In this document: positions 1-32,000 of the stretch, piece by piece
Position numbering within the stretch: the stretch's first letter is position 1
Layout of the letters: each line of letters starts with the position of its first letter
Source of the DNA: an uncultured Cytophagales bacterium
Lineage (GTDB): Bacteria; Bacteroidota; Bacteroidia; Cytophagales; Cyclobacteriaceae
DNA length: 32,000 nt
Assembly (NCBI GenBank): GCA_963787095.1
Contig: CAWBCB010000152.1
Location: 5,119 to 37,118, forward strand
Reading direction: 5' to 3'
Made by a program: the position numbers and the translations under genes
The notes under the pieces: generated by a model
What the model was told of the DNA's origin: nothing
What the model saw: the letters and a program-made list of their open reading frames with translations, nothing else
Databases searched by the model: none

Positions 1-31
1 TTATTAATTAACCTTCTTAATAGCATGCATC

Positions 32-739
32 ATGAAAAAAAAGATCATTCCCATCCTTTCTATTGGCCTGATAGTAGCCGCGTTCATAGGCGGATTCTTT
101 TATGGCCGCATTACTCCGTCCCAATCGCCCCAGCAACTTACGTTGGAGCAAATCCTTTCTATCCGCGAGTTGCATTTGGTGAAACATACCTACACCGATT
201 TGTTTTTTATTCATAAGAACAACAACCCGGCAAAAGCGATCCGTGCGATGGTGCAAGTGCCCGTTACCATTACTGCTTTCTTAAATTTAAAAGACGTTGA
301 GTTAGTGTGGCAAAACGATTCACTGCGTTCTGTAATCTTACCGCGCGCAGCGTTGAACGAACCTGTGTATCATACCAACCGCATGGTAATTCGCGAAACG
401 AGATCGGTGCAAGTGCATGTTGGTAAAGATTTATATCCTGCCGTGGGTGACTACCTCGGCAAAACGATTGCTTCACGCATGGATACGGCACGGCAGTTGG
501 CCGAGTCGAACCGAATTTTAATTCAGGCTGAAGCCGAGGGCAAAGAATATCTTGAGAGTTTGCTAAAAGCATTGGGACATCAGCAGGTAGTGGTAACCTT
601 TAATGATGTTGCGCGCGATCAATTAGTAGCAGCGTATCAGGCTTCGTTGCAAACAAAGCCGATCCTTGCTCCCCCACGCACACGAGCGACTATGCAAAAA
701 GCATCTGTCATTCCGTTTGGATTTTTGCCGTTGGAGTAG
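32..739 (+). CDS. membrane-anchored hypothetical protein, DUF4230-like
   Basis: 235-aa ORF with ATG at 32. It has an N-terminal hydrophobic anchor (IIPILSIGLIVAAFIGGFFYG) followed by a soluble domain. The layout resembles DUF4230 proteins; this family call is from memory, not from a search. A strong hairpin follows at 746-783. Confidence 0.7.
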   Translation: MKKKIIPILSIGLIVAAFIGGFFYGRITPSQSPQQLTLEQILSIRELHLVKHTYTDLFFIHKNNNPAKAIRAMVQVPVTITAFLNLKDVELVWQNDSLRSVILPRAALNEPVYHTNRMVIRETRSVQVHVGKDLYPAVGDYLGKTIASRMDTARQLAESNRILIQAEAEGKEYLESLLKALGHQQVVVTFNDVARDQLVAAYQASLQTKPILAPPRTRATMQKASVIPFGFLPLE

Positions 740-745
740 CCCCGG

Positions 746-783
746 TTAGTCGTCAAGACCACTTCAAGTGGTCAGACGACTAA
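746..783 (+). other. stem-loop just after the CDS stop (possible terminator or REP-like hairpin)
   Basis: TTAGTCGTC (746-754) pairs with GACGACTAA (775-783), and the inner GACCACTT (757-764) pairs with AAGTGGTC (766-773). No clear T-tract follows, so the terminator role is uncertain. Confidence 0.45.
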
Positions 784-897
784 GTCAAGCATCGTTTCTC
801 AGACCGGCCGATGCGAATGTCAATCGTATAATTGCTATTCATCCATGGTCTAGCACTATCCCCCGCAGGCGGGGGTAAGGGGGTGGAAAAAAATCCC

Positions 898-1032
898 AAC
901 CTTAGTCCAATCCAGAGCGAACCATGAATGGGTTTCGTTAGTAGTTAAATCTATGGAAGAGATCCCCTAACCATAGTCCAATCCAGAGCGAACCACGAAT
1001 GGGTTTCGTTAGCAGTTGAATCTAAAGAAGAA
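898..1032. repeat. two tandem copies of a ~71-bp noncoding unit
   Basis: TAGTCCAATCCAGAGCGAACCAYGAATGGGTTTCGTTAGYAGTTRAATCTA occurs starting at 903 and again at 974. Each copy contains a bulged hairpin, CGAACC-N6-GGTTTCG. Confidence 0.85.
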
Positions 1033-1056
1033 TTGTTCTCTTCGAAAGGAAACCAC

Positions 1057-1672
1057 AGAGCGAAGGATCTCCCCATCAGACAAACGGCTTTCTTATTAGG
1101 GGATCCTTCGCTCTAGTATACTTCGGTCAACGAAAATGTTGTGTCTTCATGCAAGCATCATATACGAATGGCACAAGCTGGCCGCTCAGGATTGCGTTTC
1201 AATTTTTAGCGCGACCCGGAATCTACGATCAGTGATTTAACAAAAGTGGTTCGTGAGACACGAACCACGGAATAGGGAAGTGGTGTCATGAGGACACGAA
1301 ACAAGGAGTATGCATCAAATAAGTACCGGTCATTCCGGGCAAACAAGATACTTTTGATACAAAAACAAAAATGTAGTACTGGTACTTGTTTTAACTATTA
1401 AACCTGGCGCGACCCGGAATCTACGATTAGTGATTTAACAAAAGTGTTTCATGGGGCACGAACCACGGAATAGGGAAGTGGTGTCACGAGGACACGAAAC
1501 AAGGAGTAGGCATCAAATCAGTACCGGTCATTCCGGGCAAGCAAGATACTTTTGATACAAAAACAAAAATGTAGTACTGGTACTTGTTTTAACTATTAAA
1601 CCTGGCGCGACCCGGAATCTCCGATTAGAGATTTAATAAAAGTGGTTCGTGGGTCACGAACCACGGAATAGG
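1057..1672. repeat. repeat block A. It comprises a 58-nt hairpin (1057-1114), a ~94-bp leader, and a 198-bp tandem array (heads at 1209, 1407, 1605)
   Basis: GCGCGACCCGGAATCT recurs at 1209, 1407 and 1605, an exact 198-bp period. Units 1209-1406 and 1407-1604 differ by only about ten substitutions. The third unit is truncated after the ~66-nt head module. Each head carries GTGGTTCGTG-N3-CACGAACCAC (e.g. 1246-1268). Confidence 0.95.
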
Positions 1673-1738
1673 GGCAAAGGAATTTCCTATTAGAATATTT
1701 ACTCAAATTTAAGTTTGAAAACGTAAGAGCGTTGGCCC

Positions 1739-1896
1739 GGCCGAAAAGCCTGCCTGCGCGGAGCTTCGGCATAGGCAGGCGGGGTGGTGTGTTGGCATGA
1801 GGGGGGAAGCATTTTTCGGCCTTGACCTTTTTCGTTCTTTTTGTGCCTGCCTGCACGGAGCCGTTTCGGCAAAGGCAGGTCTAAGACAAAAAGAAC
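1739..1896. repeat. pair of nested GC-rich stem-loops between the two repeat blocks
   Basis: GGCCGAAAA (1739-1747) / TTTTCGGCC (1813-1821) encloses GCCTGCCT (1748-1755) / AGGCAGGC (1773-1780). GTTCTTTTTGT (1834-1844) / ACAAAAAGAAC (1886-1896) encloses CCTGCCT (1846-1852) / AGGCAGG (1873-1879). Confidence 0.8.
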
Positions 1897-1960
1897 AAAG
1901 AAAGAAAGTTTGATGCAATCTGTTTGCTGATGAAGTTAGTGTGTAAGTAAAATACATGAA

Positions 1961-2450
1961 AGAGCGAAGGATCTCCCCATCAGACAAACGGCTTTCTTAT
2001 TAGGGGATCCTTCGCTCTTGTATACTTCGGTCAACGATTAGGTTGTGTCTTCATGCAAGCATCATATAAGAATAGTGAAAGCCAACCGCTCAGGATTGCG
2101 TTTCAATTTTTAGCGCGACCAGGAATCTCCGATTTAGTGATTTTAATAAAAGTGTTTCGTGGGTCACGAACCACGGAAGAGGGAAGTGGTGTCATGAGGA
2201 CACGAAACAAGGAGTAGGCATCAAATCAGTCCCGGTCATTCCGGGCAAGCAAGATACTTTTGATACAAAAACAAAAAATGTAGTACTGGTACTTGTTTTA
2301 ACTATTAAACCTGGCGCGACCCGGAATCTACAATTAGTGATTTAACAAAAGTGGTTCGTGGGGACACGAACCACGGAAGAGCGCGACCCGGAATCTCCGA
2401 TTAGTGATTTTAACAAAAGTGTTTCGTGAGTCACGAACCACGGAAGAGGG
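1961..2450. repeat. repeat block A-prime, a second copy of the hairpin + leader + head/tail array (heads at 2113, 2314, 2381)
   Basis: 1961-2018 repeats the 1057-1114 hairpin almost exactly and the leader is also repeated. After that come one full head+tail unit (2113-2313) and two consecutive head-only modules (2314-2380, 2381-2450). Confidence 0.95.
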
Positions 2451-2804
2451 AATCGGGGATTGTGGTGAAGAACACCAATGGCAAAATTTGCAGCGAAGAA
2501 TTCGTTTTACAAAGCCTTTACGGCCTTGATCGAACTGCCATCGAATCGAGACTGGATCATCATCGAATCACCTGTCAGGTTCTATTGCACCTACTGGCAA
2601 ACTGGCAGGCCAAATTTAGCGTGTTTCTTCGAAGGGATAATTTCCGCAAAAGAGCCCCAAGGCCTCACTAAATAAATCAGCGGTATTTATAAAGGTTACA
2701 TAAGCCAGTTAATCAGGCGACCAACAAGCACAGGGGTTAACTCCGTTAGCAGTTAATTTCACTTTTTTACTATCTTAGTCACCTCAAAAACCTAAACCCT
2801 CATT

Positions 2805-3785
2805 ATGAAAACAATCCTAAAGTATGTTGGATTCCTGATTGTATTTATCGTGCTTATCATAGCAGGCGCACTAAGCTATGTAAAGTTGGCGCTCCCCAAT
2901 GTAGGCGAACCCGAAGATCTTAAGATTGATTACACCACAGAGCGCATAGAACGTGGCCGTTACCTTGCCAATACAGTTACGGTGTGCATGGACTGTCATT
3001 CAAAGCGTGACTGGTCAAAATTTTCAGGGCCATTAACAGAAGGTACACTTGGCATGGGGGGTGATGTGTTCGATCAAAGTATGGGGTTGCCGGGAGTGTT
3101 TTATGCCAGGAATATTACGCCTGCAGGAATTCAACGCTACACCGATGGTGAATTATTTCGGGTGATTACAACCGGAGTAACAAAAGAAGGTCGCGCTATG
3201 TTTCCACTGATGCCCTATCCATATTATGGCCGCATGGACAAAGAAGATATCTATAGTATCATTTCTTACGTGCGATCTATTCCTGCCAAAGAAAATGCAG
3301 TGCCCGATTCCAAGCCAGACTTTCCAATGAACTTCATCATTAATACGATTCCACAAAAAGCAACGCATGGCACGTTGCCACCAAAAACAGATCTGCTAGC
3401 GTACGGTGCCTATCTTACCAATGCAGCCGGATGTGTAGAGTGTCATACACAAGTAGATAAAGGACAAATTATTCCTGAAGTCATGTTTGGAGGGGGGCGT
3501 GCATTTCAGTTTCCAGATGGATCAATAGTAACATCCGCTAACATCACTCCTGATAAAGAAACCGGTATTGGTTCCTGGACCAAAGAAGCATTTGTACAGC
3601 GCTTTAAAACCTATGCCGATTCTACCTATGTTGGCGAGCCAGTGGCAGTTGGTGAATTCAATAGCGTTATGCCCTGGATGATGTACGGCCAGATGAACGA
3701 AGAAGACTTGACAGCAATTTATACCTATCTAAAAACTGTTGCACCTATTTCAAATTCGGTAGTCAAATTTAAAGCCGCCAGGTAA
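2805..3785 (+). CDS. membrane-anchored dihaem c-type cytochrome
   Basis: 326-aa ORF with an N-terminal TM helix and two CxxCH haem-binding motifs: CMDCH (nt 2984-2998) and CVECH (nt 3432-3446). Confidence 0.9.
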   Translation: MKTILKYVGFLIVFIVLIIAGALSYVKLALPNVGEPEDLKIDYTTERIERGRYLANTVTVCMDCHSKRDWSKFSGPLTEGTLGMGGDVFDQSMGLPGVFYARNITPAGIQRYTDGELFRVITTGVTKEGRAMFPLMPYPYYGRMDKEDIYSIISYVRSIPAKENAVPDSKPDFPMNFIINTIPQKATHGTLPPKTDLLAYGAYLTNAAGCVECHTQVDKGQIIPEVMFGGGRAFQFPDGSIVTSANITPDKETGIGSWTKEAFVQRFKTYADSTYVGEPVAVGEFNSVMPWMMYGQMNEEDLTAIYTYLKTVAPISNSVVKFKAAR

Positions 3786-3797
3786 GCTACATATTAA

Positions 3798-3819
3798 GAG
3801 GGTAGAATATTCTACCCTC
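3798..3819. terminator. bidirectional hairpin between convergent genes
   Basis: Perfect palindrome GAGGGTAGAAT/ATTCTACCCTC, lying between the stop at 3785 (+) and the stop at 3823 (-). Confidence 0.6.
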
Positions 3820-3822
3820 CCT

Positions 3823-4197
3823 TTAGTCGGTCAAAAAATTGAACCAGGATTTCTTGTCCTTGGGTGTTTTCTTTTGGATTTCTTCCACTTCACGAATGAA
3901 ACTGGAAATATTTGCGTCTGCATACGTGCCGTAAGCATCAATAAGAATTCCTTTTTTTCCATCTTCTGTATGAATAAGATAGAGAACCGCATTGTCTTCA
4001 GGATCGGAGTAACCTTCAAATCTGTAAAAGTTTGAGATGGCTGTATTCTCAGGTGTGAAGGAAGATTTTTTATCTTCGGTGGTCATCTTCTTTCCCGAAA
4101 TCTTGAAGTTTTCGGTATATCCTTTCTCCACGGCATCATTAATGCATTCGGAAAGAGTCTTCATTTTTTGTGTAGCATCGCTTTCAAGAGTGTCCAT
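3823..4197 (-). CDS. hypothetical protein (124 aa)
   Basis: Clean ATG ORF with protein-like composition, and the terminator hairpin sits directly downstream. I do not recognise a family with confidence. Confidence 0.7.
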   Translation of the reverse strand: MDTLESDATQKMKTLSECINDAVEKGYTENFKISGKKMTTEDKKSSFTPENTAISNFYRFEGYSDPEDNAVLYLIHTEDGKKGILIDAYGTYADANISSFIREVEEIQKKTPKDKKSWFNFLTD

Positions 4198-4256
4198 ATT
4201 TTATCGGGTGAGTGATTGATGAGGTCAATAATACTTTTCTGAAAAGTTTTAATATT

Positions 4257-4820
4257 TTACTTCGAGGCGGCTTCATGATTTTTTAGCATTGCCAAATGAC
4301 TTTTCAAATCAGGGAGTGTTCGCGCAATTAAATCTTTTAGCGCCACATCCTCTGTTTTGTTCATTCGTGACTCAAAAGAACGGATGCTGTTATTGTGATT
4401 GTCTTGCATCTTTTCACACCACTTCTTATCAAAATCCTGTCCGGTTTTTTCAGCAAGATCATTTCTATCTTCAGTTGCCTTCGCTGTCTCTGTGGTAGGT
4501 GTACTATAACCTTTTGTAGCGGCATATCCTTTTAAGCTGTTTAATACTTTAGTATGATCTTCTTCCAGCATACCGGCAATCTCTTTCAACTCATTATTAT
4601 CTGACTTTGATAAAGCCAATTGAGCAAGATTAATTTCCGAAAGATTGGCAGCCACTGCATTAACAATAAAGTCTGCATCTTTTTCATCGGCTCTGTCCGT
4701 GAGCACCGCCTCATTGTGTTCTTTAGCAATTTCAGAACTATCATCTTCTTTAGTGGGTTGGCAAGAAGTTAAGATAACCGTAGCCAGCGCAAAGGTTTTT
4801 AGAATATGTATTGGTTTCAT
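4257..4820 (-). CDS. DUF4142-family lipoprotein
   Basis: The signal peptide carries a lipobox (VILTSC). It has the bipartite helical pattern typical of DUF4142: DADFIVNAVAANLSEINLAQLA...EEDHTK... and FDKKWCEKMQDNHNNSIRSFE...TLPDLKSHL. Confidence 0.88.
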   Translation of the reverse strand: MKPIHILKTFALATVILTSCQPTKEDDSSEIAKEHNEAVLTDRADEKDADFIVNAVAANLSEINLAQLALSKSDNNELKEIAGMLEEDHTKVLNSLKGYAATKGYSTPTTETAKATEDRNDLAEKTGQDFDKKWCEKMQDNHNNSIRSFESRMNKTEDVALKDLIARTLPDLKSHLAMLKNHEAASK

Positions 4821-4985
4821 AATTTTAGTTGTTTAATTATTTAATAGTGATTATGAAAATTATACCAATACGGAATGGAAGTTTTTTAAGTTGTTTCTGT
4901 ACAGGTTTGTGAATCTTTCTCTACAGATGAAGGAGGTGTGCGCAAGTATTTTCACAGGTCCGATAGTTTGTTCAATACTGCCTTT

Positions 4986-5019
4986 AAAAAAGAAAATCCC
5001 AGCCCGATTCGGGTTGGGA
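4986..5019 (-). terminator. intrinsic terminator
   Basis: On the minus strand, TCCCAACCCG-AAT-CGGGCTGGGA is followed by TTTTCTTTTTT. It lies about 25 nt downstream of the stop at 5044-5046. Confidence 0.8.
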
Positions 5020-5043
5020 CTTTAAGAGATTAAAAATGTCCAA

Positions 5044-5491
5044 TCATTTCTTACTGATTTGTGTTTCCTTATCAAGGGCAAGTACCGCCAACAACCGACC
5101 TCCAGAAACTACTTTGGAAGTGTAAGTGAGGGTAAATGTTTTGCGATCTGTTTTTTTGAATGCCATAATCTCACTTCCTTGAATGATCATAGCATCCTGA
5201 CCCTTTAGTGTCTGCGAACTTCCATTCCTTTAGCAGATGTCCGGCTTCGTCTTTCAATGACAGTTTTCGATTTGTTCCAACTTTCCCACATTCGTTATAA
5301 AATATAGTCACTACATCGTTGATCGAAGTAGTAGCTAACGAAACGCGGGGTGTAGCAGCCTTCGAGGTAAAGTAATGTTCAATTACCAATTTGTTGTTTA
5401 CGTGCATGGTAAACCCATCGCCACCGATGGGTGCGAATGAAGCCAACATGGCAACCAATGCAATTCCGGAAAGTACCTTGAGTGTTTTCAT
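5044..5491 (-). pseudogene. small secreted protein, apparently frame-disrupted (1 extra nt near 5195-5205)
   Basis: ORF 5171-5491 starts with a signal peptide (MKTLKVLSGIALVAMLASFA). After its stop, a second frame stays open for 50 codons (DAMIIQGSEIMAFKKTDRKTFTLTYTSKVVSGGRLLAVLALDKETQISKK) and ends at 5044, just before the terminator. The total span of 448 nt equals 3n+1. Confidence 0.55.
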
Positions 5492-5677
5492 AAGTTATGC
5501 GTTTAATTTTTTTTGATGTTAATTACGCACAAACACACTACACGTGTTTGAATCTTTGACCAGGTGCAACAAATGCTTGACGAATTGCACGAAGGCGTAA
5601 GAATATTGAGTTGGAATCATGTCATCAATAGATCAATCTTAACGGGTTAGAATAGTTAGAGATTGGGTGAAAATGTT

Positions 5678-5940
5678 GGTCAGGCGACCATAGTCGTTAA
5701 CTTAAGGATAAATTTTTTATAAAAGCCTTTATATGTCGTCCCTACAGGACTTAAATGCACTCGTCTATATTATTTACCAACATGTCGTCCCTAACGGGAC
5801 TCAAGTATAAAGACACCTTCCAGTCCCGAGGGATGAAATATTGGTAATAGACAACAGTACTCTTTTAAAAATCCCTTTAGGGATGAACTATTAATTCCTA
5901 TAAACAGAATGTATCGATCTCTTGTGCCTTCGTGCCTAAA
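5678..5940. repeat. mosaic of TCCC-N-GGGA hairpin modules in both orientations, bounded by inverted arms
   Basis: GGTCAGGCGACCATAGTCGTTAAC (5678-5701) is the inverse of GTTAACGACTATGGTC at 5941. Modules: ATGTCGTCCCTACAGGACT (5733-5751), TTACCAACATGTCGTCCCTAACGGGACT (5775-5801), AGTCCCGAGGGATGAAATATTGGTAA (5822-5847), ATCCCTTTAGGGATGAAC (5871-5888). Confidence 0.85.
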
Positions 5941-6700
5941 GTTAACGACTATGGTCAGGCGACCAGTCGTTACATAAGCATAGACGCGTATGAGAATTCT
6001 ACGTTTGACTTCACACAAACACTTTAGTGAATGTGGAATTTGTATTTCATCCCTATTACCAATATATAGTTCCTAACGATTTTGGAGGGAGACTTTATTT
6101 TAGTCCCATAGGGACGACATGTTGGTAACAATGAGAGCGAGGTGAATTAAAGTCCCATAGGGACGACATATTAATTTTCGCAAAGCATACCTTACGTTAA
6201 CGACTATGGTCAGACGGCCAGTCGTTACAAAAAGTATAGGCGCGTATGAGGATTCTACGTTTGACTTCACACAAACACTTTAGCGAAAGTGGAATTTGTA
6301 TTTCATCCCTATTACCAATATATAGTTCCTAACGATTTTTGGAGGGAGACTTTATTTTAGTCCCATAGGGACGACATGTTGGTAACAATGAGAGCGAGGT
6401 GAATTAAAGTCCCATAGGGACGACATATTAATTTTCGCAAAGCATACCTTACGTTAACGACTATGGTCAGACGGCCAGTCGTTACATAGAGCATAGGCGC
6501 GTATGAGGATTCTACGTTTGACTTCACACAAACACTTTAGTGAAAGTGGAATTTGTATTTCATCCCTATTACCAATATATAGTTCCTAACGACTTTGGAA
6601 GGAGACTTTATTTTAGTCCCATAGGGACGACATGTTGGTAACAATGAGGGCGAGGTGAATTAAAGTCCCATAGGGACGACATATTAATTTTAGCAAAAGC
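5941..6700. repeat. three direct tandem copies of a ~256-bp structured noncoding unit
   Basis: GTTAACGACTATGGTCAG starts at 5941, 6196 and 6453. Each unit has four elements. First, an AACGACT..GGTC-AGRC-GRCC-AGTCGTT hairpin. Second, an ACAAACACTTT-AGYG-AAAGTG-GAA-TTTGT hairpin. Third and fourth, two AGTCCC-ATA-GGGACGACAT hairpins 49 bp apart (e.g. 6103-6115 and 6152-6164). Confidence 0.95.
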
Positions 6701-6849
6701 TTCGTCATAGGCCGGTCAAGACAAAAAAGCACAACGCAAAGTAACCGTGATGAATCTTGCCTGATAAAGTGAGTAGGTTACTTGATGACACTCAACTTTG
6801 ATAATCATTATCTTGAGAGATTCTCAAAAAATAAACTACTTTTAGTTTT

Positions 6850-7413
6850 ATGGAAGGAAAACCACCTAAGAAAAAGAAGAAACCGGGTAGGGGACGAGAG
6901 ACCTTGTTTCGCTCGGCCTATCAAAACCAAAGCAACCTGATTCAAATGGCTGATAATAAAGCGAACATCATTATCAGTATCAACACCATGATCATCTCTT
7001 CCATTATTGCCATTACGGGTTACGGTGCAGTGGCCGGTAAAATAGATACCTATGAGGCAAGTGTAATGGTACCTATTGTAATGATCATTCTTTCCTGCCT
7101 GGTCTCTGTAATTTTTGCCATCCAGGCAGCACGCCCTAAATTAATTCAGGCGAAAGCCGAAGGCGGTGAAATGCAAAAGTCAAGTTTACTTTTTTTTGGT
7201 GTGATATCGCGACACTCCCAACAAGACTATCTGACTAAAATGAAAGACCTGCTAGACTCGGATACCGATTTGTATGAACACATGACTATCGACTTGCACA
7301 ATCAAGGGAAAATTTTGAAACGCAAATACAACTTGCTGGCCTATGCCTATCAGGTATTTATGTTTGGGTTTATCTTTAGTGTGTTGGTGTTTTTAGGGTT
7401 TCTTGCTTTTTAG
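6850..7413 (+). CDS. DUF5706 / PycTM-like (Pycsar-effector-type) membrane protein, stand-alone
   Basis: 187 aa. A Lys-rich N-terminus is followed by ETLFRSAYQNQSNLIQMADNKANIIISINTMIISS and hydrophobic helices (about 45-70, 75-100 and the C-terminal 165-187). It also carries the KRKYNLLAYAYQVFMFGF signature. I recognise this pattern as the membrane module fused to HD domains in Bacteroidota and found as the PycTM effector (Pfam PF18967). Confidence 0.85.
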   Translation: MEGKPPKKKKKPGRGRETLFRSAYQNQSNLIQMADNKANIIISINTMIISSIIAITGYGAVAGKIDTYEASVMVPIVMIILSCLVSVIFAIQAARPKLIQAKAEGGEMQKSSLLFFGVISRHSQQDYLTKMKDLLDSDTDLYEHMTIDLHNQGKILKRKYNLLAYAYQVFMFGFIFSVLVFLGFLAF

Positions 7414-7427
7414 AAACTGGAAACATT

Positions 7428-8507
7428 TCAAAACTGATAAACAACGGCATTGATATTCATACCGGCACCTACCGAAGCAAATACAATTTTTTCGCCTGAA
7501 TGGATAACCTGATTCTTTCATTTGTCTTTTTCAACATCAGATCGAGCAAGGTAGGGATGGTGGCCACAGAACTATTGCCTAACCACGAAATGCTCATGGG
7601 CATAATGCTCGGATTGGTAAATTCCAGATCATATAATTTAAAGAGTCGTTGCACAATGGCTTCGTCCATCTTTTCGTTGGCCTGATGGATAAGGATTTTG
7701 CTGATCTCTGAAAGGTGGGTATTGGCTTTGTCGAGTGCCAGCTTCACTACGTGGGGCACGTAGGTTAAAGCAAACTCATACAACTTACGACCATTCATTT
7801 TTATATAAAGATCACTGCTGCCATGCTGGATGTCGTAGCTGATGATCCATGTTTAGCAAATGCGCATGCTCAAGGGTATGGGTTTGAGTTTTATGAGCCA
7901 GAATTCCTTCGCTTCCTGTCCTTCCTTCTAAAATAACGGCCCCGGCACCATCTGCATAAATCATAGAATCGCGATCGTGTGGATCAATGATGCGCGATAA
8001 TGTTTCCGCGCCAATAATTAAGCAGCGCTTGGCATCTCCCGATTTAATGAAATAGTTTGCCTGGATAACACCTTCCAGCCAACCAGGACAACCAAATGGA
8101 AGATCGTACGCAACACAATCTGGATTTTTTATTTGTAACAAATATTTTATCCGCGAGGCTAATGTGGGCACCATATCCACGCGATTGCTATTATGAGCAA
8201 CATCTCCAAAGTTGTGTGCTACAATTAAATAATCAATAGTTTCTTTGTCTATGCCTGAACTTTCGAATGCTTGTAAAGCAGCCAGATAGCCAAGGTCTGA
8301 TGCTTTTTGTTCGGGTAACGCATAGCACCGATCTTCAATCCCTGTTATGGATTTGAATTTTTCAACAATAGTCTTAACATCCTTAGTAATGGGAGATCCA
8401 TTCTTCTCAAAAAAGGTATGATTAAGAAAATGAGCGTTGTTAATTTTTATTTCTGGGATGTGACAGCCCGAAGCGACAATAACAGATTGAATAGAATGAT
8501 TCTGCAT
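7428..8507 (-). pseudogene. FabH-like 3-oxoacyl-ACP synthase III (KAS III family) with two compensating frame shifts
   Basis: Three frame segments together reconstitute a 360-codon KAS III. The N-terminal part (8507-~7850) has the active-site Cys context DLPFGCPGW. The middle part (~7850-~7520, other frame) has HQANEKM and GNSSVATIP. The C-terminal part (~7517-7428, back in the first frame) reads KNQVIHSGEKIVFASVGAGMNINAVVYQF*. The span of 1080 nt is divisible by 3. Confidence 0.85.
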
Positions 8508-8676
8508 GCGTTACAGATCGGATTTTAGTTAGGTGGCACGAATGTACTTTTCCAACTATCATGGTACAACTATTTCAAATAAATCCTTTAAACAATGAAC
8601 GCTCGTAAGTAAACTGAAATCTCCTTTTATCTTAGCTCAATTTTTTCAATCTTCCTGAAATTTAGAAGCTACCTCA

Positions 8677-9633
8677 ATGAGTGTAACATTAGATAAACTG
8701 TTAGGCATCGATTACCCCGTAATTGTGGCCCCTATGTTTTTGATCTCCAATACGAAGATGATTAAGGCTGCGCTGGCCAATGGAGTGACCGCTGCTTTCC
8801 CCGCGTTGAATTATCGCACCGATGAAGAGCTTAGGGCAGCCATTGCTGAGATCAAATCGGCTACCGATAAACCCTTTGGTGTCAACCTGATTGTTAATAA
8901 ATCAAACCCAAAATATAAAGGGCAATTAGAAACACTTCTTGAATTAAAAGTAGGGTTCATTATTACTTCCCTGGGTAATCCGTTTGAGGTGATTGAAAAA
9001 TGTAAACCATTGGGAATTAAAGTGTTTTGCGATGTGGTGGACTTAGCGTACGCAAAAAAGGTTGAAAGCCAGGGGGCAGATGCCGTGATCGCAGTCAATA
9101 ATCGTGCAGGGGGTCATGCCGGAAAGCTATCGCCCAAAGAGTTGGTAACACTCTTGAAAGAGAATTGTAACATCCCGGTAATTTCTGCCGGGGGCATAGC
9201 CCATGGCAAAGATTTAAAAGAAGCAATGAGTTGGGGGGCTGCAGGGGCATCGATAGGCACCATCTTTATTGCGTGTGAAGAAGCGGATATTTCACAAGAG
9301 TATAAACAAGCCATGATTGATTATGGGGAGAAAGACATAGTGATGACTACAAAGTTATCAGGCTCGGCACTCACCGTGATCAATACACCGTATGTGCAAC
9401 AATTGGGTACGAAAGCGAATTGGTTGGAGCGCATTCTCAATAACAATAAAACATTGAAGAAGTATGCCAAAATGATTATTGCTTACCGCGGAATGAAGCA
9501 AGTGGAAAACGCTGCTTTTGGAGCTACCTATAAAACAGTGTGGTGTGCAGGTCCGGCTATTGAACATGTTCACAGCGTTCGACCGATGGCAGAGATTATA
9601 AAAACGTTGACACAAGAATATGATGCGGCATGA
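8677..9633 (+). CDS. nitronate monooxygenase / FabK-like NAD(P)H-dependent flavin oxidoreductase family protein
   Basis: 318 aa. TIM-barrel NMO pattern: YPVIVAPMFLISN, GVNLIV, GADAVIAVNNRAGGH, PVISAGGIAHGKD. Confidence 0.88.
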   Translation: MSVTLDKLLGIDYPVIVAPMFLISNTKMIKAALANGVTAAFPALNYRTDEELRAAIAEIKSATDKPFGVNLIVNKSNPKYKGQLETLLELKVGFIITSLGNPFEVIEKCKPLGIKVFCDVVDLAYAKKVESQGADAVIAVNNRAGGHAGKLSPKELVTLLKENCNIPVISAGGIAHGKDLKEAMSWGAAGASIGTIFIACEEADISQEYKQAMIDYGEKDIVMTTKLSGSALTVINTPYVQQLGTKANWLERILNNNKTLKKYAKMIIAYRGMKQVENAAFGATYKTVWCAGPAIEHVHSVRPMAEIIKTLTQEYDAA

Positions 9634-10388
9634 TGAACGAAAAAGATCACTGGAATAGAATAGCACCTACTTACAATGATGAGATTTTTGATGTGTTCAA
9701 CAATGATAAATATAAGAAGCTTCCCAGGTACTTTAAGAAACACGGAGGCTTAAGCAAAGCAGCCATTGACTTTGGGTGTGGCAATGGAAAATCATTTCCC
9801 TATATCGCTCCACTCTTTAAAAAGATACTTGCACTCGATATTTCAAAAGGATTACTGAAGCAGGCAGAACAACGCGGGTTCAAAAATATAACCTTAAAGC
9901 AAGCTGATTTAACAAAAAAGAAACTCGTTTTACCTAAAGCTGATTTTGCGTTTTGTTGTAACGTAATCATGTTCCCCGTTCTTGAGAAGAATTATCAAAT
10001 GATTGATAATGTTTATCAATCCTTGAAGCCAGGCGGAACAGCGTTACTGGTACTGCCCTCACTCGACTCGGCCATATTTTCTGCCTTGCGAATGATAGAT
10101 GTATATAGAAAGGAAGGCGTTCAGCCTCAAGATATTCCGAAGAGCGAGTTTGATTATTTCAAAGCCAACAAACTTGATTTAATTCAAGGCCTCATTCATA
10201 TTGACGGGGTACCAACAAAGCATTACAGTGAGTCTGAAATTAAAGTGGTCTTCAGAGATTCCGGATTTACAGTTACCGCTGTGGATAAACTGGAGTATGA
10301 TTGGCATACAGAGATGACTTCACCGCCTAAATGGCTTAAAGATCCTTACCCGTGGGATTGGCTGGTGGAGTTGAGAAAACCTAAATGA
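9630..10388 (+). CDS. class I SAM-dependent methyltransferase
   Basis: 252 aa. Motif I is IDFGCGNGK and the post-I/II region reads LKPGGTALLV. The start overlaps the upstream stop (ATGA, 9630-9633), implying co-transcription. Confidence 0.88.
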   Translation: MMNEKDHWNRIAPTYNDEIFDVFNNDKYKKLPRYFKKHGGLSKAAIDFGCGNGKSFPYIAPLFKKILALDISKGLLKQAEQRGFKNITLKQADLTKKKLVLPKADFAFCCNVIMFPVLEKNYQMIDNVYQSLKPGGTALLVLPSLDSAIFSALRMIDVYRKEGVQPQDIPKSEFDYFKANKLDLIQGLIHIDGVPTKHYSESEIKVVFRDSGFTVTAVDKLEYDWHTEMTSPPKWLKDPYPWDWLVELRKPK

Positions 10389-10466
10389 TTTGTAAGGAAG
10401 TCTAACAACTTAGTCTTTTCATTTTTTACCTTTGAGAATTCACATTAAATTCTAATCAACAACTTT

Positions 10467-12089
10467 ATGTCGGCTATTTTTAAAACCTTGTTACCTGCCT
10501 TCTTTCTAGTAATCTTTTTTCAATCGTGTATGGAAAAAGAATCAACAACGGATTTGACTAAGCAAAGCTTAATCCCTAAACCGGTTAGTGTTATTGCTAC
10601 CGGTAAACGATTTGTGTTAACAAAAGAATCGGTAATATATGTTGAAGAGGGGAACGGAGAATTAGTTTCCGTTGCGCAAAGACTTGCTTCTCAACTGAAC
10701 GCATCTACAGGGTTTACAAATAAAATTGAAACTGTATCATCTCCACCTAAAGCTGGTTTCTATTTAGTATCTGGTGTTGAAGATCAGGAATTAGGAACGG
10801 AGGGGTACGAACTTATTGTTGAGAAAGAATTGATTACCCTTCGGGCAGCCCAACCAATGGGTGTTTTTAGAGGTGCCCAAACCCTGACACAACTTGTTAC
10901 GAGTGGTGAAGGCGACACGCAAAATCTTTGGTCGATTGCAACGGGTTCAATTCGCGATTACCCCACCTATGCATGGCGGGGATCTATGCTTGATGTGGCT
11001 CGTCATTTTTTTAGTGTGGATGATGTGAAGCGTTACATTGATTTGATCAGCTATTATAAGATGAATATTCTGCACCTGCATTTAAGTGATGATCAGGGCT
11101 GGCGCATTGAAATCAAATCGTGGCCTAACTTGGCATTGCATGGTGGCAAGACACAAGTAGGAGGTGGCACGGGCGGATACTATACACAAGAGCAATACAA
11201 AGACATTGTTGCCTATGCGGCTAGCCGGTATATTACGATTGTTCCTGAAATCGATTTACCAGGTCATATCAATTCTGCGTTAGCTTCCTATGGAGAATTA
11301 AATGGTGGAATCAAGTTTCCTTTAGAAGGTGGATATAATAGTCCAACAGAAACACAAGAAGTATTGGGTGGTAAAAACAAACCTACACAGTTATATACTG
11401 GAATAGAGGTTGGATGGAGTACACTTTATCTGGATAAACCTGAGACCTTCAAATTTGTGAATGATGTAATTCGGGAGCTTGCCGAAATAACACCGGGTCC
11501 TTATTTACACATTGGGGGCGATGAAGCCCATGCTACTAAGAAGGAAGACTATATTGAATTCATCAATCGCTTTTCTGAGATTGTAAAAGCAAACGGGAAG
11601 AAGATGATTGGGTGGGAAGAAATTGCGCAAGCCAACATTGATCAAAATGCCATTGCCCAACATTGGGAAAACCCTAAGTATGCGCAAATGGCCGCGGACA
11701 AGGGGGCACAAATAATTATGTCGCCCTCCAAGCGTGTTTACATCGATATGCAATACGATTCTACTTCCCGGTTAGGATTGCATTGGGCAGCTTATATTGA
11801 AGTAGATGATGCATACAATTGGGATCCGGCAACCCAAGTGGATGGAATTGGCAAAGATCAAATACTAGGAGTGGAAACTCCCCTTTGGAGTGAAACGATC
11901 GTAACAATGGATGATATTGAATATATGTTATTCCCGCGCATGCCCGGGATCGCTGAAATAGCTTGGTCACCAGCAACCGGAAGAAGTTGGGATGAATATA
12001 AAGTACGTCTGGGAAATCATGCTCCGTTTATGAGAACCCGCGGAATTGATTTCTATCCTTCCACCAGAGTGAAGTGGGCTGAAAAATAA
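10467..12089 (+). CDS. beta-N-acetylhexosaminidase (GH20), lipoprotein
   Basis: 540 aa. Lipobox FFQSC. GH20 catalytic-domain hallmarks are present: RGSMLDVARHF, ILHLHLSDDQGWRIEI, HIGGDE, W..E. Confidence 0.94.
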   Translation: MSAIFKTLLPAFFLVIFFQSCMEKESTTDLTKQSLIPKPVSVIATGKRFVLTKESVIYVEEGNGELVSVAQRLASQLNASTGFTNKIETVSSPPKAGFYLVSGVEDQELGTEGYELIVEKELITLRAAQPMGVFRGAQTLTQLVTSGEGDTQNLWSIATGSIRDYPTYAWRGSMLDVARHFFSVDDVKRYIDLISYYKMNILHLHLSDDQGWRIEIKSWPNLALHGGKTQVGGGTGGYYTQEQYKDIVAYAASRYITIVPEIDLPGHINSALASYGELNGGIKFPLEGGYNSPTETQEVLGGKNKPTQLYTGIEVGWSTLYLDKPETFKFVNDVIRELAEITPGPYLHIGGDEAHATKKEDYIEFINRFSEIVKANGKKMIGWEEIAQANIDQNAIAQHWENPKYAQMAADKGAQIIMSPSKRVYIDMQYDSTSRLGLHWAAYIEVDDAYNWDPATQVDGIGKDQILGVETPLWSETIVTMDDIEYMLFPRMPGIAEIAWSPATGRSWDEYKVRLGNHAPFMRTRGIDFYPSTRVKWAEK

Positions 12090-12252
12090 AAGCCCTAGGA
12101 ATTAAATCTTGTTTAAATAGTATGTCTGTGTCATGCGCATGTTTTATTATCCATTTAGTGCGATCATGATCATATTTCGGATTGACAAATATCATCTTTA
12201 ATGAAAGGATGTTGAATAACTTTGCTGGTGAATAAATAAACAATTCCATAGA

Positions 12253-12798
12253 ATGCAGTCGATCATTAGAAAATCGTTCCTAGGTGTTTTTTTCGTATGG
12301 ATAGTATCAAGTTGTTCCATCCAGGTAAAAGAAACATACGACCATCAGGTGGATTTTAGCAAGTACAAAACATTCTGCTGGATGAATGGGTGCGAATTTA
12401 AATTTGAAGGCCCATCCTACTTAAATGATAGTTTATTGAGAGAAAATTTAAAGACGTCAATCGTCCGCGAACTTGAGCAAAAAGGACTGATACAAAATAC
12501 TGACAATCCTGATTTGTTAATAGGTTTTACGATTACAGTAAATGATGAACAAGCAATCATTTATCATCGGTCTGAAGACTCACCCGTTTATTACAAACCC
12601 TTGGAGTCAGACCGGGAAATTATAAACTATTTGAAAGGCTCGCTTATTATTGGCATGGCAGATAATGCCGAAAGCCGAATGGTTTGGCAATCGCATGCAA
12701 TTGGATACATGGACTTAAATCCAGATTTATCCGAGAAGAATATCAGAAAGGGAATTAAGATGGTCTTAAAGAATTTTCCTCCTAAGCAACCTAAATAA
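12253..12798 (+). CDS. DUF4136-family lipoprotein
   Basis: 181 aa. Lipobox VSSCS. DFSKYKTFCW near the N-terminus and GSLIIGMADNAESRMVWQS near the C-terminus are typical of DUF4136. Confidence 0.82.
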   Translation: MQSIIRKSFLGVFFVWIVSSCSIQVKETYDHQVDFSKYKTFCWMNGCEFKFEGPSYLNDSLLRENLKTSIVRELEQKGLIQNTDNPDLLIGFTITVNDEQAIIYHRSEDSPVYYKPLESDREIINYLKGSLIIGMADNAESRMVWQSHAIGYMDLNPDLSEKNIRKGIKMVLKNFPPKQPK

Positions 12799-13031
12799 TA
12801 CGAATTGTCTATTATTTGGATTTTGATTCCATCAATGGAATTTACCATTGGTAAAAACCAGCCGGTTCGATTGGTCCCTCTAGCGTGAGAAATGAATCTT
12901 GAAAATCGGAATTCATTAGATCAGGATTATCGATTGCCTTGTGTGCCACGTAACTTAAATCCTTTGCCTTTTAAAATTAAAAATCAAATAGAGGTTCTTT
13001 GTGTATGGAAGTTAATATTTAAATTTCCACA

Positions 13032-13553
13032 ATGAATGAAATAACATCGGTGTCGCTGGAAGGAACCAGAGAATCTGTATTCGAATCAATTAGTAAATAC
13101 TTATCTAATGCAGGATTTGTAATCGCAACCAAGGATTTCACCCGACCTTGGGGTGGCTTTTTTGTTTTGGAAGAAAGTCAGGCAGAGAAGTTTGCTCATA
13201 AGTTTTTTGAAGAAGTAGACTTTAATTCACTCAAGATCAGCGATAAGCTAAGCCCTAAGATATTAGTAGTAGAGCCCAATAAGCGACTATCGTGGCAATA
13301 CCATCACAGGCGTGCAGAAATCTGGAAACTGGTAGCAGGCACTTCGGGCGTTGTCATTAGCAAAACGGATGAACAAGGCGATGTTCAGCAAATGAAACCA
13401 GGAGAGATTGTTCGTTTGGTACAAGGTCAGCGCCATCGACTGGTAGGGCGTGATGGGTGGGGCATGGTGGCCGAGATCTGGCAACATACGGACGCAGAGA
13501 ATCCGTCTGATGAAAATGATATTGTAAGATTGCAAGATGATTTTGGAAGGTAA
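13032..13553 (+). CDS. cupin-fold protein, mannose-6-phosphate isomerase type II C-terminal-domain-like
   Basis: 173 aa. RPWGGFFVLEE, KILVVEPNKRLSWQYHHRRAEIW and GQRHRL match the ManC-type cupin signature. Confidence 0.82.
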   Translation: MNEITSVSLEGTRESVFESISKYLSNAGFVIATKDFTRPWGGFFVLEESQAEKFAHKFFEEVDFNSLKISDKLSPKILVVEPNKRLSWQYHHRRAEIWKLVAGTSGVVISKTDEQGDVQQMKPGEIVRLVQGQRHRLVGRDGWGMVAEIWQHTDAENPSDENDIVRLQDDFGR

Positions 13554-13575
13554 ATATTTGTAGCCCCAATCCTGA

Positions 13576-15072
13576 ATGCTAATTAGAATCCTTCTCATAA
13601 TTATTGTTTTAACTATATTTTCTGAATGTAAAAATTCAGAAAGTGTAAATGATCAATCGGAGCAAAACTTTTACACTCAAACAACAAATCGAGTTGCAGC
13701 CGAATGGGAGCCTGCAGTGGGCACGATGATCGTATGGCCCCTCAGTATTCCTTACAAACTTGTTGTTGAGTTGGCAAAGGATAATCAATTAGTAACAATG
13801 GTTGAAAATGAAACTTCAAAGCGGGAAGCTATCGCATGGTACACGAAATGGGGCATCGACTCGACTAAGACAACATTCATTTATGCTCCGCAAGGTATTG
13901 ATTCGTGGTGGGTGCGTGATTGGGGACCAAGTGCAGTGTTCTCGCAAGATGGCAAAATGAGATTAGCCGATGGTAAATACATTTACTCAACTCCAGTGAC
14001 TGATCTTGATTGTAATGATTCACTGTACTTCATCTATCAAACTAAAGATCATGAAATCATAAAAACTGAAATAGATGATGATGCCACTGTGTTTATGGGT
14101 AAGGAATTAAACCAAGAGGTAGTTGATCTTCCTTTTATAAATACGGGTGGTAATGTGTTGACCGATGGTTTAGGCACTGCTTTTTCAACCTGCATTCTTC
14201 TGAATGAGAATAGATTTTTTGGAGTTACAGATGATAAATTCAAAACCCTCAATAAGGAGATGTTAGGTTTCGAACGCTACAACGTAATCTCCAATTTTGA
14301 GAAGCGAGGCATTCAGCACATTGATTGTTACATGAAACTGTTGGATGAAGAACGGATTCTAGTAGTTGAACCACCAAAGGATCATGAGCTATTTGATATC
14401 TATGAAAATATTATTAATCAGGAGTTATCCAAACTTAAAACTGCATACGGACGACCGTATCAAATACTTCGCATAAAGACTGATCGTTATTTGGAAAATG
14501 ATTTGGCTGCGTACACTAATTCAATAATTATTAATAAAACTATTTATGTGCCACTCTTCAAAATAGTAGAAGATCAGATCGCTCTGCAAAGATGGCAAGA
14601 GGTAATGCCAGGTTATACAATAAAAGGATTTGAGTTTGATTTAGCTGATGAACCAATTGTGACTCAGCAAATGAAAGATCATTATCGAACTAATTATGGC
14701 TGGGATAGTGGCGATGCGTTACATTGCAGAACCCGAGCCATTTGGGATGCTGAGATGTTATTTATCAGCGTGAAGCATGTTGATTCTGTAATTAATTCAT
14801 CAGCCAAAGCCAAAGTGTATGCGACTATTATCGACTATAGTAAAAAAGGACTTATGGAAGATCCGAAACTCCTTTGGAGATATTCTGGCGCAAGCGATTG
14901 GAATTCAATGTCACTTAAGCAATTAGAAGAAACTCATTATTTGGTGGAAATCCCGTATCAAAAATCAGGTGTAACAATTGAATACTATATTTCAGCTACT
15001 TCAAATTCTGGGAGAACTGAAACTCAGCCAAGAACAGCACCTAAAGGTTTATACAATTATTCAATCAAATAG
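13576..15072 (+). CDS. agmatine deiminase / Porphyromonas-type peptidyl-arginine deiminase family protein, predicted lipoprotein with a C-terminal extra domain
   Basis: 498 aa. Signal peptide with Cys (TIFSEC). PAD_porph motifs are present: AEWEP...IVWP, WWVRDWGP, GGNVLTDGLGT, HIDCYMKL, and the catalytic Cys context GDALHCRT. About 100 extra beta-rich C-terminal residues follow. Confidence 0.88.
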   Translation: MLIRILLIIIVLTIFSECKNSESVNDQSEQNFYTQTTNRVAAEWEPAVGTMIVWPLSIPYKLVVELAKDNQLVTMVENETSKREAIAWYTKWGIDSTKTTFIYAPQGIDSWWVRDWGPSAVFSQDGKMRLADGKYIYSTPVTDLDCNDSLYFIYQTKDHEIIKTEIDDDATVFMGKELNQEVVDLPFINTGGNVLTDGLGTAFSTCILLNENRFFGVTDDKFKTLNKEMLGFERYNVISNFEKRGIQHIDCYMKLLDEERILVVEPPKDHELFDIYENIINQELSKLKTAYGRPYQILRIKTDRYLENDLAAYTNSIIINKTIYVPLFKIVEDQIALQRWQEVMPGYTIKGFEFDLADEPIVTQQMKDHYRTNYGWDSGDALHCRTRAIWDAEMLFISVKHVDSVINSSAKAKVYATIIDYSKKGLMEDPKLLWRYSGASDWNSMSLKQLEETHYLVEIPYQKSGVTIEYYISATSNSGRTETQPRTAPKGLYNYSIK

Positions 15073-15234
15073 AATTACAAATAGAATTAGCTAAGGTTAC
15101 AGCATGCCCTATTTAGAACATACCTGTTCGTATGTGTACATACAAAAAAAAAAATCTTGTATTAAGGACTGAATTAACGGTTTTTTTAGATGGCATAGTT
15201 ATTACAAGGAGGTAGGCAACCGTAAACTTTGATT

Positions 15235-17655
15235 ATGTATAAAAGTTACCTCAAAATTGCCTGGCGCAATCTGTTGAAGAGCAAAGGATTGTTTGCCATT
15301 AATAGTGCCGGGCTTGCCATAGGTGTTGCGACTTGCCTTATTATTATGTTGTTTGTTGTAGATGAACTTAGTTTTGATCGCTTCAATGAAAAGGCGAATC
15401 AAATGGTGCGCGTAGTGTTGAAAGGTAAAGTAAATGGTGAGGTAATCAAAGAAGCTGTTACAGCAGCCCCTGTTGCAGCCACACTCGCAGCAGAATTCCC
15501 TGAAGTGCTGCAAGCAACCCGCTTACGCAGCATGGGCTCCCCAAAAATATCCTATAAAAACACCGCATTTAAGAATAACAAAGTTGCGTTTGTTGATCCA
15601 AACTTTTTTGAAGTGTTCACGCTTCCATTAATTCAAGGAAATCCTGCAACGGCATTGATTGAACCAAACACGATTGTGATCACCAAAGAGCAGGCACGCA
15701 AATACTTTGGTGAGGAAGATCCTATTAATAAAATTTTAGAATTTACGGATGCGAAAGAACAATATAAAGTGACGGGAGTTATAGACAAAGTTCCTGCAAA
15801 CTCTCATTTTCATTTTGATCTTTTTGCTTCCATGGAAGGCTTAGCCCATGCGAAAGAGAATAATTGGATGGAGTCAAATTATTTCAATTACCTGGTACTT
15901 GCTGAAGGAACCGATCAAAAGGAGTTTGAGAACAAGTTGCCGGCCATCATAAAAAAATACATGGGGCCGCAGGTAGAACAAATGGGAATGAGCTTTGAAA
16001 AATTCAAAGAGAATGGAAACGAGATTGGAATTTTTATTCAGCCCTTAACAGATATTCATCTGCATTCCGACTTTGCAAGTCAGAGTGAATTGGAAGCGGG
16101 GGGTGATTTGAAATCAGTTTACATTTTTGGAGCCGTAGCGTTGTTCATGTTGCTGATTGCCTGTATAAATTTCATGAACCTTTCTACAGCCGGAGCCACC
16201 AAACGCAATAAAGAAGTGGGTGTAAAGAAAGTATTGGGTTCGAGGAAGAATCAACTGGTTCAACAGTTTCTAACGGAATCTTTTATTTCTACAGCAGTAT
16301 CCATGGTGTTAGCAGTGGTGCTGGTTTTAGTAGCGTTACCTTTTTTCAATCAACTTTCTGGTAAGGGGTTGGAGGCTGCCTTTTTATTAAATCCCAACGT
16401 GCTAATTTCGTTGTTAATTCTTGCCATCGCAATCACATTGTTGGCCGGAAGTTATCCAGCTTTTTTTCTTTCCTCCATTAAACCTATTTCAGCCTTAAAG
16501 AATAAGGTTGTAAGCGGTGGTAGGAGTAAAGGCATACGCAGTGGCTTGGTTGTATTTCAATTTGTTATTTCTGCTTCCCTTATTCTGGCAATTATTGTTG
16601 TCAATCAACAGATGTCATACATTCAAAACAAAGAGATTGGGTATGACAGAGATCAATTGCTTGTGCTCAGGGATTCAAGATTATTGGGAACTAATGAGAA
16701 TGCTTTTAAGAATCAAATCTTAACGGATCCACGCGTGCAGAGCGTTACCATGTCTGCATTTGTGCCTGCAGGGCCAACAGATAATAACATGACAGGAGTT
16801 TATCCGGGTCAGCGATATGAAGAGGTACGAAGAACAATTTTTTATCAGGTTGATGCTCAATACATCCCTACTATGGGAATGGAGTTAGTGGCGGGAAGGA
16901 ATTTTTCAGATAAGCTTGGAAGCGATTCGCTGAATGTGATCGTAAATGAAACTGCTATTAAGATTTTTGGATTAGAGGAAAATCCACTTGGTCAAACGTT
17001 AACCGCAAACGCAGGTAATGACAGAAAGGAAACACTTACCATAATTGGTGTTGTAAAAGATTTTCATTTTAAATCACTCCACGAAACCATTGCCCCGTTA
17101 ATCATGCTTAACAATCCGTATGGTGGCCTTATCGTTAAAGGTAAAACTAAAGATATGGCTGGTCTTATAGCGAGTATTGAAAACAAATGGAAATCATTTC
17201 AAGTGGAAGAACCCTTCTCTTATGGTTTGTTAGATGAACTTTATAATGAGACCTATGTGAGAGAACAGAAGATGGGAAGTATCTTAAAGATATTTGGAAT
17301 GCTCACCATTTTTGTTGCGTGCCTCGGATTATTCGGACTCGTAACGTTCACTGCCGAGCAGCGTGTAAAAGAAATTGGTGTTCGAAAAGTGTTGGGTGCC
17401 AATGTTACCGAAATCGTGTCACTGCTGTCGAAGGATTTGATAATTCTAGTAGCCATTTCATTCGTGATTGCCTTTCCGCTCGGTTATTACATGATGGATC
17501 AATGGCTTCAGGATTTTGCGTATAAGATAGAAATCCAATGGTGGGTGTTTGCTTTGGCAGGCGTAACAACATTGCTTATTGCCTTCTTTACCATGAGTTT
17601 CAAAACGATAAAATCAGCGTTGGCGAACCCGGTGGATTCATTGCGTTCAGAATAA
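15235..17655 (+). CDS. ABC transporter permease, FtsX/MacB-type with duplicated permease modules
   Basis: About 806 aa. The N-terminus MYKSYLKIAWRNLLKSKG is typical of this family, and there are two FtsX 4-TM modules (about aa 290-420 and 680-800) with large periplasmic domains. I prefer the ATG at 15235 over the TTG at 15229. Confidence 0.92.
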   Translation: MYKSYLKIAWRNLLKSKGLFAINSAGLAIGVATCLIIMLFVVDELSFDRFNEKANQMVRVVLKGKVNGEVIKEAVTAAPVAATLAAEFPEVLQATRLRSMGSPKISYKNTAFKNNKVAFVDPNFFEVFTLPLIQGNPATALIEPNTIVITKEQARKYFGEEDPINKILEFTDAKEQYKVTGVIDKVPANSHFHFDLFASMEGLAHAKENNWMESNYFNYLVLAEGTDQKEFENKLPAIIKKYMGPQVEQMGMSFEKFKENGNEIGIFIQPLTDIHLHSDFASQSELEAGGDLKSVYIFGAVALFMLLIACINFMNLSTAGATKRNKEVGVKKVLGSRKNQLVQQFLTESFISTAVSMVLAVVLVLVALPFFNQLSGKGLEAAFLLNPNVLISLLILAIAITLLAGSYPAFFLSSIKPISALKNKVVSGGRSKGIRSGLVVFQFVISASLILAIIVVNQQMSYIQNKEIGYDRDQLLVLRDSRLLGTNENAFKNQILTDPRVQSVTMSAFVPAGPTDNNMTGVYPGQRYEEVRRTIFYQVDAQYIPTMGMELVAGRNFSDKLGSDSLNVIVNETAIKIFGLEENPLGQTLTANAGNDRKETLTIIGVVKDFHFKSLHETIAPLIMLNNPYGGLIVKGKTKDMAGLIASIENKWKSFQVEEPFSYGLLDELYNETYVREQKMGSILKIFGMLTIFVACLGLFGLVTFTAEQRVKEIGVRKVLGANVTEIVSLLSKDLIILVAISFVIAFPLGYYMMDQWLQDFAYKIEIQWWVFALAGVTTLLIAFFTMSFKTIKSALANPVDSLRSE

Positions 17656-17668
17656 TAATAACCTTAGA

Positions 17669-19141
17669 TTAATCAAAGAATGGTTTCCATTTCTCTTCGG
17701 GAGAAGGCTTTGTTAGGAGGCTAACTACAACAAGCATAAAGATGGATGCTATTAATGATGGAATGGCGATGTAATCTGTGTCAACCGGAAAAACTCCCAA
17801 TGATATATGAGCTACTTCCATAATTTTATTAATAACCGGAACAATCATTCCGGCAGCAATAGAACAAACACCGCCTGTTGGTGTTACCCGTTTCCAAAAG
17901 AAGCTAGCCATTAGCACAGGAGCTAATGAAGCTCCTATCATCGTGTAGGAAATAAAGGCCATCTCCAAAACAGTTTCAAACTGAGTTACCATGGCAAACG
18001 CCAGCAATCCCAATACAACAATGCTAATCTGCTGAACTCTAATTAATTTCTTTGAATCTTTTGCGTCCTTAAAGAAATATGGCTTTAGTATATCATTACT
18101 TAGGTTGGTGGATGTTACCATAAGAAAAGTATTTCCGGTTGACAGGATGATAGCTACACCTGCGGCAAAAAGCATGGAGCCAACAAACACGGGCACCTGT
18201 TCAAATCCAATTCTTAATATTATTTCTTCAGACATGGCAGTATTTATAGATCCATCGGGAAAAAAGAATCGAGGGTCATTAGCATAGATGGCATACCCAA
18301 CAATTGATGTTGTGCACATCAGCACTTCTATTACAACCACACCAATGAGCATGCCGAGCACGGCTTTCTTTGCAGAACTTGCATCCTTTGCCGATGAGAA
18401 CTTTTGATAAATACTACTTTCGCTCATCAACAAAAGAAACGTTGGCAAAATAATCCCGATTACCCACCAGGCATCATGTCCTTCAAAGACGTTGAGATAA
18501 GCCGGACTTTTGTTTTCGATGGTTGCAATTACCTCTGACCAACCTCCATGAGTGGAAATTGCAAAAGGAAGTGCCAATGCCATTGCTATAATCATAATAG
18601 CGCCATTGAATATATCGATAGAAACAATGGATACCATACCAGCCCATGCCGTAAATACAATGATAACGATACAGGTAATTAATGTTCCTGTAGGTAAATC
18701 AATCGCTCCTTGTGATAAGATAGAAATAAACCGAGCTCCTCCCTTAAATTGGTAGCCGGCAATAACTAAGTAAGCAACAATGATGGTGACGGTTCCTAGA
18801 ATTCGAGCGACCTTATTATAGCGTTGCTCGAGTAAATCAGTTAATGTGATTTTAGAAATTTTGCGAACGCGTGCAGCAATAAAGTAGATCACAATAATCC
18901 CTAACCAGCCGCCAGCCGAAAACCATAGCTCGCTAAATCCAGAACGAAAGGTTAACCCTGCCGTGCCAAAAAGACTCCCTGAGCCAATCCATGTACAAAC
19001 TAAGGTGCCAATCAGGAGATAAACCGGAACACCTCTTCCCGCCAGCATAAAGTCTTCTTCACTCTGTACTTTTCGCGTTTTATATATGATTATGCCTACC
19101 AGGAGTAACAGGTAAGCGATGCTGACAATTGAATAAATCAT
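17669..19141 (-). CDS. sodium:solute symporter (SSF) family transporter
   Basis: 490 aa with about 13 predicted TM helices. The early GRGVPVYLLIGTLVCTWIGSGSLFG motif is typical of SSF. Confidence 0.9.
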   Translation of the reverse strand: MIYSIVSIAYLLLLVGIIIYKTRKVQSEEDFMLAGRGVPVYLLIGTLVCTWIGSGSLFGTAGLTFRSGFSELWFSAGGWLGIIVIYFIAARVRKISKITLTDLLEQRYNKVARILGTVTIIVAYLVIAGYQFKGGARFISILSQGAIDLPTGTLITCIVIIVFTAWAGMVSIVSIDIFNGAIMIIAMALALPFAISTHGGWSEVIATIENKSPAYLNVFEGHDAWWVIGIILPTFLLLMSESSIYQKFSSAKDASSAKKAVLGMLIGVVVIEVLMCTTSIVGYAIYANDPRFFFPDGSINTAMSEEIILRIGFEQVPVFVGSMLFAAGVAIILSTGNTFLMVTSTNLSNDILKPYFFKDAKDSKKLIRVQQISIVVLGLLAFAMVTQFETVLEMAFISYTMIGASLAPVLMASFFWKRVTPTGGVCSIAAGMIVPVINKIMEVAHISLGVFPVDTDYIAIPSLIASIFMLVVVSLLTKPSPEEKWKPFFD

Positions 19142-19233
19142 AGAATTGATATTACATGTTAGTGTTAAAAGTAAGTAAATTTTTATAAGTTACTCCCTCA
19201 ATTATGGACACGTGTTAATTCAAAATCAGTTCT

Positions 19234-21288
19234 ATGGCCAGTTCAACTAAGTTTAAACCCTACATCGCTGCAGAAGAAAATGTTGCCGAGTTTACAGTAA
19301 AATCTGTTGTGTTCGGTGCATTGTTTGGTGTTCTGTTCGGATGCTCTACCGTTTATCTCGCACTAAAAGCGGGACTTACTGTTTCAGCATCCATACCTAT
19401 TGCAGTAATTGCCATTACGCTAGGGCGGAAATTTCTGAAGACCACCATTCTTGAGAACAATATTATTCAAACGGCTGGCTCTGCTGGCGAATCAATAGCA
19501 GCAGGAGTAGTGTTTACCTTACCGGGTTTTTTATTTCTTTCACCTGGAGAAAACGGAGTGAGTGTAGGAGAAGGATACTTTAACTATTTAACAATTCTTA
19601 TTCTCGCTGCCTTTGGGGGTATGCTGGGTACGCTTATGATGATTCCCTTGCGGAGATCATTAATTGTAAAAGAACATGACACGTTACCATATCCCGAAGG
19701 AACGGCCTGTGGATCGGTGTTGCAAGCAGGGGAAAAGGGTGGCGTATTCGCTCAAACTGCCTTTCTAGGAATGGGGATAGCGATGCTGTATGCAATCCTT
19801 CAAAAAGTTTTTCATGTAATTTCAGAGGCCCCTGCTTTTGTTACCACTCAGGTAAATAAGTTTTGGCCATCAGCAACCATTAATGGAGAGATTACACCAG
19901 AATATATGGGTGTGGGCTATATTATTGGTCCAAAGATTGGTGGAGTGTTAGTAGCGGGCTCAGTGCTAGCATGGTGGGCTATCATCCCTTTGTTATCAAC
20001 GCTTGTTGATCCCACATTGGTGGCCACACAATTAGTGAAGATTGGCTATCTGGCTGATATTAACGTGGCAGGTGGTAAAGGTAATTGGGACCCAGCATTG
20101 AAGACATTCGCTAATCCCGCTTCAGCATTATACTTTGCATACATACGACAGATTGGAGCTGGGGCTGTTGCGGCTGGTGGATTTATTACATTGATGAAGA
20201 CAATGCCCACCATTGTTAGTTCCTTTCGAGATAGCATTGCTTCACTCAAAGAGAAAAGTGAAGTCACTGTGCTTCGTACCGATCGTGATCTTTCATTCAA
20301 GGTTGTGATTATCGGTAGTATTATTCTTGTTGCCTTAATGACTGTGTTACCGGGAATTCCTGGAGATGGATTTATCCAAAAACTTTTGATTGGAATTCTG
20401 ATTATCATTTTTGGATTTTTCTTTGTTACCGTTGCCAGCCGGATTGTCGGGTTGGTGGGTTCCAGCAATAGCCCTATTTCCGGGATGACGATTGCGACAT
20501 TAATGGGTACTTGTTTAATCTTTACTGCAGTGGGGTGGAGTGGGAAACTGTATGAACCCCTTGCACTGGTAGTGGGAGGAATGATTTGTATTGCCGCAGC
20601 CAATGCAGGAGCCACATCACAAGATTTAAAATCAGGATATATTGTTGGAGCAACACCAAAATATCAACAGCTGGCCTTGTTTATTGGCGCCATTGTGTCC
20701 TCTGTGGCAATAGGTCTTGTTGTTAAAGTATTGGATACCCCCACAGCGGATATGGCAGCGCAGGGTATTATTCATGCCATTGGTAGCGAACGATATCCTG
20801 CACCTCAGGCTACACTGATGGCAACCTTGGCAAAAGGTATTTTATCCTTTAATCTTGACTGGCAGTTTGTAATGGTGGGAGTCTTTATTGCAGTTATGAT
20901 TGAGCTTTGTGGAATTAAAGCGCTGGCCTTCGCGATTGGTCTTTACTTACCTCTATCAACCACACTACCTATCTTTATTGGAGGAGCCATTAAAGGTGTA
21001 ATTGATTGGCGTGCCGAAAAGAAGGGTGAAGCAAAACAAGACGAAGAGTTGGGTAGGGGAAGTTTGTTTGCTACGGGTTTAATTGCAGGAGGTGCGTTAG
21101 CAGGTGTTGTAGTTGCCTTACTTTCCGTAAATGATAATGTTTTTGAAAGGCTTAAGTCTATCAGTGCCGAACATGGCTTGACTAATATGTTGGGGGCAAA
21201 TGGGTACAGTCTTTTAGGCGTAGCTTTCTTTGTTGCTATGGGAACTATGCTTTACAGAATTGGAATTAAGAAAGAGCGTGACGCTTGA
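19234..21288 (+). CDS. OPT-family oligopeptide transporter
   Basis: 684 aa polytopic membrane protein. The N-terminus EFTVKSVVFGALFGVLFGCSTVYLALKAGLTVSASIPIAV and the overall size match bacterial OPT transporters. Confidence 0.9.
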   Translation: MASSTKFKPYIAAEENVAEFTVKSVVFGALFGVLFGCSTVYLALKAGLTVSASIPIAVIAITLGRKFLKTTILENNIIQTAGSAGESIAAGVVFTLPGFLFLSPGENGVSVGEGYFNYLTILILAAFGGMLGTLMMIPLRRSLIVKEHDTLPYPEGTACGSVLQAGEKGGVFAQTAFLGMGIAMLYAILQKVFHVISEAPAFVTTQVNKFWPSATINGEITPEYMGVGYIIGPKIGGVLVAGSVLAWWAIIPLLSTLVDPTLVATQLVKIGYLADINVAGGKGNWDPALKTFANPASALYFAYIRQIGAGAVAAGGFITLMKTMPTIVSSFRDSIASLKEKSEVTVLRTDRDLSFKVVIIGSIILVALMTVLPGIPGDGFIQKLLIGILIIIFGFFFVTVASRIVGLVGSSNSPISGMTIATLMGTCLIFTAVGWSGKLYEPLALVVGGMICIAAANAGATSQDLKSGYIVGATPKYQQLALFIGAIVSSVAIGLVVKVLDTPTADMAAQGIIHAIGSERYPAPQATLMATLAKGILSFNLDWQFVMVGVFIAVMIELCGIKALAFAIGLYLPLSTTLPIFIGGAIKGVIDWRAEKKGEAKQDEELGRGSLFATGLIAGGALAGVVVALLSVNDNVFERLKSISAEHGLTNMLGANGYSLLGVAFFVAMGTMLYRIGIKKERDA

Positions 21289-21353
21289 TGTTTGAAGCTC
21301 GAGCCTTAATCGAACTGACCACTACTTAATGATTGTCTGATCACTACTAAAAA

Positions 21354-21725
21354 CTATTTATCAACAATCATATCAATGATCTGCTTCAGCTCGTTAATGG
21401 CCTTGGTTTCTGATGCCTCTATCTTCCCATCAGCCTGTATGATGTCGTACATATCAGCATAAATCCGATAGCGCTGCGAAAACTTAATGTGATCAAAGTG
21501 TTTGAATGATTCCTTGATGATGTTATGATGTTTTGAAGGATCCATTTTTTGATAAGTCACTACCTCTTGATCAAATTTTACTTTATGATCGCCCTCAATA
21601 GGGAAGTGCTTGTTCATTTTTTCAAGGATGGCTTTTTCTTCTGCAGGGTGCAGGTCACCATCGGCATAAGCCATATGAACAAACAAGTACAAGATAAAGT
21701 CACTGAAGGTTTTGTGCATTACCAT
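21354..21725 (-). CDS. TerB-like (tellurite-resistance TerB fold) small protein
   Basis: About 123 aa. Two ADG....E..-type repeats (AYADGDLHPAEEKAIL and IQADGKIEASETKAINEL) are characteristic of TerB-like domains. I prefer the ATG at 21725 over the TTG at 21734. Confidence 0.65.
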   Translation of the reverse strand: MVMHKTFSDFILYLFVHMAYADGDLHPAEEKAILEKMNKHFPIEGDHKVKFDQEVVTYQKMDPSKHHNIIKESFKHFDHIKFSQRYRIYADMYDIIQADGKIEASETKAINELKQIIDMIVDK

Positions 21726-21756
21726 AATAAACAATTAAGACTGACTTAAAGGTAAA

Positions 21757-21793
21757 GAAAAAAGGCTTTGCATCAGATGCAAAGCCTTTTTTT
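21757..21793 (-). terminator. intrinsic terminator after groEL (symmetric, flanked by A- and T-runs)
   Basis: AAAAAAGGCTTTGCATCAGATGCAAAGCCTTTTTTT. A 12-13 bp stem with T-runs on both strands, 15 nt downstream of the groEL stop. Confidence 0.85.
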
Positions 21794-21809
21794 ATTGGAA
21801 TCTTGAATA

Positions 21810-23750
<1,941 letters not shown>

Positions 23751-23973
23751 ATGGAATTAATAAAATTAAGTTGTTAAATATTGACTTCCGCACACCCACA
23801 ATCGATTTCCATGCCATTTCAGCCTTTAGGGTTATTTATGGACACATTTGCCGCTGGGGGCTGCAAAGATGAAGATTTTTGGCAGACCTGTCATTATCCT
23901 GTTTAAAACAAAGTGGCAAATTGTCAGAAGGGAGTTTTTTTCGTATAATAGCTCTATCAAAATAGTATCTAAT

Positions 23974-24690
23974 ATGGAACCATTAAAAGATAATTGGCTA
24001 ACGGAAGGATTGATTGATTTTGAGTACAAGAAATACCAATTATTAGCCTACTTAAAGGGAGTAAAAGACTCGTTTAACAAGGTGGAGTTGTATCCATTTT
24101 TATCGGACCTGGTCTTTCATTATCGAAACCTAATTACCTTACGGGATAGCCAATTGATTATTCGCGATTCGTTTCCCAAAGAACTTTCAAAAGAAAGCCT
24201 TAAAAACCTTGAAGTAACCTATCAACGAATTGTTGAAGATGACCTGACTATGCAGGAAATAGAAGCTATCATTGAGTTTGCACTGCCACAATTCAAATCA
24301 TCCCTGGATGAAGGATCTTACATTTATGAATACGTTGAATCCAAGTGTGAGATTTCGCCTATTGGTTTGACCTCACTCTATACAAACGAAGGATACTTGT
24401 TTATAACCCAACCTCCCGAGAAAGAGACGCGGGTGTATCGTTATCAAACAACCCTTTTCGAACAAAGTTCTGAAACACTGCGTGGTGTGCATACGCGTCA
24501 TGTTCTAACCATGGAGCGCAGTATCAGCAATACCTACGAGGATATGAAGTTGAATCTAATTCGGCAATATTCCGAACTGCCCAACCCTTCAGTTTATCTT
24601 GTGCTTTCAAAACTTTGCTTTCCGTTTGATCAGACTTTGATGCCAGTGGCAAAACGCTTGTTGGTAAAGCAAATCTCAAAAGCCGCATAA
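23974..24690 (+). CDS. conserved hypothetical protein
   Basis: 238 aa from the ATG at 23974 (MEPLKDNWLTEG...). The longer track ORF from 23848 would overlap the groES upstream region. A terminator follows directly. Confidence 0.75.
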   Translation: MEPLKDNWLTEGLIDFEYKKYQLLAYLKGVKDSFNKVELYPFLSDLVFHYRNLITLRDSQLIIRDSFPKELSKESLKNLEVTYQRIVEDDLTMQEIEAIIEFALPQFKSSLDEGSYIYEYVESKCEISPIGLTSLYTNEGYLFITQPPEKETRVYRYQTTLFEQSSETLRGVHTRHVLTMERSISNTYEDMKLNLIRQYSELPNPSVYLVLSKLCFPFDQTLMPVAKRLLVKQISKAA

Positions 24691-24692
24691 AT

Positions 24693-24719
24693 AAAAAAGA
24701 CCCGCCAGGGGTCTTTTTT
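24693..24719. terminator. bidirectional intrinsic terminator between convergent genes
   Basis: AAAAAAGACCC-GCCAG-GGGTCTTTTTT, lying between the stop at 24690 (+) and the secG stop at 24739 (-). Confidence 0.85.
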
Positions 24720-24738
24720 ATTTCTTATGAAAGATCAA

Positions 24739-25083
24739 TTATTTATTCTCTTCAACCGGAGCAACAGGTTGAGGTTGTTCAGTTTTGTTAAGATCAATTC
24801 CTGATCCTTGTTGTTCTCTTGCTTTTTCTAGAATTGCGTCATTAGTTCCAGCTGTATTGGGGGCCGTAAAGTTAGTGGCCAATGCAAACACCATAATTGC
24901 GATTGCAAAACCCCATGTTAGGCGCTCCAACAAATCTCCTGTTTTCTTTACACCAATCATGTTACTGGCTCCGGAACCACCAAACTGACCTGATAGGCCA
25001 CCACCTTTGGAGTTTTGAGCTAACACAACTAAAACCAATAAAACAGAGCTAAAAATGGCTAAACTGATGAATAAAATATACAT
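24739..25083 (-). CDS. secG: preprotein translocase subunit SecG
   Basis: 114 aa. Two TM helices flank the Gly-rich loop (LAQNSKGGGLSGQFGGSGASNMIG), which is the standard SecG pattern. Confidence 0.92.
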   Translation of the reverse strand: MYILFISLAIFSSVLLVLVVLAQNSKGGGLSGQFGGSGASNMIGVKKTGDLLERLTWGFAIAIMVFALATNFTAPNTAGTNDAILEKAREQQGSGIDLNKTEQPQPVAPVEENK

Positions 25084-25085
25084 AA

Positions 25086-25955
25086 CTACTTTTTGAGGTC
25101 TTCAATTTGAGCCGCAAAGTAAGTCTTTTTTTGTGGAAACTTCCAAATTAACTTCTTTAGCACTTCTATCGCTTTCTCCTTTTTACCTTGTTTTAAAAGG
25201 ATTTCCACCAAGGTTTCGGAGACAATATTTTCACCGTATGTAAGTTCCTTTTCAATCAAATCTCCTTTCGGGATGATGGTAACAGGAGAAGATAATTTGT
25301 TTTTAGAAATTGATGGTTGAGTCTTAATAAATTGATTGATAATGTCAATTTGCTCTTTCTGCTTTGGATCTTCTGGTTTTATTTTTTTCTTGGAAGTTTT
25401 AATCTCCTTTAGTAAACCATCTTCAGGGTCAGCAAGTACTCGTTTCTTTGGCTTCTCTTCTTCAATACTAATAGGAAGTCCTTTTTCGAAGTTGCTAACG
25501 GCCTCGTCAAATTGATGCTTTCGCTTAACTAAAATTTCAAGATCGTGTTCGAACTCAACATAAAACGAGTCTGAAATATTTGAATCAAGTTCGATTGATT
25601 GCTTTGAATCAACTTCTGGTTTTTCAACGGTTGTAGTGGGAACGGTCTCAACTTTCTTTCGGATAGGTTCGCTCGCTATGGGCTCTTGTAAGTTAACAAC
25701 AGGTGCAGACTTTCTGCTTTGCTGAAGAGAAGTCATGATTGACTTTAACACTGTCCGATCTGTACTATAAATCGCACTAAGATGAAGTTGATGATCTTTG
25801 TCGGTAAACTTATTGTCTTGAGTAGCTCTAGCAGCCATTCCATGAATCACCTGACTATATGGAAATTGATTTTGTAAAGAAATTACCTGATTAGTTTCCT
25901 CGGCAGAAAGCGAGGTGTAATTAGAAAGAAGATTATAGAATTGATTCTTTTCCAC
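25086..25955 (-). CDS. conserved hypothetical protein (Lys/Glu-rich, C-terminal TPR-like helix pair)
   Basis: 289 aa with a GTG start at 25955. The C-terminal SETLVEILLKQGKKEKAIEVLKKLIWKFPQKKTYFAAQIEDLKK is typical of the protein found upstream of secG in Bacteroidota. Its stop is 2 nt from the secG start. Confidence 0.8.
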   Translation of the reverse strand: MEKNQFYNLLSNYTSLSAEETNQVISLQNQFPYSQVIHGMAARATQDNKFTDKDHQLHLSAIYSTDRTVLKSIMTSLQQSRKSAPVVNLQEPIASEPIRKKVETVPTTTVEKPEVDSKQSIELDSNISDSFYVEFEHDLEILVKRKHQFDEAVSNFEKGLPISIEEEKPKKRVLADPEDGLLKEIKTSKKKIKPEDPKQKEQIDIINQFIKTQPSISKNKLSSPVTIIPKGDLIEKELTYGENIVSETLVEILLKQGKKEKAIEVLKKLIWKFPQKKTYFAAQIEDLKK

Positions 25956-26129
25956 GATTATTACAGGTGAAGGTAAATGTAATGGAAAATGACGAATAAA
26001 TAAATTACGATGAACGAATTCTATTTAAGAAATAGCGAAAGCATGAATAATAAAGTACAAATGCGATGCGAATTAAGGATCTGTTAATAAAAATTGTAAT
26101 TCGTAAATCCTAAAATCGTACTTTAAAAT

Positions 26130-26663
26130 TTACCAGTTCGCTAATGTTGCATTGAAGATATCAATGTAAATCTGATCAAGTATTTTCTTCTCTAAACTTT
26201 CCTGCACGGAATTAAAATCTTGAGCACTTGGAAAGTCTGCATAAAAACTAAAGTTGCGATCTTTAAAATTATTCTCTGGCTTGATGGTGTCTACATAATT
26301 GGCACGCACAGCAATTGTAAGTCGCGTTAATGCGGCTGGGTCGCCTCGCTGGTTCGAAGCCGCGCCAGATACCGGTGCAATAGGAGTGATGCCATATTGT
26401 GTAATGGTGCCTTCAATTTGCAACTCACCATTTTCAGAAACAACTCGCAAGCTTGAGTTCTGCTGAAAATATTCCTTGAGTTTGTTTGTAAAAGTTTGAC
26501 CTAAATTGGCTGGGCCAAGATCAGTGTTGTTAAAAAAATCATCTACCTGAATGGTTTTAGCAGTAGTGGCTGCTCCTGTGAATGAATAGCTAATACAACT
26601 TTGTAAAGTTGGTAAGCAGAGCAAGAGAGCGAGTGCAAGTCCAGCGATTATTTTATTCTTCAA
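26130..26663 (-). CDS. lptE: LptE-family LPS-assembly lipoprotein
   Basis: With the TTG at 26663 the product starts (M)KNKIIAGLALALLLCLPTLQSC, a good lipoprotein signal. The track ORF start at 26765 would add about 34 non-signal residues and overlap the upstream gene by about 110 nt. The family call rests on size, lipobox and the conserved position after the sigma-54 activator. Confidence 0.72.
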   Translation of the reverse strand: MKNKIIAGLALALLLCLPTLQSCISYSFTGAATTAKTIQVDDFFNNTDLGPANLGQTFTNKLKEYFQQNSSLRVVSENGELQIEGTITQYGITPIAPVSGAASNQRGDPAALTRLTIAVRANYVDTIKPENNFKDRNFSFYADFPSAQDFNSVQESLEKKILDQIYIDIFNATLANW

Positions 26664-27906
26664 GTTCGTATTCTTTAATCTTTCGGTACAACGTTCTTTC
26701 GGAGATACCCAAATCGCGTGCCGCATATTTGCGCTTGTTATTATTTTTTCTAAGTGCCCGAACAATTAACTCCCTTTCCTTCTTTATGATTGACAAAGAA
26801 TCATCTTCTGCTTCGTGGCTTATGTCCTGAACTTCTTCCTCTTCAGTTGTATCATGGGGCGTGGGTGAAGATTTTAAATTAAGGGTAACCGGTTCGTGAA
26901 CGGTTTCCTGATCTTCATGAATGCCTTCAAATAATCCCGCATTGTCTTTAATTAATTGTGCCGCGCTGGCAGGATTGGTTGTACTATCAAGCACAATTCT
27001 TTTCAAATCGTTCACATCCTTACGCATGTCAAACAAAATCTTGTAAAGAATCTCTCGCTCCGAAATATCTTTTCCTTGTTGCTCTTTATAGAGTGCAGGT
27101 AAATTTGCTTCCTTAGGAATATAATTACTTAAGCTTTCAGCCGTTATTTCTTTATGTTCAGAAGATAGCACTGAAATCTGTTCTACCAGATTTTTTAATT
27201 GACGAATGTTTCCTGGAAAGCGATATTTTAACAGGAGTTCTTTTGCATCATCCGTTAAGGAGATTGGTTTTACTTTATATTTTTCAGCAAAATCAGATGC
27301 GAATTTTCTAAACAACAACTCCACATCTTTACCTCGTTCCCGCAAAGGCGGAACATAGATAGGAACGGTGCTTAATCGGTAATATAAATCTTCACGGAAT
27401 TTTCCTTGCTCAACCTTTACCAGCAGATTAACATTGGTAGCAGCAACAACACGAACATCCGTCTTTTGAACTTTTGATGAACCAACTTTAATAAACTCAC
27501 CATTCTCTAGCACGCGCAGCAACCTTGCTTGCGTACCTAAAGGCATCTCGCCAATCTCATCTAAAAATATGGTGCCTCCATTCGTTACTTCAAAATAACC
27601 TTTACGCGCTTCATGCGCACCGGTAAAGGATCCTTTTTCGTGACCGAATAATTCGGAGTCGATGGTGCCTTCGGGTATTGAACCGCAATTGATCGCAATA
27701 AATTGTCCATGCTTTCGCGGACTTAGGTGATGAATGATTTTTGAAAAGGATTCTTTTCCACTTCCACTTTCACCACTTAATAAGACCGACATATCTGTTG
27801 GTGCTACTTGCATAGCCACACGAACGGCATTGGTTAGCAGTGGTGAAAACCCGATGATTCCAAATCGTTGTTTAACACTTTGTATTTCTGAGTCTGTAAT
27901 CGCCAT
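26653..27906 (-). CDS. sigma-54-dependent transcriptional activator (bEBP) without a receiver or sensor domain
   Basis: About 417 aa from the ATG at 27906 (MAITDSEIQ...). AAA+ Walker A is GESGSGKE. The GAFTGA-type loop appears as GSFTGA. Walker B is IFLDEIGE. The C-terminal Fis-type HTH reads AARDLGISERTLYRKIKEY. The AAA+ core begins within about 25 residues of the start. Confidence 0.92.
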   Translation of the reverse strand: MAITDSEIQSVKQRFGIIGFSPLLTNAVRVAMQVAPTDMSVLLSGESGSGKESFSKIIHHLSPRKHGQFIAINCGSIPEGTIDSELFGHEKGSFTGAHEARKGYFEVTNGGTIFLDEIGEMPLGTQARLLRVLENGEFIKVGSSKVQKTDVRVVAATNVNLLVKVEQGKFREDLYYRLSTVPIYVPPLRERGKDVELLFRKFASDFAEKYKVKPISLTDDAKELLLKYRFPGNIRQLKNLVEQISVLSSEHKEITAESLSNYIPKEANLPALYKEQQGKDISEREILYKILFDMRKDVNDLKRIVLDSTTNPASAAQLIKDNAGLFEGIHEDQETVHEPVTLNLKSSPTPHDTTEEEEVQDISHEAEDDSLSIIKKERELIVRALRKNNNKRKYAARDLGISERTLYRKIKEYELEE

Positions 27907-27908
27907 AG

Positions 27909-29363
27909 TTATTCTACAATTGTCCCAATCAACGTTCCGCTTGTGCAACGATCAATAAATACATTGACGTATTCGCCCTTCTTTTTATTTCCTTTTGGGA
28001 AAACGGCTACATGGTTGGATGAAATTCGTCCTTGCCAGTGATCCGCACTTTTTTTCGATTCTCCTTCAATTAAAACGCGCTGTGTAGTTCCAACATCCAT
28101 TTGATGATGAAGATGCGAGTGCTGTCTTTGCTTTGCGATAATTTCTTCGAGTCTTCTGTTCTTAACGTCAAGGGGAATGTCATCGGCAAGTTTTTTTGCT
28201 GCTGGAGTTCCTGGTCGTTCAGAGTATGAAAACATATAAGCATAGTCATACTTTACAAGGTCCATCAGCGTAAGTGTCTCCTGATGTTCTTCTTCTGTTT
28301 CGCTGCAAAAACCAGAAATCATGTCTGATGAAATTCCACATTCCTCACCTAATATGGTGCGAATGCGTTTTATTTTTTCCAAATACCATTCGCGCGTATA
28401 CCCGCGATTCATTAATTCTAAAATACGACTGCTACCACTTTGTGCGGGGAGGTGAATGTACTTGCAAATATTTTCGTGCTTAGCCATTACATGCAGCACT
28501 TCATCTGTAATATCTTTAGGGTGAGAAGTGGAGAATCGGATTCTTAAATCTGAATTCACTTGGGCAACTAACTCCAACAAGTTGGCGAACGTAACAACTT
28601 GCTGAATACCGTTTTTCTCAAGTCGAGCTTTATTATTTTCTTCAGCACTCCATTTGTATGAGTCTACATTTTGACCTAACAATGTTACCTCGCGAAAGCC
28701 CCGATTGAAAAGATCATGCGCTTCAGCAACTATAGATTGTGGATCACGGCTTCTTTCACGGCCGCGTGTATAAGGAACCACACAGAATGAACACATGTTA
28801 TCGCATCCGCGCATAATAGAAATGAATGCGGTAACTCCATTTGTTCCTAATCGAACGGGAGTGATGTCACCATATGTTTCTTCACGCGATAAAAAAGTAT
28901 TTACAGCTTTATCGCCATCATCTACTTTGGCAATAAGCGCAGGCAAATCTCGATAAGCATCAGGACCAGCAACCAAATCAACAATTTTCTCTTCTTCAAG
29001 CAATTGAGTCTTTAAGCGCTCGGCCATGCAACCCAAAATACCCACCATCATTTCTGGTTTCTTTTTCTTAAAACCATGGATTTGAGTAAGGCGGTTGCGA
29101 ACAGTTTGTTCCGCTTTTTCGCGAATAGAACACGTGTTTAGAAAAACCACATCGGCCTGAGCAAGATCAGAGGTAGTATCAAAGCCATCATTTTCAAGAA
29201 TGGACGCCACAATCTCGCTATCAGCGAAATTCATCTGGCAGCCATAACTTTCTATGTATAGCTTTCTGTTTTTACCGGTATTACTTTCTCCGGTAACTCT
29301 TATTGCTTCATTAACTGTAGTTTCACCTTCTATAATTGCTATATCGTCAATCAAATTCTTCAT
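27909..29363 (-). CDS. miaB: tRNA (N6-isopentenyl-A37) methylthiotransferase MiaB
   Basis: N-terminal UPF0004 domain ([15 protein letters not shown]), radical-SAM CxxxCxxC (GCDNMCSFC) and a C-terminal TRAM domain. I prefer the ATG at 29363 (MKNLIDD). Confidence 0.95.
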
Positions 29364-29497
29364 TCTGCCTACATTGAAACGCAAAATTAACACATTTTAA
29401 ACTTTTGGTGACATCTTGTCAGTTATGATTTTACATTTCTTCATAAGATTGCTTTAATGCTATTTTCAAGTAGTTTTAGCCTTGATTCAAGGAAGAA

Positions 29498-30007
29498 ATG
29501 GCAATTGTTAAAACAGTAAGGGGGTTCACGCCTAAGTTTGGAGCAAACTACTTTTTGGCTGACAATGCAGTGGTGGTTGGCGATGTTACGATGGGCGATA
29601 ACTGTACGGTTTGGTTTAATGCTGTGGTTCGTGGTGATGTTAACTCGATCACGATTGGAGACAACACCAATATTCAGGATGGAGCCATTATTCATTGTAC
29701 CTACCAGCAAGCAAAAACTGTAATTGGAAGTAATGTTTCCATTGCTCATAATGCAATTGTTCATGGGTGTACTGTGGAAGATAATGTGCTAATAGGTATG
29801 AGCGCTGTTATCATGGATCATGCAGTAATAGGAGCAGGGTCAGTGATAGCCGCTGGTGCGATTGTACTTCCTAAAACAATCGTTGAGCCGGGAAGTGTTT
29901 ATGCAGGCATTCCAGCAAAAAAGGTAAAGGATGTAGGTGAAGAGATGGAGGCAGTTATAGTCCGAACTGCTAAAAATTATCCTATGTATGCCGAGTGGTT
30001 TAAATAA
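29498..30007 (+). CDS. gamma-class carbonic anhydrase family (left-handed beta-helix, YrdA/PaaY-like) protein
   Basis: 169 aa. Hexapeptide repeats with the conserved VVRGD...I.IG..TNIQDG...H pattern. Confidence 0.9.
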   Translation: MAIVKTVRGFTPKFGANYFLADNAVVVGDVTMGDNCTVWFNAVVRGDVNSITIGDNTNIQDGAIIHCTYQQAKTVIGSNVSIAHNAIVHGCTVEDNVLIGMSAVIMDHAVIGAGSVIAAGAIVLPKTIVEPGSVYAGIPAKKVKDVGEEMEAVIVRTAKNYPMYAEWFK

Positions 30008-30025
30008 GATTTTAATTCGAGAGTA

Positions 30026-30574
30026 ATGAAAAATAAGGGTTTCGATAAAGAGACTATTGCTGAGTATAAAAAAAGAATCATCGCATCAGGCAAGAATTTT
30101 ATTCTTGATGGAGAAGATGAGAATTCGGAGGAGTATGCACACTTCTTCTTTATTGGAACTCACGAAGGAGAGGAAGTTATTTTTGATAGTGTTCTGTATA
30201 CCCTTCGGCTTCAGCATGAAAGCGAACTCTTTGATGTGGCTGAGCAAAGAGCTGCGCAGCAGTTTCCTCATTATGAAAAGTTAAGCTATGAAGAGGATGA
30301 AAACGGAGACCTAAAAACGCTTAACAGTCAGGAGGAAGAAATAGGGTTATACCTGGCCGAGGTAATGGTGGAGTTGCAGGAAGAAGATTCTGTAAAGGTT
30401 AGCGAGCATGTTGATTTAGATCTGGAACATGAATTTGGTATTGGATTGGATGCCGGGCTGCATATTGAGCACGTGACCCCAGAAATCATCCAGCGGTTTA
30501 TTAAGGACTTCAATGCAGATGCACTTTCGCTGGATGATACCCTGTATTCTTTTCAGTTAGAGGCTGACGATTGA
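30026..30574 (+). CDS. acidic hypothetical protein
   Basis: 182-aa ORF, strongly Glu/Asp-rich, lying 18 nt after the preceding gene. No family recognised. Confidence 0.7.
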   Translation: MKNKGFDKETIAEYKKRIIASGKNFILDGEDENSEEYAHFFFIGTHEGEEVIFDSVLYTLRLQHESELFDVAEQRAAQQFPHYEKLSYEEDENGDLKTLNSQEEEIGLYLAEVMVELQEEDSVKVSEHVDLDLEHEFGIGLDAGLHIEHVTPEIIQRFIKDFNADALSLDDTLYSFQLEADD

Positions 30575-30656
30575 TTTTGCCTATTCTGATTTAGAGAACC
30601 CCAGAAAATTCCCAAATAAGTATATCTTTGCGCCCCTAAATAAGTTAAAATAACCC

Positions 30657-31286
30657 ATGAAAAATCTTTCTCTCGCCCTAAGTTCACTAGCATTGGTTGC
30701 TGTTGGGGTTTTGTATTTCCTTCATTTTTCTTCAAATGGAACTTCTACTTCTTCTTCTGAAGTGGTGAGACCTGGCGATTTCCAAATAGCCTATATTAAT
30801 TCAGATTCCGTGCTTAAACATTATGAATTTGTTAAGGTAAACATGGAAAAATTAGAGGCAAAAGGAAAAAAATTGGATCAGGATCTTCAGAACCGGGCTC
30901 AAAGTTTACAAAATGATATCACTGCCTACCAGCGTAACTATGGCAATATGACCATTGGCCAGGCAAAAGCAGTTGAAGAGGATCTTGGCAAAAAACGCCA
31001 GAATCTTGAAATGTATCAACGTGGGCTGGAGCAGGAAATAATGACTGAGCAATCGGTGATGACAGAAGATTTATACAAGAAAATTACGGCTTACCTAAAA
31101 GTTTATGCAGAGGAAAAGCAACTGCAGGTGGTGTTTAAGTATAATCCAGGCAGCGACCTCTTGTATGGTGGTGCAAGCATTGATATTACCAACGAGGTGA
31201 TTGCGGGGTTGAATGATATTTATAAGAAAGATCAAGCAGCAGGAGCAAAAGTAAAATCTGACACTACTTCGACTAAGAAAAAGTAA
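30657..31286 (+). CDS. OmpH/Skp-family periplasmic chaperone
   Basis: 209 aa. A signal peptide is followed by a long coiled-coil region (KLEAKGKKLDQDLQNRAQSLQNDITAYQRN...) and a C-terminal beta segment (VVFKYNPGSDLLYGG), typical of OmpH. Confidence 0.88.
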   Translation: MKNLSLALSSLALVAVGVLYFLHFSSNGTSTSSSEVVRPGDFQIAYINSDSVLKHYEFVKVNMEKLEAKGKKLDQDLQNRAQSLQNDITAYQRNYGNMTIGQAKAVEEDLGKKRQNLEMYQRGLEQEIMTEQSVMTEDLYKKITAYLKVYAEEKQLQVVFKYNPGSDLLYGGASIDITNEVIAGLNDIYKKDQAAGAKVKSDTTSTKKK

Positions 31287-31304
31287 TAAGTAAGAACTCA
31301 GTTG

Positions 31305-31340
31305 AAAGCCATCCAAACAAAAAATTGGGTGGCTTTTTTT
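31305..31340 (+). terminator. intrinsic terminator
   Basis: AAAGCCATCC-N12-GGGTGGCTTT with one G.U pair, followed by a T-run ending at 31340. It lies 19 nt after the stop at 31286. Confidence 0.8.
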
Positions 31341-31434
31341 GTTTCCTGTTTTATATTCTAATTTCAAATCGTGGAATATCTGTGGTAAAGAAATATAACG
31401 AAGTGTGCTACATCTTATTAAAAATCGTTAACAC

Positions 31435-32000
31435 ATGAAAAAGAATGCACTTGCATTTTTAGGTGTTAGAGCGGAAGAGCAAACGCAGGTTTTGCTGATG
31501 CTAACAACAGGTTTTTTTATAGGCATTTTTATTGCCACCTATCAGGTAACAGCCGAATCACTTTTCCTAAATAAACTGAGTGATCAATTAGATAAAGCCT
31601 TTTTGATTTCTGGTGTTTTGGGGATCGTGTCAACTATTATCTTTTCCTTTTTTCAGAATCGGATCAGATTTGTTACGCTAACCATTGCCAGTATTGTGCT
31701 AATCGTATTGGCAACATTTGGATTATATTATTTCTATCATAACTCAAACGAAAACATTCAGAATGGAACCTTGTTCTTGATGTATTGTTTGATAGGCCCA
31801 ATGACTGCGATCTTACTCCTTTGTTATTGGGGTATCTTTGGTAGGTTATTCAATTTTAAACAATCGAAGCGGATAATCGGGTGGATTGACACAGGCCAGT
31901 TGATCGCCATTATCCTTGCCAACTTTTTAATCCCCTTCACAACAAACTTATTTCCAGACACTTCTAACTATTTGATGGTATGTAATATAAGCATCATTGG
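31435..32000 (+). CDS. polytopic membrane transporter, MFS / TLC (ATP:ADP antiporter)-like, N-terminal part only (runs off the window)
   Basis: ATG at 31435. I checked the frame by hand and it stays open for all 188 codons to the window end. The product (MKKNALAFLGVRAEEQTQVLLMLTTGFFIGIF...) shows at least 4 hydrophobic helices. It is not in the supplied ORF track because no stop is present. Confidence 0.7.
   Translation, partial: MKKNALAFLGVRAEEQTQVLLMLTTGFFIGIFIATYQVTAESLFLNKLSDQLDKAFLISGVLGIVSTIIFSFFQNRIRFVTLTIASIVLIVLATFGLYYFYHNSNENIQNGTLFLMYCLIGPMTAILLLCYWGIFGRLFNFKQSKRIIGWIDTGQLIAIILANFLIPFTTNLFPDTSNYLMVCNISII

Follow-up and report, generated by a model that had tools for sequence, protein, structure and literature searches.

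What fills the gene-free gap that separates a DUF4230 gene from a cytochrome c gene in an uncultured member of the Cyclobacteriaceae, and does it do anything there? The window analysed here is a stretch of 32,000 nucleotides of contig CAWBCB010000152.1, and the gap occupies its positions 740-2485. A first-pass annotation had described a modular tandem array of 198-bp units in this gap and had proposed that it might be a set of small structured RNA genes, a BIME/MITE-like mosaic, or a protein-binding or recombination scaffold. The array is real, but the region is bigger and more composite than that description suggested. The gap is a chain of about nine module types of 16 to about 280 nt, most of them with an imperfect palindrome; the array is split over two blocks, and the rest of the gap also consists of modules rather than unique spacer. 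The 198-bp array is one local amplification within a hairpin-bearing module family of a narrow, uncultured Cyclobacteriaceae group, and we consider it likely that a lineage-specific family of short non-coding modules, selfish or neutral and amplified locally, occupies the gap as a whole.

The two blocks are paralogous. One, at 1057-1673, reads leader-H-T-H-T-H, where H is a head and T a tail, and the other, at 1961-2447, reads leader-H-T-H-H; in each, heads and tails come after a leader of 152 nt, and a 280-nt module lies between the two blocks. Positions 1057-1473 and 1961-2381 are 92% identical. TRF reports a 198-bp period with 2.3 copies at 1209-1673 (94% matches) and a 67-bp period with 2.0 copies at 2314-2448, and repeat finding returned three 198-nt copies and the head family. 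The three tails, both periods and the positions of the six heads are thus borne out, with six head matches against 0.07 expected from shuffled sequences. Each head opens with a 16-nt G-box, GCGCGACCCGGAATCT, which is exact at 1209, 1407, 1605, 2314 and 2381, has one mismatch at 2113 and is found nowhere else in the 32 kb. In H1 (1209-1275; all heads and tails are given on the + strand), the G-box is followed by a linker, the hairpin GTGGTTCGTG-AGA-CACGAACCAC and GGAATAG. The other heads are H2 (1407-1473), with the left arm GTGTTTCATG and two mismatches in the stem, H3 (1605-1671), H4 (2113-2181), with a C>A change in the G-box and the left arm GTGTTTCGTG, H5 (2314-2380), and H6 (2381-2447), which abuts H5 with no tail between. 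The loops are, as had been noted, AGA, GGG, GGT, GGT, GGGA and AGT. A perfect 10-bp inverted repeat had been attributed to every head; it is present in three of the six, while those at 1407, 2113 and 2381 have one or two mismatches in a left arm GTGTTTCGTG or GTGTTTCATG. The right arm CACGAACCAC is invariant among the six window copies but varies outside the window. Three different sequences are found downstream of the G-box, and the hairpin half of a head also occurs with no G-box.

The tails lie at 1276-1406 (T1), 1474-1604 (T2) and 2182-2313 (T3). T1 comprises the GTGTC-N5-GACAC hairpin that had been pointed out before, an L-box, TCATTCCGGGCAAACA (1330-1345), a TACTTTTG box (1349-1356) and an AT-rich core. 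The complementarity between ATTCCGGG, at 1332-1339, and the head motif CCCGGAAT is also confirmed, but the assignment of partners must be revised: the partner conserved in a relative is the G-box that lies 76-78 nt downstream, in the next head, and not that of the unit's own head. This 8-bp pair is internal to a longer conserved sequence on both sides. Units 1 and 2, said to differ by about ten substitutions, differ by nine. Heads are 86-93% alike, with incongruent patterns of variable sites, and tails 96-98%, which fits exchange among copies. The array is therefore not brand new, as had been argued from the substitutions, yet it is near-identical in two strains. All heads and all other modules of the window are in direct orientation, and inverted repeats are found solely as the internal arms of hairpins.

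The rest of the gap resolves into further modules, all listed here on the + strand. Module A (741-781), a hairpin TAGTCGTCAAGACCACTTCAAGTGGTCAGACGACTA, starts right after the DUF4230 stop codon. It has 95% copies at positions 6683-6723 and 11185-11223 of the related locus L013, the former likewise after a DUF4230 gene and the latter after a cytochrome c gene. Module B (828-893) contains CCCCCGCAGGCGGGGGTAAGGGGGTGG followed by an A-run, with a 91% copy at L013 11066-11131 and four copies in a second related locus, L014. Module C (895-1031) comprises two tandem copies with a 71-bp period (TRF, 1.9 copies), each with AGTCCAATCC and a CGAACCAYGAATGGGTTTCG hairpin. Its core motif AGTCCAATCCTGA, searched with two mismatches allowed so that the related variant CCAATCCTGATCCGCCAG was counted too, occurs about 12 times in L013 and five times in L014, on the + strand throughout. 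Leader E, present at 1057-1208 and 1961-2112 (92% identity between the copies), is a long imperfect palindrome, AGAGCGAAGGATC...GATCCTTCGCTCT, followed by CATGCAAGCA and CAGGATTGCGTTTCAATTTTT; the palindrome has two variants of its left arm, swapped wholesale, and a constant right arm. The 3' motif of the leader is found nine times in L013 and four times in L014. Module X (2448-2485) contains a GGTGAAGAACACCAA hairpin. L013 has four copies of this module and L014 one; here as in the window, a copy in L013 (9886) closes the series of modules ahead of the cytochrome c gene, and that of L014 (4965) is found in a different gap. Beyond the modules, a conserved non-repeat sequence at 2742-2804, just upstream of the cytochrome c start codon, is 87-89% identical to L013 9939-10000 and 84% identical to L014 9951-10000. 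It is probably the promoter and 5' leader of the cytochrome c gene itself, which would place the array upstream of that promoter.

Module U (1694-1960), the apparent unique spacer between the two blocks, is a dispersed module of about 280 nt with two stem-loops. It has 87.5% identity to L025 4615-4890 (minus strand) along 280 nt, and 73% identity to L013 3598-3902. The loop of its first stem contains a 31-nt hairpin, CTGCCTGCGCGGAGCTTCGGCATAGGCAGGC (1750-1780), which is present in the window and in one L025 copy, and missing from the L013 copy and from a second L025 copy; the same element is inserted, reversed, in one of four copies of another module (L014 4536-4665). In the second stem of U, the loop has a 35-nt hairpin, GCCTGCCTGCACGGAGCCGTTTCGGCAAAGGCAGG (1845-1879), with filled and empty sites in the alignment; this element is part of a direct-repeat family, D7. 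Filled and empty sites of these 31-35-nt hairpins at three places indicate that the mosaic grows at least partly via nested insertion. A GC dinucleotide on both sides of the element fits two of the three places and not the third.

An assembly artefact is ruled out by the presence of the array in independent metagenome assemblies. The same six heads are found in two of them (L010 and L011), and the last two heads are also present on a short third contig (L012, from the same strain as L010) that begins at window position 2302. Between two strains, the array has seven differences in about 1600 positions, against 6.8% in the flanking DUF4230 gene. We had considered purifying selection on the array as the reason, and dropped it because the low-divergence block, 1205-2980, also spans non-repeat DNA, namely unique sequence and the start of the cytochrome c gene, and because L012 represents the same strain as L010.

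How far does the family extend? Exact-protein look-ups with the DUF4230 and cytochrome c proteins of the window and with P0001 returned no record, and relatives were reached through homologues. Comparison with related genomes, as had been recommended, showed each module again, differently combined, truncated and placed, in two related Cyclobacteriaceae MAG species. Modules are found in at least ten intergenic gaps across L013, L014, L025 and a further locus, L001. Among them, head, leader, C, B, X and U modules occupy five separate gaps in L013, three in L014 and two in L025, in varied order and variously truncated. Pieces such as the head, the leader, the 71-bp unit and the spacer occur in both orientations across the gaps of the relatives, and in all seven gaps between co-directional genes the modules are oriented as the genes are. 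This co-orientation hints at a constraint linked to transcription or replication that would not be expected of pure junk. Long-period arrays recur as well, built from other combinations of modules: L013 has one of 404 bp with three copies at the same position on the DUF4230 side, one of 204 bp with 1.9 copies and one of 240 bp with two. A second array family in the window has three copies of 257 bp, against five of 255 bp in the sister strain. L001 contains a hybrid leader/tail junction at GCAAGCA and a single head 40 nt downstream of the greB stop codon. In the relatives, several called "genes" overlap repeats.

The range appears to be narrow. Among 185,579 species-representative genomes, the head pattern has one true match (L001), another match being a chance one in a high-GC coding region. 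All seven matches in JGI metagenome contigs are chance matches in unrelated DNA, and in viral contigs the head pattern has one chance match and the leader pattern has no match. A blastn search with positions 895-2500 against plasmids and phages had no match. The modules are missing from relatives with 78-79% cytochrome c identity and from a further 20 kb of sequence of the window's own species. Among the called genes of about 150 kb of related loci, there was no transposase, RAYT or integrase gene.

These observations suggest how the gap may have been built. The modules would spread and reshuffle at the DNA level, in part through the nested insertion of small hairpins, as the filled and empty sites show, and in part, probably, through recombination at short shared motifs such as GCAAGCA. 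Composites of modules would then have been amplified into long-period tandem arrays by unequal recombination or slippage between repeats. At this locus, the window and its sister species have a leader-head pair in common, and the tail would have been gained in the lineage of the window; the pair and its tail would have been amplified to H-T-H-T-H, and the leader-H-T-H block then duplicated.

The first-pass annotation had judged the array non-coding, rightly: the 37-codon ATG frame of unit 1 has ACG plus a stop codon in unit 2 and a stop codon in the unit at 2113. We rejected a coding hypothesis, as reading frames do not stay open from one unit to the next, the ORFs of the gap match nothing in Pfam and the L010 gene caller gave only a 38-aa ORF. 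It is unlikely, in our opinion, that the units are small structured RNA genes or parts of a long non-coding transcript, with the head hairpin and the L-box/G-box stem-loop as RNA structures and a promoter in each tail. The TACTTTTG box matches the Bacteroidetes-type -7 consensus TAnnTTTG on the + strand in all three tails (1349, 1547 and 2255) and in L001, but no -33 TTTG lies at the right distance from it, and the L014 equivalents have no -7 box. The terminator-like hairpins, the sole ones, are on the strand opposite this sole promoter-like box, so that no coherent transcription unit emerges. In the leader, a sigma-54 promoter was rejected, as TGGCAC-N5-GGCC is lost in the second copy, and so was a sigma-70 promoter, for which a scan gave fewer sites than shuffled sequences. 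An RNA gene would agree with the folding of the 198-nt unit, which is better than that of shuffles on both strands (z = -2.5 and -2.95), with the co-orientation of modules and neighbouring genes, and with the near-identity of the array between strains, except that the low divergence runs past the repeats. The window, L001, L013, L014 and L025 have no Rfam match at the gathering threshold. Even at E<5, Rfam 15 gave chance-level hairpins only (mir-3910, 26.7 bits against 95; STnc390, 17 bits against 50), and a tRNA/tmRNA scan found none. The modules are also truncated and recombined freely, unlike RNA genes. As for the pattern of variation in the head hairpin, it had been read as a sign of selection on a structure, which does not hold: in 12 copies, 85% of the cells pair, six of ten pairs depart by broken pairs only, and 119 of 500 shuffles reach the covariation score; stem mismatches are present in half of the window copies, whichever strand is read. 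In the tail-to-head element, the 8-bp L-box/G-box outer stem is invariant and the spacing of 76-78 nt is kept between the window and L014 around different cores; the inner hairpin has three compensated pairs between the two on the + strand, and five of the 22 predicted pairs of the whole element are compensated, in a comparison of two lineages with an uncertain alignment. One stem of module U has four compensated pairs between two copies. Judging from this spacing and these pairs, some structure appears to be preserved, in RNA or in single-stranded DNA, between which the compensated pairs do not separate.

The modules might instead be functional DNA sites, bound by nucleoid or recombination proteins or serving as recombination scaffolds at the borders of gene cassettes that are exchanged in a flexible region, which we regard as unlikely. 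In the sister species, other genes sit between the module blocks of the DUF4230-cytochrome c gap, a CarboxypepD_reg gene and a transglutaminase-core gene in L013 and an antitoxin-like ORF and a zeta-toxin gene in L014, and the window gap has none. Neighbouring genes are variable and partly defence-like (GmrSD, AAA-WYL-UvrD, PycTM), and palindromes such as the GGATCC-centred arms would suit dimeric DNA-binding proteins. However, the comparison spans three species, and repeats that merely accumulate or passively recombine in permissive gaps predict the same gene variability; moreover, a recombinase or integrase gene adjoins the arrays in no locus, and the modules have no attC-like organisation of R and L boxes. 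Least probable, if by a small margin, is that the heads are domesticated terminators or insulators stacked against antisense transcription into the DUF4230-cytochrome c region. Read on the opposite strand, the head hairpin is a canonical terminator, as exemplified by that of H1, which scores as terminator-like together with TTTTGTTAAA; all five terminator-like sites in 700-2850 are minus-strand head hairpins, against 2.0 sites expected from shuffles, and the L001 head downstream of greB is in the terminating orientation. Nevertheless, there is no evident minus-strand gene or promoter that would need six terminators, the next minus-strand genes lying beyond the + strand cytochrome c gene, which has a convergent terminator region near 3790-3830. 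Mismatches weaken three of the six hairpins, and greB has no head in the window's own species or in L025. 

Most likely, the modules are selfish or neutral DNA whose effects, if any, would be incidental. Candidate effects are the ending or stabilisation of transcripts by hairpins, and a gain and loss of neighbouring genes promoted by homology tracts.

It is tempting to speculate further, though the odds are low, that the modules are the footprint of an undescribed strand-specific mobilisation system of Cyclobacteriaceae, or else a clade-specific family of structured non-coding RNAs, with arrays marking the boundaries of cassette exchange. An HUH-type or other single-strand DNA enzyme could recognise the L-box/G-box stem-loop and the GCCTGCC...GGCAGGC hairpin. 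The cassettes in question would be the toxin-antitoxin and defence-like genes of flexible islets. The co-orientation in seven of seven gaps, the stem spacing around variable cores and the compensated stems are compatible with this scenario and do not demonstrate it.

Returning to selfish or neutral modules, the family can be compared with known repeats. The array had been called unusual for a compact bacterial genome, which is only partly fair, as such arrays recur in the clade and tandem-amplified modular repeats, such as BIME-2, BOX and MIRU, are known elsewhere. The MIRU/VNTR-type intergenic minisatellites of Mycobacterium, reportedly described by Supply and colleagues in 1997, similarly form direct intergenic arrays of tens to hundreds of bp whose orientation follows the flanking genes and whose copy number varies by strain, as in the second array family here. 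However, MIRUs are 46-101 bp long, lie inside operons and contain small overlapping ORFs, whereas our units are longer, composite and non-coding. The BOX elements of Streptococcus pneumoniae, boxA-boxB(n)-boxC, said to have been described by Martin and colleagues in 1992 and Croucher and colleagues in 2011, are also modular, dispersed, non-coding intergenic repeats with one module in zero to several direct tandem copies, predicted stable secondary structure and a largely incidental function. They belong to another phylum, are unrelated in sequence, and have a fixed A...C frame, terminal complementarity and hundreds of copies per genome, whereas the modules described here are of many more types and follow no fixed frame. 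CRISPR arrays consist of identical repeats of about 24-48 nt and unique spacers of similar length; here, the sequence between heads is itself repeated in the tails or missing, as between H5 and H6. In integrons, attC sites with R''-L''/L'-R' boxes bound single promoterless cassettes beside an intI integrase gene; here, none of the loci has an integrase gene, module ends have no RYYYAAC...GTTRRRY frame, and the window gap contains no cassette. MITEs, REPINs and Correia elements, the last of which can carry promoter or terminator activity, resemble our modules as small non-autonomous elements with hairpin potential, given the filled and empty sites of the 31-35-nt hairpins; none of the empty sites found belongs to a head or a tail. 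Nevertheless, no inverted repeats are found at the termini of the head, tail or 198-bp unit, and no clear target-site duplications bound the head or tail.

Another close parallel is provided by the REP-based BIMEs of E. coli and its relatives, and of the explanations offered by the first-pass annotation it is the BIME/MITE-like mosaic that the evidence backs, with shuffled and truncated modules in relatives and small-hairpin sites both filled and empty. BIMEs are intergenic mosaics of a few palindromic units and linker motifs in variable combinations, BIME-2 and atypical BIMEs form tandem series with copy numbers that differ between loci and strains, and BIMEs have incidental roles in transcript ends; the modules in the fetched loci are likewise dispersed, intergenic, mosaic and, at some loci, tandem (198, 204, 240, 257 and 404 bp). 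BIMEs are proposed to spread by transposition or recombination and then to be amplified locally (PMC3333891). Their REP units are imperfect palindromes of 20-40 nt, and on the 5' side of the stem foot they have a conserved tetranucleotide, which is GTAG in E. coli (PMC3333891); REPINs are inverted REP doublets (PMC3116915). No such doublets are seen here, as the palindromes are all direct, in contrast with REP/iREP pairs. Nor is there a shared 5' tetranucleotide, the 23-24-nt head hairpin being preceded by AACAAAAG and the nested hairpin by GAAAAGC or TTTTTGT. Modules of 150-280 nt and periods of 198-404 bp also exceed the size of REPs, no RAYT (Y1 transposase) gene is present among the called genes of the fetched loci, the sequences are unrelated and the host belongs to the Bacteroidota. 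In the best reading, this is a new, lineage-restricted family that behaves like BIME or BOX mosaic repeats, belongs to neither and was amplified locally by unequal recombination.

To our knowledge, good descriptions of interspersed mosaic repeats exist for Proteobacteria and Firmicutes but hardly for Bacteroidota, and the literature on intergenic repeats of Bacteroidetes and Cyclobacteriaceae yielded no description of this module family. By itself, the family opens no long-standing question. If confirmed on complete genomes, it would provide a marker for strain typing, since array copy number varies between strains, and a warning for gene callers, given the called genes that overlap repeats. 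It would also offer a tractable case of how nested insertion and local amplification build 2-kb non-coding tracts in compact genomes.

The 198-bp head+tail array described in the first-pass annotation was confirmed as a whole. The 16-mer that opens each head, GCGCGACCCGGAATCT, occurs exactly at 1209, 1407, 1605, 2314 and 2381 and with one mismatch at 2113, i.e. six matches against 0.07 expected from shuffles, and is absent from the rest of the 32 kb. With Tandem Repeats Finder, the period was 198 bp at 1209-1673 (2.3 copies, 94% matches) and 67 bp at 2314-2448 (2.0 copies), and a repeat search recovered all three 198-nt units together with the heads. The finer features also hold, namely the head loops, the invariance within the window of the right arm of the head hairpin, the complementarity of ATTCCGGG and CCCGGAAT, the GTGTC-N5-GACAC hairpin, the divergence of units 1 and 2 (nine substitutions) and the interruption of the 37-codon frame in the remaining units. 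The 10-bp inverted repeat ascribed to every head is intact in three of the six only, the left arm of the others having one or two mismatches. Pfam gave no match to the ORFs of the gap. An assembly artefact was considered and rejected; the six heads are also present in two independent JGI assemblies of the sister strain (L010 and L011), and the last two on a short Logan contig (L012) that begins at window position 2302.

Self-comparison of the window revealed two paralogous blocks in the gap between the DUF4230 and cytochrome c (cyt c) genes. Block 1 (1057-1673) consists of a 152-nt leader followed by head-tail-head-tail-head, and block 2 (1961-2447) of a leader followed by head-tail-head-head, with 92% identity between 1057-1473 and 1961-2381. 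The leader contains a long imperfect palindrome, AGAGCGAAGGATC...GATCCTTCGCTCT. Three further repeat pieces precede the blocks. A hairpin (741-781) immediately follows the stop of DUF4230, and next come a CCCCCGCAGGCGGGGG module (828-893) and two copies of a 71-bp unit (895-1031). A GGTGAAGAACACC module (2448-2485) lies 3' of the last head. The seemingly unique stretch between the blocks (module U, 1694-1960) is also a repeat, with 87.5% identity over 280 nt to another gap in a related genome (L025) and 73% to the L013 locus. As all these pieces are repeats, 740-2485 is essentially made of repeat modules, and the sole unique DNA between the array and the conserved cyt c upstream region (2742-2804) is found at 2486-2741.

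Close homologues of the adjacent cyt c are annotated from Cyclobacteriaceae MAGs. The sister strain (L010, L011, L012; cyt c 99% identical in amino acids) has the same arrangement as the window. Two sister species, represented by L013 (90%, GCA_016787755.1) and by L014, L015 and L016 (87%, GCA_021155195.1), each have a single pair of leader and head 5' of cyt c, along with modules in several further gaps; L025, another locus in the L013 genome, has modules in the opposite orientation. Another Cyclobacteriaceae MAG has a single head, 40 nt 3' of the greB stop (L001). In the species of the window itself, no modules are present in 20 kb surrounding greB (L024). In more distant relatives (L017-L022, 78-79%), the gap upstream of cyt c is 55-110 bp long and devoid of modules. 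Among 185,579 species-representative genomes and the JGI metagenome contigs, the head pattern had no further true match, and plasmids, phages and viral contigs gave no match. The repeat family is real, dispersed and limited to a narrow clade, and our literature search found no such family described for Cyclobacteriaceae or Bacteroidetes.

The head is itself a composite. In L014, its 16-nt G-box joins three different downstream sequences, and its hairpin half occurs without a G-box at L014 4889, L013 9274 and L025 6405. The G-box is preceded by the 3' end of either a leader or a tail. Each of the three window tails, and two copies in L014, have an L-box, TCATTCCGGGCAAGCA, located 76-78 nt 5' of a G-box, the core between the two boxes being different in L014. 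As this spacing is kept across species, the conserved unit corresponds to the 3' half of a tail together with the 16 nt that open the following head, rather than to the head+tail phase initially drawn. In L001, a hybrid between leader (CATGCAAGCA) and tail (GCAAGCAAGATACTTTTGATA) has its junction at a common GCAAGCA, which suggests recombination at microhomology. Module U harbours a 31-nt (1750-1780) and a 35-nt hairpin (1845-1879), one in the loop of each stem. Both sites are filled in the window copy and in one of the two L025 copies, and empty in the other L025 copy and in that of L013. Another module, with four copies, has the same nested hairpin inserted in reverse in one of them (L014 4536-4665). 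Such filled and empty sites are direct evidence for insertion; two of the three sites are compatible with a GC on either side of the element. This 31-35-nt element, GCCTGCC...GGCAGGC (1750-1780, 1845-1879, L014 4592-4630), is found in either orientation inside other modules. L013 has composite arrays of its own, one of 404 bp x3 in the position corresponding to that of the window array and two more of 204 bp x1.9 and 240 bp x2. The heads of the window are 86-93% alike, and their site patterns are incongruent; the tails are 96-98% alike. This fits a tail of younger age and exchange between copies.

Between the window and its sister strain, 48 of 708 positions are different in the DUF4230 gene and 23 of 981 in cyt c, but just 7 of ~1600 in 1205-2804, none of them in 1205-1789. 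The low divergence cannot be taken as a sign of selection on the array, because the low-divergence block runs on through unique DNA to 2980. The comparison does show that the paralogous units, which are 5-14% different, had already diverged from one another when the two strains separated, and that their number has stayed constant from then on. Divergence amounts to 6.8% in DUF4230 (32-739), 0.4% over 1205-2980 (the array plus the beginning of cyt c) and 2-4% thereafter, an unevenness that looks like a recombination tract between the strains.

The intergenic DNA of this clade is unusually repeat-rich. A second, unrelated array at 5941-6697 (257 bp x3, 96% identity, with an inverted partial copy at 5686-5850) has units with GTCCCATAGGGACGACAT palindromes; at the same place, there are five 255-bp units in L010 and approximately one partial copy in L014. 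It lies upstream of an ORF (6850-7413) matching Pfam PycTM (Pycsar effector, E=1.7e-26); the genes adjoining this ORF are not the same in L010 as in the window. Beside module-rich gaps of the relatives, we found further tandem repeats, of short period, at L013 4616-4893 (43 bp x6) and L014 5008-5383 (21/42/84 bp x16/8/4.5). Genes annotated in the public assemblies at L013 1772-2047 and 7517-7972 and at L014 4762-5334 overlap repeat mosaics or short-period tandem repeats; they have no Pfam match and are probably spurious calls due to the repeats.

In behaviour, the window family has its closest counterparts in BIMEs and in pneumococcal BOX elements, and it is a member of neither. BIMEs are mosaics of palindromic units and linkers, with tandem multiples differing from one locus to another (PMC3333891). 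The window family is likewise mosaic with tandem multiples, but it lacks inverted REP/iREP pairs and the conserved 5' tetranucleotide, and no RAYT was seen among the loci examined. It also differs from both BIMEs and BOX elements by its much longer modules and periods, by its phylum and by the lack of sequence similarity. Unlike MITEs, the modules have no terminal inverted repeats according to the repeat search, and the array has neither the spacer logic of CRISPR nor an integrase and attC frame as in integrons.

The invariant hairpin arm, seen alongside a varying loop, had been taken to fit selection on a structure. That argument found no support, and the mosaic option, one of the explanations proposed for the array, did. 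Across 12 copies of the head hairpin, 85% of cells are paired, six of the ten pairs deviate by broken pairs only, and the covariation score was equalled or exceeded in 119 of 500 shuffles, giving no evidence of compensation. The leader palindrome has a constant right arm and a left arm in two wholesale variants. The inner hairpin of the L-box/G-box element has three compensated pairs between the window and L014, from too few lineages to be conclusive. For module U, the copy at L025 4370-4530 (minus strand) was compared with those at L025 4600-4895 and window 1738-1825; its 9-bp stem has four compensatory double changes between the two L025 copies (GGCCGAAAA/TTTTCGGCC vs GAACGAATG/CATTCGTTC), again in few lineages and not conclusive. 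Judging from these changes, some hairpin is preserved in module U, in RNA or in single-stranded DNA; hairpins that are recognised as single-stranded DNA are also expected to show such compensation. On the minus strand, intact head hairpins are each followed by TTTTGTTAAA, all five terminator-like sites of the region are heads (2.0 expected), and the L001 head faces the end of greB in terminator-like orientation. Nevertheless, we consider it very unlikely that the heads are domesticated antisense terminators. The sole promoter-like element, TACTTTTG, is on the plus strand in each tail and matches the Bacteroidetes -7 consensus TAnnTTTG; no -33 TTTG is found at the right distance from it. As the promoter-like and terminator-like signals are on opposite strands, they define no gene. 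That the units are small-RNA genes is quite unlikely. Rfam returned nothing, and no tRNAs were found.

Other explanations give the modules a role at the borders of gene cassettes. The DUF4230-cyt c gap (740-2804) is a variable spot, without genes in the window and the sister strain. Its orthologous interval contains a 97-aa ORF and a zeta-toxin-like gene in L014 (8300-9340), and a CarboxypepD_reg gene and a transglutaminase-core gene in L013 (7972-9190), set in both cases between module blocks. Further neighbours are variable and partly defence-like (GmrSD, AAA-WYL-UvrD, PycTM). Module direction coincides with gene direction in seven of seven co-directional gaps, a co-orientation that we regard as a lead only, the loci being few and physically linked. 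That the modules are protein-binding or recombination scaffolds bounding cassettes appears unlikely, and we similarly doubt that they represent a new strand-specific mobilisation system or an RNA family marking cassette boundaries.

The best-supported reading, which we consider likely, is that the modules form a family of non-coding mosaic repeats specific to this lineage. Small hairpins insert into other modules in a nested fashion, as observed here, recombination may take place at short shared motifs, and the resulting composites would be amplified locally by unequal recombination, the 198-bp array being one such product. Any function is probably incidental, with the modules serving as ends of transcripts and as tracts of homology through which genes are gained and lost.

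Follow-up and report, generated by a model that had tools for sequence, protein, structure and literature searches.

A repeat cluster upstream of a cytochrome c gene

The window, by which is meant the whole 32,000-nt stretch of DNA analyzed here, contains a 2-kb gap between a gene for a DUF4230 protein and a cytochrome c gene, and a cluster of repeats lies in this gap upstream of the cytochrome c gene. Exact-protein look-ups of the two flanking genes found none on record, and no tRNA or tmRNA genes were detected in the window. The following features make up the cluster.

895-1031, + strand: 71-nt tandem duplication (repeat family at 89% identity; TRF period 71, 1.9 copies; terminus motif scan)
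979-1194, + strand: full 216-nt repeat unit (regex and BLAST homologues, RNAalifold)
979-990, + strand: left terminus of the full unit
991-1056, + strand: left arm of the full unit
1057-1114, + strand: central hairpin, copy 1, with the invariant stem base GCGAAGGATC/GATCCTTCGC
1115-1182, + strand: right arm of the full unit
1183-1194, + strand: right terminus of the full unit, CGCTCAGGATTG
1195-1208, + strand: spacer CGTTTCAATTTTTA, copy 1, 3' of the right terminus (alignments)
1209-1671, + strand: array H-T-H-T-H (H 67 nt, T 131 nt)
1672-1960, + strand: mosaic "mid" segment with two inserted CCTGCCTG...CAGGCAGG mini-hairpins
1961-2098, + strand: right-half unit (hairpin copy 2, 1961-2018; right arm, 2019-2086; right terminus, 2087-2098)
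2099-2112, + strand: spacer CGTTTCAATTTTTA, copy 2
2113-2447, + strand: array H-T-H-H

The first-pass annotation described a hairpin, a "leader" and an array of H and T modules as one cassette present twice, and the underlying observations hold: the segment occurs twice in direct orientation at an offset of 904 nt, the ~94 nt after the hairpin are 88-91% identical between the copies, and the module counts differ (H-T-H-T-H versus H-T-H-H). The 58-nt hairpin is found exactly twice in the window, with 0 mismatches and a chance expectation of none, and the two copies are identical at 58/58 positions although their flanks diverge by ~10%. Within the arrays, tandem repeats with a period of 198 nt (2.3 copies) and 67 nt (2 copies) were detected by TRF. 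The T modules are 93-97% identical to one another, with T2a nearest to T1b, and H modules are 88-93% identical to each other both within and between arrays; when orthology was assigned by position across the cassettes, no clear en-bloc signal emerged.

Outside the arrays, the cluster contains a single full unit plus right-half units whose start lies at the hairpin or inside it. The 71-nt duplication repeats the left terminus CAATCCAGAGCG (908-919 and 979-990) together with ~45 nt from the start of the left arm, the right-half unit at 1961-2098 is without a left terminus or left arm, and other species retain the spacer CGTTTCAATTTTTA behind units of this subfamily. A third partial copy, comprising the 3' half of the hairpin and the "leader" at 93% identity, is located at C152:3592-3715, 1.4 kb before the start of the window; neither this copy nor the conserved part upstream of the first hairpin had been included in the first reading. 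The right arm of copy 0 is a mosaic, with a 5' half corresponding to copy 2 and a 3' half corresponding to copy 1. The half-units stop at the hairpin or inside it in 4/4 cases in this genome and in most cases in two other species (G066 and G133).

The suggestion that the locus is dynamic is borne out by comparison with relatives, in which units occur at the same place but in other arrangements in the two closest species in which the locus is assembled. At this locus, G084 contains one H and a 17-nt H stub, G066 contains one H, and neither contains a T. Units upstream of the cytochrome c gene are present only in the three closest species with the region assembled, and 12 more distant species have a gap of 34-179 nt there and no units. 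The "mid" segment and the half-unit that follows it form a block that is conserved in G066 (locus L019, reverse strand 2480-2760). The H module also follows units in three species (G084, G066, and G065), the T module is absent from all 176 other species of the genus searched, and an exact-pattern scan of JGI metagenome contigs yielded 0 matches for either module. The H and T modules are species-specific tandem amplifications. At 95% between this genome (G000) and G084, the identity of H exceeds the neutral intergenic expectation, so that H could have a function in its own right.

The palindromic repeat unit and its hairpin

Judged by sequence comparison, the hairpin and the "leader" are the middle and the right arm of a palindromic repeat of ~216 nt. 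The unit is a nested palindrome, bounded by 12-nt inverted termini (CAATCC[A/T]GAGCG ... CGCTC[A/T]GGATTG) that enclose two variable arms of ~65 nt and the central hairpin. Full-length homologues were recovered from 6 other species at 73-89% identity (regex and BLAST), and the same termini and hairpin base recur in the full units of at least 7 species. The right arm (1115-1182) corresponds to the "leader" of the first reading, and in other genomes the unit precedes unrelated sequence, further units, or genes; a hairpin-leader-array cassette is not supported as a functional unit. Nor does the hairpin mark the 5' edge of the element in the first cassette, where the conserved unit begins 78 nt upstream, at position 979. 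Units in this genome are confined to contigs C28 and C152 (terminus motif scan), and the termini and the hairpin base are the sole parts common to the subfamilies on the two contigs. In annotation, the units give rise to spurious ORFs (with peptides such as CHPERSEGS and ILSEAKDL) and to contig breaks.

The stability of the hairpin was confirmed by folding, with -28.9 kcal/mol for 1057-1114 on the + strand and -31.1 kcal/mol on the - strand (z ~ -5.6), and none of 200 shuffled sequences folded as stably. Its stem comprises the 13 perfect pairs described before and 3-4 more, via a U-G pair or a bulge. The stem base GCGAAGGATC/GATCCTTCGC is present in 20/177 genomes of the genus and also in at least 12 other phyla. 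Beyond this invariant 10 bp, the stem pairs covary among 176 distinct loops compared, with Watson-Crick fractions of 0.71/0.78/0.58 versus 0.50/0.51/0.35 when partners are shuffled, which indicates that the hairpin matters as a fold. RNAalifold closes the termini of the units with 12 pairs and the hairpin with 14 pairs, all of them invariant; the arms show no covariation (covariation term +0.28; compensatory changes at 3/37 pairs). What is conserved in the termini and the stem base is the sequence, symmetrically on both strands. Among the functions first proposed for the hairpin, a candidate protein-binding site fits best; a role as terminator is not supported, a terminator-like T-run being absent 3' of the hairpin.

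A compact form of the repeat, in which the outer stem TGTCATCCTGAGCG and the inner stem GCGAAGGATC stand side by side, occurs across phyla. Across more than a dozen phyla the core TGTCATCCTGAGCG / GCGAAGGATC is almost unchanged in its letters, a degree of conservation suggestive of a recognition site that is shared very widely.

A small GIY-YIG nuclease near the repeats

The only gene that recurs with the units encodes a GIY-YIG nuclease. In this genome, a single gene of this kind is found at C28:40952-41254, amid six units; 2 full units precede it, and a half-unit follows after 10 nt. It encodes a protein of 101 aa that matches the Pfam GIY-YIG domain (PF01541, E=6.8e-18) and contains no other domain. 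NCBIfam offers no specific model for this protein, and a PDB search with it returned only remote UPF0213 proteins (E=0.004).

Repeat motifs (terminus or hairpin-arm) lie within 1.5 kb of the nuclease gene in 17/18 loci of the genus that encode a close homologue (at least 64% identical to the C28 protein) and in 0/12 loci of more distant GIY-YIG paralogues (at most 62% identical), a contrast in which kinship among the genus loci makes the counts less than independent. The gene-plus-repeat module appears in at least 8 different gene neighborhoods over 17 species. In G133, the nuclease gene is situated between GCGAAGGATCTCC and GGAGATCCTTCGC within a complete unit (i.e., in the hairpin loop). Homologous nucleases in Acidobacteriota and Planctomycetota are flanked by the compact repeat, and those of Thermoanaerobaculia and Planctomycetota (34-39% identity, E ~1e-21) are flanked by or nested in compact palindromes. 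Taken together, the comparative data identify this small single-domain GIY-YIG nuclease as the putative partner of the repeat family.

The partner was found by starting from the gene rather than from the neighborhoods of compact elements; among 120 loci with such elements in other phyla, the search for a recurrent real gene beside them uncovered only spurious ORFs read across the repeat. Several assemblies (G145, G129, G066, and G084) contain many units and no close homologue of the nuclease, implying either that units persist without it or that another enzyme acts on them.

Interpretation of the duplicated segment and comparison with known systems

The observation of a duplicated segment is correct, and its interpretation needs another frame. 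The repeat cluster varies between species, and its copies within this genome are mosaics of one another; what was read as a "duplicated cassette" is selfish repeats, piled up and reshuffled, and not a leader-plus-array system. The preferred reading, which is given a probability of roughly 0.7, is that of a mosaic BIME-like cluster of non-coding palindromic repeats partnered by a GIY-YIG nuclease, in which the duplication would be a by-product of recombination and slippage and the action of the nuclease is predicted from the Ssn/NTS system (see below). By that analogy, the hairpin would fold in single-stranded DNA, as it arises in replication or DNA uptake, and the nuclease would recognize the stem base by its sequence and shape, nicking close by. 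Such nicking may help the repeats to spread and persist, and the hairpin would become a site prone to breaks, insertions, and recombination. Recombination and replication slippage among the repeats would account for the segmental duplication of ~900 nt, the tandem amplifications of 71 and 198 nt, the half-units, and the patchwork right arms, all of them as by-products.

Explanations other than this were also considered. A tentative one, regarded as having perhaps one chance in a few, is that the nested palindrome is the shell of an undescribed mobile element that carries an ssDNA nuclease gene or cargo in the loop of the recognized hairpin; the hairpins of the window would be miniature derivatives, and nuclease-induced breaks at the hairpin would have produced the adjoining arrays and half-units. 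Examples of cargo in the loop are the GIY-YIG gene of G133 and ~1.3 kb of genes between left and right half-units in G066. A "landing-pad" idea, in which the loop is inserted into a palindrome (GCGAAG-GATC-CTTCGC) with duplication of GATC, was dropped because neither the loci examined nor the genome contained a loop-less palindrome in the context of an element. That the units and/or the H and T modules are tandem genes for small structured RNAs, with the hairpin as an RNA processing or stability element, is unlikely. Such genes would be consistent with the strong fold, the T-run 3' of the right terminus, the terminator-like hairpin and TTTTGTT on the - strand of every H, the Bacteroidota -7-like box TACTTTTG on the + strand of every T, and the conservation of H (95%) between two species. 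However, chance alone would yield ~2 TAnnTTTG boxes in the region and the three T boxes come from copies of a single module, T is restricted to this genome, the conservation is symmetric on both strands and the arms do not covary, and half-units and loop cargo are hard to reconcile with an RNA gene. Rfam 15 provided no match at gathering score in the window, only chance-level matches at E<=10 in 700-2850, and no match on 18 loci with compact elements from other phyla. A sigma-70 promoter scan returned no site on the + strand and two on the - strand, in H modules, which did not exceed the shuffled expectation. A short peptide noted by eye in T (MHQISTGHSGQTRYF) was rejected because its ATG is lost in the other two T copies.

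It is likewise improbable, and slightly more so, that the units are ordinary MITEs, i.e., deletion derivatives of insertion sequences moved by a classical transposase that recognizes the 12-nt termini. The inverted termini, the multiple copies, and the lineage-specific presence at the cytochrome c locus would all be expected of MITEs, but the unit flanks are without target-site duplication, the clusters are strictly co-oriented and in tandem rather than scattered, and no transposase recurs near the units as the GIY-YIG nuclease does, the four Y1 transposase genes of the genome being on other contigs, far from the units. An assembly artefact in this repeat-rich region is the most improbable of these explanations. 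The metagenome-assembled genome is 75% complete and in 172 contigs, and repeats of 198 nt are hard to assemble. The cassettes nevertheless differ by ~9% outside the hairpin, in module order, and in their flanks, which are unique, and this divergence counts against an artefact of duplication; the junction between the "mid" segment and the hairpin in the second cassette also exists in G066. The count of modules within either array may still be wrong.

With the partnership of repeats and nuclease, no new RNA or array system would be needed to explain a puzzling gene-free stretch of 2 kb, and the link to an enzyme opens the idea to testing. Searches of the literature with the repeat sequence and with the spurious peptides yielded nothing relevant, and a general search for GIY-YIG and palindromes yielded organelle papers only. 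Like a CRISPR leader and array, the locus displays a conserved AT-rich segment followed by a tandem array in direct orientation. A CRISPR array was rejected, since the T "spacers" are 93-97% identical, the ORFs adjoining the array encode the DUF4230 protein and cytochrome c with no cas gene beside it, and the "leader" is the arm of a palindromic repeat. REP/BIME-REPtron systems share with the present family a single nuclease gene embedded in its cognate hairpin repeats, mosaic intergenic clusters, tandem amplification, and a copy number that varies between relatives. They differ in encoding an HUH-Y1 nuclease (RAYT) rather than a GIY-YIG nuclease and in their GTAG tag or end, which is absent here, and the present unit is far longer. 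The four Y1_Tnp genes of the genome are on C6, C104, C35, and C120 and the units on C28 and C152 only, an arrangement unlike that of a REPtron, in which the repeats flank the Y1-HUH gene. The CGTC-tagged palindromic repeats are intergenic single stem-loops of 20-40 bp with a CGTC/TGTC tag, distributed over several phyla including Bacteroidetes and not associated with a tyrosine transposase (Di Nocera, De Gregorio, Rocco, BMC Genomics 2013, PMC3733652). They resemble the present repeats as short palindromic intergenic sequences with a CGTC or TGTC tag, in several phyla and without a tyrosine transposase; the element described here differs in its two-level palindrome, its long arms, and its candidate GIY-YIG partner.

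The closest known system is the Ssn GIY-YIG site-specific ssDNA nuclease (clade cd10448) with its NTS/SRM hairpin repeats, first published for Neisseria (Chenal et al., Nat Commun 2025, PMC11893778), and cleavage of ssDNA by the C28 protein is predicted by analogy with it. Ssn nucleases cut ssDNA beside hairpin repeats that flank their own gene, and any loop is tolerated, including added extensions (PMC11893778); the system is characterized by strand-specific cleavage of ssDNA, with dsDNA and RNA left uncut. The published SRM motif (HGTCWY N0-2 YYVSBRH N0-5 WNVSBRG N0-2 RNCYNB) gave 0 matches in the 32-kb window, the C28 cluster, and the compact element; over the whole genome, the SRM regex gave 6 matches versus ~0-12 expected after shuffling, and an NTS-like control sequence was detected. 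Unlike the 28-nt hairpin of that system, the repeat is a nested palindrome, widened to ~216 nt in this genus by the two arms. The tag lies inside the palindrome, and thus on both strands, and reads CAATCC in Cyclobacteriaceae; the nuclease gene can sit within the hairpin loop; and the host is a member of the Bacteroidota with two unit loci in this genome versus hundreds of copies. The likenesses include a single-domain GIY-YIG partner of about 95-100 aa, comparable catalytic spacing (Y8, Y19, and E67 here versus Y6, Y17, and E64 in SsnA of N. meningitidis), a gene with copies of a hairpin repeat on its flanks, other copies being scattered and clustered between genes, a conserved stem sequence with a free loop, and a (C/T)GTCAT tag on the compact cross-phylum relatives of the repeat. 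If the nuclease cuts the hairpin as ssDNA, it would represent a new specificity in a family proposed for ssDNA manipulation. The partnership between small GIY-YIG nucleases and hairpin repeats would extend from Neisseria to Bacteroidota, and would also cover a different, larger repeat architecture, a long-armed nested palindrome missed by the published motif.

The repeat unit behind the duplicated hairpin

What the window contains is a local cluster of a palindromic repeat with a nuclease partner, and the cluster has been rearranged. There are exactly two copies of the 58-mer AGAGCGAAGGATCTCCCCATCAGACAAACGGCTTTCTTATTAGGGGATCCTTCGCTCT (1057-1114 and 1961-2018), where the chance expectation is no match; its fold is a long hairpin (-28.9 and -31.1 kcal/mol for the + and - strands, z-scores -5.7 and -5.5, respectively). 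The first-pass annotation of two hairpins, each followed by a "leader" and a differently ordered array of H and T modules, is correct: the 58-mer is exact, the ~94 nt on its 3' side are 88-91% identical between the two sites, and the offset between the cassettes is 904 nt. The source assembly is a metagenome-assembled genome (75% complete, 172 contigs).

Features of the cluster (window positions)
979-990: left terminus of the unit, G012 block signature
1183-1194: right terminus of the unit, G012 block signature
1209-1671: array of cassette 1, H-T-H-T-H (H ~67 nt, T ~131 nt), order and counts as assembled
2113-2447: array of cassette 2, H-T-H-H, order and counts as assembled
1246-1268, 1444-1466, 1642-1664, 2152-2174, 2351-2374, 2419-2441: H hairpins, GTGGTTCGTG-nnn-CACGAACCAC
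1349, 1547, 2255 (+ strand): TACTTTTG box, one per T module

The grouping of hairpin, leader and array as one functional cassette does not hold. Homologous hairpins in the related species G012 sit within repeated blocks that start with CAATCCAGAGCG ~80 nt 5' of the hairpin and end with CGCTCAGGATTG ~70 nt 3' of it, two 12-mers that are mutual inverted repeats. Since this signature recurs in the window, the actual unit is 979-1194 (216 nt), a central hairpin with an arm and then a terminus on either side, and the "leader" is its right arm plus a 14-nt spacer. Cassette 1 carries the full unit and cassette 2 only the part from the hairpin through the right arm to the right terminus (1961-2098), while a 71-nt tandem duplication (895-1031) supplies a second copy of the left terminus and left-arm start. 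A BLAST search of the parts against the whole genome revealed a third partial copy outside the window (copy 0, contig C152:3592-3715), cut within the hairpin loop and consisting of the hairpin 3' half and the "leader" (93% identity). Full-length homologues of the unit occur in six other species (73-89% identity); in their alignment the termini and hairpin base are invariant, and the arms are variable with no structural covariation.

Upstream of the window, a DEAD/DEAH-type helicase gene (1233-3593 of L001, the retrieved C152 stretch) is broken into at least four frames and, because it ends abruptly at the half-unit start (3592), looks decayed and truncated at the repeat. Between 0.2 and 1.5 kb upstream of the window (L001 3592-4907), a unit or half-unit, a GC-rich tandem array (22/44-nt period, ~8-15 copies) and an ORF follow one another in the same order as in G012 (L012 8395-9832); the ORFs (187 and 173 aa) are 44% identical, with no Pfam or PHROG match.

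A candidate partner nuclease

Units occur at only two loci in the source genome, the window cluster and C28:40270-41880, outside the window, where a 101-aa ORF (C28:40952-41254; single-domain GIY-YIG nuclease, PF01541, E=6.8e-18) is surrounded by six units of a second subfamily, four of them full and two half. This protein is a candidate partner enzyme of the window hairpin. The earlier suggestion of a protein-binding site is borne out in spirit. When the C28 protein was compared with all 177 genomes of the genus and the best 30 loci were scanned for terminus and hairpin-arm motifs, these lay within 1.5 kb at 17 of 18 loci encoding a nuclease at least 64% identical to it, and at 0 of 12 loci of paralogues at most 62% identical. 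The gene-plus-repeat module occupies at least eight distinct gene neighbourhoods among 17 species. Where the gene sits with respect to the hairpin is telling: in G133 a complete unit holds it in its loop (order: left terminus, left arm, GCGAAGGATCTCC, 50 nt, ORF, 25 nt, GGAGATCCTTCGC, right arm, right terminus), and in five species (the source genome, G046, G074, G180 and G057) the 3' hairpin arm begins 5-50 nt past the nuclease stop codon.

Other arrangements were also observed. Two more small GIY-YIG genes of the source genome (C53:26115-26324 and C37:15202-15420) lie directly 3' of tRNA genes, each with a second copy of the tRNA 3' part behind it; the second copy on C53 bears a CCTGCCTGCCGGTAGGCAGG mini-hairpin like those at window 1748-1780 and 1845-1880. 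In G066 (contig C20; L019 reverse strand, ~780-2290), a left and a right half-unit, each broken within the hairpin loop, face each other across ~1.3 kb with small membrane-protein-like ORFs, an insert that may be cargo in the hairpin loop.

Origin of the cluster and alternative readings

The gap that precedes the cytochrome c gene differs widely in size from species to species.

The cytochrome c locus (protein identity; gap; content)
Source genome: 100%; 2,065 nt; one full unit, one half-unit, H-T arrays
G066: 90%; ~821 nt; three variant units and one H
G084: 87%; ~663 nt; right-arm piece and one H, then a full unit and a 17-nt H stub
Twelve more distant species: <=81%; 34-179 nt; without units

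Since units are present only in the three closest species with this region assembled, in different arrangements, the cluster came into this site in their recent common ancestor and was then reshaped independently in each species. The notion of a dynamic locus is thus upheld in spirit, with module content differing among these three and the twelve distant species lacking units. The T module was not found in any of 176 other species of the genus, so the 198-nt H+T amplification is specific to the source lineage. In three species H comes after the right end of units. Its hairpin is a member of a distinct ~33-nt hairpin repeat family, which elsewhere builds tandem arrays of its own (e.g., nine or more copies following a gene in G119, contig C157, L157) and has scattered matches in other families of the order; the T start is a degenerate copy of the H hairpin. 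The segment at 1672-1960, with two inserted CCTGCCTG mini-hairpins of a type dispersed in the genus, is kept as a block in G066 together with its junction to the second hairpin.

Several features suggest exchange among copies. The right arms are a patchwork (the first half of copy 0 equals copy 2 and the second half copy 1), the mark of recombination or gene conversion, and the two window hairpins are identical at 58/58 positions with flanks ~10% diverged (probability of no change in 58 nt, ~0.002). Every half-unit of the source genome is broken at the hairpin or within it, as are most of those seen in G066 and G133. The most economical reading is that the hairpin acts as a hot spot of breakage and exchange within a mosaic cluster of repeats. 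Unequal recombination and slippage among repeats would have produced the segmental duplication and tandem arrays, and the nuclease, by analogy with Ssn of Neisseria, would connect the hairpin to breakage.

An assembly artefact is an unlikely source of the duplication, since the copies have diverged and the junctions are unique, one being common to another species. The units are also unlikely to be classical MITEs, because target-site duplications are absent and no transposase accompanies them; the four Y1 (IS200/RAYT-type) transposase genes of the source genome are all on other contigs, none near a unit. Some weight stays with the possibility that units or modules encode RNA. H contains a terminator-like hairpin (- strand) and is 95% conserved between two species, and each T module carries the + strand TACTTTTG box, which matches the Bacteroidota -7 promoter box (TAnnTTTG), with no -33 TTTG at the usual spacing from any of the three boxes. 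Set against RNA genes are symmetric sequence conservation, arms that do not covary, the occurrence of half-units, cargo within the hairpin loop, and the restriction of T to one genome.

Compact forms in other phyla and known systems

Of the 177 genomes of the genus, 20 carry the stem base GCGAAGGATC...GATCCTTCGC (loop 8-38 nt), mostly as several copies, which often form co-oriented tandem clusters. When prokaryotes were scanned with one genome for each species, at least 120 loci were obtained, with Acidobacteriota, Chloroflexota, Planctomycetota, Gemmatimonadota, Legionellales, Bacillota, Actinomycetota and others among the matches listed. Because these phyla nest the hairpin directly within another, outer stem (TGTCATCCTGAGCG-nn-(GCGAAGGATC-loop-GATCCTTCGC)-nn-CGCTCAGGATGACA), the Cyclobacteriaceae unit is an expanded form of this compact palindrome, with ~65 nt of variable arm per side between the outer (ATCC[A/T]GAGCG) and inner stems; in some Planctomycetota and Armatimonadota copies these two positions are occupied by short hairpins. 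Past its invariant 10 bp the stem continues with pairs that covary across 176 distinct loops (Watson-Crick fractions of 0.71, 0.78 and 0.58 at the first three positions versus 0.50, 0.51 and 0.35 for shuffled partners), so the fold itself is constrained in a single-stranded nucleic acid. At L033-L152, from many phyla, the compact palindrome yields recurrent spurious ORFs (CHPERSEGS, VILSEAKDL, SFASLRMT, RYAQDDK), the sole "protein" clusters common to different phyla beside the repeats. No Rfam family matches either form, and a literature search by repeat sequence and spurious peptides found no paper containing either.

Independent support for the partnership comes from a Thermoanaerobaculia and a Planctomycetota genome, where compact palindromes lie on both sides of small GIY-YIG genes (proteins 34-39% identical to the C28 protein, E ~1e-21), one gene lying within a palindrome that has the same outer stem, GTCATCC-GAGC. 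No such link was seen for GIY-YIG genes in the examined genomes of Legionella, Chloroflexota and Ktedonobacteraceae. NCBIfam holds no specific model for the C28 protein, and the nearest solved structures are remote UPF0213 proteins.

Nuclease-partnered hairpin repeats have been known since 2025. SsnA of N. meningitidis, a 94-aa single-domain GIY-YIG protein (CDD family cd10448), binds the NTS hairpin repeat (CGTCATTCCCGCGMAVGCGGGAATCYRG) only as ssDNA and makes its cut immediately upstream of the repeat; NTS repeats flank the SsnA gene, the loop sequence is irrelevant and loop extension is tolerated, and thousands of homologues have their own Ssn-related motifs (SRM), with a noted similarity to REP/RAYT and BIMEs (Chenal et al. 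2025, PMC11893778). CGTC-tagged palindromic repeats were defined earlier, with no transposase found for them (Di Nocera et al. 2013, PMC3733652). The expanded architecture described here escapes the published SRM search motif, which had 0 matches in the window, the C28 cluster and the compact element and matched an NTS-like control. The present family differs from these systems in its nested palindrome and, in this genus, its far greater length, but shares their layout and (C/T)GTCAT tag; while not a proven Ssn member, the C28 nuclease with its units would, by analogy, work like an Ssn/SRM system.

Follow-up and report, generated by a model that had tools for sequence, protein, structure and literature searches.

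IS200/IS605 elements encode a small Y1 HUH transposase of ~150 aa and carry hairpins at both ends, which lie on one strand and are not inverted repeats; they also occur as nonautonomous copies that consist of the ends only, and their gene-less derivatives are palindrome-associated transposable elements. A second group, the REP/BIME (REPIN) clusters and the RAYT REPtrons, for example the BIMEs of E. coli, consists of short extragenic hairpins that often stand in inverted pairs forming a longer hairpin and that vary in copy number. Large REP clusters can be made of dimers that are reiterated in tandem together with their flanking DNA, and in TIRtrons (TIRYT) long terminal inverted repeats enclose the RAYT genes; both are described by Di Nocera et al. 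(2013, PMC3733652), whose REPs carry GTAG or CGTC tags. The only survey of subclass 1.2 TnpA-Y1 genes that we found (Quentin et al. 2018, PMC6006769) describes them as low copy and not IS-like and records no associated repeats, with the entry "REP: no"; it also reports Bacteroidetes RAYTs of subclass 2.6 with "atypical secondary structures." Mosaics of short palindromic intergenic modules with variable repeat number are further known as pneumococcal BOX and Neisseria Correia/dRS3 elements.

Here we analyze a repeat locus in a 32,000-nt stretch of an uncultured Cytophagales genome (GCA_963787095.1, contig CAWBCB010000152.1), referred to below as the window. With a probability of roughly 70%, we read it as a gene-less REP/BIME- or MITE-like cluster that derives from Y1 (HUH) transposon-like terminal modules and has been amplified head to tail.

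RESULTS

Architecture of the locus

The building block of the locus is a 22-nt module, AGTCCC-N3/4-GGGACGACATRTT. Its general form is a 5-bp hairpin (AG-NN-CC, a 3- to 4-nt loop, GG-NN-C) plus a conserved tail, GACATRTT, often then (G/T)GTAG. A module search of the whole 32-kb window (≤3 mismatches) gave eight matches against 0.02 expected, all within the array locus, and a covariance model (R1) detected no module in the remaining 31 kb. Module density in the window is low, unlike that in classical REP-rich genomes. The features, in window coordinates, are as follows.

5171 to 5491, minus strand: left flanking gene for a small protein, no Pfam match, divergent from the array
5588 to 6788: lineage-specific insertion with E0 and the array (blastn of the L210 intergenic region aligns to 5587 and resumes at 6789)
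5677 to 5690: small palindrome TGGTC-AGGC-GACCA at the left edge of E0; direct-repeat family D8
5686 to 5956: E0, composite palindromic element of 270 bp with 16-nt terminal inverted repeats (TIRs) GACCATAGTCGTTAAC / GTTAACGACTATGGTC; inverted repeat I4
5730 to 5750, minus strand: hairpin module GTCCT-GTA-GGGAC GACATATA with one T.G pair; R1 5721 to 5755, 16.5 bits
About 5779 to 5800, minus strand: hairpin module AGTCCC-GTTA-GGGAC GACATGTT, then GGTAA; R1 5769 to 5805, 44.4 bits
5822 to 5847, plus strand: degenerate module AGTCCCGAGGGATGAAATATTGGTAA; R1 5818 to 5852, 15.6 bits; family D5
5870 to 5896, plus strand: degenerate module AATCCC-TTTA-GGGAT GAACTATTAATT; R1 5866 to 5902, 10.3 bits, E = 1.1; family D5
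5941 to 6195, plus strand: tandem unit 1, 255 bp; counterpart of unit 1 of strain L001 (5 differences from M1)
6196 to 6452, plus strand: tandem unit 2, 257 bp; counterpart of L001 unit 4 (5 differences from M4)
6453 to 6697, plus strand: tandem unit 3, 245 bp, truncated and without the right TIR; counterpart of L001 unit 5 (3 differences from M5)
5941 to 5973, again 6196 to 6228 and 6453 to 6485, plus strand: junction hairpin H1, composed of the right TIR, 6 to 7 nt, and a left-TIR-like arm, GTTAACGACTATGGT-CAGGCG-ACCAGTCGTTAC
6020 to 6035, again 6276 to 6291 and 6533 to 6548, plus strand: short hairpin CACTTT-AGYG-AAWGTG in the unit-specific segment, read from the sequence
6044 to 6079, again 6300 to 6335 and 6557 to 6592, minus strand: two degenerate inverted modules, ATTTCATCCCTA and TTACCAATATATAGTTCCTAACGA; families D7, I12-I16, I21-I23
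About 6102 to 6172, plus strand: intact module doublet of unit 1; R1 45.7 and 40.3 bits
6359 to 6429, plus strand: intact module doublet of unit 2; module search and R1
6615 to 6685, plus strand: intact module doublet of unit 3; module search and R1
6850 to 7413, plus strand: right flanking gene for a PycTM/DUF5706 membrane protein; Pfam PF18967, 93 bits

The geometry that a first-pass annotation of this DNA had proposed for the array was recovered throughout. TRF reports its three tandem units (5941 to 6697, period 257, 3.0 copies, 96% matches, score 1400), the positions of GTTAACGACTATGGTC reproduce its unit starts at 5941, 6196, and 6453 with spacings of 255 and 257 bp, and the module pair that it placed 49 bp apart in each unit corresponds to two exact copies of GTCCCATAGGGACGACATRTT (6103/6152, 6360/6409, and 6616/6665). 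Units are, as it stated, similar but not identical (10 to 22 differing positions, including 1-nt indels in A/T runs), and because the window has 1-nt insertions inside neighboring genes relative to a 98 to 99% identical contig, these indels may be assembly errors. In unit 1, the outer module AGTCCCATAGGGACGACATGTTGGTAA (6102 to 6128) and the inner module AGTCCCATAGGGACGACATATTAATT (6151 to 6177) start 49 nt apart. In each unit, a single intact doublet faces a degenerate one in inverted orientation, and in the plus-strand fold the degenerate inverted modules pair with the next intact module into a REPIN-like long hairpin. Unit joints consist of abutted 15-nt terminal repeats; H1 is present in the unit folds, TIR matches fall at the same sites, and the TGGTC-AGGC-GACCA palindrome of the E0 edge recurs at each junction (5952 to 5965, 6207 to 6220, and 6464 to 6477). 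Against shuffled sequences, the fold of the 256-bp unit gave z = −2.9 on the plus strand and z = −2.4 on the minus strand. The region 5588 to 6788 was treated as noncoding because its longest stop-free stretch is 93 aa (minus strand) and the unit lengths keep no reading frame, and a tRNA/tmRNA search of the window found none. The sequence TACGTTTG at 6000 to 6007 fits TAnnTTTG, which we take to be the Bacteroidota −7 motif; we rejected it as a promoter of that type, given that it has no −33 TTTG and that a chance match is expected at ~6% per unit and strand.

The same annotation had described inverted copies of GTTAACGACTATGGTC and four related modules ahead of the array; the former lie at 5686 to 5701 and 5941 to 5956, and the latter comprise two minus-strand and two plus-strand copies, the plus pair degenerate. 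The extended arms of E0 (5677 to 5707 and 5935 to 5965) are 84% complementary over 31 nt, and 5670 to 5970 folds as single-stranded DNA into one long hairpin (z = −5.9). Inverted pairs of modules occur both in E0 and in the units. The YQHVVPNG-type peptide ascribed to the module is found at 5777 to 5803, where TAC CAA CAT GTC GTC CCT AAC GGG ACT reads YQHVVPNGT. Ohtaekwangia sp. MAG_016 (L042) has E0 at another genomic location, with 5687 to 5845 at 95.7% and 5872 to 5955 at 94% identity. That copy holds a RAYT gene, so that the window E0 is its gene-less counterpart; sharing both ends of E0 (94 to 96% identity), the L042 element is a candidate autonomous partner. Terminal inverted repeats of 15 to 16 nt are present in the window and L042, and this TIR was located solely in the window, in L001 and L003, and in L042. 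The direct repeats that flank E0 in the two copies compared are AACTA (5 bp) in L042 and CAGGCG (6 bp) in the window.

Insertion status and copy number

In a close relative (L210, PycTM protein 94% identical), the same two divergent genes are 182 bp apart and 24 nt stand in place of the 1.2-kb insertion; the array represents an insertion confined to this lineage rather than a conserved feature. Both neighbors are recognizable elsewhere: the left flanking protein has 148 aa in the near-identical strain L001 and is shortened in the window by a 1-nt insertion at 5199, and the PycTM/DUF5706 protein, with ~80% identity across Cytophagales, lies outside the repeat. L001 has five units and the window three, both counts coming from assemblies, and window units 1, 2, and 3 correspond to L001 units M1, M4, and M5, so that the edge units are kept. 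Head-to-tail units and a copy-number difference between close strains, the two marks of tandem amplification, are both present. Given this source of the counts and the breaking of short-read contigs at the array, assembly may account for part of the difference. No copy of the 256-bp unit turned up outside the window, L001, and L003. A unit-specific 21-mer, GACTTCACACAAACACTTTAG, had no match in the metagenome collection, blastn of E0 plus two units against plasmids and phages returned nothing, and the module pattern had no match among viral contigs.

Distribution and conservation of the module

The module itself is far more widely distributed, as the first-pass annotation had suspected in assigning it to a widespread repeat family: a genome scan located it in at least 120 loci from at least 8 phyla, with ~17 matches expected by chance. 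It is homologous across phyla, the similarity continuing outside the searched motif into second hairpins and GTAG/ATAG tails. Among the matches listed, one further module locus lies in a related Ohtaekwangia genome. Modules are mostly extragenic (117 of 126 outside called ORFs), and their orientation relative to neighboring genes is weak (60 to 41). GTAG or ATAG is common 8 to 9 nt 3′ of the stem; the window modules read GGTAA or AATT instead. Covariation of the stems is seen in an independent set ascertained by protein (GTCCC/GGGAC, 61; ATCCC/GGGAT, 17; GTGCC/GGCAC, 12; GCTCC/GGAGC, 10; GTTCC/GGAAC, 5; GCCCC/GGGGC, 4), and two further covariation analyses agree. The higher-order 256-bp unit, which had been singled out as unusual, is indeed so: module-bearing tandem arrays in ~200 other loci have periods of 50 to 95 bp.

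Association with Y1 transposase genes

Among 144 ORFs adjoining modules, the commonest Pfam family was Y1_Tnp, with five members. These proteins carry the motifs DH[VIL]H, WQ, and YIxNQxxHH and score 64 to 90 bits with the NCBIfam IS200/IS605 model NF033573, which puts them in subclass 1.2 of Quentin et al. (2018, PMC6006769); the module-flanked genes show the DH[IV]H, WQ, and Y---Q--HH signature and ~150-aa length of that subclass. In the reverse direction, we examined 80 metagenome loci picked solely for encoding a subclass 1.2 Y1 (IS200-like) transposase, 61 of which matched a strict regular expression for the subclass. R1 gave 116 matches at E ≤ 0.05 in 46 of the 80 loci, with strong strand bias on either side of the gene: within 200 nt upstream there were 39 plus-strand versus 4 minus-strand modules, and within 200 nt downstream 32 minus versus 6 plus. 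A module stood at the canonical place in 41 of the 80 loci. The canonical layout consists of inward-facing ~50-nt doublets whose outer and inner modules abut the start and stop codons, and in many phyla the doublets at both gene ends are inverted, with tails pointing towards the Y1 gene. A REPtron arrangement, with the Y1 gene between inverted copies of the module, was found in other genomes for subclass 1.2 genes. As a control, R1 run on 53 kb of unrelated Cytophagales loci gave no match except the array's own last module. The doublets of the window have the same outer and inner layout as those beside subclass 1.2 genes, but the gene is absent: ~130 bp of unrelated DNA occupies its place in each unit, and tblastn of subclass 1.2 and L042 RAYT proteins against the 32-kb window returned nothing at E < 1 and no Y1 gene. 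The proposed link between module and subclass 1.2, which rests on the scans reported here, appears to be undescribed.

The RAYT of L042 is of a different kind, being subclass 2.6-like (NHFHLIWQ, YIHANP, ~170 aa) and lying within 15-nt TIRs with TTGGTG..CACCAA hairpins of its own, and it is the sole Y1 gene physically linked to an E0-type element. It was rejected as a general cognate transposase of the module: homologs in L126, L128, and L129 have TTGGTG..CACCAA hairpins and no modules by R1. Because homologs elsewhere have different hairpins and no modules, the assignment of enzyme to element in the E0 lineage is ambiguous; and since other homologs also lack TIRs, the outer shell of L042 may be a separate element into which the RAYT cassette landed.

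Relationship to Acido-Lenti-1

At gathering thresholds, Rfam gives no match in the window. At permissive thresholds, Acido-Lenti-1 (RF01687) matches at 13 to 19 bits against a gathering score of 37, alongside chance matches to snR39, rli40, and mir-367; the best RF01687 match has 18.8 bits, the direct modules score 13 to 15 bits over model positions 24 to 45 only, and the 5′ GC-rich 8-bp hairpin of the model is absent from the window copies. The module corresponds to the 3′ half of RF01687 on the other strand, namely, the reverse complement of positions 21 to 46 (CUA-auuUAUgcC-GUgCC-UUC-GGcAC-U). Homology over the 3′ hairpin and linker is evident in the alignment of L027, true RF01687 matches (50 to 60 bits) overlap modules in L026, L027, and L030, and those in L026 flank a subclass 1.2 Y1 gene; there was no RF01687 match in 15 of 18 module-bearing loci or in any of 20 Y1-ascertained loci. 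Rfam models the strand opposite to the module, as an sRNA, and Weinberg et al. (2010, PMC2864571) rated Acido-Lenti-1 "probably RNA." Its function was still described as unknown in 2026. Acido-Lenti-1 probably represents this DNA element in a variant that bears a GTAG-REP, seen from the other strand. The module family, described in the first pass as possibly an uncharacterized one, is not uncharacterized in kind, given this match to the RF01687 3′ hairpin and the place of the module as terminal repeat of subclass 1.2 Y1 genes.

DISCUSSION

Like REP/BIME clusters, the array consists of extragenic hairpins in inverted pairs and varies in copy number, and copies of its module elsewhere flank a Y1 HUH gene in inverted orientation; its reiteration of dimers plus flanking DNA likewise recalls large REP clusters. 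The module differs from REPs in its stem of merely 5 bp, in its conserved single-stranded part (a 3′ tail, GACATRTT and then GTAG/ATAG, where in REPs a GTAG stands 5′ at the stem base), in its direct doublets with a ~50-nt period, and in a sequence conserved across phyla, whereas classical REPs are species specific; its cognate genes belong to class 1, subclass 1.2 (IS200-like, Y---Q--HH), rather than to the class 2 RAYTs. CGTC-tagged REPs, considered since the module reads ATGTCGTCCC on the reverse strand, were rejected, as those have 8- to 9-bp stems starting with AT and a CCA tail (PMC3733652). From IS200/IS605 elements, with their terminal hairpins and ends-only copies, the module family differs in that its ends are inverted doublets. 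L042, with a RAYT inside 15-nt TIRs, resembles TIRtrons and the Bacteroidetes subclass 2.6 RAYTs, but other homologs of its RAYT have neither TIRs nor modules. BOX and Correia/dRS3 mosaics are found in other host phyla and have no sequence relationship to the array.

The match to RF01687, the occurrence of the module as terminal repeat of subclass 1.2 genes, and the presence elsewhere of E0 with a RAYT together lead us to regard the locus as a REP/BIME-like cluster of transposon ends. The anatomy, family distribution, gene association, copy-number difference, and insertion status are direct results, whereas single-stranded DNA recognition, the mobilizing enzyme, and the route of amplification are inferred. 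The cluster would have inserted at a neutral site flanked by two divergent promoters and later been amplified head to tail. Hairpin recognition by IS608 TnpA and E. coli TnpA-REP has an established biochemistry, and by analogy the hairpins may fold on one of the strands when the DNA is transiently single stranded, providing putative binding and cleavage sites for an HUH enzyme. Unit number would then shift as units recombine with one another or slip. Since its hairpin repeats carry no gene and have been amplified into tandem copies, the locus itself is an ordinary case, a selfish repeat cluster rather than a new system. The initial reading of the locus stands in its rejection of CRISPR, in its widespread family, and in its unusual 256-bp unit, but judged by the conditions for refutation that this reading itself set, the locus comes out as ordinary.

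Other origins deserve comparison. E0 and the units might be MITEs of a conventional DDE-type transposon, with 15- to 16-nt TIRs and a target-site duplication, in which the modules are passengers and the array arose by repeated insertion at or into a resident palindromic end or from tandem-dimer intermediates. The TIR GTTAACGACTATGGT(C) delimits E0 at two sites whose genomic surroundings are unrelated, direct repeats flank it in both (AACTA in L042, CAGGCG in the window), E0 folds into a single long hairpin, and the unit junction (right TIR, 6 to 7 nt, left TIR) resembles circle junctions or IS dimers; we know of no case in which Y1 transposition of the IS200/IS605 kind yields terminal inverted repeats or flanking direct repeats. 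However, the flanking repeats are unequal (5 versus 6) and come from two copies only, the one in the window falls within a larger TGGTCAGGCGACCA palindrome, and neither the window nor the surroundings of the L042 element showed a DDE transposase, the sole gene inside the latter being a Y1 RAYT. The internal doublets moreover match the ends of Y1 genes in spacing and outer/inner structure, which is hard to square with passenger DNA, and the edge-unit correspondence between 3- and 5-unit alleles fits recombination better than serial insertion. We consider this origin rather unlikely. Alternatively, the array could consist of structured noncoding RNAs, either tandem Acido-Lenti-1-like sRNAs or a long 5′ leader of PycTM, acting in trans or regulating the flanking genes. 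The Rfam classification of RF01687 as gene/sRNA, its "probably RNA" rating (PMC2864571), the covariation of module stems, and the co-orientation of all six intact modules with the downstream PycTM gene would be in keeping with this, as would an excess of G.T pairs near the seeds (18, against 4 A.C mismatches, counted on the module-sense strand) and a plus-strand unit fold that beats shuffles (z = −2.9). Yet the minus strand folds almost equally (z = −2.4), the G.T excess is absent from the independent set (9 to 6) and G.T pairs are tolerated in DNA hairpins too, and the window copies reach 13 to 19 bits against the gathering score of 37. Both module orientations occur in single clusters and inverted pairs surround a transposase gene, which fits DNA ends and not an oriented transcript; in addition, orientation relative to neighboring genes is weak (60 to 41), a close relative has the same genes without the array, and copy number varies. 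An RNA role is, in our judgment, quite improbable.

A 49-nt period is short for CRISPR. The superficial repeat-spacer-repeat spacing of hairpins nevertheless invites comparison with a CRISPR-like or degenerate mini-array of 22-nt hairpin repeats ~49 nt apart with fixed spacers, which the first-pass annotation had dismissed on the constancy of the inter-hairpin sequence. That constancy is confirmed: the 28-nt inter-module interval is the same in all three units, with 1 to 4 point substitutions among the five units of L001. The same modules bracket transposase genes, Rfam shows no CRISPR-DR match, and a Pfam scan of ten neighboring ORFs revealed no Cas family; the CRISPR reading is effectively refuted. 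An assembly artifact, whether in the tandem structure or in its copy number, is also very improbable. Three Logan short-read contigs do end exactly in the last module, and 1-nt indels separate the window from L001, some inside genes; against this, the array is present in two independent assemblies whose unit-specific SNPs agree at each position, and a third contig, L003, extends into a unit.

A more active version of the transposon-end origin would make the units live substrates, gene-less Y1 elements on whose inward-facing end doublets a subclass 1.2 enzyme or the E-borne subclass 2.6 enzyme acts in trans by cleavage and rejoining, so that the array would be a concatemer from single-stranded DNA excision and reintegration or from a rolling-circle-type process and not the product of RecA-type unequal crossing-over. 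This we regard as unlikely. If true, the locus would report, in a natural setting, the activity of a Y1 subclass that is described as immobile and lacking cognate repeats, and the Rfam "Acido-Lenti-1 sRNA" would be recast as a DNA element.

The array is most likely devoid of any cellular function and at most spaces the two flanking promoters apart; the window locus is of little physiological consequence. What extends further is the motif: a 22-nt hairpin plus tail, present in at least 8 phyla, as the terminal repeat of subclass 1.2 TnpA-Y1 genes. The motif accounts for spurious small ORFs (YQHVVPNGT- and YAAPTEL-type peptides) and for contig breaks in Bacteroidota assemblies, and, if confirmed, its association with these genes would open subclass 1.2 enzymes to direct biochemical tests.

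Anatomy of the repeat array

A single strong tandem array (TRF: period 257, 3.0 copies, 96% matches) occupies positions 5941-6697, between two divergently transcribed genes:

5171-5491, minus strand, small protein without a Pfam match, divergent neighbor of the array
6850-7413, plus strand, PycTM/DUF5706 membrane protein (Pfam), divergent neighbor of the array

As the first-pass annotation had described, its units begin with GTTAACGACTATGGTC at 5941, 6196, and 6453, and each carries GTCCCATAGGGACGACATRTT twice without mismatch, at a 49-bp spacing. With up to 3 mismatches allowed, GTCCCATAGGGACGACATRTT has 8 matches in the 32-kb window (0.02 expected), all within the array locus. Taken alone, one unit shows only a moderate degree of structure (plus strand, z = -2.9; minus strand, z = -2.4). 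The array region contains no long ORF, a tRNA search found none, and an Rfam scan of the window returned no family at threshold.

The repeated element is a 22-nt hairpin module with a 5-bp stem and a conserved 3′ tail, typically in doublets. With the register taken from the intact doublet, a unit comprises two plus-strand modules, ~130 bp, and two degenerate minus-strand modules; the ~130-bp part consists of abutted terminal repeats forming a junction hairpin (H1), plus a unit-specific segment that holds a short hairpin. In the doublet, an outer module ending in ...GACATGTTGGTAA is followed after 49 nt by an inner one ending in ...GACATATTAATT, with no gene. The 260 bp ahead of the array, site of the element that we call E0 (5686-5956), bear out two further first-pass claims: related modules lie there in both orientations (two on the minus strand and, on the plus strand, two that are degenerate), and the stretch is bracketed by inverted copies of a 16-mer. 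As single-stranded DNA (ssDNA) it folds into one long hairpin (z = -5.9).

A widespread module family

We scanned genomes, one per species, for the exact pattern AGTCCC-N3/4-GGGACGACATRTT. At least 120 loci in many phyla matched, versus ~17 chance matches calculated for 596 Gb, consistent with the earlier suggestion of a widespread repeat family. The matches listed include Bacteroidota (Flavobacterium, Ohtaekwangia, Chitinophagaceae, Saprospiraceae, Cytophagales, and Bacteroidales), Ignavibacteria, Desulfobacterota, Planctomycetota, Verrucomicrobiota, Acidobacteriota, Calditrichota, Poribacteria, and a few oddly labeled bins. Beyond the search pattern, the listed loci share the tail GACATRTT followed by (G/T/A)GTAG or ATAG, often with a GC-rich palindrome after it, and very often have a second module ~50 nt away whose stem is different yet complementary. 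Perfect 5-bp hairpins precede the tail motif in 42% of cases near the seed versus 4% elsewhere. A covariance model (R1) built from 78 module copies identified 189 copies, typically clustered, in 100 of the module-bearing loci listed, and 10 in the window, all between 5721 and 6695; across unrelated Cytophagales loci totaling 53 kb, it matched only the array's own edge. Of 126 modules, 117 fall outside called ORFs, and module orientation is only weakly biased with respect to neighboring genes.

Nine loci in bins labeled Lachnospiraceae, Eggerthellaceae, E. coli, or "bacterium" (L014, L029, L041, L047, L064, L065, L069, L077, L080) bear module matches with >100 nt of shared context, often at contig ends. 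They resemble copies of one repeat dispersed in a single organism, perhaps a member of Bacteroidales, and the bin labels may therefore reflect contamination.

Modules flank subclass-1.2 Y1 transposase genes

Among 144 ORFs adjoining module seeds, the commonest Pfam family was Y1_Tnp (5 members, best E-value 1e-30). These proteins of ~150 aa match the NCBIfam IS200/IS605 model NF033573 and carry the motifs DH[VIL]H, WQ, and YIxNQxxHH, which define TnpA-Y1 subclass 1.2, a low-copy group found mainly in Cyanobacteria and Bacteroidetes and described as not IS-like and "REP: no" (Quentin et al. 2018, PMC6006769). As a reverse test against ascertainment bias, we examined 80 metagenome loci picked solely for encoding a subclass-1.2 Y1 protein; R1 gave 116 matches at E ≤ 0.05 in 46 of them. 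Of the matches within 200 nt upstream of the Y1 gene, 39 share its strand and 4 do not; of those within 200 nt downstream, 6 share it and 32 do not. A module occupies the canonical position at 41 of the 80 loci (on both sides in 14). The outer module has the tail ...ATATTGGTAGA or TTTATAGA, and the inner module, ~50 nt further in, has a tail that runs into the Y1 ATG, with the mirror arrangement at the stop codon. Covariation among aligned copies, proposed earlier as a check, is evident in the stems of this independent set (GTCCC 61, ATCCC 17, GTGCC 12, GCTCC 10, GTTCC 5, GCCCC 4).

The 3′ end of the Y1 gene runs into the inner downstream module at L019 (553-573) and at further Y1 loci, where the hairpin thus encodes the C-terminal peptide ...YAAPTELK. 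This accounts for spurious small ORFs with peptides of the YQHVVPNGT and YAAPTEL types; YQHVVPNG-type peptides had been pointed out at first pass.

The window doublets have exactly the layout of those at Y1 genes, minus the gene. Each unit reproduces the inward-facing ends of a subclass-1.2 element, with other DNA where the gene would be, and E0 is the complementary junction arrangement, two minus-strand modules and then two plus-strand ones. The locus is therefore a head-to-tail series of gene-less, end-only elements, four in the window and six in L001, a near-identical strain.

E0, alleles, and insertion status

Among the matches listed, a locus of Ohtaekwangia sp. MAG_016 (L042) shares 94-96% identity with window 5687-5845 and 5872-5955. 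Its genomic setting, beside a pyridoxamine-phosphate oxidase gene, is unrelated. L042 has a 15-nt terminal inverted repeat in common with E0, and the 26-nt center of E0 is replaced there by a ~660-bp cassette encoding a 170-aa protein. This protein scores 85.9 bits (cutoff, 80) against the NCBIfam REP-associated tyrosine transposase (RAYT) model, and its motifs NHFHLIWQ and YIHANP fit Bacteroidetes subclass 2.6, which makes E0 the gene-less counterpart of an element that bears a RAYT. Other homologs of this RAYT are flanked by TTGGTG..CACCAA hairpins, with no modules found at them, and the cassette may simply be nested in an E-type shell. Flanking direct repeats (CAGGCG in the window, AACTA in L042) resemble target duplications but do not agree in length.

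The flanks of L001 are 98-99% identical to those of the window. Comparing unit number among related strains, as suggested at first pass, gave three units in the window and five at the same site in L001, with matching edge units. Window units W1 to W3 pair with L001 units M1 to M5 as W1-M1, W2-M4, and W3-M5. Two internal units thus separate the alleles, the kind of difference expected if units recombine or slip against each other. In L210, a close relative with the same divergent neighbor and a 94% identical PycTM protein, the intergenic region is only 182 bp, and window 5588-6788 aligns as an insertion in place of 24 nt. The repeat was therefore acquired recently and in this lineage specifically; it is not a conserved regulatory feature.

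An identical PycTM protein is present on several metagenome contigs. The gene is solitary, with no adjoining cyclase, and its product is conserved in many Cytophagales contigs (~80% identity), which points to a housekeeping membrane protein rather than a Pycsar defense component. Relative to L001, the window has 1-nt insertions at 5199, 7519, 7526, and 7841. FabH (358 aa in L001) is split by such insertions into ORFs 7469-7798 and 7812-8507, and the small gene upstream of the array is shortened by one (106 versus 148 aa); these are either pseudogenes or assembly indel errors. The 1-nt length differences of array units, in A/T runs, may be of the same kind.

A second repeat-rich intergenic stretch (740-2480), unrelated to the array, contains hairpins such as GTGGTTCGTGGGACACGAACCAC, a GTGGTGAAGAACACCAA hairpin (2462-2478) of the type flanking subclass-2.6 RAYT genes in L042, L126, L128, and L129, and three TRF tandem repeats:

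898-1031, 71 bp x 1.9
1209-1673, 198 bp x 2.3
2314-2448, 67 bp x 2

Relation to Acido-Lenti-1

Below threshold, the window matches RF01687 (Acido-Lenti-1) in Rfam, with the module on the other strand. RF01687 exceeds the gathering score in other module loci (16 copies at 40-60 bits in L026); L027 and L030 also have matches, and all matches in these three loci overlap modules. When the two are aligned, model positions ~21-46 read as the reverse complement of the module, and the 5′ half of the model is the GC-rich palindrome found after GTAG. Acido-Lenti-1, whose function is described in the literature as unknown, is therefore a GTAG-type REP plus a small hairpin. Most Bacteroidota copies, including those of the window, are without the first hairpin and are missed by the Rfam model.

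In L026, a Pirellulaceae MAG, a subclass-1.2-like Y1 gene (1599-2186) lies inside two Acido-Lenti-1 arrays (1015-2886) that have a ~70-nt period, hold the 16 Rfam matches, and switch orientation internally, a textbook REPtron-like picture for a motif filed by Rfam as an sRNA. In L196 (987-1131), a group II intron (RF02001, 78.8 bits) starts at 1004, in or just after a module match (987-1022) that adjoins a subclass-1.2 Y1 gene. The module hairpin may serve as a homing site for group II introns, near which Acido-Lenti-1 has been reported; this would explain those reports.

Origin of the locus

We consider it probable (roughly 0.7) that the locus is a gene-less REP/BIME- or MITE-like cluster derived from Y1-element end modules and amplified locally, a reading set beside the directly observed anatomy, module family, polar Y1 association, autonomous-looking E0 partner, insertion status, and copy-number difference. 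The biochemistry of IS608 TnpA and of E. coli TnpA-REP is established. By analogy with these enzymes (PMC6006769), module hairpins would form on one strand of ssDNA, an HUH enzyme would recognize, cut, and rejoin them, and orphan copies would spread by such cutting and rejoining. The 256-bp periodicity would stem from duplication with later unequal recombination or slippage. On the module-sense strand, G.T exceed A.C mismatches (18:4 in one set, 9:6 in the other); this excess hints at strand-specific folding and does not separate RNA from ssDNA.

Other origins carry less weight. A DDE-type MITE with passenger modules is an unlikely source, and we regard a functional RNA array as quite improbable. 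Three short-read contigs end exactly in the last module; an assembly artifact is nevertheless highly improbable, and a CRISPR-like array is scarcely credible.

Clusters in which REP dimers recur together with adjoining DNA are already documented (PMC3733652), and the window locus is therefore an ordinary kind of object. On the first pass's own terms it is not extraordinary: it is IS/REPtron derived, not conserved, and REP/BIME-like. Our literature search found no paper linking the module to subclass-1.2 Y1 genes or to Acido-Lenti-1. What seems new lies at the family level, where across ~200 loci the module (5-bp stem, conserved 3′ tail, doublets with ~50-nt spacing) seems to be the terminal repeat of subclass-1.2 Y1 elements and to be continuous with Rfam Acido-Lenti-1.

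Follow-up and report, generated by a model that had tools for sequence, protein, structure and literature searches.

A stand-alone PycTM-family (DUF5706) membrane protein gene of a Cytophagales clade, unlinked to cyclase, HD domain or repeat array

The DNA analysed here, called the window, is a stretch of 32,000 nucleotides from an uncultured Cytophagales bacterium. It carries a forward-strand gene for a 187-aa membrane protein with an ATG start, and the features of this gene and its surroundings are listed in Table 1. Genes for a DUF4230 protein, a cytochrome c, a DUF4142 protein and a small secreted protein lie upstream, while FabH-like, nitronate monooxygenase-like, methyltransferase, GH20 and DUF4136 genes lie downstream; by their predicted products these neighbours are metabolic or housekeeping genes. 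PADLOC returned only one partial match for the ten nearest proteins, to a generic methyltransferase domain. The convergent FabH-like gene described in the first-pass annotation is present, albeit with two frameshifts. With the FabH of a related locus (L002) as the tblastn query it was resolved into three frame segments (frames -1/-2/-1), and its true stop at 7428, which marks the 3' boundary, lies 14 bp from the stop of the PycTM-family gene. GroEL and the 149-aa gene have frameshifts too, and in all three genes these may stem from the assembly. The 1358-bp intergenic region on the other side of the gene contains a tandem repeat array.

Table 1. Features of the window gene, its flanks and its product (nucleotide positions refer to the window; L001-L005 are related loci).
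Feature	Position	Strand	Evidence
PycTM/DUF5706 (PF18967) gene, stand-alone, three TM helices (3TM), 187 aa	6850..7413	+	ORF, Pfam, PADLOC, hydropathy, dN/dS, orthologues
Convergent FabH-like (ketoacyl-ACP synthase III) gene	7428..8507	-	Pfam ACP_syn_III and ACP_syn_III_C on two ORFs
257-bp repeat array	5677..6697	.	Repeat structure, locus comparison
Conserved A/T-rich element AAAAATAAACTACTTTTAGTTTT	6820..6849	+	Near-invariance in the window and L001-L005
K/R-rich cytosolic N-tail (predicted)	residues 1-37		Predicted layout
TM1, followed by a short outer loop	residues ~38-62		Hydropathy
TM2	residues ~72-95		Hydropathy
Cytosolic helical insert (predicted)	residues ~96-163		Predicted layout
TM3	residues ~164-187		Hydropathy

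Pfam matched the 187-aa protein to PF18967 (PycTM, formerly DUF5706) with 93.1 bits and an E-value of 1.7e-26, above the gathering score of 27.2, and the alignment covered residues 70-173 only, corresponding to profile positions 7-107 of 107. This was the sole significant Pfam match, accompanied by a sub-threshold one to 8xMP, another membrane-protein family, and Pfam found neither an HD domain nor an RNase domain in the protein. The PADLOC models for PycTM and for the CBASS-type '2TM effector' aligned with residues ~21-185 at E-values of 1e-18 to 1e-21. The top match was the CBASS '2TM' model PDLC00700 (E 1.3e-21, residues 32-185 on model positions 20-168 of 173), and the Pycsar PycTM models matched with E-values of 1.7e-20, 2.5e-18 and 7e-18. 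Beyond these membrane-effector models PADLOC gave no significant match for the protein, and none was obtained in NCBIfam or by a sequence search of the PDB. The family proposed on first reading was therefore confirmed by Pfam and PADLOC, and the protein is a PF18967 member with the PycTM architecture. In the literature searched, no paper mentioning DUF5706 was found.

Kyte-Doolittle analysis gave three hydrophobic segments (Table 1), in agreement with the TM helices that had been proposed. The first 37 residues contain 10 K/R, and the 68-residue segment between TM2 and TM3 contains 10 K/R and 9 D/E; the positive-inside rule would then put the N-terminus inside (N-in) and the insert in the cytosol. 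Conserved residues were identified in an alignment of 18 diverse members, both stand-alone and HD-fused, from Cytophagales, Hymenobacter, Saprospiraceae, Gemmatimonadota and Proteobacteria. A34, D35, K37, P96, K159 and Y160 were invariant, and N39, A93, F116, D148, L156 and G173 were near-invariant. The ADxKxN motif precedes TM1, A93 and P96 are at the TM2 end, F116 and D148 are in the insert, and L156 and K159-Y160 stand before TM3; with the exception of G173 within TM3, the conserved residues would be located at the predicted cytoplasmic TM ends or in the cytosolic insert. ADxK, P96 and KY are common to the HD-fused forms and the stand-alone members across phyla. An N-terminal segment running from ETLFR to ADNKAN had been named as the hallmark of the family; it falls outside the Pfam match, but its ADxK is indeed invariant in the 18 sequences.

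A monomer model was built with AF2 from a 39-sequence alignment and had low confidence (pLDDT 61.6). It placed helices at residues 14-61, 70-94, 124-136 and 138-186 and a hairpin at 103-108, giving three long helices, a short beta hairpin and a helical insert. At this low confidence the model agrees qualitatively with EcPucTM as described in bioRxiv 10.64898/2026.08.12.744502, and a Foldseek search of the PDB with it returned noise only (best E 0.78). The three-TM-plus-insert layout of PycTM/PucTM effectors was found by hydropathy, by the low-confidence AF2 model and by the PADLOC alignment.

A large protein collection yielded 399 close homologues. The best 120 of the 399 were all 182-214 aa long and 70-99% identical, with PF18967 as the sole domain, and a profile search of the collection mostly retrieved the same close homologues again. 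The same ~187-aa stand-alone protein is carried by more than 100 metagenome clusters. A genome scan with one genome per species gave 71 loci, and stand-alone orthologues with 64-97% identity were present at 37 species-level genome loci (L001-L037). The protein was stand-alone at 37/37 of these loci and almost always 186-227 aa long (one call was 149 aa), with the common start 'ME.KPPKKKK.GRGRETLFR'. The source MAGs are labelled Ohtaekwangia, Chryseolinea, Cyclobacteriaceae, Flammeovirgaceae or Cytophagales, and judged by these labels the protein is characteristic of an Ohtaekwangia/Chryseolinea-type clade of Cytophagales. The gene is seemingly single-copy in the sampled genomes.

More distant loci (L038-L065, 34-40% identity) mostly encode ~400-aa proteins in which an HD domain is followed by the 3TM module. 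The HD + PycTM fusion was verified by Pfam for L060 and L073, so that the existence of HD-fused forms in Bacteroidota, assumed by the first-pass annotation, was borne out. An HD-fused version at the orthologous loci, which it had suggested looking for, was not found, since L001-L037 are all stand-alone and no HD homologue was detected in the window, in these loci or near any stand-alone orthologue. The Lys-rich start of the 187-aa protein does resemble the inter-domain linker of the HD-PycTM relatives, as had been noticed, and this resemblance reflects old shared ancestry, not recent truncation. In an NJ tree of 160 3TM modules, calculated without support values, the clade of the window protein was entirely stand-alone (24/24), 29 members of the enclosing 51-member clade were stand-alone, and the remainder of the tree was mostly HD-fused. 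The tree points to a deep clade made up of stand-alone forms only, beside which stand the ~400-aa HD-fused forms found in other Bacteroidota. Compared by assembly accession, the stand-alone and the HD-fused forms occurred together in 0/65 sampled genomes.

The dN/dS values (Nei-Gojobori) of the window gene against L001, L002, L003, L005 and L008 were 0.069, 0.021, 0.019, 0.025 and 0.033, respectively, at dS values from 0.5 to >3, up to saturation. With dN/dS of 0.02-0.07 against its orthologues, the ORF is ruled out as a chance ORF; the gene is intact and under strong purifying selection. In the comparison with L001 the PycTM-family protein was 97% identical and the neighbour proteins 78-96%, which places it among the best-conserved proteins of the neighbourhood. 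No PycTM-family match was obtained from phage genomes (tblastn) or viral contigs (profile scan). Plasmid matches by tblastn were confined to three non-mobilizable Cytophagales plasmids of 238-859 kb; the two annotated matches were 387- and 406-aa forms, and the 406-aa form is HD + PycTM by Pfam.

The repeats upstream of the gene had been taken to fill 1.36 kb. The array exists and has a 257-bp period, but it spans ~1.0 kb of the 1358-bp intergenic region. It consists of three direct 257-bp copies (5935-6697) that are 95-100% identical and of an inverted, diverged partial copy (5677-5900, roughly 80% matching), and 152 nt of non-repeat sequence separate it from the ATG. Both flanks of the array are kept in L001 (5493-5690 corresponds to L001:5695-5921 and 6722-6823 to L001:6030-6134), where ~1030 bp between them are replaced by ~110 bp of other sequence. 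In L002 the corresponding intergenic position has one unit that is ~70% identical (L002:7668-7901). L001 and L003, which are among the closest relatives with proteins at 96-97% aa identity, have no match to the array, and with L002 set aside 35 orthologous loci are without it. The comparison shows that the array is a lineage-specific expansion outside the conserved unit of the gene, and it probably arose by recent tandem amplification of an intergenic element unrelated to the PycTM-family gene.

Rfam gave nothing credible over the whole window at E-values up to 1. Shuffled sequence folds less stably than the repeat unit, and to the same degree whichever strand is taken (z -3.0 and -2.7), a symmetry that palindromic DNA would show. 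Its hairpin motif AGTCCCNNNGGGACGACAT matched at least 120 metagenome contigs; the motif has 16 specified bases, and by a rough estimate for the size of the collection most single matches are at chance level. When the whole upstream region including the array was compared with these contigs by blastn, only 24-78-nt matches were obtained. Sigma-70 promoter-like sites were fewer in 5400-7600 than in shuffled sequence, and within the array only the minus-strand hairpins of the repeat itself were terminator-like.

A second upstream feature is the A/T-rich element that abuts the ATG (Table 1). These 30 nt lie outside the repeats, are near-invariant in the window and L001-L005 and match the Bacteroidota -7 motif TAnnTTTG except at one position. 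Beyond them the upstream sequences show no relationship; a different gene terminates ~45-95 bp before the PycTM-family gene in L004 and L005. Since the 30 nt are kept where the upstream sequence differs, the gene seems to have a proximal control region of its own. From the resemblance to the -7 motif, the element is probably the promoter-proximal region of this gene or the region where its translation is initiated.

No cyclase or HD domain had been seen in the window on first reading, and this held: all 34 other ORFs of at least 100 aa lacked both domains, and tblastn with cyclase and HD queries against the 32-kb window found nothing. With five class III cyclase seeds, phmmer detected none in the window or within 8 kb in L001-L010. 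Since the defining adjacent cyclase (PycC/PucC in the two-gene Pycsar/Pucsar arrangement) is absent from the window, the 187-aa protein does not constitute a Pycsar/Pucsar system; nor did its context have the defence islands, mobile elements or patchy distribution of defence genes. The gene is thus unlinked to a cyclase, an HD domain or, by the locus comparison, the repeat array.

ORFs with a class III cyclase domain occur within 5 kb at 8/73 related loci. L011 has a response-regulator-cyclase 46 bp downstream in convergent orientation, and the same gene is 4.5 kb off in L022; L021 and L032 have a cyclase-TPR protein 2.1 kb upstream, and the Gemmatimonadota loci L040 and L055 have a cyclase-TPR ~0.9 kb downstream, convergent. 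Adjacent cyclases on the same strand were found at two loci, namely a cyclase fragment 66 bp upstream in L025, lacking the first ~32 profile positions, and a membrane-anchored cyclase 262 bp downstream of the HD-fused form in L073 (a Fulvitalea plasmid). A hidden Pycsar-like pairing was considered for these cyclases and not adopted, their domain types, distances and orientations being inconsistent. They are read as the background of cyclase-rich genomes, and a loose cNMP connection is possible.

The context of the gene varies between lineages without conservation. In L001, cysK and cysE are located between the PycTM-family gene and FabH, and in L002-L004 an SPFH/Band-7 gene takes this position, convergent just downstream. 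At 12 orthologous loci that are more distant, the gene is preceded on the same strand, at 67-138 bp, by one for a 247-274-aa membrane protein with a sub-threshold Bestrophin_2 match (E 0.01). In a further lineage the gene stands among amidohydrolase and aldehyde dehydrogenase genes, and in another among histidine-biosynthesis, ferritin and cell-wall genes.

In Pycsar systems, PycTM is described as a cNMP receptor that disrupts membrane integrity (PMC11224242). PycTM and PucTM have been classed together as 'pJV1-SpdB3 family 3TM' proteins, and a cryo-EM structure of apo EcPucTM at 2.67 A is reported, in which protomers of three TM helices each form a six-fold cylinder, TM2 lines a ~15 A channel and the cytosolic region is helical with a small beta appendage (10.64898/2026.08.12.744502). 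The window protein shares with PycTM/PucTM its small size, the three TM helices, a helical cytosolic insert between TM2 and TM3 (for EcPucTM by the published description) and homology over nearly its whole length to the Pfam and PADLOC models. It differs in having no adjacent PycC/PucC cyclase, in lying outside a defence island or mobile element, in its vertical conservation under strong purifying selection, and in a poly-Lys N-tail and ADxKxN motif that it has in common with the HD-fused Bacteroidota proteins. This comparison with cyclase-linked PycTM was made against models and the published description, and phages, plasmids and viral contigs gave no such gene. The HD-DUF5706 fusions of Bacteroidota (~400 aa) are 34-40% identical over the whole 3TM module, have the same juxtamembrane motifs and the same preceding Lys-rich segment, and are also mostly without an adjacent cyclase; the window protein differs from them in lacking the ~200-aa N-terminal HD domain, with no HD homologue nearby. 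CBASS '2TM' effectors gave the best PADLOC match and belong to the same superfamily of small helical membrane effectors, but no CD-NTase or other CBASS gene was found in the window. SpdB3 of the Streptomyces conjugative plasmids pJV1 and pSVH1 is the name-giving 3TM member (10.64898/2026.08.12.744502); the link is by family name, and SpdB3 differs in its plasmid-spreading function on an actinomycete plasmid.

We favour, with moderate confidence, a functional and vertically inherited stand-alone PycTM/'pJV1-SpdB3-like 3TM' protein that is probably a gated channel, most likely with a physiological role. By homology to the hexameric EcPucTM, the 187-aa protein would assemble as a ring-shaped channel whose gate responds, on the cytoplasmic side, to a small ligand or to a partner provided in trans; in the HD-fused relatives, this gating input would come from the HD domain or be modulated by it. 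The role would most likely lie in membrane or ion homeostasis or in signalling, not in abortive infection. A gated oligomeric membrane channel is thus the most likely function, for which we infer oligomer, gating and ligand alike, the gating mechanism being extrapolated from a distant, cyclase-linked homologue described in a preprint only. At the level of the gene, this is an ordinary lineage-wide gene, and neither a broken defence system nor one controlled by repeats.

Patchy occurrence, mobility and fast evolution are typical of defence genes. An alternative raised from the start is that the protein is a Pycsar/Pucsar abortive-infection effector split from its cyclase and served by a PycC/PucC-like enzyme that is encoded at another place in the genome and makes cCMP, cUMP or cGMP. 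The near-full-length homology to the PADLOC PycTM models, the activation of family members by cNMPs (PMC11224242; 10.64898/2026.08.12.744502) and the class III cyclases close to some relatives all argue for it. Against it stand the lack of a cyclase in the window and within 8 kb in L001-L010, and the placement of the nearby cyclases, which are of several types (response-regulator-fused, TPR-fused, membrane-anchored), several convergent and variable in position, unlike a conserved two-gene operon. The gene also has a very low dN/dS, seems single-copy and has housekeeping neighbours, and searches of phage and viral collections did not match it. High conservation by itself is compatible with a defence role; conservation and context taken together argue against one, and we regard such an effector as possible but unlikely. 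A structural or accessory membrane protein without channel activity, which might for instance work together with membrane proteins encoded next to it, is similarly doubtful. The bestrophin-like protein upstream at 12 orthologous loci and the SPFH/Band-7 gene downstream in L002-L004 would fit a partner of this kind. However, both are absent from the window, L001 and many other loci, the bestrophin match is sub-threshold, and characterised family members affect membrane integrity or form a channel-like ring (PMC11224242; 10.64898/2026.08.12.744502).

Two further readings of the first-pass annotation connect the gene with its repeats. In the first, the array took the place of the 5' half of an HD-DUF5706 fusion and left the present ORF as its 3' remnant, a reading that drew on the linker-like Lys-rich start and on the HD fusions known in related families. 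It is very improbable: relatives with the same stand-alone gene but no repeats refute it, the protein is stand-alone with the same start at every orthologous locus, its clade contains stand-alone members only, purifying selection is strong, and a search of the window gave no HD remnant. Any earlier loss of an HD domain would have been ancient and unrelated to the repeats. Known type III antitoxin repeats are about 36 nt long and the toxins are endoribonucleases. A type III toxin-antitoxin-like module, in which a 257-bp repeat RNA would neutralise a toxic membrane protein, is less credible still and was rejected, as the array is genome-specific, the protein is not an RNase and the ATG-proximal element is conserved independently of the array. 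Its likeness to ToxIN, CptIN and TenpIN is one of formal order only (tandem repeats, gap, gene), whereas their toxins are sequence-specific endoribonucleases of the ToxN/AbiQ/CptN type and their ~36-nt repeats are conserved with the toxin; the 257-bp unit is absent from the orthologous loci apart from the one diverged copy in L002, and the array is tied to the gene in no other lineage. The stability of the repeat unit (z about -3 against shuffled controls) would favour such a module, but the signal is equal on both strands and no Rfam family matched. The family-name homologue SpdB3, a membrane protein, is toxic when over-expressed in E. coli (PMC4447253), which also counts in favour of such a module.

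Beyond the gated-channel reading of the window protein, a wider proposal may be sketched, which we hold as speculative. The stand-alone and HD-fused DUF5706 proteins together might form a housekeeping PycTM branch, acting as ligand-gated oligomeric channels that answer to the cell's own second messengers and have no part in phage defence. The proposal covers Bacteroidota, Gemmatimonadota and some Proteobacteria. Class III cyclases are numerous in these genomes, and a built-in phosphodiesterase or sensor function of the HD domain is conceivable. If true, the Pycsar/Pucsar pore effectors would have in this branch a candidate for their evolutionary source or for a domesticated descendant. From one fused relative, the HD part gave a single PDB match, a 'predicted HD superfamily hydrolase' with no function assigned, and nothing informative in NCBIfam.

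The existence of a large, strongly constrained and cyclase-less PycTM branch is modestly interesting, and the mutual absence of stand-alone and HD-fused forms from each other's genomes offers a tractable entry to 3TM function outside immunity. For annotation the case is a caution, as the label given by a pipeline could make a scan count an orphan or degraded defence system. Since a large branch of PF18967 is cyclase-less, vertically inherited and under strong constraint, finding a member of this branch should not by itself count as Pycsar. Public annotation already covers this type of protein, so that the member is new and the kind is known. Such proteins are named 'DUF5706 domain-containing protein' or 'Pycsar system effector family protein'; the HD-DUF5706 fusions are entered under the latter name or as 'metal-dependent phosphohydrolase', a label that some proteins of the family carry wrongly.

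Stand-alone (about 190 aa) and HD-fused (about 400 aa) 3TM forms of the PycTM family were found together in none of the 65 genomes sampled (loci L001-L065), and the sister genera Chryseolinea and Chryseosolibacter contrasted in carrying the stand-alone and the fused form, respectively. The absence of co-occurrence, together with the contrast between sister genera, suggests that the two 3TM forms are alternatives with equivalent function.

Just one same-strand neighbour of the PycTM orthologues was recurrent, a multi-pass membrane protein of 247-274 aa encoded at L004 and 11 other loci (L005, L008, L009, L012, L013, L016, L017, L019, L024, L030 and L037), whose sole match, to Bestrophin_2, was below threshold (E 0.01); its gene is absent from the window. 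At six loci (L021, 9742-12351; L031, L032, L034, L035 and L036), TolB_N and TPR proteins of about 860 aa were encoded about 0.7-1.5 kb from the orthologue. Their N-terminus 'YDIFISYRHNDN' appears TIR-like by eye, and no TIR domain was called in these proteins by Pfam.

In two relatives, a same-strand class III cyclase ORF adjoins a PycTM-family gene. One is L025, where the orthologue beside the cyclase fragment is 82% identical, and the other is the Fulvitalea plasmid locus L073. Both adjacencies may have arisen by chance, or they may be genuine but rare cNMP pairings that fall outside the classical Pycsar type.

Within each unit of the repeat array upstream of the PycTM gene, the hairpin motif AGTCCCATAGGGACGACAT occurs twice, and there is also a longer palindrome, GTTAACGACTATGGTCAG..CCAGTCGTTAC. 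On comparison with the orthologous loci, the array was found in the window genome alone: a single unit of about 70% identity occupies the same site in L002, about 110 bp of different sequence stands in its place in L001, and no match was obtained in L003. No Rfam family was matched by the array, and the repeat may be of MITE-like, REP-like or satellite type.

The stretch separating the PycTM gene from the FabH-like gene is a variable spot across the window and L001-L004. It measures 14 bp in the window (7413-7428), holds cysK and cysE in L001 (8564-10500), and contains a gene for a 410-aa SPFH/Band-7 protein in L002-L004 (about 8560-12200), with additional genes in L003 and L004. Gene order on the upstream side is altered in L001 as well, where the 124-aa gene and the DUF4142 gene now lie between the 106-aa gene and the PycTM gene, and in L003 a DUF559 endonuclease-like gene (6252-6818) is located upstream of the homologue of the 106-aa gene.

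Three window genes are frameshifted, while the PycTM ORF is free of these frameshifts. Since GroEL is among the broken genes, assembly indel errors are suggested rather than pseudogenes.

Positions of features in the window and at related loci
Feature	Position	Details
Cyclase domain, N-terminally truncated	L025:395-895	same strand, 66 bp upstream of orthologue; 159 bits to PF00211
Membrane-anchored cyclase	L073:5784-6992 (Fulvitalea axinellae plasmid pFA2)	same strand, 262 bp downstream of HD-fused form
247-274-aa multi-pass membrane protein	L004:7212-7955 and 11 other loci	same strand, 67-138 bp upstream of orthologue
257-bp repeat array	window 5677-6697	3 direct copies, 1 inverted partial copy
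FabH-like gene	window 7428-8507	two frameshifts, near 7841 and 7529
149-aa secreted protein gene	window 5044-5491	one frameshift near 5200
GroEL gene	window 21810-23442	one frameshift; ORFs overlap at 22384-22451
Tandem array	window 898-1031	period 71 bp
Tandem array	window 1209-1673	period 198 bp
Tandem array	window 2314-2448	period 67 bp

The DUF4230 and cytochrome c genes are 2 kb apart, and the three further tandem arrays lie in that gap; the corresponding gap in L001 is larger still (3.3 kb). Two of the three share the unit 'GCGCGACCCGGAATCTAC..AAAAGTGGTTCGTGG.ACACGAACCACGG', and the hairpin inside it recalls a sequence within the single 257-bp repeat unit of L002.
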